From assembly GCA_021734905.1 (NCBI GenBank), contig JAIPIB010000007.1, forward strand, positions 1 to 42,779: a DNA stretch of 42,779 nt, in the 5' to 3' direction. This DNA comes from Minisyncoccota bacterium. GTDB taxonomy: Bacteria; Patescibacteriota; Minisyncoccia; Phycocordibacterales; UBA918. Shown here one piece after another: positions 1 to 42,779 of this stretch. Below the pieces are notes generated by a model. The model worked only from the letters and a program-made list of their open reading frames with translations, searched no databases and was not told the DNA's origin. The position numbers and the translations under genes are program-made. Numbering within the stretch: position 1 is the first letter of the stretch; the number at the start of each line of letters is the position of its first letter.

Positions 1-1
1 A

Positions 2-35
2 CCCCCAGAAAAGCTTCGCTTTTCTGGGGGTTTTT
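2..35 (+). terminator. Rho-independent terminator for a gene upstream of the window
   Basis: CCCCCAGAAAAGC (2-14) pairs with GCTTTTCTGGGGG (18-30), followed by TTTTT (31-35). Confidence 0.7.
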
Positions 36-85
36 GTATATAATCTCCGAAAACACACCCTAATATCTGATACACTATCATCAGT

Positions 86-1288
86 ATGCAAGAGTTACCA
101 CTTACAGGACAAGGTACTGATCTCGAACTTAAAAAGAAATTTCATGCATTATATACAGCGTTGCTTTTTGTATCGCTCCACTGGGCAATTGTCGTCTATG
201 TTAACTCTTCCTACCTTGAACAATTTGTATCACATCAGGCGCTCGCAATGCTCTATATCATTGCTGCTGCACTTACCATATTTGTGCATTTTTTTGCCTC
301 AAGGTTCCTTGCTAGTTTTGGTGCGGTGCGCCTTATTACAACCCTTACAATACTTGAATTTTGTACACTCATAGGAATGTCTCTTGCTAGCACACCTAAT
401 CTAGCAATTACCCTCTTTGTTATCCACCAAACAATTGTTCCGCTAATCTTTTTTGGCCTCGATATACTCATGGAGGAATTAATAGGAACAAGAGAGGATC
501 TGACAGGAGGAAAGCGTGGTTTCTTTTTGTTCATAATAAGCACAACATACGCACTCGCAATACTCGCTGTTGGAAGTCTTCTCGGAGAAGGTCATCCAAA
601 CTTCGAACTCGTGTATTTTATTGGTGCCCTTTTCCTTATTCCTTTTCTCCTTGTCTTTATTCATAAATTTAAAGATTTCATTGATCCTCACTATCGGCAT
701 TTCAATATGCGTGAGGGGATTAAATATCTTTCTCATTACAAAGATATTCGCAATGTACTTTTCTCACATTTTTTCCTTCAATTATTCTTTGTTTGGATGG
801 TAATCTATACGCCAATTTACCTTGCAACTAACATTGGATTTAATTGGAGGGAAATCAGTATCATTCTCTTTGTGGGACTTAGCGCATATATCTTCCTTGA
901 ATATTTTATTGGCGTCATCGCAGACAAATACATCGGTGAAAAAGAAATGATGGCTTTTGGTTTCGCTGTTATAGCAGTATCCACATCATGGTTTATCTTT
1001 CTTGACAATAGTTCCGTTATCGTCTGGGCGATAGTCATGTTCATGACAAGAGCTGGAGCAAGTTTCGTCGAAGCAACAACAGAAAGTTATTTCTTTAAGC
1101 ATACGGCAGGAAAAGATATCAATGTTATCGGATTATTCCGTATGACACGTCCGCTTTCATATGTTATCGGGCCAGTACTTGGTACTGCCATTCTCTACTT
1201 CCTACCATTTAATATTTTATTCCTCTTCATCGGCCTCTTGATGATCCCTGGTCTCTTTTTCGCCATGGCTCTCCATGACACTCGATAG
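86..1288 (+). CDS. Polytopic membrane transporter, MFS-like
   Basis: 400-aa ORF made almost entirely of hydrophobic helices in two halves with a central loop; no specific motif recognised. Confidence 0.6.
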   Translation: MQELPLTGQGTDLELKKKFHALYTALLFVSLHWAIVVYVNSSYLEQFVSHQALAMLYIIAAALTIFVHFFASRFLASFGAVRLITTLTILEFCTLIGMSLASTPNLAITLFVIHQTIVPLIFFGLDILMEELIGTREDLTGGKRGFFLFIISTTYALAILAVGSLLGEGHPNFELVYFIGALFLIPFLLVFIHKFKDFIDPHYRHFNMREGIKYLSHYKDIRNVLFSHFFLQLFFVWMVIYTPIYLATNIGFNWREISIILFVGLSAYIFLEYFIGVIADKYIGEKEMMAFGFAVIAVSTSWFIFLDNSSVIVWAIVMFMTRAGASFVEATTESYFFKHTAGKDINVIGLFRMTRPLSYVIGPVLGTAILYFLPFNILFLFIGLLMIPGLFFAMALHDTR

Positions 1289-1325
1289 TGTTCAAGAATA
1301 TAATACGCTGAATATTAGATTCTAT

Positions 1326-2153
1326 TCAAGGAAGTTTACAAACATTTCTTGGACACACTACAATTCCATCAGCAACTAATCTTTCTATCTGTTCATCAAT
1401 TCTCTGTGAATCAAATGAAAGGACTTCTTGAAGTCCCTTTCGAGTTCTCTCACCATCAATAAGCATTCGAACAATCGCTCCTCGAATCTGCCTATCAGAA
1501 TTTTCAAATGTTGATTGTTTAACATAATGTTTACTTTGATTATTTAAATTGCCCTCCACCTGTTTCAGGTGTGCTCCATAATCCATAAGCGCGTAATACC
1601 ACTCACGTGGATTCTCTGTGTCCAAAACTATTCCAGTTAACTGGAATATCTCACTATCGGAAATATCGGATCTGCCTTTGAAGAAGTTGTGGATGAAAAC
1701 GGTGCGAATATTTGTTTCAATAATAGGTACAGGTTTATTATATGAAAATGCCATTACTGCACCTGCTGTGTACTTCCCTATGCCTGGTAGATCCACAAGC
1801 TCTTCATATGTCCTTGGAATCTTACCTTTATGCTTTTGTATAATAATCTTTGCACAATCATGGATTGCTTTTGCTCGGCGGTTGTAGCCAAGTCCCTGCC
1901 ACTCTTTTAGCACTTCTCTCAAAGAAGCCTTTGCAAGTTTTGGTAATGTCGGAAAACATTTAAGAAAACTCTTATATTTAGGAATTACTCTCTCAACCTG
2001 TGTTTGCTGAAGCATTAGCTCAGAAACAAATATCCGATACGGATTCTTTGTTAATCGCCATGGAAGACAGTGTCTTCCATGGCGATTATAATAATCCCAA
2101 ACTTCTCTTACAAACAATTTTTCTCTCATTAACAATTTTCTCTTTCTGGTCAT
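1326..2153 (-). CDS. HhH-GPD DNA glycosylase, MutY-like, without Fe-S cluster loop; C-terminal winged-helix-like tail
   Basis: LMLQQTQVERV, LPGIGKYTAGAV hairpin-helix-hairpin and IETNIRTV motifs. No Cys after the MDYGA segment where MutY/Nth carry C-x6-C-x2-C-x5-C. Confidence 0.75.
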   Translation of the reverse strand: MTRKRKLLMREKLFVREVWDYYNRHGRHCLPWRLTKNPYRIFVSELMLQQTQVERVIPKYKSFLKCFPTLPKLAKASLREVLKEWQGLGYNRRAKAIHDCAKIIIQKHKGKIPRTYEELVDLPGIGKYTAGAVMAFSYNKPVPIIETNIRTVFIHNFFKGRSDISDSEIFQLTGIVLDTENPREWYYALMDYGAHLKQVEGNLNNQSKHYVKQSTFENSDRQIRGAIVRMLIDGERTRKGLQEVLSFDSQRIDEQIERLVADGIVVCPRNVCKLP

Positions 2154-2155
2154 AG

Positions 2156-2839
2156 CTATAATGTATACACAACATCTTTTCTTTCAACAACAACAGGCCA
2201 TTTCTTTTTTTGTGCATATGCATAGAGAGACATATTTGGATTAAAACAGATAGGTGTCTCAACTGACTCGAGAAGTTGAATATCTCCCTCAGTATCACCG
2301 ACACCTATAGAATCTTCTAGTGTAAGCCCTTCTCGTTCTAGTACTCGTTCTATCACTAATGATTTATTCTTAATTAACTCTAACTCTGCGACTTCACCTG
2401 TAAAAAGATCTCGTGGTCCAAGTTCATAAATTCGCCCATACACTTTATCAAAACCATACCCTGCACAAAATTCATCGAGAATCGTCTTTGGAGACTGCGA
2501 GATTGCAACAATATAATATCCTTTGCCTCGAAGGTCCTGAATAAGATCGCGGGTGTATCTGTATGTTTGCCTTCCCTGCTCTTTAACAACTTTTCTTCCG
2601 ATGTCAGCGAAATCTCCGTAAAATACCCCCTTAATATGTTTCATGAATGTAGCCACAACAGCATCTATATATGTCTCATACGAACCGTCACGATTACGCC
2701 ATGAGTCATATTCTTTCTGGTAACCAAGCTTTGCTTCAGCTGGAAAAATTCCTTCTGTGATACACCCTTCAACAAGTTCAATAAAAAGGCTTGACCGAAA
2801 AACGGTGCCGTCAATATCAAAAAAAGCGACTTTCTGCAT
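2156..2839 (-). CDS. HAD-superfamily hydrolase (HAD-IB / phosphoserine-phosphatase-like)
   Basis: FFDIDGTV motif I, ISQSP motif II, GVGDTEGD motif IV; 2-nt gap to the downstream glycosylase gene. Confidence 0.8.
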   Translation of the reverse strand: MQKVAFFDIDGTVFRSSLFIELVEGCITEGIFPAEAKLGYQKEYDSWRNRDGSYETYIDAVVATFMKHIKGVFYGDFADIGRKVVKEQGRQTYRYTRDLIQDLRGKGYYIVAISQSPKTILDEFCAGYGFDKVYGRIYELGPRDLFTGEVAELELIKNKSLVIERVLEREGLTLEDSIGVGDTEGDIQLLESVETPICFNPNMSLYAYAQKKKWPVVVERKDVVYTL

Positions 2840-2856
2840 ATGCTCTATAGTGTACC

Positions 2857-2886
2857 AAAAAAAAGCGACCTACCGAAGTAGGCCGT
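2857..2886 (-). terminator. Putative intrinsic terminator after the 2914-3648 ORF
   Basis: Minus strand reads GGCCTAC-TTCG-GTAGGTCGC followed by TTTTTTTT; imperfect stem. Confidence 0.45.
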
Positions 2887-2913
2887 ATTTATAGCACCAT
2901 TGCTCAGCAATCG

Positions 2914-3648
2914 TTAAACCACGCCCTCCTGATGAGGGTATGGTGAACGTGAAAACACAAGACATCCCTTACTTCGTCCGCCAACATGGACACCACTTGC
3001 TCCAATCTTCCAACCTCTACCTTCATTATTGATTTTGACTGCACGAAGTGTGTGAGAAAGGTCTCGTACGTAGAAGACCATGCTGGCATCCCTGTTTTGA
3101 AGAACTGGAATATCTTTGTGAAGGTGTTTTTCCATAAAAGCAAACACTTCACCGAGACCTACCTCAACACAAGCTTCACCTCCGAGTGTCCTGATAAGGC
3201 TGGTGTCGTTTGACGAAGCAAGCAAACTGTAACAATCGAAAGAGTGTCCAGAACCTGAAGACTCTATTTTTCCTTCACCCTCAAGGAACCACGTTATGAA
3301 ATTTGACCCAAGCTCAAGGATCGTTACTCGTGATTTATGTCTTCTCCACCAACTACGAACAACGAAAGACTTCTTTGCAACAAATTCACCGGAACGAGAA
3401 GGGATATTCACTTTCACCACGAATTCAAGCAGGTCTGATAGCGGTCTCTGCGCGAATGACGGATTGACAAGAGTGTCTGGATGAAGCAGCTGACCGATGA
3501 GGCGTCTACGCATCCCTCTGTCGTGAAATAGCCACATCGCCACATCAACATTGGTACTATCACTTATCCTTTGGATTGCTGCCATCACTTCTTCGCAAAT
3601 CTCTCTGCGTACACCTTCCTCCTCGAGCACAATTCGTCCTGTTCTCAT
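2914..3648 (-). CDS. Hypothetical protein (orphan, patchily G+C-richer than its neighbours)
   Basis: 244-aa ORF with SD AAGGGGG 6 nt upstream of the ATG; no recognisable domain. Confidence 0.6.
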   Translation of the reverse strand: MRTGRIVLEEEGVRREICEEVMAAIQRISDSTNVDVAMWLFHDRGMRRRLIGQLLHPDTLVNPSFAQRPLSDLLEFVVKVNIPSRSGEFVAKKSFVVRSWWRRHKSRVTILELGSNFITWFLEGEGKIESSGSGHSFDCYSLLASSNDTSLIRTLGGEACVEVGLGEVFAFMEKHLHKDIPVLQNRDASMVFYVRDLSHTLRAVKINNEGRGWKIGASGVHVGGRSKGCLVFSRSPYPHQEGVV

Positions 3649-3780
3649 AATGGACCCCCTTCATATTAGATTAGTTATAAGATCAAAATTCCTTAATCAT
3701 TACAGCATAAAAGATATTTATTGACTATATTCCATACTGAGTAAATCTGTCTCACAACTTCAAGAAGCACCTAGGCTTAC

Positions 3781-4662
3781 TTACAAAATCTGAATAAAGA
3801 CAGGTCTAAGCTCTTTCCACTCCTCTTTCGTGAGGACACGCTCACTATATATACCTGAATCTGGATAATTCACTTCTGTGATTGTAATTGTGTCATCCGG
3901 GAAAACAGCCTCGACATATGCCAAGTGCCCAATATCACTATTAAGCATATACTCCATGACTGAGCCAACTTTTGACGTGACCCCAGTATGAACTCGTGGT
4001 GTTCCTTTTAAAATTTTATGCCACAATCCAGGAACACGAGGCTTAACATCATGAGGCCACTCAATAACAATTCCCTTTCTCCATAATCTATACAAAACAT
4101 ATTCCCCTGCCTGAAGAGCAAATTCTGAACGTCCAACTCCAAAAATATCAGCCAGAATCGCCCGGACACGTACAGAATTTGGATCGTCAACCATATTTTC
4201 TTGTCCAATGACAAACTCCGGATAAACAAAGACAGCTCGGTCAACAAGATCCTCACCGAGTACCCATCCCTCACAGGTGTTCCAGACGACTCGCAGAAAT
4301 CTACCTCGTGTTTCTAATACCATTACTATTTCTCCATAGGGAACGGCGCAAACCTGAGCATCAAATTCTACTGTTGGGTTTTGATACACAGGAACAGATA
4401 CTGTTCTCGCGTACATAATGGTATTTTTCCTCGATTCAACTCCAGTAAATTTCTTTGTTTCAATGATATCGTGGACCTTCTTAAAGGTATGTTGTGGTAC
4501 TTCAGTTACATCCTCTTCACCATGTCTTTCGGGAAATATATAAATATCGGTAGTACGAGTATTTCGAAAAAAATCACCAATACCTAAAATCACTTTTAAT
4601 GACACGTGGATAACAACATCGTATGCGGTATCAATTGCAGTGACTACAGATTCCCTATTCAT
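3781..4662 (-). CDS. SH3b-like + CHAP-like (NlpC/P60-type) cell-wall-hydrolase-fold protein
   Basis: C-terminal GHLAYVEAV ... ITEVNY resembles the CHAP His and Glu-Asn motifs; central YGEIVMVLETRGRFLRVVW..GWVLGEDL is SH3b-like. The expected catalytic Cys position reads QAGEYV. Confidence 0.6.
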   Translation of the reverse strand: MNRESVVTAIDTAYDVVIHVSLKVILGIGDFFRNTRTTDIYIFPERHGEEDVTEVPQHTFKKVHDIIETKKFTGVESRKNTIMYARTVSVPVYQNPTVEFDAQVCAVPYGEIVMVLETRGRFLRVVWNTCEGWVLGEDLVDRAVFVYPEFVIGQENMVDDPNSVRVRAILADIFGVGRSEFALQAGEYVLYRLWRKGIVIEWPHDVKPRVPGLWHKILKGTPRVHTGVTSKVGSVMEYMLNSDIGHLAYVEAVFPDDTITITEVNYPDSGIYSERVLTKEEWKELRPVFIQIL

Positions 4663-4754
4663 AGAGAATCATAATACCACTCACAAAAAATACTCTCTAT
4701 TGACGAATAGCCTGACTTTCATCGAAATATACATCTATAATCTAAAGGCTTTCT

Positions 4755-5423
4755 TTAACGTGATTTTGGCCAAATATCTTCTGCTTCTGGATACACTTTG
4801 GTTAATGGATGACTGGTGCATATATGCTTTCTAGCTGGGCATATGTCTCTGCCATAATGAACAAGTCTATGGTTAAACCCCCACCATTCTCCCTGTGGCA
4901 TAATTTCCATAAGATCTTTTTCAATACGTACAGGGTCTAGATAATCACTAAGATTAAATCGAATGGCAAAACGTCTCACATGGGTATCCACAGCAACCCC
5001 TTCATGGACACCAAAGGCGTTCGACAGGACTACATTTGCTGTTTTCCGAGCAACACCGGGGATTTCAAGAAGATCTTTCATATTATTCGGGACACTATCT
5101 CCATACTGTTTGATTATCATCTGTGCTGCTGCACGTATATTTTTTGCTTTTCTCCTATAAAATCCACACTGATAAACGCCTTGCTCCATTTCCTTCTGTG
5201 TCGCTGCTGCATAGTCGTATACTGTTGGATATTTTTTAAAAAGATTTTCGGTAACAACATTCACCCGCGCATCAGTACACTGAGCTGACAACTGCACAGC
5301 AACGAGAAGTTCCCAGTTATTACTATGTACAAGTGCTACAGCAGGGTTCGGATACAGTTTCTTAAGAATTCTATTCAATTTCTCAACTCGATCCATTCTT
5401 TCAAGTTTTTTCTGTGCATTCAT
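4755..5423 (-). CDS. nth: Endonuclease III (HhH-GPD), incomplete Fe-S ligand set
   Basis: LVAVQLSAQCTD, IPGVARKTANVVL and VDTHVRR motifs. Start moved to MNAQKK (5423) because hairpins occupy 5442-5507. C-terminus CPARKHICTSHPL keeps only 2 of the 4 cluster Cys. Confidence 0.85.
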   Translation of the reverse strand: MNAQKKLERMDRVEKLNRILKKLYPNPAVALVHSNNWELLVAVQLSAQCTDARVNVVTENLFKKYPTVYDYAAATQKEMEQGVYQCGFYRRKAKNIRAAAQMIIKQYGDSVPNNMKDLLEIPGVARKTANVVLSNAFGVHEGVAVDTHVRRFAIRFNLSDYLDPVRIEKDLMEIMPQGEWWGFNHRLVHYGRDICPARKHICTSHPLTKVYPEAEDIWPKSR

Positions 5424-5441
5424 GAGAGTAGTATACCAAAA

Positions 5442-5473
5442 CCAAAACAAGGCCATAAATGACCTTGTTTTGG
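5442..5473 (-). terminator. 11-bp stem hairpin between the DUF378 gene and nth
   Basis: CCAAAACAAGG (5442-5452) / CCTTGTTTTGG (5463-5473); minus strand followed by TTTTGGT. Confidence 0.45.
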
Positions 5474-5485
5474 ATCTTAAGGTAT

Positions 5486-5507
5486 AAAAAAACGGCAACG
5501 ATGCCGT
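5486..5507 (-). terminator. Intrinsic terminator of the DUF378 gene
   Basis: Minus strand ACGGCA-TCGT-TGCCGT followed by TTTTTTT, 3 nt after the stop at 5510. Confidence 0.65.
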
Positions 5508-5509
5508 TC

Positions 5510-5719
5510 CTATACTCTACACATACTACAATTTCCTTTATGTGTCAGAAGTTCATACAACGCTGCAAGTCCAACAAGGACATACACAATTGTTGAATAG
5601 GTACCCATTCCAAATACTTTTTCAACAACATTTACGTCAAATGCTCCAACAAGGAGCCAATTCAAACCACCTACAATAAGGAGTATGAATGACACCGAGT
5701 GTACCATTTTATTATTCAT
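5510..5719 (-). CDS. DUF378-family small membrane protein
   Basis: 69 aa, two TM helices, GGLNWLLVGAF.VNVVEKVFG motif typical of DUF378. Confidence 0.8.
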   Translation of the reverse strand: MNNKMVHSVSFILLIVGGLNWLLVGAFDVNVVEKVFGMGTYSTIVYVLVGLAALYELLTHKGNCSMCRV

Positions 5720-5813
5720 TTTTTACCATCGATAGAAGCTTATAAGCGACCACTTATATTGTACCATTCTGAGAAAACTGTAGGCTTGGCATGGGTATAA
5801 CTATTTTGTACGA

Positions 5814-6923
5814 CTACAGACGAAGAGTTCGGTAAAGAGATGTGCTTATTCCACCCAGTGACATCACGATTAATCCAAAAATAATAAAGCCGCCAACAAA
5901 CGGGACTAGTCCGAGTAGACAAAGAGAAGCAATGCCCGAAACTACAGTCATTAAAGTAATCTTTGATTTTTTTGTCAGGATCTTTTGTATATAGAGTCCA
6001 AGTAACACCCCCGCACACATAAGAGAAAGGATGAGTGCCGCAATGTAGAGACTCAGAATGAGTACTCCTATAAGTGTCCCGAGTACGCTCAGGAGAAGGA
6101 GTGCTCCAATAAACGGAATAATGAAAAATATCCCGAGTCCGGTAAGTCCTGAAACACCTGGAGCGCTCATGGTGAGATCCATGACTAGATAGATGTGTTT
6201 TCGGAAAACTAGATAACAAGTAAGTGCTGCAAAAAGAAGGACCGCTAACTGAAATGCAAACCCTTGAGCAAAACCAATCCCTTCCTGCATATCAACCCCA
6301 ACCCTCCGAACCTCTCCCACAATATTTGCATTAGGCGCTCTCACAATATCATTCCTACTTTTGTACGTTACCGAACCAAGGACTTCAGCACTACCTCCAA
6401 ATACCAGAAGAGTTCCTGTAGTGAGAGAGACATCACCACCAATTTTTGTATTAATACGAACTTTATCAGCAGTTCCGTGGATACTCCCCTCCACAGACCC
6501 TTCGACAATTAATTCGCCCCCCATAAATAAAATGTCCCCATCAACTCTGGCAGTTGAGAGTACCGTCAATGTTCCGCCAAGGACGACAAGATCTCCTTTG
6601 ATTTCCCTTCCAAGTGTAACTTCTCCGCCGACAACACGGAGATCATCTCCGATATCGCCATGAATCTGTGTGACACCACCAAGGACGACAAGATCTCCTT
6701 TTACAGGTGCGTTGATAGTCACAGTTCCTCCGGCAACATACACATCATTTTCTGATGGACCAGAAATCGTGACCGTGGGAGCAAACCCGTAAAAATCCCC
6801 CTCAAGGACCTGAGTTGAATCAACTGAAATATTTTCACCACTTCGTATTATTGGTTCTGCGTGAGTAAACTCCGGCACCAACACCACAGCAAAAATACTT
6901 ATGGCTAAGATTATTTTATTCAT
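5814..6923 (-). CDS. Exported/membrane protein with bactofilin-like GD-x-x-V-x-GG repeat domain and C-terminal multi-TM anchor
   Basis: Signal-peptide-like N-terminus (ILAISIFAVVLVPEFTHA). Repeated GDLVVLGG / GDDLRVVGG / GDILFMGG / GGDVSL units, then about 5 hydrophobic helices. Confidence 0.7.
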   Translation of the reverse strand: MNKIILAISIFAVVLVPEFTHAEPIIRSGENISVDSTQVLEGDFYGFAPTVTISGPSENDVYVAGGTVTINAPVKGDLVVLGGVTQIHGDIGDDLRVVGGEVTLGREIKGDLVVLGGTLTVLSTARVDGDILFMGGELIVEGSVEGSIHGTADKVRINTKIGGDVSLTTGTLLVFGGSAEVLGSVTYKSRNDIVRAPNANIVGEVRRVGVDMQEGIGFAQGFAFQLAVLLFAALTCYLVFRKHIYLVMDLTMSAPGVSGLTGLGIFFIIPFIGALLLLSVLGTLIGVLILSLYIAALILSLMCAGVLLGLYIQKILTKKSKITLMTVVSGIASLCLLGLVPFVGGFIIFGLIVMSLGGISTSLYRTLRL

Positions 6924-6964
6924 GGCTTATAGTATAGCGTCTCTTCGGATTTTTTCCACTCAAG

Positions 6965-7366
6965 TTATGATTTGAGGCAAGGAACGAGCTTTATTGACTC
7001 AATTGCTGAAGGAGTAGCACCTCCCATTATATCGGCAAGACGTTCACTACCAAGAGCATCTTTAGCGCATGCAACCATCTCTGGTGTAATGGTAAATGTG
7101 TCTTGTGAATAGCCAACAGTTTCAAGAACTTTTTGTTGCGTCGAAGAAAGATCTGAGGTATTAACAATTATCGGCTCAGTAATTTCTAATTGAGCATCCT
7201 GATGAGAAACATCTGACCCTTGTCCAGACACTGGCAACATTTGCTCTGTGGGTGAACCTAGCTGCTTATCAACAGATTGAACTATGTACCATACATAAAC
7301 ACCTAAGCCTATCGCACAAACGAGAAGTACTGAGACGATACCAAGATATATTTTAAGTGACTTCAT
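6965..7366 (-). CDS. Hypothetical single-pass membrane protein
   Basis: Start set at MKSLKIYLGIVSVLLV (TM anchor); the longer ORF-track start overlaps the upstream small ORF. Confidence 0.55.
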   Translation of the reverse strand: MKSLKIYLGIVSVLLVCAIGLGVYVWYIVQSVDKQLGSPTEQMLPVSGQGSDVSHQDAQLEITEPIIVNTSDLSSTQQKVLETVGYSQDTFTITPEMVACAKDALGSERLADIMGGATPSAIESIKLVPCLKS

Positions 7367-7548
7367 AAAGTTGTTGATGAATATGTAACTGAGGCTTGTA
7401 ATATGTGAGCAATAACGAGTCCTACAAGTATCAAAAAAATACTTGCTGCCACTAGGATAAATCGTGCTCTCGAGAACTCCCAAGAACCATCATACCAATT
7501 CCTAACAAATAAAAATGGAAAAATAAACTGAACGATTTTCATACCCAT
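7363..7548 (-). CDS. Possible small membrane protein (61 aa)
   Basis: 4-nt ATGA-type overlap with the 6965-7366 start; one clear TM helix; otherwise unsupported. Confidence 0.3.
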   Translation of the reverse strand: MGMKIVQFIFPFLFVRNWYDGSWEFSRARFILVAASIFLILVGLVIAHILQASVTYSSTTL

Positions 7549-7611
7549 CTATAGTAATATCATACAATGATTTCAGTAAATCGACACACAGCTCACTGCA
7601 CACAAAGAATC

Positions 7612-7881
7612 CTACCCGAGTTTTTTATACAAACTTCCTGTAAGAATAAGGATCATCAATCCTAAAATAAGGATGACTACAGGTCTGTCATTAAGCCAAG
7701 AAATATCCATAATAATCCTCTCAATTCCAAAAAAAGTTGCTGATACTCCGAATGTAACAAGGAGAGTAAAGGTAACTGGAAATCTCTTAAATATTGAGCG
7801 ACGGACTGGAATAATTGCTTGATCCATAGCATCAACAGTATCTTCAACACCTTTTGAGACACGACCAATATTTCGATACAT
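7612..7881 (-). CDS. Small two-TM membrane protein
   Basis: Start set at MYRNIG (7881), just after the stop of the upstream hydrolase gene (7889); two hydrophobic helices. Confidence 0.55.
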   Translation of the reverse strand: MYRNIGRVSKGVEDTVDAMDQAIIPVRRSIFKRFPVTFTLLVTFGVSATFFGIERIIMDISWLNDRPVVILILGLMILILTGSLYKKLG

Positions 7882-7888
7882 ACTTTTA

Positions 7889-8902
7889 CTAAATATTTTT
7901 ACCAAATAATTCCTTCCCTCTCTCCCACATTTCCGGGTGCCCATGCTCACGCAACCAGTACCACCACTCCCCTCCCCAAAGGTATTGTCTTTCATAACGA
8001 GTGTCGCGAGCATATTCAATAATCTCATTAAATTTCTGAATATTCATTCGCGAATATTGTATTTCTATCGGAACTTGCGTGACTGGCTCAAGTAACCATG
8101 GCTCAAGTGAGAGCTCTATAAGAAAGGTCTCTTTCTTACCATACAAAATGGTGAGAACCTTCTCCTTTACTCGATAAAACCAGGGTGGCAAAATAGTTTT
8201 AAATTGTCCTAATTCTGGATTCCAAAAATATACATACACGCTTGTACCAAATGAATCTCCATGTGTGTACGCACCTCTCCATGTACCTAGATTCCCACTA
8301 TCAGTTACTAGGATCGGGCGCTCTGGATCAAGTGATCGAACGAGCGCAATTTCTTCCTCAAGAAATAATTCATCAAGTTTTCCACATTGCTCGTATGCAA
8401 AAATCTCAAGATAAGGCTCATTTTCAATCTGCCAATGTGTAATTGCCGGAGAATTTTTATAACGTAAAACTACCATCTCAATGTATTCAAGAATCTCTCT
8501 CTTTTGGTCATTCCAAGTAAGTGTTTTTGCCCAATCAGGAACATGGCACTCCGGCCATCGTGGCAATCTTCTACCTACTCCAAAAATAACTTCGGCGCCA
8601 ACATTTTCTGCTTTTTTTAAATCAGTATCCATCCATGAAAAATTGTACTGATCTTTTTTAGGTTCAATCAACTGCCAATGCGCACTCATTCGAAGATTTC
8701 TGACACCAAGATCATAAAGTATTGCATCAAAAACTAAATCAGCATCGAGTCCAAGTTCTTGTATGTAGGGGACATTATAAGAAATCCCATACTCAATTTT
8801 TGTGGGAGCATCCTTCATCGATAATAGAAAAACGACAGCAGCGACACATAAAATAAAAATCCCCGCAATAACAGCAACCCGAACCGGCATTTTTTTTATC
8901 AT
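7889..8902 (-). CDS. Membrane-anchored clan GH-A (TIM-barrel, GH5/GH42-like) glycoside hydrolase
   Basis: N-terminal TM anchor; HWQIENEPY (the NEP acid/base motif of clan GH-A); 4-nt overlap with the upstream DMT gene. Confidence 0.65.
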   Translation of the reverse strand: MIKKMPVRVAVIAGIFILCVAAVVFLLSMKDAPTKIEYGISYNVPYIQELGLDADLVFDAILYDLGVRNLRMSAHWQLIEPKKDQYNFSWMDTDLKKAENVGAEVIFGVGRRLPRWPECHVPDWAKTLTWNDQKREILEYIEMVVLRYKNSPAITHWQIENEPYLEIFAYEQCGKLDELFLEEEIALVRSLDPERPILVTDSGNLGTWRGAYTHGDSFGTSVYVYFWNPELGQFKTILPPWFYRVKEKVLTILYGKKETFLIELSLEPWLLEPVTQVPIEIQYSRMNIQKFNEIIEYARDTRYERQYLWGGEWWYWLREHGHPEMWERGKELFGKNI

Positions 8903-9834
8903 GTAAATAATGCTAAGAAGCCAAGAGAAATTACTGCGACAAATAATACCTTTTGAAGAATCGTATCGTGATGATATTCCTCTCCGATCTTATTTTCTTT
9001 TGAACGAGTATTAAAAAATATTCCAATAAAAAGGATGAATACAAACTGAAGGCCTCCCAATGCCTGAACAACTGCGACATCACCAAAATCGGTCGCTTTT
9101 AGAATTAAAATCGTTGAAACTCCGGCAAGAACTTTGTTAGAAAATATAAGTAACCCGGCCTGTTTTGTTGTTGATTTAGTTTGTTCAATAATTTTTTCCC
9201 AAAATGCAGGGACCATCAATAGTGAAATTGCATAAAACACAAAGGCAATTCTTGACCAAAAAAATCCGTTATCAAATGTAGTAACAAGAAAAAGACCTTT
9301 TATTGCAACATAATGGATCGCAAAGAATACACCAGCATGTATTGCTACCATTGAAGTCTTGAAAGAAAAATGATACTTCGAGACGAGAAATGTTCCTCCA
9401 GCAAGAAGAGTAATGCCAAGCATAAAACTCTGTGTAATGGCGGTATTGAGAAAGAAATATCCAAGTCCAAATGTAGCAATCGCTGATGTTGCCCCAACTA
9501 CAGGAACAACATCTGATGCATCTGCGGAACGAAGTGCGGTAAAAAGTGAAACGAGTGCGGTAAAAAAAGTATATGCTGCGAGGATAGAAAGAGAGACAAC
9601 TTCAAGAGTTGGTTTTATAACATTTGAGAATGATGGTACCGGAATACCAGCAAAAGAAAAAGGTAAAAGACTAATCAAATACGCAGCAACCCAAAGGCCT
9701 GAAACCAAACAAGTATAAAATGCGTATACAAACGGTTTTGGTAATATTTTTTCGTCTGACACGATGCGCTTATCAATAAGCGCGACTATTGCATTCAAAA
9801 ACTGTGCCCCAACAGCAAGTAATATCCAATTCAT
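8899..9834 (-). CDS. DMT/EamA-like permease
   Basis: 311 aa, about 10 hydrophobic helices in two similar halves. Confidence 0.6.
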   Translation of the reverse strand: MNWILLAVGAQFLNAIVALIDKRIVSDEKILPKPFVYAFYTCLVSGLWVAAYLISLLPFSFAGIPVPSFSNVIKPTLEVVSLSILAAYTFFTALVSLFTALRSADASDVVPVVGATSAIATFGLGYFFLNTAITQSFMLGITLLAGGTFLVSKYHFSFKTSMVAIHAGVFFAIHYVAIKGLFLVTTFDNGFFWSRIAFVFYAISLLMVPAFWEKIIEQTKSTTKQAGLLIFSNKVLAGVSTILILKATDFGDVAVVQALGGLQFVFILFIGIFFNTRSKENKIGEEYHHDTILQKVLFVAVISLGFLALFT

Positions 9835-9937
9835 AATCTAGAAATTTATTAGCACAACGATAGCTTCTGATTTATCACCTTATCCTTCTATTACTGGAAA
9901 GATGTGTCCTGCAAGAAATTATCACCTTGCATGATTA

Positions 9938-11170
9938 TTATACCCCATTTTGTTGGCATATCTGCTTATAAATATACGCAGATGGGCGTATCGTACGTTC
10001 AAGTGTTTCATAATTAATTTCAACTAATCCAAATCTTTTTTCGTATCCAAGCACCCATTCGTAGTTATCAAGAAGCGACCAATACATATGCCCACGCACA
10101 TCTGCCCCTCGCTGTATAGCTTGCCATGTCGCTTGTACTTGTTTAGTAATGTAATCACCCCTATACACATCTCGATAATCAGCAATTCCCGATTCAGAAA
10201 CAAAGAGTGGCTTTCTATAGCGTGCAAGCATCATAAGTGATTCTTCAAGACCTTCTGGATAAATGTCCCAGTCCATATCTGTCTTTTCATACACTTTCTT
10301 GTCGCCAAATTTTTTTTGAAAATAATAATTAAGTCCGATTGAATCACACTTCATATATACACGATTCATAAATCTGTATGTCCAGAAATAGTTTGCTATC
10401 CAAGCGATGGCCTTATTAATTGGATTCCAATTGGCACGAAATAAAATGACATGTTTCACTACACTAACGTCAGATAATGGTGACACTTTCTTAATTGCCT
10501 CGTACGCACAATTATGTGCTTTTGCTAGATGACAAATAACGCGTAGGTATGTAAAAAGTGGAGTGAGTCCTCTTTCAGCTTTTGATTCAAAAGATCTCCC
10601 TGAATTTGTAATAGAAACGATATCTGTTAAAACAAAGCGTTTGAATGGTGGCCAACTTCCTCTAAGCCACCCATTTGAAGCAAAAACATTAGGTTCATTC
10701 ATTGTTGAAAAATCTGTACAGAGATCACCTAGCCTTGAGACAACATATGAGCAGTATCTAGCAAAAATTTCTGGAGCATCTTTTCTCTCAAAACCACCCG
10801 TCTCGGAAAACCAAAGCGGGAGCGTAAAGTGCCATAATGTGACAAATGGTTTAACTCCCCTTACGTGAAGTGCTTCAAGTACTTTTCTGTAATGAGCGAT
10901 GGCTTCCTCGTTAAAAACACCGTCTTCTGGCTCAATACGAGCCCACTCAATCGAAAACCTGTGTCCAGTGTGCCCAAGAGACTTTGCAATATCAAAATCT
11001 TCTTCGTACCGATTGTAATGGTCACACGCTTTCCCAGCAAAAGGGACCCTGCCGTCCTCGGCAGCTCGTGCCCAATCAGTTTTCATAATACCTCCCTCTA
11101 CCTGATATGAAGCAGTTGCTGCTCCCCATATAAAACCCTCTGGAAATTTTTTTAAATCAGGCTGCTGCAT
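9938..11170 (-). CDS. GH1 beta-glucosidase/beta-galactosidase
   Basis: FPEGFIWGAATASYQVEGG N-terminal signature, TMNEPNV acid/base motif, VSESGIAD nucleophile region, WSLLDNYEW. Confidence 0.9.
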   Translation of the reverse strand: MQQPDLKKFPEGFIWGAATASYQVEGGIMKTDWARAAEDGRVPFAGKACDHYNRYEEDFDIAKSLGHTGHRFSIEWARIEPEDGVFNEEAIAHYRKVLEALHVRGVKPFVTLWHFTLPLWFSETGGFERKDAPEIFARYCSYVVSRLGDLCTDFSTMNEPNVFASNGWLRGSWPPFKRFVLTDIVSITNSGRSFESKAERGLTPLFTYLRVICHLAKAHNCAYEAIKKVSPLSDVSVVKHVILFRANWNPINKAIAWIANYFWTYRFMNRVYMKCDSIGLNYYFQKKFGDKKVYEKTDMDWDIYPEGLEESLMMLARYRKPLFVSESGIADYRDVYRGDYITKQVQATWQAIQRGADVRGHMYWSLLDNYEWVLGYEKRFGLVEINYETLERTIRPSAYIYKQICQQNGV

Positions 11171-11252
11171 TGACAGAACTATAACAAATAGTTAACCACT
11201 GTGATAGCCTTATTATCCCAGCGGTTTTATTTACTTAACCCATCAAAACAAA

Positions 11253-11978
11253 TCATTTAAATTTTTCAATAAAACTGTCTGGTGCGAGATTTTTGAGCCA
11301 TTTTTTATACAGTTTTGTAGTAGCAGTAACATCTCGAGCATTGTATTCAGCAATATCGCGGAACTTTTTCATTCGAAAAAGTTCCGCGATATGCTCACCA
11401 GAAATTCCCTCTTCCTTTGAACTCTTTATACCAAAAGCTCTACAGAACAAATGGAGCGGTGGTCGCTTTTGCGTAGCACCATAAAAAGTCATCTGTTCTT
11501 GGAGATCAATATGCCTGACCGCTTTCTGTTGATAAAGATATCTACCTTCCATGAGATTCTGAGATGGTCGTATGTCATATTTAGTAGACCGAATACTTAA
11601 AAACGGTGCATCAAATCTCCTACCGTTAAATGTAACAAATGTATCGTAACTCTTCGCACCCTCCCAAAAATCTTCCAACATTTCTTTTTCTGTTCTTGTC
11701 TTGAATACAAAATCCTCAATCTCAAAGTCAGCTTCTTCTCCTCCGCTATAATACACAACACCTTGATGTAGCTCTAAATCATAAACCCCTATAGCTACAA
11801 TAGTACCCGTGAGTGGCGAGAGGCCGAGGCAGTTTTTTAAGTCATCAAGAAGAACCTCCTTTTCTTCATCACTACGTGCAACTCTATCAATCCAATGTGT
11901 AAGTGAGTCTTTTGTTGCCTCGTCAAAACCATTCCAATCTTCTCCAATTGTCTCAATATCAAATATAAGCGTCCGCAT
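11253..11978 (-). CDS. RNase H-fold 3'-5' exonuclease (PolB-exonuclease-like)
   Basis: LIFDIETIG ExoI motif, FNGRRFDAPFL ExoII-like, YNARDV ExoIII-like. Confidence 0.7.
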   Translation of the reverse strand: MRTLIFDIETIGEDWNGFDEATKDSLTHWIDRVARSDEEKEVLLDDLKNCLGLSPLTGTIVAIGVYDLELHQGVVYYSGGEEADFEIEDFVFKTRTEKEMLEDFWEGAKSYDTFVTFNGRRFDAPFLSIRSTKYDIRPSQNLMEGRYLYQQKAVRHIDLQEQMTFYGATQKRPPLHLFCRAFGIKSSKEEGISGEHIAELFRMKKFRDIAEYNARDVTATTKLYKKWLKNLAPDSFIEKFK

Positions 11979-11982
11979 ATTT

Positions 11983-12498
11983 TCATGCTCGATTCCAAGG
12001 CATGTACCTCAAAATGTAAGTCATGCTGCAAATCCCAGTCACTCCAGCAAAAAGTAACCCAGTTCCAACGAATGCCGACAATGCGTACCACCAAGGATTC
12101 ATCCATGTGCCGAGTATTGACCCAGTAAGTATAAGTACGCCAGCAGTAATCATTACCTGTCTAATAATTGGAATAACGTTCTTCCCAACACGGACCACCT
12201 CAAAACCAGCACTTTCCCATGCATTGATCCCCCCTTCAATGTTAACAACGTTTATTCCAACGTCACTCAAAGACTGGCATGCACCGGCTGATCTACCTCC
12301 CGACTGGCAATGAACGTACACCGTCTTTATCATCTTAAGTCTATCTGTAGCATCCATAATTTTGTCGAGAGGAATATTTTTTGCCGCAGCAATATGCCGA
12401 GATTTAAACTCAAAGGGCTCTCGCACATCGATAAGTATTTCATCAAAATCACCATCGGAGAGTCGTTCTTTTAATTCTTGCGCGGTTATTGTTTGCAT
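11983..12498 (-). CDS. Rhodanese domain fused to two-TM DUF2892 (YgaP-like sulfurtransferase)
   Basis: Active-site loop HCQSGGRS; C-terminal hydrophobic hairpin with GxCxM-like ending (GICSMTYIL). Confidence 0.8.
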   Translation of the reverse strand: MQTITAQELKERLSDGDFDEILIDVREPFEFKSRHIAAAKNIPLDKIMDATDRLKMIKTVYVHCQSGGRSAGACQSLSDVGINVVNIEGGINAWESAGFEVVRVGKNVIPIIRQVMITAGVLILTGSILGTWMNPWWYALSAFVGTGLLFAGVTGICSMTYILRYMPWNRA

Positions 12499-12507
12499 AT
12501 AATTTTA

Positions 12508-12532
12508 GGGAACTATATACAAAGTTACCCTA
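12508..12532. repeat. Left terminal inverted repeat of the IS1595-like element
   Basis: Exact reverse complement of 14906-14930; contains the stop codon of the nuclease ORF. Confidence 0.9.
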
Positions 12533-13091
12533 AAAATCGTTTGTTCACGAGTGCTTGAAACTCGGACATATTGTAAACACCAATTAAAGCCCTGTTAGGG
12601 TTCACTTGGTTTTTAAGCCACTCCATAGCAGTACGTTTGTAACCGCCACCGTCAAGCAAGATAATGGTTGGTAACCCGATTTTGATGATATTGAAAAGCG
12701 TAAATGGGTATTTCTCGTCTACACTACCGTTACTCTGTTGCCACTTACACTCAATGATGAGGTCGCTCGGAAACTTCTCTTTGTTTATGATGAGAAAATC
12801 GCACTTTCTGGGGCTTTCGTAGATACTCGTACCACAAGGCACTTGCTTGGCGTACTGTTTACCGCCCACGTTTGCTCGGTTATCAAAAAGTTGCTTTCGG
12901 TTGCCTGTAAACTCTAGGTAGCCATTATCTAACAAAATACGCTCAACAAAACGCTCTAGGGTATTGCCTGTTACGTTTGCTTGCTGTCCACCAATGATGG
13001 GACTATTTATAGTTTCTGATGATAAGCTCGTTTTCTTTTCCACGTTGATGTGACTTACACGATACGAACCGTGAAGCCGATACCGTTTCAA
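12525..13091 (-). CDS. Small PD-(D/E)XK-type nuclease, putative restriction endonuclease partner of the Dam-like MTase
   Basis: CDFLI-x12-IIECKWQ matches a D...(D/E)xK core; immediately downstream of the MTase. The start is uncertain because the ORF-track start overlaps the MTase by 89 nt. Confidence 0.55.
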   Translation of the reverse strand: MKRYRLHGSYRVSHINVEKKTSLSSETINSPIIGGQQANVTGNTLERFVERILLDNGYLEFTGNRKQLFDNRANVGGKQYAKQVPCGTSIYESPRKCDFLIINKEKFPSDLIIECKWQQSNGSVDEKYPFTLFNIIKIGLPTIILLDGGGYKRTAMEWLKNQVNPNRALIGVYNMSEFQALVNKRFLG

Positions 13092-13887
13092 TAGTATAGC
13101 CCTTATATAGCTCTCTTACAAACGGAGTATCGCTATTTGAGAGCATAAAGAAACCACCCTTTTTGTGTATTTTATGGCAAAACTCTGCTAGGGCTATGTG
13201 TTCAGCATCACCAAAACCGTCACCGCTATAACCACTGTAAGTTTCGTGATATGGAGGATCAAGATAATAGAAGTCGTCTTTGTATATTTCCGCTTGTTTG
13301 AAGCTGTGTTGTGTGACGTTTGCGGATTTGAGTAGAGTAGAACACGCTCGTAGATTGTCAGCGTCTAGGATGGCAGGGTTCTTGTAGTCACCCATAGGGA
13401 CGTTATAACCACCGCTTTTGTTCACTCGGTACAACCCATTGAAACACGTCTTGTTTATGTATATGAAAACCGAAGCTAGTTTGGTAGGGTCTTTTTCTTT
13501 TGCTAGTCGCTCACGTTGTCGCCCGTAGTATTCTTTACTGTGGTTTCGTTCGTGTCCTTTGAGGAGGGTAATAAGTCGCTCTACATCATTTCGTACTGCT
13601 TGGTAGGTAATGACAAGGTGAAAGTTGATGTCAGACAGATATGCTTCTTTTGGTTGCAGGGCAAAATATAATGCTCCACCACCCATAAATGGTTCGTGGT
13701 ATGCGTCATAACTGTCGGGCATACGCTTGATAAGTTCGGGCAATATAGAACGCTTGCCACCCACCCATTTTACAAACGGACGGGCAGTAGGCACGATGAT
13801 GTCTGGTCGGTTTTCTGTACCGATTGCAGTCAATACTTCGTCAAATGAAGCGTCTATGGGTTCGTGATATTTTTTGTCTCGTCCCAT
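13003..13887 (-). CDS. Dam-family (D12 class, alpha group) N6-adenine DNA methyltransferase
   Basis: VKWVGGKRSILPEL, FMGGGALYF (motif I) upstream of DPPY (motif IV). Confidence 0.9.
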   Translation of the reverse strand: MGRDKKYHEPIDASFDEVLTAIGTENRPDIIVPTARPFVKWVGGKRSILPELIKRMPDSYDAYHEPFMGGGALYFALQPKEAYLSDINFHLVITYQAVRNDVERLITLLKGHERNHSKEYYGRQRERLAKEKDPTKLASVFIYINKTCFNGLYRVNKSGGYNVPMGDYKNPAILDADNLRACSTLLKSANVTQHSFKQAEIYKDDFYYLDPPYHETYSGYSGDGFGDAEHIALAEFCHKIHKKGGFFMLSNSDTPFVRELYKGYTIETVSASRFVSCKSHQRGKENELIIRNYK

Positions 13888-13888
13888 A

Positions 13889-14803
13889 TTAGGCGGTAAG
13901 TTTATTGTACGGAAGTTGTGAGCTTTCCGATACTCTGATAACTGCGTCCGTGAACATATCTACCAATGAAGCAGTACGGCTGTTGTGACGGAACACAAAC
14001 TCGTTGACGTACTTTTGCAGGTGTTTCTTGCTCATTGTGTGGTATGTGCCGTAGTATCCACGCTTGAACGTAGCCCAGAAACTTTCCATTGTATTTGAGT
14101 GTGCTTCACCCTTTACATATTGTCCCTTTCCGTGAGATACGGACTGGTGAGGGTAGAGTGAACCTATTTTTGAGTATGAAAGAAACTCGTCAGTAAAAAG
14201 CTCTGAACCGATTTTGACGTGTTCAACAATCATACTTTCAAGCGTTCGCATTTTCACGTCTTGTACCACACTCGCTTTTACCTTACCGCCACGCTGTATC
14301 AAGCCAACAACAGGGGTCTTGGTGAGCGTATTTCGCCCCTGTGTGCCTTTAGTACGCTTGTGGGCGTGCTTGTTCTTCTCCTTTCCACCGATGTAGGTTT
14401 CGTCTACTTCTACCTTACCAAAAAGCTGTCCACCATTTTGCTTCATAGTCGCTCGAATACGATGATCCATAAACCACGCTGTCTTTTGAGTAACACCTAT
14501 TTGCTTTGCAAGGTTGATAGAAGAAACACCCTTTTTGTTGGTAGTGAGTAGGTAAATAGCCACGAACCACTTTTGTAGAGGGATTTTGCTTTCACCGAAT
14601 ACTGTACCTGTCTTGATAGTGAAGTCCTTTTTACAAGACGCACAACGGTATCGCTTGCCGTCAGCAAAGCGGTTTATCTTACTGTGGTTACAGTGAGGGC
14701 AATAGTCACCGTCTTTGAAACGGATTTGCTCAAAGTATTTTTTGCACGTTTCTTCGTCCTTGTAGTGGGCGAGGAAGTCAATCAATGTTTTATACTCTTT
14801 CAT
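13889..14803 (-). CDS. IS1595-family transposase (N-terminal zinc ribbon + ISXO2-like DDE domain)
   Basis: CPHC...CASC zinc ribbon, VEVDETYIGG, FTDEF, HSNTMESFWATFKRG motifs. Confidence 0.85.
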   Translation of the reverse strand: MKEYKTLIDFLAHYKDEETCKKYFEQIRFKDGDYCPHCNHSKINRFADGKRYRCASCKKDFTIKTGTVFGESKIPLQKWFVAIYLLTTNKKGVSSINLAKQIGVTQKTAWFMDHRIRATMKQNGGQLFGKVEVDETYIGGKEKNKHAHKRTKGTQGRNTLTKTPVVGLIQRGGKVKASVVQDVKMRTLESMIVEHVKIGSELFTDEFLSYSKIGSLYPHQSVSHGKGQYVKGEAHSNTMESFWATFKRGYYGTYHTMSKKHLQKYVNEFVFRHNSRTASLVDMFTDAVIRVSESSQLPYNKLTA

Positions 14804-14905
14804 TACTACCTATCTTATACGATCAGATTAGGGTTGTCAACTCCTTTTATCCACACACCATAAAACCCTGCTATGTCAAACACGGCGGGGCTTCTGTTAT
14901 ACTGC

Positions 14906-14930
14906 TAGGGTAACTTTGTATATAGTTCCC
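14906..14930. repeat. Right terminal inverted repeat of the IS1595-like element
   Basis: Exact reverse complement of 12508-12532. Confidence 0.9.
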
Positions 14931-14954
14931 TAATTTTATTATTGAAAAAAATAA

Positions 14955-15329
14955 TTATTCATCAGCCTGTATTGTAGTACTTGATACTGCTGTCACCTCT
15001 TCGGACTTATCAAAGACAGAGGTCGTAGACACGCTCTCTTCTTGGATAGATACGGGGTTCTCATCTTTCTGAATTATAACAGTATCTTTTGCAGCGCGTA
15101 TAACGGCATTTCTAACTTTCTCTGTAAAAATCTCTCGTTCTACCTTCTTATTGTTCTGATCAAAAGAAATAACAACATACTCATCTTGTGGTATAGCAAA
15201 AAGTATTTCCTTTGTATACGTCTGTTGTTCGCTTTCGACTGAATTGGAAGACATTAATCCAACACACAAAATAAGACCAAGACAACAGAAGATTGCAATG
15301 AGAAGATATTTCGTACTTACCATGAACAC
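14955..15329 (-). CDS. Hypothetical membrane-anchored protein with acidic C-terminus
   Basis: 124 aa, N-terminal TM helix, no recognisable domain. Confidence 0.55.
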   Translation of the reverse strand: MFMVSTKYLLIAIFCCLGLILCVGLMSSNSVESEQQTYTKEILFAIPQDEYVVISFDQNNKKVEREIFTEKVRNAVIRAAKDTVIIQKDENPVSIQEESVSTTSVFDKSEEVTAVSSTTIQADE

Positions 15330-15392
15330 TATAGTACAACACTGACACTAATATCTCCTCATAACATGTTAATTCTTGTTCACAATGAGTGT

Positions 15393-16670
15393 TCAGTGAA
15401 CCTGAACATCAATAATTTGTTCTACACGCCGTATATCAGCAAGGAGCTTTGACCGTTCAACATTATAGAGAGTAATCGTAAATACCGCCTTCCCACCATT
15501 CTTGGCGAACTGACTAAGGTCCCCTACTTTTTTATTTACCTTAATATCTGAAAATGACTTTAGTTCACGGCACTTTTTGATTCCTTTCAGCCTAACGATT
15601 CTTCCTTCTTTCTTTGCATACCATTTAAGTGTTGCTGCATACCCCTTACACTTTTTTGGAACAATAGGTTTTTTTGGAAGACGAATCAAAATGTCATTCA
15701 TTGAATGATCAATATCGCAGCTGAGGCTATGCAGTTTATTGCGGAAACCTCCAATACGTGGCCCAATCTCAATCAACTTCCAATCATCATCAACTTTCAT
15801 CAACTCGATATGAGCTGTCGTATTACGGAGCCCAAGGGCGTGAACTCCTGCGACAGATGCTTCATGCGCACGTTCTATACTTCTTTTTTTAAGCCCTGTT
15901 GGTGACAGGTGCATATAATTATAAAAATCATCGTGTCCAATATTTTTTCCTGTAACAACCCTTACCATCGGGCAAAAATATACCGTACCTTTTCCACTCA
16001 CGTATGCATCAACAGAATACATATCCCCTTCCATAAACTCCTCAACCATCATTTTGGGTTCTTCTATTCGGCCATTCTCTTTATATATTTTCTGAATTTT
16101 TTTATATGCCTGAGTGAGTGCTCGTTTAAGATCTTCTTCATGATAACAAATACTAACAAGAAGGCTCTGTGCTAGGTTAGTCGGTTTGAGCATCATTGGA
16201 AATTTAACCTTTTCGATAACACGTTTTCTCTCTACTCCGGTATTTTTACGTACAATAGCGTATTTTGGTGTAAACTTCTTAGCTAACAAAGCAAATCTTC
16301 GACGCATCTCAAGCTTGTCAGTCGCCCACCTCAATGATTCTGTGTTTGGTGTACGGAGGTAAGGAACGTGAGGGATAATCTGTATAAACTTCGCCATGTA
16401 TGACTCCATACGACAAGTAATCGCACAAAATTCATCTTGATATGGCGCAATCGCCTCTGCAATCCTAGCTGGGTTTGAGAAGTCACAGGTCAAGTGTAAA
16501 TCGAGGTCTGGATGCCTTTTTTTCTGTTCAGTGACACCATGATGAATATCCTGTATTAACATTATACGAAAATTTTGCTTTTCCCTTTTTTCATACCTCC
16601 GAATACTCTCAATAGCCCCTGGTGGCAATACCATCAGGTACACAATAATATTTCTCTCTAATTTTTTCAT
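15393..16670 (-). CDS. ATP-grasp ligase (L-amino-acid-ligase / carboxylate-amine ligase-like)
   Basis: KFPMMLKP, MVEEFMEG, HIELM....KLIEIGPRIGG motifs typical of the ATP-grasp fold. Confidence 0.75.
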   Translation of the reverse strand: MKKLERNIIVYLMVLPPGAIESIRRYEKREKQNFRIMLIQDIHHGVTEQKKRHPDLDLHLTCDFSNPARIAEAIAPYQDEFCAITCRMESYMAKFIQIIPHVPYLRTPNTESLRWATDKLEMRRRFALLAKKFTPKYAIVRKNTGVERKRVIEKVKFPMMLKPTNLAQSLLVSICYHEEDLKRALTQAYKKIQKIYKENGRIEEPKMMVEEFMEGDMYSVDAYVSGKGTVYFCPMVRVVTGKNIGHDDFYNYMHLSPTGLKKRSIERAHEASVAGVHALGLRNTTAHIELMKVDDDWKLIEIGPRIGGFRNKLHSLSCDIDHSMNDILIRLPKKPIVPKKCKGYAATLKWYAKKEGRIVRLKGIKKCRELKSFSDIKVNKKVGDLSQFAKNGGKAVFTITLYNVERSKLLADIRRVEQIIDVQVH

Positions 16671-16777
16671 GTATGTTTGTTTGTTCTATATGAATAGATG
16701 CCTGACACACCAGCCATCCAATGTCCTTCTAACATGAAAATCTAGCATATAATTATAAATCGGGATGGATAATAAAA

Positions 16778-18550
16778 TTATTCAGCTTTTTTGTCAAATG
16801 CCATTATCGCAAGAACATTCCGATGTTCAGATGCGTGAAAACCATTTTTAAATATCTTACTGGACTTTGAGTTGTATGTATCAACAATATAATTTGCATG
16901 CTTTGATACAGACAAGGCAACTTCTGATGCAATCATGTCCGTGTAGGTACTTTCATAATCAACGAGGGCTGCACAAACAACAAATTCACATTTTATATCA
17001 AGTGAAATCTCAGAAAAATGGTATTGCATATCAGTTTCTATTTCCTTAAGCATCTCAATATACACAGAACGATTCTCTGTTATTGTTCTCTTCTCATAAA
17101 AATGCGAAGCGCCAATAATAGCATGCGTATATAAATACGTACGCGCCTCAAGACTGTGTGTTGGTTCAGAGAGTGTATAGGTCTTCCCGATATCAAGAAT
17201 ATATTGAGGATTCACGGTTTTATTAAAGAAATGTTCGTAATGATAGAGAAAATTAACCGCATGTGTAGAGAGAGCAAAAATTGCCTCCTTATCATTGCAG
17301 AGTTCCTCGCGCGTTCTTTGTATATCTTCCGCATCAATAGCGCCAATAAGTGCCTCTACTGATTCTCCATAGATTGTCTTTAGGAAAAGCGCCTTAAAGA
17401 AAATACGATTGTATTTGTATACCTTGTAGTGTTTCTGATAACTACTCTGTCTGTATATTCTTCCACCACTCCTTGGTTTAGCTTGAAGAAGTGGTATTTT
17501 TTTTGCAAGTGTACAATACGACTGTATGTCAGGTAGCCATTTATACCGAAGGAGATCGAGTTCTTTCATATATGACTCATCTCTTGTCCATAAAAATAGA
17601 CGTGAGTAAAAATGAAATCGCTTATCTGGCTGCAAGTATCCAGCATTTTGCTCATAATAGTCACGAATATCCGATACTGAAAAGGTTTTTTTTCTGCTTG
17701 CAAGATACACGCATGTCTTTGCTACCATTTCACCAACATCTGCAGTCAGCGCATCACCAAAGATAATCCATTGTGGTGCAGTATTGATCTCCAAGAAATA
17801 TAAATCTTTAGTTTCAGCGTGTTGTATTAAGTCAACACCGCATACAGTCAGATCAAAGACATTGGCAATCGCCTCTGCCTTTTTAGCTAATTTTGCATAG
17901 AGCTGTGGATCACTTACCCGTTCGGATTTTCCTCCTTGTGAGAGGTTGTTGAGATACATCTTTGTCGATTGCTCTGTAGATTGACGTCTGACTACATCAA
18001 CTGCAATACCACCAACAACAAAGACGCGATAATCACACGTGTTCGGAATAAGGTTCTGGAATACATACGTAGAGATATTTTTGAGATTTTTTAGTTCCTC
18101 TTCTGCACTTATCAGTTCAATGCCATTCCCTTGAGAACCAAAATCTGGCTTTGCAATGATGGGGTATGTAAGTATGCCTTGCTCAATCAAATGAATGAGA
18201 GTGGATTCATCTGCAACTAAATATGAATCGATGCCCCGTATGTGTGGCGCCTTATACTTGATATATGACTGCTGGTATGACTTACTCGTGATGAGCGTAT
18301 TATTCATAAGCACATCATTTATTATTTTTGTCTGTGCCGCTGCTTGTAGCATTGCTGTGGAACGACCTACAGATTTCTTAAAGTCTTTAGTAACTCGTGA
18401 TGACCTCCAATACACAATGTCAGCATCTGTCAAAAATTTATTAGGGGTCTCGAGTTTGACCTGCTCACAATCAACACCCAGTGCATCCGCTTTTGTCATG
18501 ATATCTATGACTTCAGGACTCATTGATGTTGTAACAATAGAAATTTTCAT
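16778..18550 (-). CDS. RimK-like ATP-grasp ligase fused to a ~300-aa uncharacterised C-terminal domain
   Basis: YPIIAKPDFGSQGNGI, DYRVFVVGG, NLSQGG, YFLEINTAPQW in the N-terminal half; no motif recognised in the C-terminal half. Confidence 0.75.
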   Translation of the reverse strand: MKISIVTTSMSPEVIDIMTKADALGVDCEQVKLETPNKFLTDADIVYWRSSRVTKDFKKSVGRSTAMLQAAAQTKIINDVLMNNTLITSKSYQQSYIKYKAPHIRGIDSYLVADESTLIHLIEQGILTYPIIAKPDFGSQGNGIELISAEEELKNLKNISTYVFQNLIPNTCDYRVFVVGGIAVDVVRRQSTEQSTKMYLNNLSQGGKSERVSDPQLYAKLAKKAEAIANVFDLTVCGVDLIQHAETKDLYFLEINTAPQWIIFGDALTADVGEMVAKTCVYLASRKKTFSVSDIRDYYEQNAGYLQPDKRFHFYSRLFLWTRDESYMKELDLLRYKWLPDIQSYCTLAKKIPLLQAKPRSGGRIYRQSSYQKHYKVYKYNRIFFKALFLKTIYGESVEALIGAIDAEDIQRTREELCNDKEAIFALSTHAVNFLYHYEHFFNKTVNPQYILDIGKTYTLSEPTHSLEARTYLYTHAIIGASHFYEKRTITENRSVYIEMLKEIETDMQYHFSEISLDIKCEFVVCAALVDYESTYTDMIASEVALSVSKHANYIVDTYNSKSSKIFKNGFHASEHRNVLAIMAFDKKAE

Positions 18551-18712
18551 GAGTTAAACGTAGTTTGGTTACTGAAAACTGATTCTTACCTCTCGGCAAA
18601 CAATACACCCTAGATGATTTTATACCAAAAGTAAATTCTGATATTTTCTGTTTTTTACTTCATGACCTCAAAGTATTAACAAAAGTCGCTGAATATGAGT
18701 AAAAATTTAAAA

Positions 18713-19096
18713 TTAGTACGGAATTTGGCACTCTTCAAAACAATGAGCATCTCGATTAAGGGTATACACACGCTCTCTTCCCCTGTCCTCAACATCAACT
18801 GCACCTACCGATTTAAGTACGTTTAGATGGTGTGTAATTGTTGGCTGTTTTAACCCCAACTTATCGGTAAGATCGCCAACTGTCGTACCTTTCTTTATTT
18901 TCCCTAAAATACACACGAGTTTGTAACGACTCAGAACTCCCACAACCTTAAAACACTCAGGACAAAGTTCTTCATCAGATGCGACTGAGGGCTTCACCCA
19001 CGCTGGACGTTTGTATGTTTTTGTTTCTAAGTTTACCTGTTCTAGTTGTTTTTTGCTTTTTTCCACAGTTGTATTTATTAATGTATAGATAGTCAT
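18713..19096 (-). CDS. ArsR/SmtB-family winged-helix regulator with CxxC and CxxxC pairs
   Basis: LGLKQPTITHHLNVLKSVGAV..RGRERVYTLN HTH-wing; CPEC near the N-terminus of the domain and HCFEEC at the C-terminus. Confidence 0.8.
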   Translation of the reverse strand: MTIYTLINTTVEKSKKQLEQVNLETKTYKRPAWVKPSVASDEELCPECFKVVGVLSRYKLVCILGKIKKGTTVGDLTDKLGLKQPTITHHLNVLKSVGAVDVEDRGRERVYTLNRDAHCFEECQIPY

Positions 19097-19129
19097 CTAT
19101 ATAATGAGAACTATAGAGTTTCATCTATA
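19084..19129. promoter_or_regulatory. Two copies of palindrome TATAGA-N6-TCTATA in the divergent arsR-like/nrdD control region (putative operator)
   Basis: 19084-19101 and 19112-19129, centres 28 bp apart; the first overlaps the regulator start codon (19094-19096). Confidence 0.45.
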
Positions 19130-19170
19130 TTATCATTCATGTTGCACGAAGCAACACTTTTTATCTAACT

Positions 19171-21330
19171 ATGCCACATACAACTTCAGGAGCACATATT
19201 ACACACATCATTAAACGATCGGGGCGAAAAGTGCTCTACAGTAATGCCAAAATCAAACGTGCCATTGAAAAAGCTCTTCGTGCTACTGGTGAACATAAAA
19301 ATGGTGTTCCTGAAAAAGTCACCCGTGCAGTGGAATTCGATCTTGAGACTATTCTCAAAACTGACGCACAGTATGTGCCATCAGTTGAATCCGTCCAGGA
19401 CATGATTGAAAAAGAACTCATGAAAAATGGGTATCTTGAAACAGCAAAAGCCTACATCCTCTACCGCGAACAGCACGCACAAATTCGCCGAATGGTCCAA
19501 ACTGAGTCAATCGACCTTGTCGATCAGTACCTTGGCGTTGCGGACTGGCAAGTGAAAGAAAATAGCAACATGGCATTTTCTCTTCAAGGTCTCAATAACT
19601 ATATCGCGTCAGAGGTTAGTAAAAACTACTGGCTCAATAAAATATACCCTCCAGAAATTCGTGATGCACATCAAAGTGGTGACTTTCATATCCACGATCT
19701 TAATCTCCTTGCAGTTTACTGCGTTGGATGGGACCTTTATGATCTTCTCATGAGAGGATTTGGAGGTGTTCCAGGAAAGGTCCAGAGTAAGCCAGCAAAG
19801 CATCTCAAAACAGCTCTCGGGCAAGTTGTAAACTTTTTCTACACTCTTCAAGGAGAAGCCGCTGGTGCCCAAGCGTTTTCGAATGTTGATACGCTTCTTG
19901 CGCCATTCATATGGTATGACCATCTTTCATATGATGAAGTTAAGCAGACGCTTCAAGAATTTGTCTTCAATGTAAACATTCCCACTCGAGTTGGCTTCCA
20001 AACACCTTTTACCAATATTACCCTCGACTTAACTGTTCCAAAGCACTACGAAAAAATGCGAGTGATTGTTGGTGGAAAAGAGATGAAAGAGACATACGGA
20101 GACTTCAAGAAAGAGATGGATATGTTCAATAGAGCGTTCCTTGAAGTTATGAGCGAAGGAGATGCTTCTGGTCGCGTATTCACATTCCCTATTCCTACTT
20201 ACAATATAACTAAAGATTTTGACTGGGATAATGAGAATATATCAGCACTTTGGGAATCTGCTGCAAAATATGGTATTCCATATTTCTCAAACTTTGTAAA
20301 CTCCGACATGAGTCCAGATGATGCACGTTCAATGTGCTGCCGACTTCGTATCGACAATCGTGAACTGCAAAAGCGAGGTGGAGGACTCTTTGGAGCGAAC
20401 CCACTCACTGGATCAATTGGTGTGGTAACAGTAAATCTTCCTCGTCTTGGAAAAACGTCCAAAACAAAGGCTTCCTTTCTTAAGAACCTTGGAGAACTTA
20501 TGGATAACGCCCGTGATAGTCTCGAAATAAAGCGAAAAGTACTCGAGTCGATGACTGACAAAAACCTCTATCCATATACAAAATATTATCTCGAAAGCAT
20601 CAGAACAGCATTCGGCTCATACTGGAAGAATCACTTCTCTACTATCGGTCTTGTGGGTATGAATGAAGCGATTGCAAACCTACTCGGGACTGACATTACA
20701 TCACCAGAAGGTTCTAAATTTGCGGAAGATGTACTCGACTTCATGCGTACCCGTATAGCAGATTACCAAGAAGCGACGGGTAATAACTATAACCTTGAAG
20801 CAACACCTGCTGAAGGGACTTCATACCGCCTTGCCTTACTCGATCAAAAGCACTTCGATGGTATGATTTTTGCTAATGGAGTTGGTGAAGACACTGTGGA
20901 TCCCTACTATACAAATTCGACACATCTACCCGTACAGCATACTGATGATGTTTTTGAAATTCTTGAACTTCAGGATAATCTTCAAGCAAAATACACAGGC
21001 GGTACAGTTATTCATTTCTTCATTGGTGAGAGGATCCGCGATACAACAGCGGTAAAATCACTCGTGAAAAAAATCTGTACTGAATACCATCTCCCCTATT
21101 TCACTATCACACCAACATTTAGTGTCTGCATGACTCACGGATACCTACACGGAGAAGTCTTCAAATGTCCAACGTGTGATAGTGACTGTGAGGTGTACAC
21201 ACGGATAGTCGGGTATCTTCGTCCAGTTGAACAGTGGAATAAAGGTAAGAGAGCTGAATACGGAAATAGAAAACATGTTCAACCTGACGCTTTGGCGCTA
21301 CAGACAAAAATCGAGCAAATAACAACGTAA
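19171..21330 (+). CDS. nrdD: Anaerobic ribonucleoside-triphosphate reductase with N-terminal ATP-cone
   Basis: ATP-cone at the N-terminus, C-terminal Cys cluster (CPTC) and glycyl-radical motif RIVGYLRPV. Confidence 0.95.
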   Translation: MPHTTSGAHITHIIKRSGRKVLYSNAKIKRAIEKALRATGEHKNGVPEKVTRAVEFDLETILKTDAQYVPSVESVQDMIEKELMKNGYLETAKAYILYREQHAQIRRMVQTESIDLVDQYLGVADWQVKENSNMAFSLQGLNNYIASEVSKNYWLNKIYPPEIRDAHQSGDFHIHDLNLLAVYCVGWDLYDLLMRGFGGVPGKVQSKPAKHLKTALGQVVNFFYTLQGEAAGAQAFSNVDTLLAPFIWYDHLSYDEVKQTLQEFVFNVNIPTRVGFQTPFTNITLDLTVPKHYEKMRVIVGGKEMKETYGDFKKEMDMFNRAFLEVMSEGDASGRVFTFPIPTYNITKDFDWDNENISALWESAAKYGIPYFSNFVNSDMSPDDARSMCCRLRIDNRELQKRGGGLFGANPLTGSIGVVTVNLPRLGKTSKTKASFLKNLGELMDNARDSLEIKRKVLESMTDKNLYPYTKYYLESIRTAFGSYWKNHFSTIGLVGMNEAIANLLGTDITSPEGSKFAEDVLDFMRTRIADYQEATGNNYNLEATPAEGTSYRLALLDQKHFDGMIFANGVGEDTVDPYYTNSTHLPVQHTDDVFEILELQDNLQAKYTGGTVIHFFIGERIRDTTAVKSLVKKICTEYHLPYFTITPTFSVCMTHGYLHGEVFKCPTCDSDCEVYTRIVGYLRPVEQWNKGKRAEYGNRKHVQPDALALQTKIEQITT

Positions 21331-21336
21331 GCAAGT

Positions 21337-22020
21337 ATGCGAATAGGTGGACTCCAAAAAAACTCCCTCATTGATTATCCTGGGAAGATATCTGCCATCG
21401 TCTTTACTATAGGATGTAATTTTCACTGTCCTTATTGCCATAACCCCGAACTTGTCGACGAAACAGCCGATGAAATTTCTGCCGAGGGTGTTCTTGCTTT
21501 CCTTAAAAAAAGAGTGGGTCTTCTTGAAGCAGTAACTATTACTGGAGGAGAGCCTACTGTACAAACTGATTTGATCCCTTTTATCAAAAAGATAAAAGAA
21601 ATGGGCTTTTTGGTTAAACTAGATACGAACGGAACAAACCCTGAGATTGTTGAACAGCTACTTCATGCAGCGCTCGTTGACTACATAGCAATGGATATCA
21701 AATCCCCACTGGATTCCTATAGCGCGGCCGTAGGACGACCTGTCCCTATTGAGAAAGTCAAAAAAAGTATTGCCCTTATGATGAGAAACTCTGTACCATA
21801 TGAATTCAGGACAACTGTGGTAAAATCTCTTCTCTCTCCAGACGATATTATTCGTATTGGAGAAGTTATTAAAGGCGCCAAAACATACTATCTTCAAAAA
21901 TTTGTCCCAACAAAGACACTCAATCCAGCATTTCTTAAAAAGACGACGTATACAGACAGTGAATTTGAGGATATGAAGAATAGTTTGTCTGCATATGTAG
22001 ACAAATGCTATGTCAGATAA
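21337..22020 (+). CDS. nrdG: Anaerobic RNR activating radical-SAM protein
   Basis: CNFHCPYCHN CxxxCxxC motif, ITGGEP; 6 nt after nrdD. Confidence 0.9.
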   Translation: MRIGGLQKNSLIDYPGKISAIVFTIGCNFHCPYCHNPELVDETADEISAEGVLAFLKKRVGLLEAVTITGGEPTVQTDLIPFIKKIKEMGFLVKLDTNGTNPEIVEQLLHAALVDYIAMDIKSPLDSYSAAVGRPVPIEKVKKSIALMMRNSVPYEFRTTVVKSLLSPDDIIRIGEVIKGAKTYYLQKFVPTKTLNPAFLKKTTYTDSEFEDMKNSLSAYVDKCYVR

Positions 22021-23212
22021 CCTACCTATACCTACTAAGACAATATATCTTGATCATGCTGCGGCAACACCAGTCCGTCGTGAAGTAATTGATGTAATGC
22101 TCCCCTACTTCCAAACAATATACGGAAACCCGTCCTCTATACACCACGAAGGACGAAGAGCACTGGACACACTCACAAACGTTCGAGAGCAAGTTGCTGG
22201 CGTGCTTAATGTGATTCCATCAGAAATTATTTTTACCAGCTCAGGGACTGAAGCAAACAATCTGGCTATTTTTGGTATTGCGGAAGCCTACAGTTTTCAA
22301 GGAAAACACATTCTTATTTCTTCTATCGAGCACCCATCAGTACTGAGCGCAGGTGAGCAACTGGCAGAAAATGGTTTTGATGTTGAGTATATACCAGTGG
22401 ACACCTTTGGACGCATCGATGTTTTAGATACAATTTCACGTGTTCGCGATGACACAATCCTCATCTCTGTCATGCTGGCAAATAATGAAATAGGCACTGT
22501 GCAACCAATTTCTTCTCTCTCGCAAAAACTACGAGAATCTTTCCAAGAAAAAAACAGACCACTTCTCCATACCGATGCATGTCAGGCAACTGGACAACTC
22601 AACGTCTCCCCACACGACCTTGGTGTCGACCTCATGACTCTCAACAGCTCAAAAATTTACGGACCGAAAGGTGTTGGCATGTTATATTTACGCAGCGGTA
22701 CTTCTCTTACGCCACTCATTGTCGGTGGTGTCCAAGAATTAGGAAAACGAGCAGGGACAGAAAATCTCCCGGCACTTGTTGGATTTGCACAAGCACTCAG
22801 TCTTGCAATTAAAGAACGAGAGGGTACGTCTCTTTCATTTACAAAACTCAGAGATGGTTTCATAAAAGCATTGCAAAAAGAAATACCCGATGTACATATA
22901 AATGGACACCTTACAGAACGTCTTCCAAACAACATCCACATTTCTTTGCCATACATCGAAGGAGAGTCACTCGTTCTTCTTCTCGATACATACGGTATCT
23001 GCGCCTCAACAGGTTCTGCATGCAGCTCACACAGTCTTTCTCCCTCTCACGTACTTCGCGCCATAGGGCAACCAAATGAGATTATCCATGGAAGTCTGCG
23101 GTTTAGTATTGGAAATAAAACAACAGCTGATGACCTTACCCACACGACTCACTCCCTTGCTGTTTGTGCAGATCGACTCCGTAAAATATCCCCACTACCA
23201 TTACATATATGA
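22010..23212 (+). CDS. iscS: Cysteine desulfurase (NifS/IscS type, class V aminotransferase)
   Basis: HTDACQA, SSKIYGPKGVG (PLP Lys), STGSACSS (active Cys loop). Confidence 0.9.
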   Translation: MSDNLPIPTKTIYLDHAAATPVRREVIDVMLPYFQTIYGNPSSIHHEGRRALDTLTNVREQVAGVLNVIPSEIIFTSSGTEANNLAIFGIAEAYSFQGKHILISSIEHPSVLSAGEQLAENGFDVEYIPVDTFGRIDVLDTISRVRDDTILISVMLANNEIGTVQPISSLSQKLRESFQEKNRPLLHTDACQATGQLNVSPHDLGVDLMTLNSSKIYGPKGVGMLYLRSGTSLTPLIVGGVQELGKRAGTENLPALVGFAQALSLAIKEREGTSLSFTKLRDGFIKALQKEIPDVHINGHLTERLPNNIHISLPYIEGESLVLLLDTYGICASTGSACSSHSLSPSHVLRAIGQPNEIIHGSLRFSIGNKTTADDLTHTTHSLAVCADRLRKISPLPLHI

Positions 23213-23673
23213 AAGAGAATGATCACACAACACCAGATGTAACTTCATGCAGCGGCACCGCTTCGTGGCTTTACAATGACATAGTAAAAGATCATTTTTT
23301 TAATCCGAGGAATATTCTCATTGACGATGCTTCCCATGAAAGCGATGGAGTTGGAGTTGTTGGGAGTCCTGCCTGTGGCGATATGATGGTTGTATGGATT
23401 ACTGTTGACGAATCAACAAAAACTATTATCGACTGTAAGTGGCGGACCTTTGGCTGTGCCTCAGCTATTGCTTCCACATCAATGATGTCTCTCATGGTTA
23501 CTGAGAATGGTGGAATGACATTGCATGAAGCAAAACATCTTACACCTGAAGCAATTCTTGAGCGCCTTGGTGGTCTACCAGATCGAAAATACCACTGCTC
23601 TGTACTCGGGCACCACGCTCTCAGAGAGGCAGTCTTAGATTTTGAAAAAAATTTATCACAAGAAACAGTATGA
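23209..23673 (+). CDS. iscU: IscU/NifU-N-type Fe-S scaffold
   Basis: Three scaffold Cys in GSPACGDMM, FGCASAIAS, KYHCSVLG; 4-nt overlap with iscS. Confidence 0.9.
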   Translation: MKENDHTTPDVTSCSGTASWLYNDIVKDHFFNPRNILIDDASHESDGVGVVGSPACGDMMVVWITVDESTKTIIDCKWRTFGCASAIASTSMMSLMVTENGGMTLHEAKHLTPEAILERLGGLPDRKYHCSVLGHHALREAVLDFEKNLSQETV

Positions 23674-24383
23674 ACGAAACATGCCCCACAACATACACAT
23701 GGTCAATTATAGACGTTATCGACGAAGCTCCTCGAGTACGTTCTCTTATTCTTAAAGCAAGAGACACACGTCCAGATTTTATATCAGGCCAATACCTTAC
23801 AGTTCTCCTCTCTGGGTATGAACCAGCAGAGGGAAAATCCTATAGCATTTCAAGTAGTGGAGACGAACTACTTGTACGACTCACGATTAAAGAAATGGGG
23901 GCATTCTCTAAAGCACTCTATGCTCACAACAAAGGTGACACACTCACCACAAGTGCACCATACGGTTTTTTCTATCCAGAACAAACGAGCAATCACGATC
24001 TCGTTTTTATAGCTGGAGGAATTGGTATAACACCAAACATAAGCATCATCAAAAAATTATGTTCTGGAGAGTACCCTAAAAAGATCACACTTTTCTATTC
24101 AAACAAAACCATCGCTGACATAATCTTTAAAGAAGAACTTGATGTCTTGCAAAAAAAATATCCTCTCTTTAATGTCATTCATCACATCACACAAGAGGAG
24201 GATGCACCACCACCTTTCGTAAAAGGACGCATGACTGGTGTCTCAATCTTAAAAAATATTTCTGACATTCAAAAAACCGAACTCTTCATCTGCGGCTCAA
24301 TCGACTTTACCAAAAATCTTTGGAGAGAACTTCGTGAGGAAGGAATACCGAATACACAACTTTATACTGAAGGATTTTTTTAA
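23670..24383 (+). CDS. FNR-fold FAD/NAD(P)-binding oxidoreductase (PyrK/ferredoxin-reductase-like, no Fe-S domain)
   Basis: GKSYSISS (RxYS-type FAD motif), FIAGGIGITP (NAD motif), C-terminal ICGS; 4-nt overlap with iscU. Confidence 0.8.
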   Translation: MNETCPTTYTWSIIDVIDEAPRVRSLILKARDTRPDFISGQYLTVLLSGYEPAEGKSYSISSSGDELLVRLTIKEMGAFSKALYAHNKGDTLTTSAPYGFFYPEQTSNHDLVFIAGGIGITPNISIIKKLCSGEYPKKITLFYSNKTIADIIFKEELDVLQKKYPLFNVIHHITQEEDAPPPFVKGRMTGVSILKNISDIQKTELFICGSIDFTKNLWRELREEGIPNTQLYTEGFF

Positions 24384-24392
24384 ATAAAAAAG

Positions 24393-24416
24393 AGGGTACC
24401 TCCGAAGAGATACCCT
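24393..24416. terminator. Bidirectional terminator hairpin between convergent genes
   Basis: AGGGTA-C-CTC-CGAA-GAG-A-TACCCT; the minus-strand side is followed by CTTTTTT. Confidence 0.6.
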
Positions 24417-24436
24417 ATTGCTTTTCGTTTCGCCGA

Positions 24437-24676
24437 TTACTGCTGTGCGGGCGGTGGTGTTTTCTGTTCATCCTTCCTCAAAAGAAAGGCCGGACCTCTG
24501 TTTCCTTCTGGCCAAACAAGCATTGCATCACCGATGCAATAGCTATTCGACATATTGGGAATACCTCGATGCACCGTTCGTTGTTCAAAAGGAATACCTG
24601 ATGGACTGATTTTCATCTGAGCACCATTAACCTTTACTTCCACCCATTTCGGTGCCGGGACAAGCGTTTTACCCAT
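24437..24676 (-). CDS. Small hypothetical protein (79 aa), paralog A of the G+C-rich islet
   Basis: SD GGAG 6-7 nt upstream of ATG at 24676. It has its own promoter-like element, leader and terminator, and shares VxVNG and RGIP motifs with 24862-25197. Confidence 0.65.
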   Translation of the reverse strand: MGKTLVPAPKWVEVKVNGAQMKISPSGIPFEQRTVHRGIPNMSNSYCIGDAMLVWPEGNRGPAFLLRKDEQKTPPPAQQ

Positions 24677-24699
24677 TAAGTTCTCCAATTTGAAGTTTA

Positions 24700-24725
24700 A
24701 GAACATCGGCTTACCTGAGCCGAAG
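24700..24725 (-). promoter_or_regulatory. Conserved 26-nt 5' leader with 6-bp stem / CAGGUA loop (copy 1)
   Basis: AGAACATCGGCTTACCTGAGCCGAAG is identical to 25240-25265. The minus-strand RNA CUUCGGCU-CAGGUA-AGCCGAUGUUCU begins 4-5 nt after the -10 element. Confidence 0.6.
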
Positions 24726-24730
24726 GTGTC

Positions 24731-24758
24731 ATCCTACCGTAATAAACATACTTGTCAA
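24731..24758 (-). promoter_or_regulatory. Putative sigma70-type promoter of paralog A
   Basis: Minus strand TTGACA (24753-24758) - 16 nt - TAGGAT (24731-24736). Confidence 0.5.
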
Positions 24759-24798
24759 GACATACCTACAATTTCACTCATAATGTAAGCCATAAAAT

Positions 24799-24831
24799 AA
24801 AAAACGGGCAACCTTTTGGAGGGGTTGCCCG
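24799..24831 (-). terminator. Intrinsic terminator of paralog B
   Basis: CGGGCAACC (24805-24813) / GGTTGCCCG (24823-24831), 9-bp GC-rich stem; minus strand followed by TTTTTT. Confidence 0.8.
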
Positions 24832-24861
24832 CTGTTGTGGATATCGGCCGAAGCCGGTTAG

Positions 24862-25197
24862 TCAGGAGGTCGTGATCTCGGTACCAGCCTTGAGCTGGAC
24901 CGTGTGCCCTTCGGATTCCAAGAAGGTCTTGGCAAAGACACGGAGCTCATCCTTGGTGCCGGCCATCATCCCCGACTTGCCGTTCAACAAGATCATCGAC
25001 TCGCCCTGCGGAATGCCGCGAATGCTTTTGACCTCGCGGCCGTCGACAGTTCCATGGTAATCGGTGAATTTCGCGCCATGGAGGCTCTGTGCCGAAATTG
25101 CAGTCTTGTGGCCATTTCCATTGACGTCAACGTTGACATGAGTCGCGGCGATGCGACGATTACCTTGGCCGGATCTGGCGTTATTTCTGGTTTGCAT
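24862..25197 (-). CDS. Small hypothetical protein (111 aa), paralog B of the G+C-rich islet
   Basis: SD AGGAG 8 nt upstream of the ATG; own promoter-like element, leader and terminator. A hand count of line 24901-24960 gives 34/60 G+C, versus 18/60 in line 27001-27060. Confidence 0.7.
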   Translation of the reverse strand: MQTRNNARSGQGNRRIAATHVNVDVNGNGHKTAISAQSLHGAKFTDYHGTVDGREVKSIRGIPQGESMILLNGKSGMMAGTKDELRVFAKTFLESEGHTVQLKAGTEITTS

Positions 25198-25239
25198 CGG
25201 TGATTCTCCTGTTTGATTTTTGATTTGGGCGGATGCCCG

Positions 25240-25265
25240 AGAACATCGGCTTACCTGAGCCGAAG
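25240..25265 (-). promoter_or_regulatory. Conserved 26-nt 5' leader hairpin (copy 2)
   Basis: Identical to 24700-24725. Confidence 0.6.
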
Positions 25266-25269
25266 CACT

Positions 25270-25298
25270 ACACTATCGTCTCTTTCATTTTTTGTCAA
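25270..25298 (-). promoter_or_regulatory. Putative sigma70-type promoter of paralog B
   Basis: Minus strand TTGACA (25293-25298) - 17 nt - TAGTGT (25270-25275). Confidence 0.45.
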
Positions 25299-25395
25299 CG
25301 AATTATAAGACTTTTATAGATAATATGGCGTTTTTCCGAAAGACCTTTCAATGTAGCATTGACGATGTAACGTAATTTTCTGATAAAGGGTTTAA

Positions 25396-25440
25396 AAACA
25401 AGCAAAAAGCACCCAAATGGGTGCTTTTTGCTTGTTTTTG
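25396..25440. terminator. Strong hairpin terminator (21-bp perfect stem including A/T runs)
   Basis: AAAAACAAGCAAAAAGCACCC-AAAT-GGGTGCTTTTTGCTTGTTTTT; 8 nt downstream of the stop at 25449 on the minus strand. Confidence 0.8.
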
Positions 25441-25448
25441 TTTTCTAC

Positions 25449-25688
25449 TTATTCAGCTGCGGGTGCTTCAGTTTCTGTTTCTACTGCATCTGTTGCAGGC
25501 ATATCTGTTGCCGGAGCATCAGTTGTAGTAACTTCCTCGGGGGTTACTGTTTCTGTTGTTTCATCTGTCATAGTCGTGATTGGTGTTAAAACTGATAATC
25601 CGACCAGCTGTGAGTATACCCTATTTGAACACACATTCCAAGTAAATAAAGGGCTTTTCTTACTTTGAATGAATCGCCGGCATTTCAT
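25449..25688 (-). CDS. Possible small protein with a basic N-terminus and T/E/A/P/D-rich acidic tail (start uncertain: 25688 or 25571)
   Basis: SD AGGAG 9 nt upstream of ATG 25688; dedicated terminator. The low-complexity sequence makes coding status uncertain. Confidence 0.35.
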   Translation of the reverse strand: MKCRRFIQSKKSPLFTWNVCSNRVYSQLVGLSVLTPITTMTDETTETVTPEEVTTTDAPATDMPATDAVETETEAPAAE

Positions 25689-25713
25689 TTTTAATGGCTC
25701 CTATCAACGATAA

Positions 25714-26934
25714 TCACTCCATATCAAGGATAAGCCCTCCCCATGTAAAATCATGAGCACCATGACCCTTTCCTGAGCGAGCGTCATAAAATTCCCTAAA
25801 TCCTGAGATAGTGATTAGGCCGACAGTTTTTTCTTTAATTGTTGCTGCCAAATCATGGAAACCATAATCCTTAAGACCTTTGTAAATAAACCAATTAATT
25901 GCAGTCCATGTCGGACCTCTCCAAAGGTCATCATTTGTATACGTTTGCTCGTGATGCGAGACAGACGGAATGGGAAATTGTGTAAAAAATTTATCTTTAT
26001 TAAGGAGATATTTTTCTACTAGTATTTTTGCTTCCTCTTTATGAAGAATTCCTGCATACAGTGGCATAAACAGCCCCCATGTTTCAATAAGTACCTTCTC
26101 CTGATCTTCTCCTTGTAGTGAATAATACCAACACCCAATACCCATATGTAATTGCATCGATGCTTTCATCTGTTTGGCACAAAGACTAAAAACATCAGCT
26201 TCATTAGCTTCACCAATCTCGCGAGCAATGGACGAAAGAGCTTCAAGTGAACGTAGACAAATCGCGTTAAATGAGACATCTTCAACCCAGAAGTGATGCC
26301 GTGTACATTTTTGAACTTCAAAATGACATGCTGCATGTTCGCGAACTCTATCAATCCTTCGGTGAAGACTCTCAGCTGGCGTCTGTTTTGAAGTTAGTCC
26401 CTGTAACACATCGAAACGTGGAGAATTATCTTCACCTGATTCATCAGGGTTGATAATCCCCAAAAGTCCGTGGCCACTATAATTTCGTTCTGTCAGTAAA
26501 CATAAGTAATAAGCGCGTACTGCTGGATAAATTTCATTCAAAAATGCAATATCGTGTGTACGAGTATGGAGATGCCAGATTGCAGTAGCAAGGAGTGGTG
26601 GTTGTGTTATGGAACTGACACCAACTGTTCCCCATGCCTGCGTTAACACATCACCTTCATTTTCTCTCCCCCACTTTATGGTTTGATATGCTTCATCCCA
26701 GTAAATCATATGGGGAATAAGTCCATTCGCAAGTGGTTTTGCAAGGACTGAACGTAATTCATTTTGTGCGAGCGTACTATCCAGATGAGAAAGAATGATC
26801 GAATGAAAACAAGAATCCCAAAACCATTGAAAGGGGTAATGCTCTGGTGAAGGAACGGTGTACATAAAATCACCAGAAACACGTCTATTTCCCTGCATAA
26901 GTTTCTCAACATGGTCAGTAAACTTCGCATTCAT
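25714..26934 (-). CDS. GH63-like / MGH1-like (alpha/alpha)6 glycoside hydrolase (glucosyl- or mannosylglycerate hydrolase / trehalase-like)
   Basis: FQWFWDSCFH, WRGPTWTAINW and a DxxE-rich six-hairpin pattern recognised by eye. Confidence 0.7.
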   Translation of the reverse strand: MNAKFTDHVEKLMQGNRRVSGDFMYTVPSPEHYPFQWFWDSCFHSIILSHLDSTLAQNELRSVLAKPLANGLIPHMIYWDEAYQTIKWGRENEGDVLTQAWGTVGVSSITQPPLLATAIWHLHTRTHDIAFLNEIYPAVRAYYLCLLTERNYSGHGLLGIINPDESGEDNSPRFDVLQGLTSKQTPAESLHRRIDRVREHAACHFEVQKCTRHHFWVEDVSFNAICLRSLEALSSIAREIGEANEADVFSLCAKQMKASMQLHMGIGCWYYSLQGEDQEKVLIETWGLFMPLYAGILHKEEAKILVEKYLLNKDKFFTQFPIPSVSHHEQTYTNDDLWRGPTWTAINWFIYKGLKDYGFHDLAATIKEKTVGLITISGFREFYDARSGKGHGAHDFTWGGLILDME

Positions 26935-27001
26935 ATTATTTTAATTGTACGCTTTTATGACCCCTCTGTTCACTTTGTTGGGGACAAATAAAATATGACG
27001 C

Positions 27002-27316
27002 TTATTTTAAAAGTTCCTTTTCAAGTCGAATCATTTCATCCAAAAATGCTTTCGAAAGGTCTATCTTATATTCAACAGACAGAAGGAGTGTTGCCCACAA
27101 AATCTCAGCAAGTTCGTGTTCAAGATTTTTATTTAAATCAGAGACTTCTCTAAAACCTTCCTTAGCTAAAACAAGTCTTCCTAAGTCACCAACATCAGAT
27201 ACAAGTCCTGCATATGTTTCTTCTGCGGTCCATGCTTTATACGACTTCTTCTTCTCAAAGTCAGAATATAAGCCTTTAATATGAAGAGCTTTTTTTGTTA
27301 AATCTGGAATATTCAT
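27002..27316 (-). CDS. MazG-like all-alpha nucleotide pyrophosphohydrolase
   Basis: 104 aa; AEETYAGLVSDVGDL and EHELAEILW...DL acidic helix motifs; ATGA overlap with the upstream ORF. Confidence 0.7.
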   Translation of the reverse strand: MNIPDLTKKALHIKGLYSDFEKKKSYKAWTAEETYAGLVSDVGDLGRLVLAKEGFREVSDLNKNLEHELAEILWATLLLSVEYKIDLSKAFLDEMIRLEKELLK

Positions 27317-28503
27317 TTTATGTCTCTATCGGCTTTAATATCTTTGATAGTGTATTCTTTATTGAGTGATATGTTACGCATAACTCGATTGACAGTCCAT
27401 CCAATAAAAGCAAGGAGGGCAAAATAAAAGAGTCCAACAAGCTTAAATTGTGGAAGTTCTGTCTTTGAAAATAGTCCAAGCAAGGTGGCTCCAACGCCCA
27501 TAGATGTAACCACCGTCAAGTTTTGAATCGAACTGTTCGTCGCTTTTGCCTGAAGATCTCCGAATACACTCAATGCTGAGTCAACGTATGTCTTTGTCAT
27601 ACGCCATATTTCCTTTACGTAACCAAGTGTATCATTGAGTGTTTCATGCTTGAATTGCATTACGCCGATAAACTTCTCCATCTTTGGATTATTTCGTACT
27701 ATTGCGCCACGCGTATTAATATATGCTCCCATCTGATTAATCCTCGTATCAATCATATTAATGGTTTTCTGGTAGCCCTCAATTTTTTCTTTGAAACCAG
27801 AAATTTCTTTGCCTTGTATCTTGCCGCGCTCTTTTACCTCTGCAATATTCTCCCAAATTACTCTATGCAGGTTCAAATATCGGTGCATTTGTGACTTAAA
27901 TTCACGTATGAAAATTTGTTCACCAATAAACTGTTCAATGGTCTCCATTTTTTCACCTTTTGTGTTAATAATATAGAGTGTATCTCCACGATGAATTTCA
28001 AAGGTCGGTTTTTTGACTTCAAAATGTTTTGTCTGCCCAAACTCTTTAATTAAACCATCAATATCTTTTACCGATGCTTTTTCAAGTACAATAAAATATG
28101 GGTAAACAGTCTTAATATTTGCCAATTCCTTTGGAATAGGAGCTCCAAGGCTAAAAACATAACTGAGACCTTCCGAAAGTGCCTTTTCATAATACTCAGT
28201 CAGTAATGAAATAGTCTCTTTAATCCCATTTTTTGAATCTTCTGAATCATGCCCAATCAAAATCAGTCCGTCTTCAAAAATTTTTAATGATATCCCATCC
28301 TCCGTCATGGCGTGAATATACTCAAAGTCTGAATGAATATCCTCTACACTAACAAGACGAAGATTATCTTTTAGACTCTTTAATTTCTGCTTATCGAGAT
28401 TTAGTGGTGACTCTCCACTGGTCATAAAATCATAGATCTCAGACAAATGCAGTGTGGTCCGTTGAAACCAGCTTCCAATATATATTCTTTTTACATCAAG
28501 CAT
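27313..28503 (-). CDS. Hypothetical membrane protein with CorA-like topology (large soluble N-domain, coiled coil, two C-terminal TM helices)
   Basis: 396 aa; C-terminal VVTSMGVGATLLGLF and LVGLFYFALLAFIGW helices; no GMN motif. Confidence 0.6.
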   Translation of the reverse strand: MLDVKRIYIGSWFQRTTLHLSEIYDFMTSGESPLNLDKQKLKSLKDNLRLVSVEDIHSDFEYIHAMTEDGISLKIFEDGLILIGHDSEDSKNGIKETISLLTEYYEKALSEGLSYVFSLGAPIPKELANIKTVYPYFIVLEKASVKDIDGLIKEFGQTKHFEVKKPTFEIHRGDTLYIINTKGEKMETIEQFIGEQIFIREFKSQMHRYLNLHRVIWENIAEVKERGKIQGKEISGFKEKIEGYQKTINMIDTRINQMGAYINTRGAIVRNNPKMEKFIGVMQFKHETLNDTLGYVKEIWRMTKTYVDSALSVFGDLQAKATNSSIQNLTVVTSMGVGATLLGLFSKTELPQFKLVGLFYFALLAFIGWTVNRVMRNISLNKEYTIKDIKADRDIK

Positions 28504-28576
28504 ACCAGTAGTATAACCTACCCAAAATTACATTTGAGCTTTTTAACAACACCCTCTACACACCAATTGTCTGGGA

Positions 28577-29314
28577 TTATTTCTTAGTGAATCCTTCCAT
28601 CGCGCGCAGTGCTTCCATAGGGATCATGTACACAATAGTATTACTTTGGTCTGAAGACATGTCATTTATTGACTGGAGTGTCCTCAGATGAAGTGCTCCT
28701 GGTGTTGCAGAAAGAACCGCTGCGGCTCTGGAGATATTCTCTGAAGCTGCCAGTTCTCCTTCTGAATTGATGATTACAGCCCTCTTTTCTCTTTCCGCCT
28801 CTGCTTGTTTCCCTATTGTCCTCTCCATGTCAGCCGGAAGACTCACGTCTTTTAGTTCGACATTTTGGACTTTCAACCCCCAAGCATCTGTTTCTTTGTC
28901 GACAATTTCACGAATCCGTTCAGCAATCTTATCTCGACTTGATAACAGCTCATCAAGAGTAACCTCACCTACAATATTCCTCATTGTCGTCTGTGCATAC
29001 TGTGATATGGCGTATTGAAAATTTTCAACTTCAACAATGGCTTTATATGCATCCGAAACCTTGTAATAGATAACTGCGTTAACGCGCACTGTGACGTTAT
29101 CTCGGGTAATAGCGTTTTGATCTGGAACATCAACAGCCTTCGTCCGCACATCAACTTTTTGGTATCCCTGAATAATTGGAAAAACCAATCTCCATCCAGG
29201 CTCCATGATTGAGGTAAATTTTCCAAGAGTAAATCGTACCCCTTTTTGGTATTGATTTATCTGCCGAATACTGATAGTGATTAAAAATAGAGCGAGGAAT
29301 AAGAAATATGACAT
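28577..29314 (-). CDS. SPFH/band-7 (stomatin-like) protein
   Basis: N-terminal TM anchor, ITRDNVTVRVNAVIYYKV, AEAEREKRA coiled segment. Confidence 0.85.
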   Translation of the reverse strand: MSYFLFLALFLITISIRQINQYQKGVRFTLGKFTSIMEPGWRLVFPIIQGYQKVDVRTKAVDVPDQNAITRDNVTVRVNAVIYYKVSDAYKAIVEVENFQYAISQYAQTTMRNIVGEVTLDELLSSRDKIAERIREIVDKETDAWGLKVQNVELKDVSLPADMERTIGKQAEAEREKRAVIINSEGELAASENISRAAAVLSATPGALHLRTLQSINDMSSDQSNTIVYMIPMEALRAMEGFTKK

Positions 29315-29403
29315 AGAAAAAAATTACATAACTAATACCTGTATTATACCATTTTTACTACACATCCTTCAGGCACACAAAATGTCCGTGATATACTTTT
29401 TTT

Positions 29404-29619
29404 ATGATTATTCCACACGAAAAACATTCACGATCAGTCGTTAAATCTGTTGTATATCGTACACTGAGCATTTCGGCAGATTCATTAGTTGCTTACTTTT
29501 TTACAAGAAATGCCATAGCGACATTCACCATAGTCGCCATAGTAAATGGTTACAGTACTATTCTCTACTACCTACACGAACGCATTTGGGCGCACATCAC
29601 TTGGGGACAAAAGAAGTAA
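29404..29619 (+). CDS. DUF2061-family small membrane protein
   Basis: RSVVKSVVYR...LYYLHERIW motif. Confidence 0.7.
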   Translation: MIIPHEKHSRSVVKSVVYRTLSISADSLVAYFFTRNAIATFTIVAIVNGYSTILYYLHERIWAHITWGQKK

Positions 29620-29637
29620 AAATGTTTTAATAACGGA

Positions 29638-29874
29638 CTATTTCCGTGTTCCGTCTTGTTTAAAAAAAGTCCATACATAGTATTTTTCAACTTTTTCGCG
29701 TGCCCAATCTGTCTTACGCAGAAAAGTTAAACTCGATTTTACACTTGGGTTTTGTATAAAGCATTTAATTTTTATTTTCTTTCCTAATTCTTCCCATCCG
29801 AACTGAGCAACCAGCTCTTCAACAATGGTCTTAAGTGTGACCCCGTGCAGTGGATTATTTTTCTGTGATTCCAT
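29638..29874 (-). CDS. DUF2132 (VF530-like) small protein
   Basis: [21 protein letters not shown]...[23 protein letters not shown]. Confidence 0.75.
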
Positions 29875-29991
29875 AAAATGATTCTTGAGTATACATTACT
29901 ACAATAGCATCAAAAACACCCCACTATCTAAAGCGGTGTCAAAGTCCCATAATTCAAAATGTTTGATTAGTTAGTAAGTTTTCCAAAGAGC

Positions 29992-31965
29992 TTAGTTTTT
30001 GGGCAGCATAATAGTAAAGGTTGTTCCGTCCCCATATACACTTTTCACTGATATTTTTCCTCCATGCATATCAATAATTTTTTTACAGATAACGAGACCT
30101 AGTCCAGTCCCGTGTATCCCTTTAGATTTTTCATCTTTTACTCTATAGAACTTTTTGAAAAGATTTTTTAGATATTCCTTATGGACACCTATTCCTGTAT
30201 CCGAAATCATAATTTGGGCAAATTCTTTAGTATCTAAAAGCGAGATTTTAATAATATTCTTTTTTCCCTTTTCTGAATACTTAATTGCATTACTAAGAAG
30301 ATTTGAAATAACCTCTTCGAGCTCATCAGGAACACCCTGAACAATTACTTTTTCTGCTTTAGAGACTACTATTTCAATTTTTCCTTCAGCCACCTCACCG
30401 CTGAACGATGCAACGACTTCTTTAAGTAAACTCTGGAGTTCCACGTCATGTGTCTCTGCATGAGAAGATGCCTCAAGTCGATAAAGTCCAAGTAATTTTT
30501 TAATAAAAACTGAAATACGATTAATAGAGGTATCCAGAACATCAATTTTTGAAGTTTCATAGCCCTGTTTTCTAAGGAAAAATAGTTCCCCTTTCATGAT
30601 TGTAAGTGGTGTCTGGAGCCCGTGAGATATCTCAAGCATCATTGCTTCTTGGTCTTTTTGAAGTCGCTGAATTTCAGCGGTTCTCTCTGCAACTTTTACT
30701 TCAAGCGTATCCGCGTACTCCTTCACCGTAGCGTAGAGGCTCGCCTTCTCAATGGCGACGCCTGCCTGCACGCAAAACGTATGAAGTAAAGACATGTCTT
30801 CACTTGAATATGCGTCACCCGAAAGTTTCTGCCCGAGATAAAGTACCCCAATTTTCTTTTTACCACATTTTATTGGAATAGAAATTTCGTATACTTCTCG
30901 AGATGGTAGTGGTTGAGGTTCCATCCAAAAGATCGGGTCTTTAACCTTGAGTGATTGCTCAAGAATTGCTGTAGTTTTTTTAAGAATAGAGTCTCTAACA
31001 ATATTTTCATTGAGCACAGATGCGAGCTCCTCAAGCACGGTCGCATAATCATAACGATCTTTAAAAAAAATACGTGACGTTACTTTTTGAAAATATGTCT
31101 TGAGAGGAGGGACGCCAAAAATCCCAACAAGAGCAGTTACAGCCGCGCTTATAACGGAATCAATTTCTGTTGTAACGCTAAATATAAATTGAGTCGCAAA
31201 AAGAAGTATGACGTATACACCGACAATGAGTGAAATGAGTACTGAATAGACGAGGCCTCGCTGGATGATTACCTTAATATTCAAAAACTCATGACGTACT
31301 ATTGCATAGGCAATAAGAGTGCTCATGATAATACTCCCCAAAGGACCAAATTTTGACCAATTTGCGTTCCCAGTAATAAACGGAAGGATTGCATTGGTAA
31401 AAACTGCAAAAAAAAGAAAAGTCCCCCACCCAGTAAGAACGTATCCAATCTGTATTTTTTCTCTTCCACAGAGATGAAGATAATCTTGTATAAAGTTTGC
31501 TGTGGTATGAATTATTAACACAAGATAAAGAGCGACAACATACAGATACATTGGTCCAATAACAACCTCAGAGATACCTATTTTGGGATCAAGACTTACT
31601 TGTTCAACAATTGCTGATCCAAATGATGCAACTGAAAATAATATTGTCAAAACTAGATAAATCCATAGTGCGCCGCGCCTTCGAATGCGTTTTGTCGGAA
31701 ATTCAAAAGAAAAATATAGAATAAACCAACACATAAAAAGAGCGAGTGGAAATGCTGCTCGTGTCCAAAAAAGTGCACTCTCAAGGGTACTACTTGTATC
31801 AGCCATATAATTTCCCGTCGCCCACAGAACAAGAGCTAAGATACTTCCCGCAAAAACAAATGTGTGTGTGTTCAATGATATTCCGTCTCTTTTTCTAAGT
31901 ACAAAGCCAAGGAGGCTCAAATTAATGATATTTGTAATTGCAGTAATAATTAGTGATAGACTCAT
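29992..31965 (-). CDS. Sensor histidine kinase (multi-TM N-domain, GAF-like, HisKA, HATPase_c)
   Basis: About 7 N-terminal TM helices; H-box EISHGLQTPLT; N-box LLSNAIKYS; G1 DTGIGV; G2 GTGLGL. Confidence 0.9.
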   Translation of the reverse strand: MSLSLIITAITNIINLSLLGFVLRKRDGISLNTHTFVFAGSILALVLWATGNYMADTSSTLESALFWTRAAFPLALFMCWFILYFSFEFPTKRIRRRGALWIYLVLTILFSVASFGSAIVEQVSLDPKIGISEVVIGPMYLYVVALYLVLIIHTTANFIQDYLHLCGREKIQIGYVLTGWGTFLFFAVFTNAILPFITGNANWSKFGPLGSIIMSTLIAYAIVRHEFLNIKVIIQRGLVYSVLISLIVGVYVILLFATQFIFSVTTEIDSVISAAVTALVGIFGVPPLKTYFQKVTSRIFFKDRYDYATVLEELASVLNENIVRDSILKKTTAILEQSLKVKDPIFWMEPQPLPSREVYEISIPIKCGKKKIGVLYLGQKLSGDAYSSEDMSLLHTFCVQAGVAIEKASLYATVKEYADTLEVKVAERTAEIQRLQKDQEAMMLEISHGLQTPLTIMKGELFFLRKQGYETSKIDVLDTSINRISVFIKKLLGLYRLEASSHAETHDVELQSLLKEVVASFSGEVAEGKIEIVVSKAEKVIVQGVPDELEEVISNLLSNAIKYSEKGKKNIIKISLLDTKEFAQIMISDTGIGVHKEYLKNLFKKFYRVKDEKSKGIHGTGLGLVICKKIIDMHGGKISVKSVYGDGTTFTIMLPKN

Positions 31966-32013
31966 GAAATATAATTAGTTTAATTGTACACAATACGAGA
32001 CTCGTGCGCATCT

Positions 32014-32052
32014 TAAAAAAACCCGTGACACACAGTCATGCGTGTCACGGGT
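32014..32052 (-). terminator. Intrinsic terminator of the pseudo-kinase gene
   Basis: ACCCGTGACAC (32021-32031) / GTGTCACGGGT (32042-32052); minus strand followed by TTTTTTT. Confidence 0.8.
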
Positions 32053-32067
32053 AATCCCAATGAGTCT

Positions 32068-32880
32068 CTATGAAGCTGCCGGCAAACAAACCATCCTGTT
32101 TGTTATTGCTCCATGCATAGAACGAATAAACAATGCACCCCCACAAAGACGAGCAAGAAGAGCAGACCTTAAAAGGCCTATCCCTGTATCTTTCAAAGAA
32201 GATCTTTCCACAAATGGCGGACCAACAATGTCTTTGTTAGTGCCAATGCTCGTACCTCCAACCGAAATACAAACACAGGCTTCATTACCGAAATATTGAC
32301 GAATATTTTCATCAGCCCTTCTCCGTAAGGGATGAATAGTAATCGTGACTTTTTTTTCAGCAGAAGTACCTGCCACTCCGGTATTCCACCACTGATTCGA
32401 CTGTTGAGCATTCCAGATCAGATTGAGAAGGGTTTGTTGCAGACCAAAATCGTTTACATCTACTTTTCGGTCTCCGCTTAAATCCTTTGTTTCAATAACG
32501 ACCCCCTTAAGTACCACCGCCGCAATTTCCACAATTTCTTTAACAACCTTCTCTGGAAGGACTTTCTCTGAAGTCATTCCTTCTGATGAACCTAACCTGA
32601 AAACTTCTTTGCACAACTGAGAAATTCGTTCAACCGCATCTCCGAACATCTCGATGTACCCAGCAGCGACCTCGTCAGGTTTCCCTTTTCCCAAACGACG
32701 GCTGATAAGAAAACTGAGTCCTCTTACTTGGCAGCAAAGGTTTTCAAGTGCCTGCACATTTCCTTGATCATCGCGCGCCAATCGAATTGGTTGTTTCTCC
32801 ATAACGTTGCTACTATTTTCAGACGAACTGTCAAGAAAAAGCTCTTTGCCATTAGGTACGGCAGCCGATAGTGTTTGCAT
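32068..32880 (-). CDS. Soluble histidine-kinase-like protein with degenerate H-box (His->Gln) and G1 box (pseudo-kinase)
   Basis: By-eye alignment to the 33138-33980 product: VQALENLC vs VHDIKNFC; ISVGGTSIGT vs [10 protein letters not shown]; N-box LLNLIWNA and G2 DTGIGL retained. SD GAGGAG upstream. Confidence 0.7.
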   Translation of the reverse strand: MQTLSAAVPNGKELFLDSSSENSSNVMEKQPIRLARDDQGNVQALENLCCQVRGLSFLISRRLGKGKPDEVAAGYIEMFGDAVERISQLCKEVFRLGSSEGMTSEKVLPEKVVKEIVEIAAVVLKGVVIETKDLSGDRKVDVNDFGLQQTLLNLIWNAQQSNQWWNTGVAGTSAEKKVTITIHPLRRRADENIRQYFGNEACVCISVGGTSIGTNKDIVGPPFVERSSLKDTGIGLLRSALLARLCGGALFIRSMHGAITNRMVCLPAAS

Positions 32881-32974
32881 TTTGTTTCTCCTCAGAATGA
32901 CAACGAACTAAATGGGAGGTATTGGAACAGTGAAAATTTACTAAGGCCACCATAGCAAAGACTTCCTCTACTCC

Positions 32975-33048
32975 AGTTCAAGCAAAGATAAAATATTTAT
33001 TAAGAAAAAGAATAATATAATGATAATATGGCTTAAACTGGTTGTTCC
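32975..33048. repeat. 74-bp repeat, copy A (upstream of the pseudo-kinase gene)
   Basis: 72/74 identical to 34084-34157. Confidence 0.9.
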
Positions 33049-33088
33049 TATATAATAAAATTATAATGAGTTATATATCCTACGGAAC

Positions 33089-33117
33089 AAAAAACCCGTA
33101 GCGCGAACGCTACGGGT
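33089..33117 (-). terminator. Intrinsic terminator of the minimal kinase gene
   Basis: ACCCGTAGCG-CGAA-CGCTACGGGT; T-runs on both sides. Confidence 0.8.
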
Positions 33118-33137
33118 GAATTTTTACCGCAGAATGT

Positions 33138-33980
33138 TTATACAGCGATGGGAAGACAAAGTGTTACTCGAGTCCCAACATCAATTTTCGTCCGAACAAT
33201 CAATGATCCTCCATGAAGATCGGCAATGTGCGCCGACATAAAGAGACCAAGACCTGTCCCTTTTTCAACAGGTTTCGTCGTAAAAAACGGTTTTGCAATT
33301 TGCAAAAGAACATCTTCACTCATTCCATCCCCATTATCATCAACCGAAATACCAACATATTGACTATGTTCGGAACACTCAAGCATCTCTTCTTTGAAAC
33401 CACGAACCATCGGATGTATCTGGATTGTGATTTTTCCTCCCTCACGGATTTTGGACGAAACAGGATCTGAAAGTGCATAGCGCGCGTTGCGTATCAAATT
33501 CAACATGATTTGTTGTAATTGAAAAGCACTAATGTTTACTTTCACACCTTCATACCGATAGAATGTTTCATGATTAACCCCTGAAAGGGTCACTGTTGCC
33601 ATCATGAGAGCCATAGTAACAGCATGGTCAAGAAATATTGGGTCAACGATACGAATCTTTGATGACCCAAACTCAAGCATGCTGTCACAAAGGGCGACAA
33701 TTTCATCAACAGAATTTGCTATCGAAACAAGGTGCTCCGTCACTTTACTGTAATCTCGGTCGTTCATTCTGCGCAATGCAAGAAACTCCAATCCTTTTGC
33801 TTCTTGACAAAAATTTTTAATATCATGCACAGCACCAGCAGTGAGTTGCCCGAGGGCAACAAGCCGGTTTTTCTCCTGTTCTTTGTCCTTACAATTCTGC
33901 GTAACAATTCTGCGACTTGGCCAATCATTACATTGACGGGGCTCAAGGTCATTAAGGACACTGGTTTCTATTCTAGACAT
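33138..33980 (-). CDS. Soluble minimal histidine kinase (no sensor domain)
   Basis: Start set at MSRIET (SD TAGGAGAA). H-box [12 protein letters not shown]-box LNLIRNA, G1 DDNGDGM, G2 GTGLGL. Confidence 0.85.
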
Positions 33981-34083
33981 TATTCTTCTCCTAGTTTTAA
34001 AAATTACAATGAACACATAGCTAATATAAAATTAGCCCGTCCAAAACGTACTTTTGCAAACATATCAGTACGACCTTCACTAA

Positions 34084-34157
34084 AGTTCAAGCAAAGATAA
34101 AATATTCATTAAGAAAAAGAATAATACAATGATAATATGGCTTAAACTGGTTGTTCC
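34084..34157. repeat. 74-bp repeat, copy B (includes the last 16 nt of the atypical regulator gene)
   Basis: 72/74 identical to 32975-33048. Confidence 0.9.
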
Positions 34158-34819
34158 GATGCAATAAACCCACAATGGGGTATCGTTCGAATCACTTCCT
34201 TTCTTCCAAGCTTTCTACGTAAATTTAATATATGAACATTAAGTGCTGCTGAATAGTCTTGTATTTCATCATTTATATACATGCGTAATTCGTTGGCATT
34301 TACTACTGACTGTCGGTGAAGAAAAAGATGAAACAAAATACCATATTCCGTCTTTGTGAGGTTTAATTTTTTTCCGCCTACTTCTACCTCGTGAGTGCGT
34401 ATATCCATATGTACGCCACGAGACTCTACAACTGTTCCTCTAAATAAACGCTCGAGATTTTTCTGAACAAGATTCTTGAGTCGCGCAAATAATTCCTCCT
34501 TCATAAAAGGAACCTGCACACAACCATCGACGCCAGCATCAAGCATTAGCCCGCGATACGTAGCTTCTTCATTCTTTCCAACAATAAGAAAAATCGGGAC
34601 TTTAACCAGTTGCTGAATTTGCTCAACGACGTAAACGTCATCTTTATCTCCCTTACTTTGCGTAATATCAAGAATAACTATATCAGCTCTAAATGCCTTA
34701 AGTTGCGTCTGGTAATCATCAAGAAATGACACCTTGTGAAAAATATAATTTGCCGCTGGCATATATTTCTCCACCAAAGACCCACCACCTTTGTACAATA
34801 TACAAATTCTCATCACCAT
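34142..34819 (-). CDS. OmpR-type winged-helix regulator with atypical (pseudo-)receiver domain
   Basis: C-terminal LTKTEYGILFHL...IRTIPHCGF trans_reg_C motifs. The receiver lacks the N-terminal acidic pair (ICILYKGGG) and the conserved Lys (DGCVQVPF); the Asp in VILDIT is present. Confidence 0.75.
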   Translation of the reverse strand: MVMRICILYKGGGSLVEKYMPAANYIFHKVSFLDDYQTQLKAFRADIVILDITQSKGDKDDVYVVEQIQQLVKVPIFLIVGKNEEATYRGLMLDAGVDGCVQVPFMKEELFARLKNLVQKNLERLFRGTVVESRGVHMDIRTHEVEVGGKKLNLTKTEYGILFHLFLHRQSVVNANELRMYINDEIQDYSAALNVHILNLRRKLGRKEVIRTIPHCGFIASEQPV

Positions 34820-34912
34820 ACTGTACCAAGACTCAATAAAGTTACCTCTGAGAAAAGATAAGATCTTTATAAAATTTTAAAATAGAATCTACTAAATTCA
34901 GCATAAGACAGT

Positions 34913-34941
34913 TTACACTCTCGACGAATACATCTATAATC
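34913..34941 (+). promoter_or_regulatory. Near-consensus sigma70 promoter positioned for a leaderless regulator mRNA
   Basis: TTTACA (34913-34918) - 17 nt - TATAAT (34936-34941), only 6 nt before the ATG at 34948; no SD. Confidence 0.5.
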
Positions 34942-34947
34942 AAATCA

Positions 34948-35616
34948 ATGCGTGCTCTTGTAATTGAAGACGAAGATGGAATAGCACAGCTCCTAAAAGC
35001 TGGACTTGAATCAGAATACTTTGTAGTAGATATTGCAGAAGATGGAGAGAAAGGTTCATTTATGGCAAGGACAAACGAATATGACATTATCATACTCGAT
35101 AATATGCTTCCTAAAAAAAATGGGGCTTTGGTATGTGAGGAAGTCCGTAGTACTGGAAAATCAACACCAATCATTATGCTTTCTGTTCAATCTGAAATGC
35201 ATACAAAAGTCGAACTTTTAAATAAAGGTGCTGATGATTACCTTACGAAACCATTCTCATTTGAAGAGCTCATGGCACGTGTCCGAGCCCTTCTTCGTCG
35301 TCCAGTGACTTTCTCACCAGAAATTCTCGAAGTCGGTGATGTTGTTATGGATACAAAAAAACATACTATTCATAAAGGTAAAGATGAATTACGTCTCACG
35401 AAAAAAGAATTCATGCTTCTTGAATTATTACTTAAGCGTAAAGGCGCTGCAGTCTCACGAGGAACAATTATTGAACATGTGTGGGACATGAATGTTGATC
35501 CATTTTCAAATACTGTTGAGTCACACATTTTAAATATACGCAAAAAAATTTCCCCAAAAGGGACAGAGGCATATATTCAGACCATTCCTGGAATTGGATA
35601 TAAGATTGATGCATGA
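34948..35616 (+). CDS. OmpR/PhoB-family response regulator (canonical receiver)
   Basis: VIEDED, IIILDNMLP, IMLS, YLTKPF receiver residues; winged-helix LTKKEFMLLELL...IQTIPGIGY. Confidence 0.9.
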   Translation: MRALVIEDEDGIAQLLKAGLESEYFVVDIAEDGEKGSFMARTNEYDIIILDNMLPKKNGALVCEEVRSTGKSTPIIMLSVQSEMHTKVELLNKGADDYLTKPFSFEELMARVRALLRRPVTFSPEILEVGDVVMDTKKHTIHKGKDELRLTKKEFMLLELLLKRKGAAVSRGTIIEHVWDMNVDPFSNTVESHILNIRKKISPKGTEAYIQTIPGIGYKIDA

Positions 35617-35635
35617 ATTTTGTAACTTGTTGTAC

Positions 35636-35663
35636 AAATTTTATTTTATCAAAATTTTATTTT
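35636..35663. repeat. Two AAATTTTATTTT copies 16 bp apart, upstream of the methyltransferase operon
   Basis: 35636-35647 and 35652-35663. Confidence 0.6.
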
Positions 35664-35730
35664 GAACTCACTTCATAATTATTTTTTATTCATGAGAATA
35701 AGAAGTTGTTTTTTATATAGTTATTATTGG

Positions 35731-35744
35731 GGCACATGTGTGCC
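35731..35744. promoter_or_regulatory. GC-rich near-palindrome GGCACA-TG-TGTGCC in an AT-rich leader
   Basis: Read directly; lies between a TATATAG -10-like element and the SD AAGAGGTG. Confidence 0.35.
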
Positions 35745-35773
35745 TAGTTCTTCAATCAAAAAGAGGTGACCAC

Positions 35774-36532
35774 ATGTCTCAAAAATTTGTGCAAAGTGAC
35801 TGGGAAGAATACGCACGTTGCTATGATTCCCTTCTCAATCTAACCCCCTATCAGCATATGCTGGAGAGAGTTGCTCGTAATGTTCGAACTACGCAACATT
35901 ACACAATACTCGACGCATCATGCGGAACTGGTAACTTTGAAAAAGTCTTCTGCGAAAGCAGCGATCAAAATTTTCAAATAACTGGAATCGATAGGGCAGG
36001 TGCCATGCTTGAACGGGCAAGAAAAAAATGTGCTTCTTGGCCACATTGTTTTTTCGCAGAAACAGACCTCAATCAGAATCTTGATTTTGAGGATGAATCA
36101 TTCGGACAGGTAGTGAGCATCAATACGCTTTACGCAGTAAAGAATCCTGAAACAACGCTTCGAGAGTTCTTTAGGGTCCTTGTGCCTGGTGGTGTGCTGT
36201 TCCTCGTCACACCAAAATATGGCTATGAGAATGGCCTTATCCTTAAGGAGCACTGCAGGAGCAGTAAACCCGATTCGTACTGGGTTGATGTTCACCAGAG
36301 CCCCGAGAGAGAAGAGAAACTTATTCGAGAAGCTTTAGATGATGAAGTTGCGATCACTGACATGCTCACTATCGCTCGCTTCAATCGTTCAATTGCTTCA
36401 GAAGATACGTTTCACTTCTACTATCAAGAAGAGCTCAAGACTGTACTTGAGAAGGTTGGACTTGCGGTAAAAGAAGTTTCATACGTCTATGCTCACCAAG
36501 ACATCTTTGCCATTGCGCAGAAGGAGACCTAA
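35774..36532 (+). CDS. Class I SAM-dependent methyltransferase
   Basis: ILDASCGTGNF motif I, post-I GIDRAG, VVSINTLY, PGGVLFL. Start set at MSQKF (SD AAGAGGTG). Confidence 0.85.
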   Translation: MSQKFVQSDWEEYARCYDSLLNLTPYQHMLERVARNVRTTQHYTILDASCGTGNFEKVFCESSDQNFQITGIDRAGAMLERARKKCASWPHCFFAETDLNQNLDFEDESFGQVVSINTLYAVKNPETTLREFFRVLVPGGVLFLVTPKYGYENGLILKEHCRSSKPDSYWVDVHQSPEREEKLIREALDDEVAITDMLTIARFNRSIASEDTFHFYYQEELKTVLEKVGLAVKEVSYVYAHQDIFAIAQKET

Positions 36533-36534
36533 AC

Positions 36535-37266
36535 ATGCAGCTCACACCGATTGGCCAAAGGGATCAGGGGATCCAAATTGCACAGCCAGTGCAACCGGCG
36601 CAAGCCGAATCCTCAACAAGTTCAAAAAAAGTTACTCTTTCGATAGCCCGTGAAGGAGAATCTCTTCTTGATTTTAGAAAACTCGTCTATGAGCAGTACG
36701 CAAAGCGAGGATGGCTTGATATGTCACAGTATCCAAACGGAATCGTTACTGATGAGTTTGACACCACAAGTGATGCGCTCGTCATACGTTCCAATGAGGA
36801 AATTGTTGCCGGCATGCGTATTGTTCGAGATGGCGGCAACGGCTTCCCTCACGAGGAAGAGCTCCAGATCACAAAACTCATCACTGAAGCAGCTCAAGGA
36901 AGCGACGCACTGAAGCTTCTCGCGCGCACCCCTCGAAGTCGCATGGCAGAAATAACGAAGGTTGTCGGAAAAAAGAGACAACGAATGCTCACCTTCGACA
37001 TCATTAAGTGTCTCTACTGGTATGCGAAAACGAGTGGAGTAGATCTCTATGTCATGGTCATCGATATGGATTTCTTCGTCCTCTGCGACACACTCGGCAT
37101 CCCCATAAGTCCGGTTGGAACGCCCGTGTACTGTGAAGGAAGTTGGACTATTCCAGCCATTACACAACCGTCGCGTTATGAGCGCGAGATTTCCAAAAAA
37201 AGTCCCCAGGGTTGGTCATATATCGCCATACCTGACAATTTGGATACTACGTGGACAGTCCACTAG
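36535..37266 (+). CDS. LuxI/FeeM-fold GNAT N-acyltransferase (N-acyl amino acid synthase / autoinducer-synthase-like)
   Basis: FRKLVYEQYAKRGW, TDEFD, VAGMRIVRD, AEITKVV, YVMVIDMDFF..LGIP pattern resembles the Acetyltransf_5 / autoinducer-synthase-like family. SD AAGGAGA lies inside the MTase 3' end. Confidence 0.6.
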   Translation: MQLTPIGQRDQGIQIAQPVQPAQAESSTSSKKVTLSIAREGESLLDFRKLVYEQYAKRGWLDMSQYPNGIVTDEFDTTSDALVIRSNEEIVAGMRIVRDGGNGFPHEEELQITKLITEAAQGSDALKLLARTPRSRMAEITKVVGKKRQRMLTFDIIKCLYWYAKTSGVDLYVMVIDMDFFVLCDTLGIPISPVGTPVYCEGSWTIPAITQPSRYEREISKKSPQGWSYIAIPDNLDTTWTVH

Positions 37267-37287
37267 TCCAGAATGTTTTTGTTCTTT

Positions 37288-37318
37288 GAGTACGCATGTG
37301 TTTATGCGTACTCTTTTC
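37288..37318 (+). terminator. Intrinsic terminator of the MTase-acyltransferase operon
   Basis: GAGTACGCAT (37288-37297) / ATGCGTACTC (37304-37313) followed by TTTT. Confidence 0.8.
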
Positions 37319-37354
37319 TAAGTACTTTTATGTAACTGAATTCTTAATCTAAAC

Positions 37355-37759
37355 TTAATCAAACTCAATTTCGAAATTATACATTCCCATCGAACATAAA
37401 CCCTGTAGCTTTGTACCTACTGTTTGCGGTGGGACCTCAATCTCAGTTACACCAGATTGTGGCAAATTCTTTTGATAATTAATCGATGGAATTACTAGAG
37501 CAGACGAACAGTCAAAAGTTCCGCTAGTTTTCATACGAATTGTTGTCGGCAAACCTGCTTGGGCAACACTTTTCCTCGGTGAATACCCACCTCGTGCAGT
37601 AAGATCTATAATTTGCTTTCCTTCTACAACGGAAACATTATTTACCTCTCCTTGTGCCTTATTGGCTTGATCATCGCCACCCCTAGTACCCCAAGATAAT
37701 ATAATTACAGACCCAATAATACCCACTCCTAAAATAACTGCTATTACTGTTGCATTCAT
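37355..37759 (-). CDS. Single-TM cupredoxin-like domain protein (metal-handling accessory)
   Basis: N-terminal TM; C-terminal GLCSMGMYNFEIEF resembles Cupredoxin_1-type proteins; 4-nt overlap with the upstream permease gene. Confidence 0.55.
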   Translation of the reverse strand: MNATVIAVILGVGIIGSVIILSWGTRGGDDQANKAQGEVNNVSVVEGKQIIDLTARGGYSPRKSVAQAGLPTTIRMKTSGTFDCSSALVIPSINYQKNLPQSGVTEIEVPPQTVGTKLQGLCSMGMYNFEIEFD

Positions 37760-38799
37760 AAACTAAAAACTGGTGCTATTACCCCAATTGTAACAAAACT
37801 ATTAATAATATTCATCAATGCAAAAGAAATGACAACAAGTCCAGCTGTCTTGAAGAAGACTCCTGCATATTTACTATTTTGAATACTCATAGAGCTGAAG
37901 CTGATAAGTGCAAGTACTGGCAATGTCCCAAGAGCAAAAACAAACATAGTCATTCCCCCATTGAAAAACCCTCCTGACGAAAGCGTATAAACCTGCATCG
38001 ACTGTGTAAAACCACAAGGCAGGAAGAACGTAACAACACCAACCAAGAAAGGAGTGAACGAGTGGTTGAACTTAGAAATCGAAAGTGCATGGTTCGATAC
38101 AAACCGGGGCATCGATAGTTGGAATGCTTTTGTTTTGTGGAATATATCAAGAAGGTTAATTCCTAATATAAGCATCACAATTCCAATCACTATCCCAAGT
38201 ACAAATGAAGCATTGGTACTGAGAGTGAATGCTGTACCAATGAGTCCAATTACACCACCCAAAAGAAAGAATGATACAAGTCTTCCGACATGAAACAGAA
38301 CCTGTGGTTTGGTATTACTTCCATCTTTGGCAAAAGTTGCAGACATCGAAAGCAGCAATCCGCCAACTACTGCCATACAGGTCGAAAGTGAGGCCACAAC
38401 ACCAATAATGAAGACCGTGCTGAAGGAAACTTCTCCAGCGCCAATCAAGTTCACAATGCCCATCTTTTGGAGAGCAATAAAGAAAGCAACGAAACCAACA
38501 GCGAGCGGTATTGCCAAATTGAAATCTTTCCAATCCCGAACATTTCTTTTTTGTTCGAGACTCACTGTATATCCATGTTTTGTAAGCTTTGCTGTAAGAT
38601 TTTCGACTATCTCACGCATATTAGCTCTCCCAAATTCACCGGAAATTGTCACAGTATCATTTGAAAGACTTACATCTACAGTCTTAACATATTCAATTTC
38701 TTTTAATTCATCTTCAATAAGATGCTCACATGCCTTGCAATGCATCCCCGACACATGGAACGTATATGTGCTTTTTTTTAATTGTCCGTTAAGATTCAT
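37756..38799 (-). CDS. HMA domain fused to a DsbD_2/TauE-like metal permease
   Basis: FHVSGMHCKACEHL HMA motif; membrane domain with LSTCMAVVGG and FFLPCGFTQS. Confidence 0.7.
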   Translation of the reverse strand: MNLNGQLKKSTYTFHVSGMHCKACEHLIEDELKEIEYVKTVDVSLSNDTVTISGEFGRANMREIVENLTAKLTKHGYTVSLEQKRNVRDWKDFNLAIPLAVGFVAFFIALQKMGIVNLIGAGEVSFSTVFIIGVVASLSTCMAVVGGLLLSMSATFAKDGSNTKPQVLFHVGRLVSFFLLGGVIGLIGTAFTLSTNASFVLGIVIGIVMLILGINLLDIFHKTKAFQLSMPRFVSNHALSISKFNHSFTPFLVGVVTFFLPCGFTQSMQVYTLSSGGFFNGGMTMFVFALGTLPVLALISFSSMSIQNSKYAGVFFKTAGLVVISFALMNIINSFVTIGVIAPVFSL

Positions 38800-38807
38800 A
38801 TTATGTA

Positions 38808-41090
38808 TTATAGTTTTTTAGATTTTAAACGAAGTGCGTTCCCTACAACAGATACACTACTGCCTGCCATTGCTAGTCCAGCAAACACTGGGTTGAGAAC
38901 AATTCCCCAAAATGGGTATAGTAACCCAGCTGCTACTGGGATTCCGACGATATTGTAAATAAACGCCCAAAAAAGATTCTGTTTCACCGTTCGTAACGTC
39001 AATTTGCTCAACTTGATTGCTTTAGCGATCTTTGAAATATCTCCATGGAGTAACGTAATTCCTGCGGATTCAATTGCAATATCAGTCCCTGTTCCCATCG
39101 CAATGCCAACATCTGCTTGAGTCAATGCCGGAGCATCATTAATCCCATCACCTGCCATAGCAACTATATGACCATCTTGTTGTAGTGACTCAACTTTACT
39201 TGCTTTTTCATGTGGCAATACTCCGGCGATGACAGTCTCGATTCCGACCTGGTTACCAATATGTCGCGCTGCGCGCTCGTTATCTCCGGTAAGTAAAATC
39301 ACATTGATACCCATACCTCGTAACGTCTGAACCGACTCTTTAGCAACATCTTTAAGTGTATCGGCAAGAGCAATATACCCAGCCTTCTTTTTATCTATAA
39401 ATACTACCACTACTGTCTTTCCCTCTTCTTCAAGGGTGGTAAGTTTTGAGTCCTTACTATTTTTTTCTGGTTTTGAAATCATTACGTGCACCCCCTCCAC
39501 ATTTGCCTCGACACCAATTCCCTCATGCGCAATAAATGCGTCGGCTTTTGATAATTGATTTCCGCTCTTTTTAGCATATGTCACAATTGCTTCAGCCAGT
39601 GGATGTTCGGACATTTTCTCTATGCTTCCAGCATAGAGAACAACCTTTTCTTCTGTATAGGATGGATCAAGCACCACAACATCCGTTACTTCAGGTACAC
39701 CCTTCGTAATAGTTCCTGTCTTGTCCATCACTATAGTATCTACTTTAGAAAGCATCTGGAGACTCTCCGCATTTTTAACTAAAATGCCATTTGAGGCTCC
39801 TTTTCCCACTCCGACAATAATCGCTGTTGGTGTCGCAAGACCGAGTGCGCACGGACACGCGATTACGAGTACACCAACAAAAGATAGAATGCCGTAAGAA
39901 ATAGCTGCCGACGATCCTATTAATGGAATGCCTATAAGGAGCCATGCGAGAAGTGACGAAAATGCGATCACGAGCACGACAGGAACAAAGACGCTCGAAA
40001 TTTTATCGACAAGAGCTTGTATCGGGGCCTTGCTACCCTGCGCCTCTTCTACCATACGAATGATATGAGCAAGCAACGTATCAGACCCAACCTTGGTCGC
40101 TGTGTAGGTAATACTTCCTTGTTTATTTATCGTAGAGCCAACAACCACATCTCCAACTTTTTTATCGACGGGAATAGATTCACCGGTAATCATCGATTCA
40201 TCAATCGCAGTATCGCCGGTGAGAATTTTTCCATCAACGGGGATCTTTCCTCCGGGTTTTACAACAATAACGTCACCGACAATTACCTCAGAAATAGAAA
40301 TTTCTATTTCTTTTCCATCGCGAATCACTAATGCTGTCTTTGCTTGGAGTGCGAGTAATTTTTCTATCGCCTCTCCGGTTTTTTGCTTTGACCGCGTTTC
40401 TAGATACTTCCCAATAGTTACAAAACCGATCACTACAATAACAACATCAAAATACACAAATTCAGGAAGTGAAAAAAGCTCACGCACCTGTGGCACAAGT
40501 GTCAGAATTGTACTGTAGGTAAATGCCGTGAGAGTACCGATACCGATGAGTGTATCCATGTTTGCGACACGATACTGCACAAAACGAGTCACCCCATCTA
40601 TAAATGGCTTCCCAACCCAAAACATCACCGGCACTGCGAGCACCATTGAAATGATATTGAAAAGTTCCATTGACACTGGCAAATTTGGAATCTGAGAAAA
40701 TGTACGAGCAGTAATGTCCCACATCATAATCACAAACATAAAGAGTGCGAGTGGGAGTGCAAATTCTGCTTTTGTCTTGTAGGCTTGTAGTTCTCGCTCT
40801 TTTGTAGTTTTTGACTGTGTGAAACCAAGATGTTCAGAATGATCCGTTCCAGACATTTCATTCGATCCTCCTTGAGGCATATCTTCCACAATCGTATAGC
40901 CAAGTTTTGTTATCTCCTCGTTCATACTTGCAACAGTTACTTTAGTCTCGTCAAAATCTATCACTGCCTTTTCCGTAGCAAAATTTACTTGCGTACTTTC
41001 TACTCCCTCGAGTTTTCCAAGTTTTTTGTCAATAATAGCGGCGCAGCTGGCGCAGTGCATTCCTTCAATTCTATATATTTTTCCTTCCAT
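38808..41090 (-). CDS. copA: Copper-translocating P1B-type ATPase
   Basis: GMHCASCA HMA, TGES, CPC, DKTGTIT, GDGINDAP. Confidence 0.95.
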   Translation of the reverse strand: MEGKIYRIEGMHCASCAAIIDKKLGKLEGVESTQVNFATEKAVIDFDETKVTVASMNEEITKLGYTIVEDMPQGGSNEMSGTDHSEHLGFTQSKTTKERELQAYKTKAEFALPLALFMFVIMMWDITARTFSQIPNLPVSMELFNIISMVLAVPVMFWVGKPFIDGVTRFVQYRVANMDTLIGIGTLTAFTYSTILTLVPQVRELFSLPEFVYFDVVIVVIGFVTIGKYLETRSKQKTGEAIEKLLALQAKTALVIRDGKEIEISISEVIVGDVIVVKPGGKIPVDGKILTGDTAIDESMITGESIPVDKKVGDVVVGSTINKQGSITYTATKVGSDTLLAHIIRMVEEAQGSKAPIQALVDKISSVFVPVVLVIAFSSLLAWLLIGIPLIGSSAAISYGILSFVGVLVIACPCALGLATPTAIIVGVGKGASNGILVKNAESLQMLSKVDTIVMDKTGTITKGVPEVTDVVVLDPSYTEEKVVLYAGSIEKMSEHPLAEAIVTYAKKSGNQLSKADAFIAHEGIGVEANVEGVHVMISKPEKNSKDSKLTTLEEEGKTVVVVFIDKKKAGYIALADTLKDVAKESVQTLRGMGINVILLTGDNERAARHIGNQVGIETVIAGVLPHEKASKVESLQQDGHIVAMAGDGINDAPALTQADVGIAMGTGTDIAIESAGITLLHGDISKIAKAIKLSKLTLRTVKQNLFWAFIYNIVGIPVAAGLLYPFWGIVLNPVFAGLAMAGSSVSVVGNALRLKSKKL

Positions 41091-41099
41091 AAATTTGAA

Positions 41100-41369
41100 T
41101 TACTTTCGTTTGAGCTGATACACTTTCAGAATCTCAGCAATAGCTTGTTTGTCCTTTCCTTGTTTCATCTGATGCACAACACAACTTCCCAAGTGATCTT
41201 CCATCAGTGCGTCCTCGACTCCGGAAAGCGCTCGTTTTACTGCAGAGGTCTGCGTAATAACATCAATGCAGTATGCATCTTTATTGAGCATATCTTGTAA
41301 TCCTCTCACCTGACCCTCAATGATCTTCAAGCGGCGTATCAATTTATCCTTTTCATTATTCTTATTCAT
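41100..41369 (-). CDS. csoR: CsoR-family copper-sensing repressor
   Basis: RLKIIEGQVRGL, the Cys in AYCID plus H-x3-C in EDHLGSC. Confidence 0.9.
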   Translation of the reverse strand: MNKNNEKDKLIRRLKIIEGQVRGLQDMLNKDAYCIDVITQTSAVKRALSGVEDALMEDHLGSCVVHQMKQGKDKQAIAEILKVYQLKRK

Positions 41370-41383
41370 ACGAGATATAGTCT

Positions 41384-41400
41384 ATACCCCCTAGGGGTAT
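41384..41400. promoter_or_regulatory. CsoR-type operator ATACCCC-CTA-GGGGTAT
   Basis: 7-bp GC-rich inverted arms 15 nt upstream of the csoR start; matches the known G/C-tract pseudo-palindrome style of CsoR operators. Confidence 0.7.
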
Positions 41401-41578
41401 CAAGCAAGCCTCTTTTTTGGAAGGTTGTTTATAGATATTTTATTTAAATATCTGAAATGTTTTGCGGTGCAAATATTTCACATAATCATAATATGTCAGA
41501 TATCAAAAAAAAACGCTGACATTACAACAAAAATAGCCATGACAATTAGGTCACTGAGTGTACATCTGATTTCAGAGC

Positions 41579-42337
41579 TTATTCGAGAAATTCAAGTCGC
41601 TTTACTTCAACCCCTAGTTCAGTCATTTGACCGTAAGCATGTGCTTTTTTTGCTTCGACAAATTGATCTGGTGTACATGTTGTCTGCTCTCCATCAAAAG
41701 ATGTACATGAGCTCGCTTCATCAAAAAATAGTGGTACAAAATGTCCAAGTTCACCATTTTCTTCAAAAACCAAGTGCCAGTACTCTGGATTGAGTGGTGG
41801 CGGAACACTTTTGAGTATAAATCCTTCTTTTTCAAAACTAAATTCTCGTGGTAAGTCAAATTCTCCTGGGGCACACTCGATGTTGTTAATGAACCATCCA
41901 TCGTTATGGCGCAAGAGCGTAAAGATTGCTTGACCAGTTAATTCTTTATCTTTTGCCGTGATAAGTATCCGTGATCCGTCTTGATCCTGTGATACCACCC
42001 TCCCTTTCCCTCCTTTAGGCACTACCACCTGACATAACACGGGGTCAGCCTCAGATTCTACTCGTCCTTGAGTAGCAATGAGTCTTGCTTGTAGTTCTTT
42101 ACTTAAAAATTCTTTATTCGCTAATCCAGACTGATATGGATCTGTATCTATAGCTTTTCGTGCATCGAGCCAGAGATTATAAAAATCCAAAGCAACATCA
42201 ACTGGCTCTCCTATTGCTACTGCCTGTTCAGATAATTTTTGATCTTCCTGCTTTGGTGTAGATGAGCGTGTCATAAGTACCCCTACAATAATCACAGCAA
42301 CAGCCACACCACCAAAAATAAGTATTTTTTGTTTCAT
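41579..42337 (-). CDS. Hypothetical membrane-anchored exported protein
   Basis: 252 aa, N-terminal TM helix, no confident domain. Confidence 0.6.
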   Translation of the reverse strand: MKQKILIFGGVAVAVIIVGVLMTRSSTPKQEDQKLSEQAVAIGEPVDVALDFYNLWLDARKAIDTDPYQSGLANKEFLSKELQARLIATQGRVESEADPVLCQVVVPKGGKGRVVSQDQDGSRILITAKDKELTGQAIFTLLRHNDGWFINNIECAPGEFDLPREFSFEKEGFILKSVPPPLNPEYWHLVFEENGELGHFVPLFFDEASSCTSFDGEQTTCTPDQFVEAKKAHAYGQMTELGVEVKRLEFLE

Positions 42338-42379
42338 ATGTACCTAATAGTATACATAGCAAAATAAAATAATCATATA

Positions 42380-42405
42380 AGTAAAATATCACATCATATT
42401 TTACT
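42380..42405 (-). terminator. AT-only 10-bp hairpin, weak terminator candidate
   Basis: AGTAAAATAT (42380-42389) / ATATTTTACT (42396-42405). Confidence 0.3.
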
Positions 42406-42464
42406 GTTTACGTAAATTATGGGGCCGTAGTGAACAAATTTGAAACCAGCTCTCTTATAAGAAA

Positions 42465-42686
42465 TTAGAGCTTTTCTATTTCTTTAAGATCATGGTCTGG
42501 AATATAGAGAAGGAGAATTCCAAGAACAATGCCAACTATTGACGTCCAGAATAATTCTCCACCAAAATATTCATTTTCAATAAAATCAAGAATGTGCCAA
42601 ATACCCCGCCAAACAAACACAAGGCCTACAACAATAGAGAGCGTACGGACAAAATATTTAAAATCTTTATGTTTGATTTTTTTCAT
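42465..42686 (-). CDS. Small two-TM membrane protein
   Basis: Start set at MKKIKHK; the longer ORF-track start runs into the 42734-42779 hairpin. Confidence 0.5.
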   Translation of the reverse strand: MKKIKHKDFKYFVRTLSIVVGLVFVWRGIWHILDFIENEYFGGELFWTSIVGIVLGILLLYIPDHDLKEIEKL

Positions 42687-42733
42687 ATTCAAAATAGTAA
42701 CATGCAACCACAGTACGACAAGCAGTAACGGCC

Positions 42734-42779
42734 GCTTGAAATGAAAATACACCCAGAAGGGAGTATTTTCATTTCAAGC
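42734..42779. repeat. Perfect 17-bp inverted repeat at the window edge
   Basis: GCTTGAAATGAAAATAC (42734-42750) / GTATTTTCATTTCAAGC (42763-42779), 12-nt loop; its context is cut off by the window end. Confidence 0.6.

Follow-up and report, generated by a model that had tools for sequence, protein, structure and literature searches.

An IS1595-family transporter insertion sequence carrying a methylase-nuclease pair, most likely a compact GATC restriction-modification system

Insertion sequences of the IS1595 family that carry passenger genes are an established category (PMC5704250, PMC11891212). Among these transporter IS (tIS), tISCpe8 of Clostridium perfringens carries lnuP and MTnSag1/tISSag10 of Streptococcus agalactiae carries lnuC (Lyras 2009; Achard & Leclercq 2007, reviewed in PMC5704250). 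Both elements insert into A+T-rich targets with 8-bp duplications, have repeats of 25 bp and form a circular intermediate (PMC5704250). The tIS concept and the passenger subgroups of IS1595 are credited to Siguier, Gagnevin & Chandler (2009, as cited in PMC3129680 and PMC11891212), and the IS passengers named in such secondary citations comprise resistance genes, transcription regulators and, in another family, single methyltransferases, with no complete restriction-modification (R-M) pair on that list. Transposon-like R-M units with terminal inverted repeats and an 8-bp target duplication have been described by Furuta, Abe & Kobayashi (2010; PMC2853133). In their Neisseria unit, which is bounded by 26-bp repeats, the type IIG gene is cut short, and the transposase-like gene, which contains the COG3677 transposase motif, was considered probably inactivated (PMC2853133). 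These units are isolated cases, and the authors left the mover unnamed (PMC2853133).

The element described here lies in a window of 42,779 nucleotides (the whole stretch of DNA that was analysed) from a Minisyncoccota bacterium. It is an IS1595-family transporter IS that occupies positions 12508-14930 (2423 bp) on the minus strand, its ends being defined by the inverted repeats and by comparison with 32 related elements. We hold with good confidence that it is an intact, single-copy element of this kind and that its cargo is most likely a type II GATC R-M pair. IS1595 transporter IS such as tISCpe8 and MTnSag1 were already known, and the present element is a variant of that kind.

The sequence GGGAACTATATACAAAGTTACCCTA is found at 12508-12532 and its exact reverse complement at 14906-14930, where GGGAACTATATACAAAGTTACCCTA is read on the minus strand. 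These are perfect 25-bp terminal inverted repeats. With the element read in its own direction, the former, on the side of the nuclease gene, is the right end and the latter, on the side of the transposase gene, the left; the repeat has two matches in the window against 0.00 expected from 100 shuffles. They are bracketed by an 8-bp target-site duplication, TAATTTTA, with one copy beside a rhodanese-like gene (12500-12507) and the second at 14931-14938. An earlier note on this DNA had placed both repeats and duplication correctly to the base. Inside the repeats are three minus-strand open reading frames (13889-14803, 13003-13887 and 12525-13091), and the ORF list agrees with the description in that note of a tightly packed, co-oriented trio in which the methylase gene starts 1 nt after the transposase gene; the nuclease stop codon (12525-12527) does lie inside the repeat at 12508-12532, as was also said there. 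The inverted-repeat arms appear to be 34 nt long because TAATTTTA is nearly palindromic, and for the window by itself the boundary between repeat and duplication is indeed ambiguous by up to 3 bp, as the note had cautioned. The ambiguity does not survive a comparison of ends: every related element begins with GGG or GGT and the flanks are unrelated, and therefore the element is 12508-14930 and the duplication is 8 bp. This length matches the values reported for MTnSag1 and tISCpe8, in line with the proposal that it fits the IS1595 family.

Like tISCpe8 and MTnSag1, the window element combines one IS1595-type DDE transposase and its passengers with 25-bp repeats, an 8-bp duplication and A+T-rich targets, and all three are small (1.7-2.0 kb for the two known elements, 2.4 kb here). 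The cargo differs, a single lincosamide-resistance gene there and a two-gene methylase-nuclease module here, and so do the hosts: whereas tISCpe8 and MTnSag1 belong to Firmicutes pathogens, the present lineage is found mainly in uncultured bacteria (many of them Patescibacteria) and in phage-like contigs. A circular intermediate and Tn916 mobilisation have been shown for tISCpe8/MTnSag1. As the tIS concept has it, genes other than those for transposition are carried within the element's own ends, along with a zinc-ribbon DDE transposase and an 8-bp duplication. In contrast to the units of Furuta and colleagues, the transposase is intact and the lineage comprises at least 22 independent insertions bearing duplications.

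The first gene (13889-14803, minus strand) encodes a 304-aa IS1595-family DDE transposase with an N-terminal CxxC...CxxC zinc ribbon. This type had been recognised before, and it is borne out by matches to Pfam DDE_Tnp_IS1595 (PF12762; 7.6e-45, 153 bits, cut-off 27), Pfam Zn_ribbon_IS1595 (PF12760; 3.1e-11, 43.5 bits, cut-off 25.4) and NCBIfam transpos_IS1595 (NF033547; 204 bits, cut-off 75) as well as by conserved residues: across 32 related transposases D134, D205, E240 and K247 are invariant or nearly so, and the four zinc-ribbon cysteines are conserved. Transposase type, N-terminal zinc ribbon, inverted repeats and 8-bp duplication together place the element in the IS1595 family, and passenger genes unrelated to transposition, enclosed by the IS ends and mobilised along with the transposase, make it a transporter IS. 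Besides D134, D205, E240 and K247 (E+7), the window transposase contains E268-x3-R272, and the element ends are GGGAACTAT; DDEK with E-x3-R, and ends of the type GGnnAyTAT, are features of the passenger-carrying ISNwi1 subgroup in the ISfinder table, to which the element may belong.

The second gene (13003-13887, minus strand) encodes a 294-aa Dam/DpnM-type N6-adenine DNA methyltransferase. That it is of the Dam class, as first read, is confirmed by a TIGR00571 match of 283 bits (2.5e-84, cut-off 115), next to one to PF02086 (1.6e-57); the FxGxG AdoMet motif, the DPPY motif and the profile match assign it to the Dam family (alpha class, D12), and D210, P211 and P212 of the DPPY motif are invariant among the aligned partner methylases. 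Its nearest solved relative is DpnM (2DPM, 1.1e-57). The counterparts of K9, Y119, N120, L122, R124 and P134 of E. coli Dam, which we take to be the GATC-contact residues in the Dam-DNA structure 2G1P, are invariant in 74 partner methylases, and judged by these residues the target of the methylase is probably GATC.

The third gene (12525-13043, minus strand, GTG start at 13043) overlaps the methylase gene by 41 nt and encodes a compact 172-aa PD-(D/E)XK nuclease, a putative DpnII-related restriction endonuclease. The earlier note had described a protein of about 188 aa with a D...ExK nuclease core. The core is upheld by PF20472 and the predicted fold; the length is not, and a 188-aa form starting at TTG 13091 was rejected, as the homologues are 164-172 aa long and the 172-aa form is the version recorded in public collections. 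The match to PF20472 has E-values of 5.3e-37 to 7e-37, and the motif residues, with D82, E98 and K100 as catalytic candidates, are invariant in 26 sequences. In the AlphaFold model (pLDDT 81) an alpha-beta-beta-beta-alpha-beta core is predicted, with D82 on the strand 78-87 and E98 and K100 on the strand 91-100; this core fold and the D...(D/E)xK residues on strands 2 and 3 assign the protein to the PD-(D/E)XK superfamily. The top Foldseek matches to the model are all restriction-type nucleases, the best being weak (E 2.7e-3, TM 0.39), and the fold matches include nicking-enzyme subunits (R.BspD6I small subunit) and MspJI. Single-sequence and profile searches against solved structures returned no significant match, and the PADLOC restriction-enzyme models did not recognise the nuclease.

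The DpnII system of Streptococcus pneumoniae consists of DpnM, DpnA and R.DpnII and has the target GATC. The module resembles it in that the methylase is nearest to DpnM, the nuclease family matches the DpnII Pfam profile and the methylase gene precedes the nuclease gene. For Pfam DpnII (PF04556), 23 of the 26 family members match at 23-27 bits (cut-off 23), some of them above the gathering score; the window nuclease itself did not reach the profile at E <= 1. These matches span only positions ~141-271 of 278; with 172 aa against ~288 aa for R.DpnII, the nuclease corresponds to no more than the C-terminal half of the profile, and the scores are borderline. By these profile matches the nuclease is a distant, truncated relative of DpnII and not a clear member of its family, and because it is without the N-terminal ~140 residues of DpnII, the site recognition of DpnII is not transferable to it. 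In addition, the module is without a second (DpnA-type) methylase, and it resides inside an IS, whereas the DpnII system is a chromosomal cassette.

The pairing of nuclease and methylase, the match of the nuclease family to the DpnII profile and the retained Dam GATC-contact residues make a compact type II R-M system with GATC as its target the most likely nature of the cargo, its activity being predicted from these features. One promoter beside the left end probably drives the tight operon, and the transposase moves the whole unit between the two repeats, probably via a circular copy by analogy with MTnSag1 and tISCpe8. Protection of the carrier genome would fall to the methylase. The nuclease gene starts within that of the methylase, to which its translation is probably coupled, and the enzyme would cut DNA with unmethylated GATC sites. 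The carrier would thereby gain a defence against incoming DNA, and loss of the element would be penalised.

GATC is the site of action of MutH, Sau3AI, MboI and DpnII, all of which have PD-(D/E)XK cores, and the nuclease might follow a logic other than that of a classical type IIP enzyme, either nicking or sensing hemimethylation (MutH or Sau3AI type) or depending on methylation. Its coverage of just the C-terminal half of the DpnII profile and the R.BspD6I small subunit (nicking) and MspJI among the fold matches would suit such a role. However, a methyl-dependent nuclease beside, and overlapping, a methylase for the same site would self-destruct, the unit is without a MutS/MutL-type partner, and an overlap of methylase end and nuclease start is typical of type II R-M operons. 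We therefore regard this alternative as unlikely and retain the type II R-M pair as the preferred reading.

The gene order transposase-methylase-nuclease recurs in 39 other loci in many phyla, phage-like contigs and IMG/VR contigs. Both element ends were located in 32 of these, 22 with a perfect 8-bp duplication at unrelated sites (89% A+T over the duplications), and relatives down to 38% transposase identity have the same three genes between the same ends. The possibility that the repeats belong to two independent elements, with copies lacking the cargo, had been raised in the earlier note as a way to overturn its reading; instead, the relatives keep the cargo and have their own 8-bp duplications. 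Judged by these loci, the three-gene unit has transposed as one piece in many lineages, some phages included. An R-M pair inside a simple IS, which had been called unusual, is so only relatively, given that passenger-carrying IS1595 elements are known and the lineage is widespread.

One relative (L004) is a 2446-bp contig that amounts to the entire element, with 84.6% nucleotide identity and identical repeats. The terminal repeats are the same in this and a further relative (L010) despite a dS of 0.6-1.2 in the genes, and perfect repeats, which had been taken to imply a recent insertion, were consequently rejected as proof of recency: they are shared by copies with saturated synonymous divergence. 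At this dS, dN/dS is 0.02-0.04 for all three genes (transposase 0.02-0.04, nuclease 0.03-0.04), which indicates strong purifying selection on each of them. The pairwise identities among the transposases closely track those of the cargo (Mantel r 0.91, with none of 2000 permutations as high).

Such co-divergence of the three genes could also be expected if the nuclease were a transposition helper, a TnsA-like second-strand nuclease, with the methylase only marking or regulating the element. TnsA of Tn7 is a restriction-enzyme-fold nuclease that partners a DDE transposase, and the window nuclease is far smaller than characterised GATC enzymes. Yet the constant partner of the nuclease is the methylase and not the transposase: of 88 loci, 87 have a Dam-class methylase beside it, and for 41 of these pairs no neighbouring transposase was detected, so that the link between nuclease and methyltransferase genes is stable whether or not a transposase accompanies them. 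The pairs occur in both tandem and convergent arrangement, cyanobacterial loci having a convergent pair with no transposase detected adjacent; the annotated plasmid collections contained one distant pair on an Alicyclobacillus plasmid, and in the annotated phage collections no record of the pair was found. Moreover, IS1595 elements, MTnSag1 and tISCpe8 included, generally transpose by their transposase alone (PMC5704250). The TnsA-like role, which we rate as somewhat less probable still than a nuclease of other logic, was rejected owing to the methylase-nuclease pairs without a transposase. That the window copy is a dead relic or a chance juxtaposition, with repeats from separate elements or non-functional genes, is very improbable, for although the element is single-copy in the genome, its three reading frames are unbroken and retain their catalytic residues, its ends and duplication are perfect, the same architecture stands between the same ends in 32 other loci, and the nearest relatives are under strong purifying selection.

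Upstream of the three genes, the best promoter-like site (10/12) is a predicted sigma-70-like promoter of the operon at 14812-14840 on the minus strand (TTGACA, 17 nt, TAAGAT), and shortly before its -10 hexamer the spacer contains a GATC at 14821-14824. All 24 elements of the window's clade share the pattern TTGACAACCC-N6-TGATC-N3-TAnnnT, with variation at nine other positions of the spacer; four more distant elements have a GATC elsewhere in the promoter region, and in one transposase-deleted derivative the promoter GATC site has decayed. The invariance within the clade suggests control by self-methylation. IS10/Tn10, IS50/Tn5 and IS903 are Dam-regulated transposons with a GATC within the transposase promoter, and in IS10 and IS50 it is through this site that transposase synthesis responds to Dam methylation and that transposition is tied to replication. 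The window element shares the promoter GATC, but has it in the spacer near the -10 hexamer; whereas IS10, IS50 and IS903 rely on the Dam of the host, it would bring its own methylase.

We tentatively suggest, as a possibility clearly less secure than the R-M cargo itself, that the element is a self-contained epigenetic transposon whose own methylase acts on the GATC of the sole promoter for its three genes. In a naive unmethylated genome or newly injected phage DNA the promoter would be fully active, which might produce a burst of transposition and set up modification ahead of restriction; once the promoter GATC is methylated, expression would drop to a maintenance level, and short hemimethylated windows after replication could reopen the promoter, as in IS10. 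GATC avoidance was also considered as a test of specificity and discriminates neither in the host genome nor in the elements: in the former the observed/expected ratio of GATC (0.81) is the lowest among the sixteen 4-base palindromes, yet mild, and inside the elements all 4-base palindromes are depleted, GATC ranking fifth and being no more depleted than others.

In the host, an assembly of 851,602 bp (genome of ~0.85 Mb), the element is single-copy, and neither an IS1595 transposase nor a D12 methylase occurs outside it. Its insertion site is a 25-nt spacer within a host operon, with the start codon of the rhodanese-like gene 1 nt downstream. This gene encodes a membrane protein (11983-12498, minus strand), lies downstream of the element in the same orientation, and its ATG (12496-12498) is 1 nt from the duplication; the gene upstream of the insertion (14955-15329, minus strand) encodes 124 aa, and its stop is 16 nt from the duplication. 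The minus strand of the element showed no terminator-like site, either internally or at the end, and the rhodanese-like gene is now probably transcribed via read-through out of the element.

The uninterrupted site that the earlier note proposed to look for in related genomes was seen through protein-level synteny. In a genome of the same genus (G002) the homologue of the 124-aa gene ends 18 nt before the rhodanese start, with an uninterrupted spacer and no insertion, and there as well as in a genome of the same family (G021) the gene order is kept without the element. In 40 relatives compared at the DNA level the empty site could not be located, the species being too divergent, and gene order at the protein level was used in its place. 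The predicted empty-site sequence reads ...GCATATAATTTTATTATTG.... Among 401 genomes of the host's class the nuclease is present in two, and by this comparison the insertion is confined to the present lineage among the relatives compared.

R-M systems have long been argued to act as selfish mobile elements. Clear cases of a transposase moving a complete R-M system are few and isolated (PMC2853133), and the lineage described here is a clean and repeated one, in which a minimal IS with an intact transposase carries a complete methylase-nuclease pair and has inserted, with target duplication, on at least 22 independent occasions in many phyla and in phage-like genomes. It points to a half-size relative of DpnII that current defence-system models miss and that could be a useful small enzyme, and to a possible methylation-gated promoter. 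For a host genome of ~0.85 Mb, the element shows a route by which defence or addiction modules arrive, and the host operon shows that such an insertion can be tolerated within an operon.

The element is bounded by two 25-nt terminal inverted repeats, GGGAACTATATACAAAGTTACCCTA at 12508-12532 and its exact reverse complement at 14906-14930, which are the only copies in the window in a search allowing up to three mismatches (none expected from 100 shuffles). Immediately outside them lie direct copies of an 8-bp duplication, TAATTTTA, at 12500-12507 and 14931-14938, so that the perfect repeats and the duplication described in an earlier note on this DNA are both present. The same note had left the border between repeat and duplication ambiguous. 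A repeat finder does stretch the arms to 34 nt at 94% because the duplication is near-palindromic, but the relatives settle the matter: all related elements begin with GGG or GGT and their flanks are unrelated, and the element is therefore 12508-14930, a length of 2423 bp.

All three of the co-oriented ORFs proposed earlier were found on the minus strand. The IS1595-type transposase (13889-14803, 304 aa) matches both expected Pfam domains, DDE_Tnp_IS1595 (7.6e-45) and the zinc ribbon Zn_ribbon_IS1595 (3.1e-11), as well as the NCBIfam profile transpos_IS1595 (204 bits versus a cut-off of 75). As had been read from the sequence, a Dam-class methylase (13003-13887, 294 aa; TIGR00571, 283 bits versus a cut-off of 115) starts 1 nt past the transposase stop. 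The third protein (12525-13043) is nuclease-like as suggested, with a match to Pfam PDDEXK_11 (about 1e-37) and its stop codon inside the terminal repeat, but it is 172 aa long rather than ~188 aa. The ORF is open from TTG 13091; the homologues, of 164-172 aa, align from GTG 13043, and the 172-aa form is the version recorded in public collections. With this start, the nuclease gene begins within the methylase gene and shares the last 41 nt of the latter. The strongest promoter candidate in the region, TTGACA-17-TAAGAT (14840 to 14812, minus strand), lies just inside the left, transposase-side end. The earlier observation is thus confirmed as a whole and its interpretation supported, save for the age of the insertion.

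The host assembly (14 contigs including the window, 851,602 bases, estimated 97% complete) contains a single copy of the element, whose genes are the assembly's only IS1595 transposase and only D12 methylase; a Candidatus Saccharibacteria bin holds the nearest copy elsewhere, its proteins 95-97% identical. On one side of the insertion a 124-aa gene ends (stop at 14955), and on the other a gene for a rhodanese-like membrane protein begins (ATG at 12498); both are co-oriented with the element, and the spacer between them is 25 nt once the element and one duplication copy are subtracted. Related genomes, in which a search for empty sites had been proposed, show the gene order without the element: in G002, of the same genus, the homologous genes are 18 nt apart with the spacer uninterrupted, and in G021, of the same family, the rhodanese gene likewise directly follows its upstream neighbour. 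The insertion is therefore specific to the window's lineage. Among 401 sampled genomes of the class, two have the nuclease. The spacer that received the insertion (12496-12507, 14939-14957) belongs to a co-oriented string of host genes, namely an ATP-grasp gene, the 124-aa gene, the rhodanese-like gene and an exonuclease-like gene, with the element a single nucleotide upstream of the rhodanese start codon. Neither inside the element nor at its end did the minus strand show a terminator-like site, so that transcription of the downstream host genes probably now starts at the element's promoter.

Relatives of the element indicate a single mobile unit. The closest nuclease relative by protein (94%) lies on a 2446-bp contig that is itself a complete element, with 84.6% nucleotide identity and 25-bp repeats identical to those of the window. 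Two further relatives, at about 70% nucleotide identity, have three genes and ends as in the window and their own 8-bp duplications (GAAGATAA and GATAAATA, one each). One genome per prokaryotic species was scanned, which gave 174 loci with nuclease relatives; among the best 80 of these, together with metagenome and IMG/VR loci, 39 have the order transposase-methylase-nuclease, and both ends were located in 32 of the 39. The 8-bp duplication is perfect in 22 of these loci and has one mismatch in two more, the duplicated targets being 89% A+T. Recorded hosts comprise Saccharimonadota, Paceibacterota and other Patescibacteria, Planctomycetota, Verrucomicrobiota, Acidobacteriota, Thermodesulfobacteriota, Deinococcota, Chloroflexota, Cyanobacteriota and several Pseudomonadota, although host names on short mobile contigs are bin assignments and call for caution. 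Pairwise identities of transposase and cargo are tightly correlated over transposase identities from 38% to 99% (Mantel r 0.91; none of 2000 permutations as high). When the window copy is compared with its two nearest relatives, each of the three genes has a dN/dS of 0.02-0.04, with dS at 0.6-1.2, while the 25-bp repeats are still identical; the unit is therefore old and selected as a whole. The perfect repeats, previously taken as a sign of a recent insertion, accordingly lose that meaning, and on sequence comparison they reflect constraint rather than recency. The lineage is widespread and coherent, and it also rides phage-like genomes.

Two such genomes are L005 (ENA k141_3812, element at 4107-6532), where the neighbours are RecT/YqaJ, large terminase and portal genes, and L009 (Logan SRR8146440_1881, 4096-6523), with endolysin and DNA polymerase exonuclease genes alongside. 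The complete unit is also found on IMG/VR contigs L100, L103 and L104, and with a truncated transposase on L101; phages may be a vehicle of cross-phylum spread. Loci L015 (a Bdellovibrionales bin), L016 (a Moraniibacteriota bin) and L099 (genome G156, of the window's class) have identical or nearly identical methylase and nuclease proteins, reflecting either very recent transfer or a mis-binned mobile contig. At L054 (3078-5526) the flanks TAAAAATA and TATTTTTA are near reverse complements without a direct duplication, as would be expected from inversion between two inverted copies or from intramolecular transposition. The window and L025, a 2960-bp relative in another Saccharibacteria bin, share one duplication sequence (TAAAATTA, written in the orientation of the element) at sites that are not homologous, and similar targets occur elsewhere (TTAAATTA, TTAATTTT, TAAAATTG). 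Such recurrence hints at a preferred A+T-rich, near-palindromic target.

In the same locus set (best 80 of 174 plus metagenome and IMG/VR loci), a Dam-class methylase adjoins the nuclease in 87 of 88 loci and 41 loci have the pair with no transposase detected alongside; this makes the methylase, rather than the transposase, the partner of the nuclease. In cyanobacterial loci, the methylase and nuclease genes converge. The AlphaFold model of the nuclease (pLDDT 81) has an alpha-beta-beta-beta-alpha-beta core whose second strand carries D82 and whose third carries E98 and K100, all three residues invariant across the family. Its best Foldseek matches are restriction-type PD-(D/E)XK nucleases, the small subunit of R.BspD6I first, with a weak top score (E 2.7e-3, TM 0.39). 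The Pfam DpnII profile is matched by 23 of 26 family members, some slightly above the gathering score, over positions of about 141-271 of 278, and NCBI names one member 'DpnII family type II restriction endonuclease'; PADLOC restriction-enzyme models did not detect the nuclease. The closest solved relative of the methylase is DpnM of the DpnII system (1.1e-57; E. coli Dam, 1.4e-27). The residues that we take to contact GATC in the E. coli Dam complex 2G1P (K9, Y119, N120, L122, R124, P134) align with K40, F149, N150, L152, R154 and P164, positions that are invariant in 74 of 74 partner methylases save for Y/F at 149 and one L-to-M at 152. GATC frequency does not discriminate as a test of specificity, either in the host genome (O/E 0.81) or inside the elements (0.61), where palindromes are generally depleted. 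The most economical reading is that the cargo would be a compact GATC-specific type II restriction-modification pair. Inside 22 related elements, every one of the sixteen 4-base palindromes is under-represented (O/E 0.45-0.82), far more than in the flanks, suggesting that many restriction sites are selected against in a mobile element this promiscuous.

The methylase-nuclease tree places the window's element among 31 loci that form a strongly supported clade, 24 of them with a transposase. Three pairs of this clade in which no transposase was detected keep the right-end, nuclease-side repeat and are therefore deletion derivatives: L021 and L032 have this repeat only, whereas L027 (3843-5521) has both repeats, the promoter and a zinc-ribbon remnant of the transposase, with an intact methylase-nuclease pair behind, and is a cassette-like non-autonomous form. 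Longer variants (2.7-3.2 kb) with an extra segment also exist (L017, L018, L020, L029, L033; also L011, L014, L025). In the first five, the stretch of about 650 nt that separates the left repeat from the transposase promoter contains a small opposite-strand Cys-rich ORF (98-133 aa; common motif C-x-HG...H(E/D)(S/N)Q(A/G)G...(H/R)KC..C), which may be a controller or a further passenger.

All 24 transposase-bearing elements of the clade share the promoter pattern TTGACAACCC-N6-TGATC-N3-TAnnnT, in which the GATC (14821-14824 in the window) keeps a constant place in the spacer amid nine freely varying positions. In four elements that are more distant, a GATC occurs at another place in the promoter region; a further clade, with its -35 hexamer inside the terminal repeat, has no promoter GATC; and the transposase-deleted L027 has lost the site. 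In IS10, IS50 and IS903, a promoter GATC is methylated by host Dam, which limits transposase synthesis. By analogy, the element could control itself through its own Dam-type methylase acting at this site; the conservation could also be that of a protein-binding site.

The category of transporter IS, that is, passenger-carrying IS, was established on the IS1595 family (Siguier et al, 2009, as cited in PMC3129680 and PMC11891212). MTnSag1 and tISCpe8 share repeat length, duplication length and target preference with the window's element: their terminal repeats are 25 bp, their duplications 8 bp and their targets A+T-rich. Both also have a circular intermediate (PMC5704250). In isolated cases, inverted repeats and 8-bp duplications have been described around restriction-modification genes, among them a unit from Neisseria whose type IIG gene is truncated and whose COG3677 transposase-like gene is probably inactive (PMC2853133). 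Our search of the published literature found no paper on this element lineage or on the PDDEXK_11 family. The element is an IS1595 transporter IS with a complete and probably GATC-specific restriction-modification pair as cargo, and the cargo nuclease is an uncharacterised, half-size DpnII-like protein. The vehicle is ordinary; what makes the element worth a bench test is the cargo and how widely it occurs, together with a possible switch by self-methylation.

Follow-up and report, generated by a model that had tools for sequence, protein, structure and literature searches.

The analysed stretch (42,779 nt; hereafter the window) carries two small genes on the minus strand, each with its own promoter, leader and terminator. 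The 111-aa gene (24862–25197) is preceded by a promoter at 25270–25298 (-35 TTGACA, 25298–25293; 17-nt spacer; -10 TAGTGT, 25275–25270). A 26-nt sequence (CTTCGGCTCAGGTAAGCCGATGTTCT; copy 1 at 25240–25265) lies 4 nt from the -10 hexamer. On the RNA it contains the hairpin UCGGCU-CAGGUA-AGCCGA (25263–25246; 6-bp stem, 6-nt loop), termed P1. UGUUCU is located directly 3' of P1 and begins a BoxA-like or pyrimidine-rich element. A second hairpin, P2 (GGGC-AUCC-GCCC, 25227–25238), lies in a run of 22 nt without a difference from the ortholog L001, and a CA-rich unstructured spacer leads to the Shine-Dalgarno (SD) sequence AGGAG (25206–25210). The encoded protein is small and basic (pI 9.8). After the stop codon, a GC-rich hairpin (CCGGC-UUCG-GCCGA, the 'CCGGCG box', 24844–24857), conserved in L001, is followed by an intrinsic terminator (24797–24830; GGGCAACC-CCUCCAAAA-GGUUGCCC and a U-run). 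The stem or loop of this terminator is common to the terminators of the family genes at L074, L119, L002 and L004.

The 79-aa gene (24437–24676) is arranged similarly. Its promoter (24731–24758) consists of TTGACA (24758–24753), a 16-nt spacer and TAGGAT (24736–24731). The second 26-mer copy (24700–24725) is found 5 nt further on, with P1 at 24723–24706. Here P1 is followed by UGUUCUUAAAC, which is BoxA-like with 2 mismatches to GYTCTTTAANA. The SD sequence GGAG is located at 24683–24686 and the terminator (AGGGUAUCUC-UUCG-GAGGUACCCU and a U-run) at 24385–24416. With covariance model R1, copies 1 and 2 of the 26-mer scored 18.8 and 23.2 bits, respectively. The window holds two such cassettes in tandem. 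The initial annotation had described both ORFs, both copies of the repeat 4–5 nt behind a TTGACA promoter with a -10 hexamer at 16–17 nt, an AGGAG or GGAG SD sequence and a private terminator for each gene, and all of these were recovered. The 6-bp/6-nt leader hairpin that it had proposed was the minimum-free-energy structure in both window leaders, with -7.9 kcal/mol for P1 folded alone.

Both genes had also been assigned to a G+C-rich islet, on the basis of hand counts (34/60 G+C in 24901–24960, 18/60 in 27001–27060) that proved exact. The islet held for the 111-aa gene (GC 0.56, GC3 0.69), the other window genes having GC3 values of 0.24–0.49, but not for the 79-aa gene (GC 0.47, GC3 0.40), which falls inside that range and is host-typical. 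G+C-richness is limited to the 111-aa gene. Horizontal acquisition had been suggested from this contrast, and the 111-aa gene was probably imported; its ortholog L001 encodes an 86% identical protein on a contig of 52% G+C. Because family genes were G+C-richer than their surroundings at 8/8 loci, simple recent transfer is not the only explanation, and the suggestion stands for one of the two genes only. In the best explanation, the 79-aa gene is the resident paralog that lacks the C-terminal helix of the family.

The two proteins are, as judged from profile comparison, true but very distant paralogs. The 79-aa protein matched the family profile with hhalign (E 3.1e-6, probability 88%, 60 columns), scored 13.4 bits with hmmsearch and gave 34 bits in BLASTP with family member P0009. 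The similarity covers the N-terminal strand and the HxG...G.S.I core, by which family membership was defined; the C-terminal helix of the family is absent. Direct BLASTP between the 79-aa and 111-aa proteins gave no significant match (E 0.29). The paralogy that had been proposed by eye was visible by profile alone (hhalign E 3e-6). About 10 small relatives were retrieved when 1.84 billion representatives were searched exhaustively with HMMER, and GTDB, scanned with the close 111-aa alignment, yielded none. By sequence, the family is real but rare and appears to be previously undescribed, comprising small (about 60–130 aa), mostly basic proteins, and so far it has been seen almost only in Patescibacteria/CPR-type metagenome assemblies. 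Purifying selection on the 111-aa gene was indicated by 31 synonymous versus 11 non-synonymous codon differences from L001 (core).

No name could be given to the family. Pfam contained no match to either protein, searches of both against NCBIfam, PHROGs and PADLOC profiles gave nothing below E 0.007, and the best PDB match by sequence was not significant (E 0.13). For the 111-aa protein, an AF2 model from 2 sequences was poor (pLDDT 50); the model from 11 sequences was usable (pLDDT 77). Foldseek with the latter found no fold match in the PDB (best E 0.3) or BFVD (best E 0.14). In the literature, no relevant description of CPR leader motifs or of such a protein family was found.

Within the window, the 26-mer had exactly 2 matches, also when 3 mismatches were allowed (0 expected by chance), and the two copies are 540 bp apart. 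Perfect TTGACA-N16-18-TAnnnT sites numbered 4 in the whole window, half of them being the promoters of the 111-aa and 79-aa genes. A dispersed repeat (REP/MITE-like), which had been named beforehand as a possible refutation, was rejected: both copies are promoter-proximal and lack flanking repeats, and neither direct nor inverted repeats flank the locus as signs of a mobile element. The exact 23-nt core of the 26-mer had no match in viral or JGI metagenome contigs, so it is not a widespread repeat. Complements of the CAGGUA loop, as a trans or 3' partner, were found in the window only at the sites themselves. No Rfam 15 family reached the gathering score for this element in the window or in 28 related loci. 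Rfam matches between 24350 and 25450 were sub-threshold and terminator-type, none of them on P1, and those in the related loci were tRNAs and RNase P only.

For comparison across genomes, loci were fetched by protein similarity only. At 7/8 homolog loci, the same promoter was present and the transcript would carry the inverted repeat UCGRCY-loop(3–7)-RGYCGA at its predicted 5' end. TTGACA-16/17-TAnnnT precedes the homologs in L001–L007 as it does the 111-aa gene, and L039 gene 1 also has TTGACA(/C)-16/17-TAnnnT and a UCG...CGA hairpin. P1 begins 6–9 nt after the -10 hexamer in 25/25 instances. In folded leaders, P1 was part of the minimum-free-energy structure in about 20 of 22, at the extreme 5' end, and was followed in order by P2, the unstructured CA-rich spacer and AGGAG. 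CCGGCG-type boxes were found after the stop codon of 16/23 family genes (background 10%). The tandem two-gene layout recurs in L039 and L143.

Searches were also started from the DNA motif. A first genome-wide pattern was too loose (at least 119 matches, with about 100 expected by chance), and matches lacking a -10 box or a small ORF downstream were discarded. The promoter plus P1 pattern gave 16 matches in JGI metagenomes, where about 2 were expected as estimated from the information content of the pattern, and at least 8 of the 16 were located before or beside family genes. Real-looking matches in GTDB genomes came nearly all from Patescibacteria. Instances derived from the pattern are biased towards the motif by construction. 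Matches at Dehalococcoidia rrn promoters and two at tRNA promoters were considered as evidence for an rrn-type leader; about 2 such matches are expected by chance and no inference was drawn. The proposal that the leader itself is under selection was borne out in both directions: a homologous promoter and hairpin precede relatives of 27–47% amino-acid identity at seven other loci, and family genes were recovered from the DNA motif. Since the leader also precedes distant relatives in other uncultured genomes, mostly of Patescibacteria, it is a real and family-specific element with a putative role in control.

The 26-mer is 100% identical between the window paralogs, and their flanks are 43–59% identical. 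Compared with L001, identity is 62% for P1, 86% for the remainder of the UTR and 79% for the CDS. These values indicate that P1 has been homogenised within the window genome. At L143, the P1s of the two leaders in one genome are not identical, so homogenisation is not universal, and simple gene conversion may account for it. By that account the 26-nt identity would be functionless in itself, a short tract left by gene conversion between the neighbouring homologous leaders, and P1 would be no more than the kind of stable hairpin that strongly expressed messages have in general. The 540-bp spacing of the copies suits such a tract, as does L039, where both P1s are identical, unlike those of its relative L143; an unrelated 5' hairpin also occurs at another promoter (secE) in L002 and L004. 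The flanks of the 26-mer, however, have no homology able to support conversion, and the UCG...CGA arms are kept in all protein-derived loci across 27–47% protein identity. We give this account little credence.

P1 showed no significant covariation: 86.9% of cells were paired versus 85.7% in shuffles (89/500), with 30/500 for the covariation score. Double changes were seen at two pairs (C-G to U-A at pair 6, G-C to A-U at pair 4). Stem position 4 is the only one that varies freely (G-C, G-U or A-U), and it was unpaired in 8/24, mostly as A.C. The free energy of P1 averaged -9 kcal/mol across instances (about -3.8 to -13.2 kcal/mol), and genomes with an unpaired pair 4 had a weak P1 (-2.4 to -4.4 kcal/mol). 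The tolerated A.C, together with the weak P1, is easier to reconcile with recognition of the sequence than with stabilisation by structure alone. Loops were unconserved (CAGGUA, UAAGGAU, AGGU, AUGC, GACC, CGAAA and others), and they do not conserve the GGA that marks the loop of a CsrA/RsmA-type target hairpin. A pairing of UGUUCU with GGAGAA at the SD sequence was present in the minimum-free-energy structure of both window leaders. As a family feature, this anti-SD pairing was rejected (SD pairing 0.43 versus 0.40 in shuffled sequences, p 0.63, 22 leaders).

Conserved arms with an unpaired position 4 would also be expected if a repressor that co-regulates the small genes bound TCGRCY...RGYCGA on the DNA, as an operator spanning the transcription start. 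Positions +1 to +20 are typical of roadblock repressors, and similar palindromes precede TetR-type genes in the unrelated matches L133 and L137. A dimeric DNA binder, however, would not tolerate the observed half-site spacing, which was not fixed (3, 4, 5, 6 or 7 nt across cassettes, and 5 versus 6 nt between the two leaders in the L143 genome); the variable spacing fits an RNA loop. In 17/24 cases a fixed U stands opposite a purine (A or G) 5' of UCG; A-U/G-U pairing in RNA, or transcription starting at a purine, would account for this, and a DNA palindrome would not. No linked regulator gene was found. An operator on the DNA is in our judgement improbable.

At the RNA level, P1 and a U-rich tail could form a promoter-proximal intrinsic terminator or attenuator, at which most transcripts would stop at about 25–30 nt unless a factor blocks the hairpin. 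A simple scan flagged the 79-aa P1 as terminator-like, and 16/25 instances had at least 5 U in the 8 nt 3' of the stem. The pattern used for the collection scan itself forced ATKTT at this position, however, and in the unbiased protein-derived set only 3/10 had at least 5 U. The tails in the window read UGUUCUCG and UGUUCUUA. Stem-adjacent U's often pair with A/G 5' of P1 and lengthen the stem, and the predicted transcript has no RNA 5' of P1 that could form an antiterminator. P1 does not show the combination of GC-rich stem, U-tract and antiterminator that marks an intrinsic terminator or attenuator, and attenuation at P1 seems very doubtful.

For the sequence 3' of P1, a BoxA element was considered. 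The BoxA-like box of the leaders can be written UGUUCUUU and starts inside the 26-mer. The gamma-proteobacterial consensus is GYTCTTTAANA, and BoxA elements of non-rRNA genes are located within 50 nt of start codons (PMC5725501). P1 and a UGUUCUU(U)AA-type stretch could form a loading site for a Nus factor complex (NusB/NusE), resembling the hairpin plus BoxA of rrn leaders. The outcome would be processive antitermination, or Nus-dependent translational repression as at E. coli suhB. At most 2 mismatches to the gamma-proteobacterial consensus, which may not be that of the host, were found in 7/25 leaders (1.0 expected; 0/300 shuffle sets), and TGYTCTTT with at most 1 mismatch in 9/25 (0.9 expected). 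These counts overstate independence, as the leaders are phylogenetically related. In the 79-aa leader, GTTCTTAAACT lies directly 3' of P1 and 28 nt 5' of the AUG with 2 mismatches. The small, basic family proteins resemble ribosome- or transcription-associated factors in these properties. Against a Nus site, the element is present in only a subset (about a third) of the leaders, and pyrimidine-rich stretches are common in leaders generally. The 111-aa leader matches only with TGTTCTCG (4 mismatches), and its ortholog is worse. A perfect GYTCTTTAANA, the gamma-proteobacterial consensus, was absent from all 25 leaders. Nus loading is unlikely on this evidence. A broader proposal is less probable still: the cassette would constitute a dedicated Patescibacteria post-transcriptional regulon, with P1 and the BoxA-like box as an rrn-leader-like operator that recruits either the Nus complex or a factor specific to the lineage. 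The small basic proteins would then be new ribosome- or transcription-associated components, and homogenisation of the operator in each genome would keep their genes in step.

The reading that we favour, tentatively, is that P1 acts as a 5'-terminal mRNA hairpin that serves stability, recognition or both. The 26-mer would be the core of a conserved expression cassette, which appears to travel with the small-protein family. Transcription from the consensus sigma-70-type promoter (TTGACA, 16–17 nt, TAnnnT) is predicted to start 0–3 nt 5' of UCGRCY-loop(3–7 nt)-RGYCGA. Next would come another hairpin, a pyrimidine-rich BoxA-like stretch or both, and then a CA-rich unstructured spacer with a strong SD sequence, the small ORF, a GC-rich hairpin directly behind the stop codon and the intrinsic terminator. 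As a base-paired 5' end, P1 would make messages abundant and stable by shielding them from 5'-end-dependent decay. It may also be a common recognition site, through which one trans-acting factor would handle both paralogs; this is proposed because the stem is kept across classes in sequence as well as in shape and has become identical in both leaders.

Stem-loops a few nt from the 5' end protect bacterial mRNAs such as ompA, aprE and ermC from RNase E- or RNase J-type attack. The cassette resembles these stabilisers (E. coli ompA; B. subtilis aprE and ermC) in a GC-rich hairpin predicted at most about 3 nt from the 5' end, a strong promoter, and a single-stranded leader with a strong SD sequence 3' of the hairpin; a similar shield from 5'-end-dependent RNases would be expected. 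To our knowledge, the known 5' stabilisers act by structure alone, with neither cross-phylum sequence conservation nor a tie to one protein family. P1 differs in that its arms (UCGRCY/RGYCGA) are conserved, A.C is tolerated at one stem position, and the element is homogenised between paralogs.

The csp cold box and the operators in ribosomal-protein leaders are short 5' UTR elements that are common to small-protein paralogs and kept with the gene family. P1 is likewise positioned near the 5' end of the UTR and is common to paralogous small-protein genes of one genome, but it has no sequence or structural similarity to those elements. Unlike an autogenous control element, P1 (62% identical to that of the ortholog) does not co-vary with the 111-aa protein (86%). 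Like the rrn boxB-boxA leaders and the suhB BoxA (Baniulyte et al. 2017, PMC5725501), about a third of the family leaders combine a hairpin with a GYUCUUUAA-like box 3' of it, within 50 nt of the start codon; the match is imperfect, the 79-aa leader departing at 2 positions and the 111-aa leader at 4 from a gamma-proteobacterial consensus that may not be that of this lineage. Like the candidate cis-regulatory motifs in Rfam, the element is a conserved non-coding sequence tied to one gene family across genomes, from which it differs in that P1 is very short, lacks significant covariation and has no Rfam 15 model.

A large share of Patescibacteria/CPR genes are small ORFs of unknown function, and we know of almost no experimentally characterised regulatory elements in this group. 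The cassette described here is a compact arrangement of promoter, 5' hairpin, optional BoxA-like box, post-stop hairpin and terminator that is kept across classes. It offers a handle on a very divergent small-protein superfamily that is barely visible to sequence searches. Existing metatranscriptomes offer a check on the predicted transcription start and leader, and the cassette could serve as a ready-made expression module for first genetic systems in Patescibacteria/CPR. Should P1 turn out to bind a factor as an operator, or to be a Nus site, this would be the first such regulon described in this radiation.

The two small genes form two complete monocistronic units on the minus strand, extending from 25298 to 24385 of the window. 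The unit of the 111-aa gene begins with TTGACA (25298-25293), followed after 17 nt by TAGTGT and after a further 4 nt by a 26-nt sequence (26-mer; 25265-25240). The remaining leader consists of a hairpin GGGC-AUCC-GCCC, a CA-rich spacer and AGGAG. The ORF runs from its ATG at 25197 to 24862 and is succeeded by a post-stop hairpin CCGGC-UUCG-GCCGA (24844-24857) and a terminator GGGCAACC-CCUCCAAAA-GGUUGCCC-U6 (24797-24830). In the unit of the 79-aa gene, TTGACA (24758-24753), 16 nt, TAGGAT and 5 nt precede the same 26-mer (24725-24700), which is followed by UAAACUUCAAAUU and GGAG; the ORF (ATG at 24676, end at 24437) is closed by a terminator at 24416-24393 and a U-run. As proposed in the initial annotation, the 26-mer is shared by both leaders, with exactly two copies even at 3 mismatches (0 expected by chance), and perfect TTGACA-N16-18-TAnnnT promoters occur at only four sites in 42.8 kb, two of which precede these ORFs. 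The proposed hairpin UCGGCU-CAGGUA-AGCCGA (P1) was recovered as the minimum-free-energy structure of both leaders (-7.9 kcal/mol). The earlier hand counts of G+C were exact on recount. The G+C-rich islet described there was borne out for the 111-aa gene (GC 0.56, GC3 0.69), but not for the 79-aa gene (GC3 0.40); GC3 of the 32 other window genes ranged from 0.24 to 0.49.

Within the 26-mer, the 3' arm of P1 includes an AUG (25244-25246 and 24704-24706, minus strand). This AUG is in frame with the 79-aa gene, giving an 89-aa ORF, and in the 111-aa leader starts a 21-codon uORF (MFSGIRPNQKSNRRITDANQK) overlapping the true start codon. At locus L001, which carries the ortholog of the 111-aa gene, GUG replaces the AUG and the equivalent frame enters the gene from a TTG further upstream; the 22 nt 3' of P1 are identical between window and L001.

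Just upstream of both cassettes lies a small ORF (25449-25688, minus strand) without a Pfam match, whose C-terminal 40 aa are acidic, T/E/A/P-rich and of low complexity, with internal DNA repeats (D3, D5) in this tail. A 22-nt perfect inverted repeat (AAAAACAAGCAAAAAGCACCCA/TGGGTGCTTTTTGCTTGTTTTT) between T/A runs (25394-25439) looks like a bidirectional terminator separating this ORF from the islet; sub-threshold Rfam matches there (SR1 antisense, Phe leader and others) were dismissed as terminator look-alikes. Convergent with the islet is a co-directional gene run (19171-24383, plus strand) encoding NrdD (anaerobic ribonucleotide reductase with ATP-cone) and an FNR-like FAD/NAD oxidoreductase (both Pfam). 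One ORF of this run looks like the NrdG radical-SAM activase, judged by its CxxxCxxC motif, and others, judged by sequence, look like NifS (cysteine desulfurase) and NifU. No mobile-element hallmarks were found beside the window cassettes. Within the islet, the 111-aa initiation region (25192-25204, AUCACCGAUGCAA) is perfectly complementary over 13 nt to a hairpin arm in the 79-aa ORF (24527-24539, UUGCAUCGGUGAU); the number of such pairs expected in 1.9 kb is about 0.03, and the match could be an inter-mRNA interaction or chance.

In word-indexed searches, a single relative of the 111-aa protein was found (P0002, 86% identity, on the 1.1-kb contig L001) and none of the 79-aa protein. Core codon differences between the 111-aa ORF and L001 were 31 synonymous versus 11 non-synonymous, so the ORF is a genuine gene kept by purifying selection. 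When 1.84 billion representatives were searched exhaustively with HMMER, 13 proteins reached E 0.001 or lower, and ten of these were small (86-117 aa). The family is mostly basic (pI 9-10), has the conserved pattern V.V..G....I....L......HHG.T..G..V.S......G.S.I....G....T.DE.EVFA..FL...G.TV, and was modelled by AlphaFold (11 sequences) as a beta-rich domain with a C-terminal helix (pLDDT 77). No family match was obtained in Pfam, NCBIfam, PHROGs, PADLOC, PDB sequences, PDB folds or viral folds. The paralogy of the two window proteins, previously suggested by eye, was not significant by head-to-head BLASTP (E 0.29), but was shown by the family profile, to which the 79-aa protein aligned over 60 columns (hhalign E 3e-6, probability 88%), ending where the C-terminal helix of the family starts. 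This fit, together with a BLASTP match of 34 bits to the family member P0009, identifies the two genes as ancient paralogs. The 111-aa gene was probably imported, since its ortholog (GC3 0.81) sits in a contig of 52% G+C. Its high GC3 may reflect both import and a codon or composition trait of the whole family, because family genes were G+C-richer than their own loci in 8/8 protein-derived loci.

Contigs of seven further homologs (27-47% identity to the 111-aa protein) were retrieved. At L001-L007 (G+C 50 to 64%), a perfect TTGACA, 16-17 nt and TAnnnT are found upstream of the family gene, and a hairpin starts 6-9 nt past the -10 box. Its arms are UCGRCY/RGYCGA, or GUCGCGC/GCAYGAC in L002 and L004, and enclose loops of 4-7 nt with unrelated sequences; the 652-bp contig L008 is the sole protein-derived locus without the leader. 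Only protein similarity was used to collect these loci, so the promoter geometry and arm sequence that they have in common are independent evidence for a family-wide element, of which the 26-mer is the local form. Among one genome per GTDB species, a loose promoter and P1 pattern gave at least 119 matches versus about 100 by chance, and those also having a -10 box, SD and small downstream ORF were almost all from Patescibacteria MAGs (Paceibacterota, Parcubacteria, Liptonbacteria, Moraniibacteriota, Saccharibacteria and 'Patescibacteria group'). A stricter pattern gave 16 matches in JGI metagenomes versus about 2 expected, as estimated from the information content of the pattern; at least 8 of the 16 precede family members, distant family branches or a gene adjoining one. 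As the family is so rare, the association of motif and family cannot, on these counts, be due to chance. By the same association, the window itself is probably of Patescibacteria origin. Genomic neighbours of family genes differ in each locus.

Two further hairpins were noted. Adjoining the family gene, the secE-nusG-rplK promoter (TTGACG-16-TATACT; L002 10432-10500, L004 4268-4330) likewise has a 5' hairpin AAGAGCCC-GCA-GGGCUCUU and a U-run, starting 9 nt past the promoter; hairpins close to promoters may thus be widespread in these genomes. L128, L138, L141 and L072 (G+C about 64%; one record being an Achromobacter genome) share a conserved promoter and hairpin TTGACAGGCCCGCGGCGGCCCGGTAGATTTGCGCA-TCGGCC-GGTTGC-GGYCGA-TTTT without an obvious downstream ORF, which may be an unrelated sRNA or leader.

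The P1 arms may be read as an RNA hairpin or as the DNA site of a dimeric binder. Arm spacing varies from 3 to 7 nt across loci, and is 5 versus 6 nt within the single genome L143, as a loop readily allows but a dimeric DNA-binding protein would hardly tolerate. An A or G 5' of UCG faces an invariant U in 17/24 instances, the start predicted from promoter geometry lies 0-3 nt 5' of P1, and P1 forms in about 20 of 22 full-leader folds, in each case at the very 5' end, all in favour of RNA. Some caution is due: covariation was not significant (86.9% of cells paired versus 85.7% when shuffled, 89/500; covariation score 30/500), many P1 instances were selected by a pattern that itself imposes the arms, and the sole freely varying stem position is unpaired in 8/24, mostly as A.C, with a weak P1 (-2.4 to -4.4 kcal/mol) in the genomes concerned. 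In the folds, P1 is usually followed by a stable second hairpin (P2), an unstructured CA-rich spacer and AGGAG; as modelled, this is how the leaders of stable and efficiently translated mRNAs are built. That the arms are conserved in sequence and yet tolerate a mismatch favours a site recognised by a factor over a purely thermodynamic stabiliser. A terminator or attenuator is a weak alternative, since a U-tract follows P1 in only 3/10 unbiased instances and in none in the window. Tentatively, and with slightly less than an even chance of being right, P1 would be a base-paired mRNA 5' end that guards against 5'-end-dependent decay and is probably a shared recognition site. Sequestration of the SD by UGUUCU is predicted by folding in the window leaders, but is not shared by the family.

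Between the window paralogs the 26-mer is 100% identical, whereas identity is 43-59% in the promoter spacers, the DNA upstream and the UTR downstream. Between the window and L001, identity is lowest of all cassette parts in P1 (62%) and reaches 86% over the remaining UTR and 79% over the CDS. On these identities, P1 of the probably imported 111-aa gene matches that of its resident neighbour but not that of its ortholog; this homogenisation would be explained by a conversion tract of very short length or by selection to fit a genome-specific partner. A window-like design is found in the Paceibacterota MAG locus L039, where a family gene and a 59-aa gene have separate promoters and identical P1 (TCGACCCGAAAGGCCGATTT). 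Two leaders are likewise present in L143, the syntenic relative of L039; the second was detected with the covariance model R1 (29.8 bits). Their P1s differ at one stem base and in loop length (6 vs 5 nt), and the second protein (60 aa) aligns to the C-terminal helix of the family (E 1e-4). These tandem cassettes (L039 1850-2660; L143 2400-3200, minus strand) lie 3' of a conserved GIY-YIG/SET-domain gene, and their second genes encode 59-60-aa mini-proteins reduced to the FVP strand at the N-terminus and the helix at the C-terminus of the family.

In many leaders, (A)UUGUUCUUU(C)AAUC is found 15-25 nt 5' of the SD. In the window this stretch adjoins P1, beginning with the six bases UGUUCU that end the 26-mer, and reads GTTCTTAAACT in the 79-aa leader and only TGTTCTCG in the 111-aa leader. 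It resembles BoxA, the NusB/NusE site of rrn leaders and the suhB 5' UTR, whose consensus is GYTCTTTAANA (Baniulyte et al. 2017, PMC5725501). This consensus, which comes from another phylum, was matched with up to 2 mismatches in 7/25 leaders versus 1.0 expected (0/300 shuffle sets), and TGYTCTTT with up to 1 mismatch in 9/25 versus 0.9 expected, the 25 leaders being related to each other. The stretch remains a lead, with a role as a Nus-factor site considered improbable. Separately, the promoter and P1 pattern matched the rRNA operon promoter (TTGACA-17-TATGAT) of Dehalococcoidia (L020, L021, L041, L051, L053, L121), followed by a hairpin AAUCGGCC-UUU-GGCCGAU-GUU and a BoxA-like CCUUAACAAG about 70 nt 5' of the 16S 5' end. 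Similar hairpins lie upstream of tRNA genes in L049 and L073; about 2 such rRNA- or tRNA-promoter coincidences are expected by chance.

Directly 3' of the stop codon, a GC-rich box or mini-hairpin of the CCGGCG / UCGGCG type is present in 16/23 family genes versus 10% background, the pattern having been picked post hoc. The box, with window copies at 24844-24857 and 24425-24436, resembles the 5' arm of P1. The 111-aa terminator shares its stem and/or CCUCCAAA loop with family-gene terminators of L074, L119, L002 and L004. It is near-identical to that of the Liptonbacteria family gene (L074), and has its stem in common with L119 and an anti-SD-like loop ACCCCUCCAAA with L002 and L004; the proteins behind these terminators are only about 30% identical.

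No Rfam family matched the leader, and no description of the element was found in a literature search. Functionally, its closest analogues are the 5'-terminal stabiliser hairpins known from ompA, aprE and ermC, the UTR elements common to paralogous small-protein genes (csp cold box, r-protein leaders) and perhaps the rrn/suhB BoxA sites. The leader is likened to these systems, with membership of none demonstrated, and was rated a family-specific 5' element attached to an undescribed small-protein family. The anatomy of the cassette is conventional; its conservation across classes of Patescibacteria, the homogenisation of P1 and the BoxA-like box lead to concrete hypotheses that are testable with existing metatranscriptomes.
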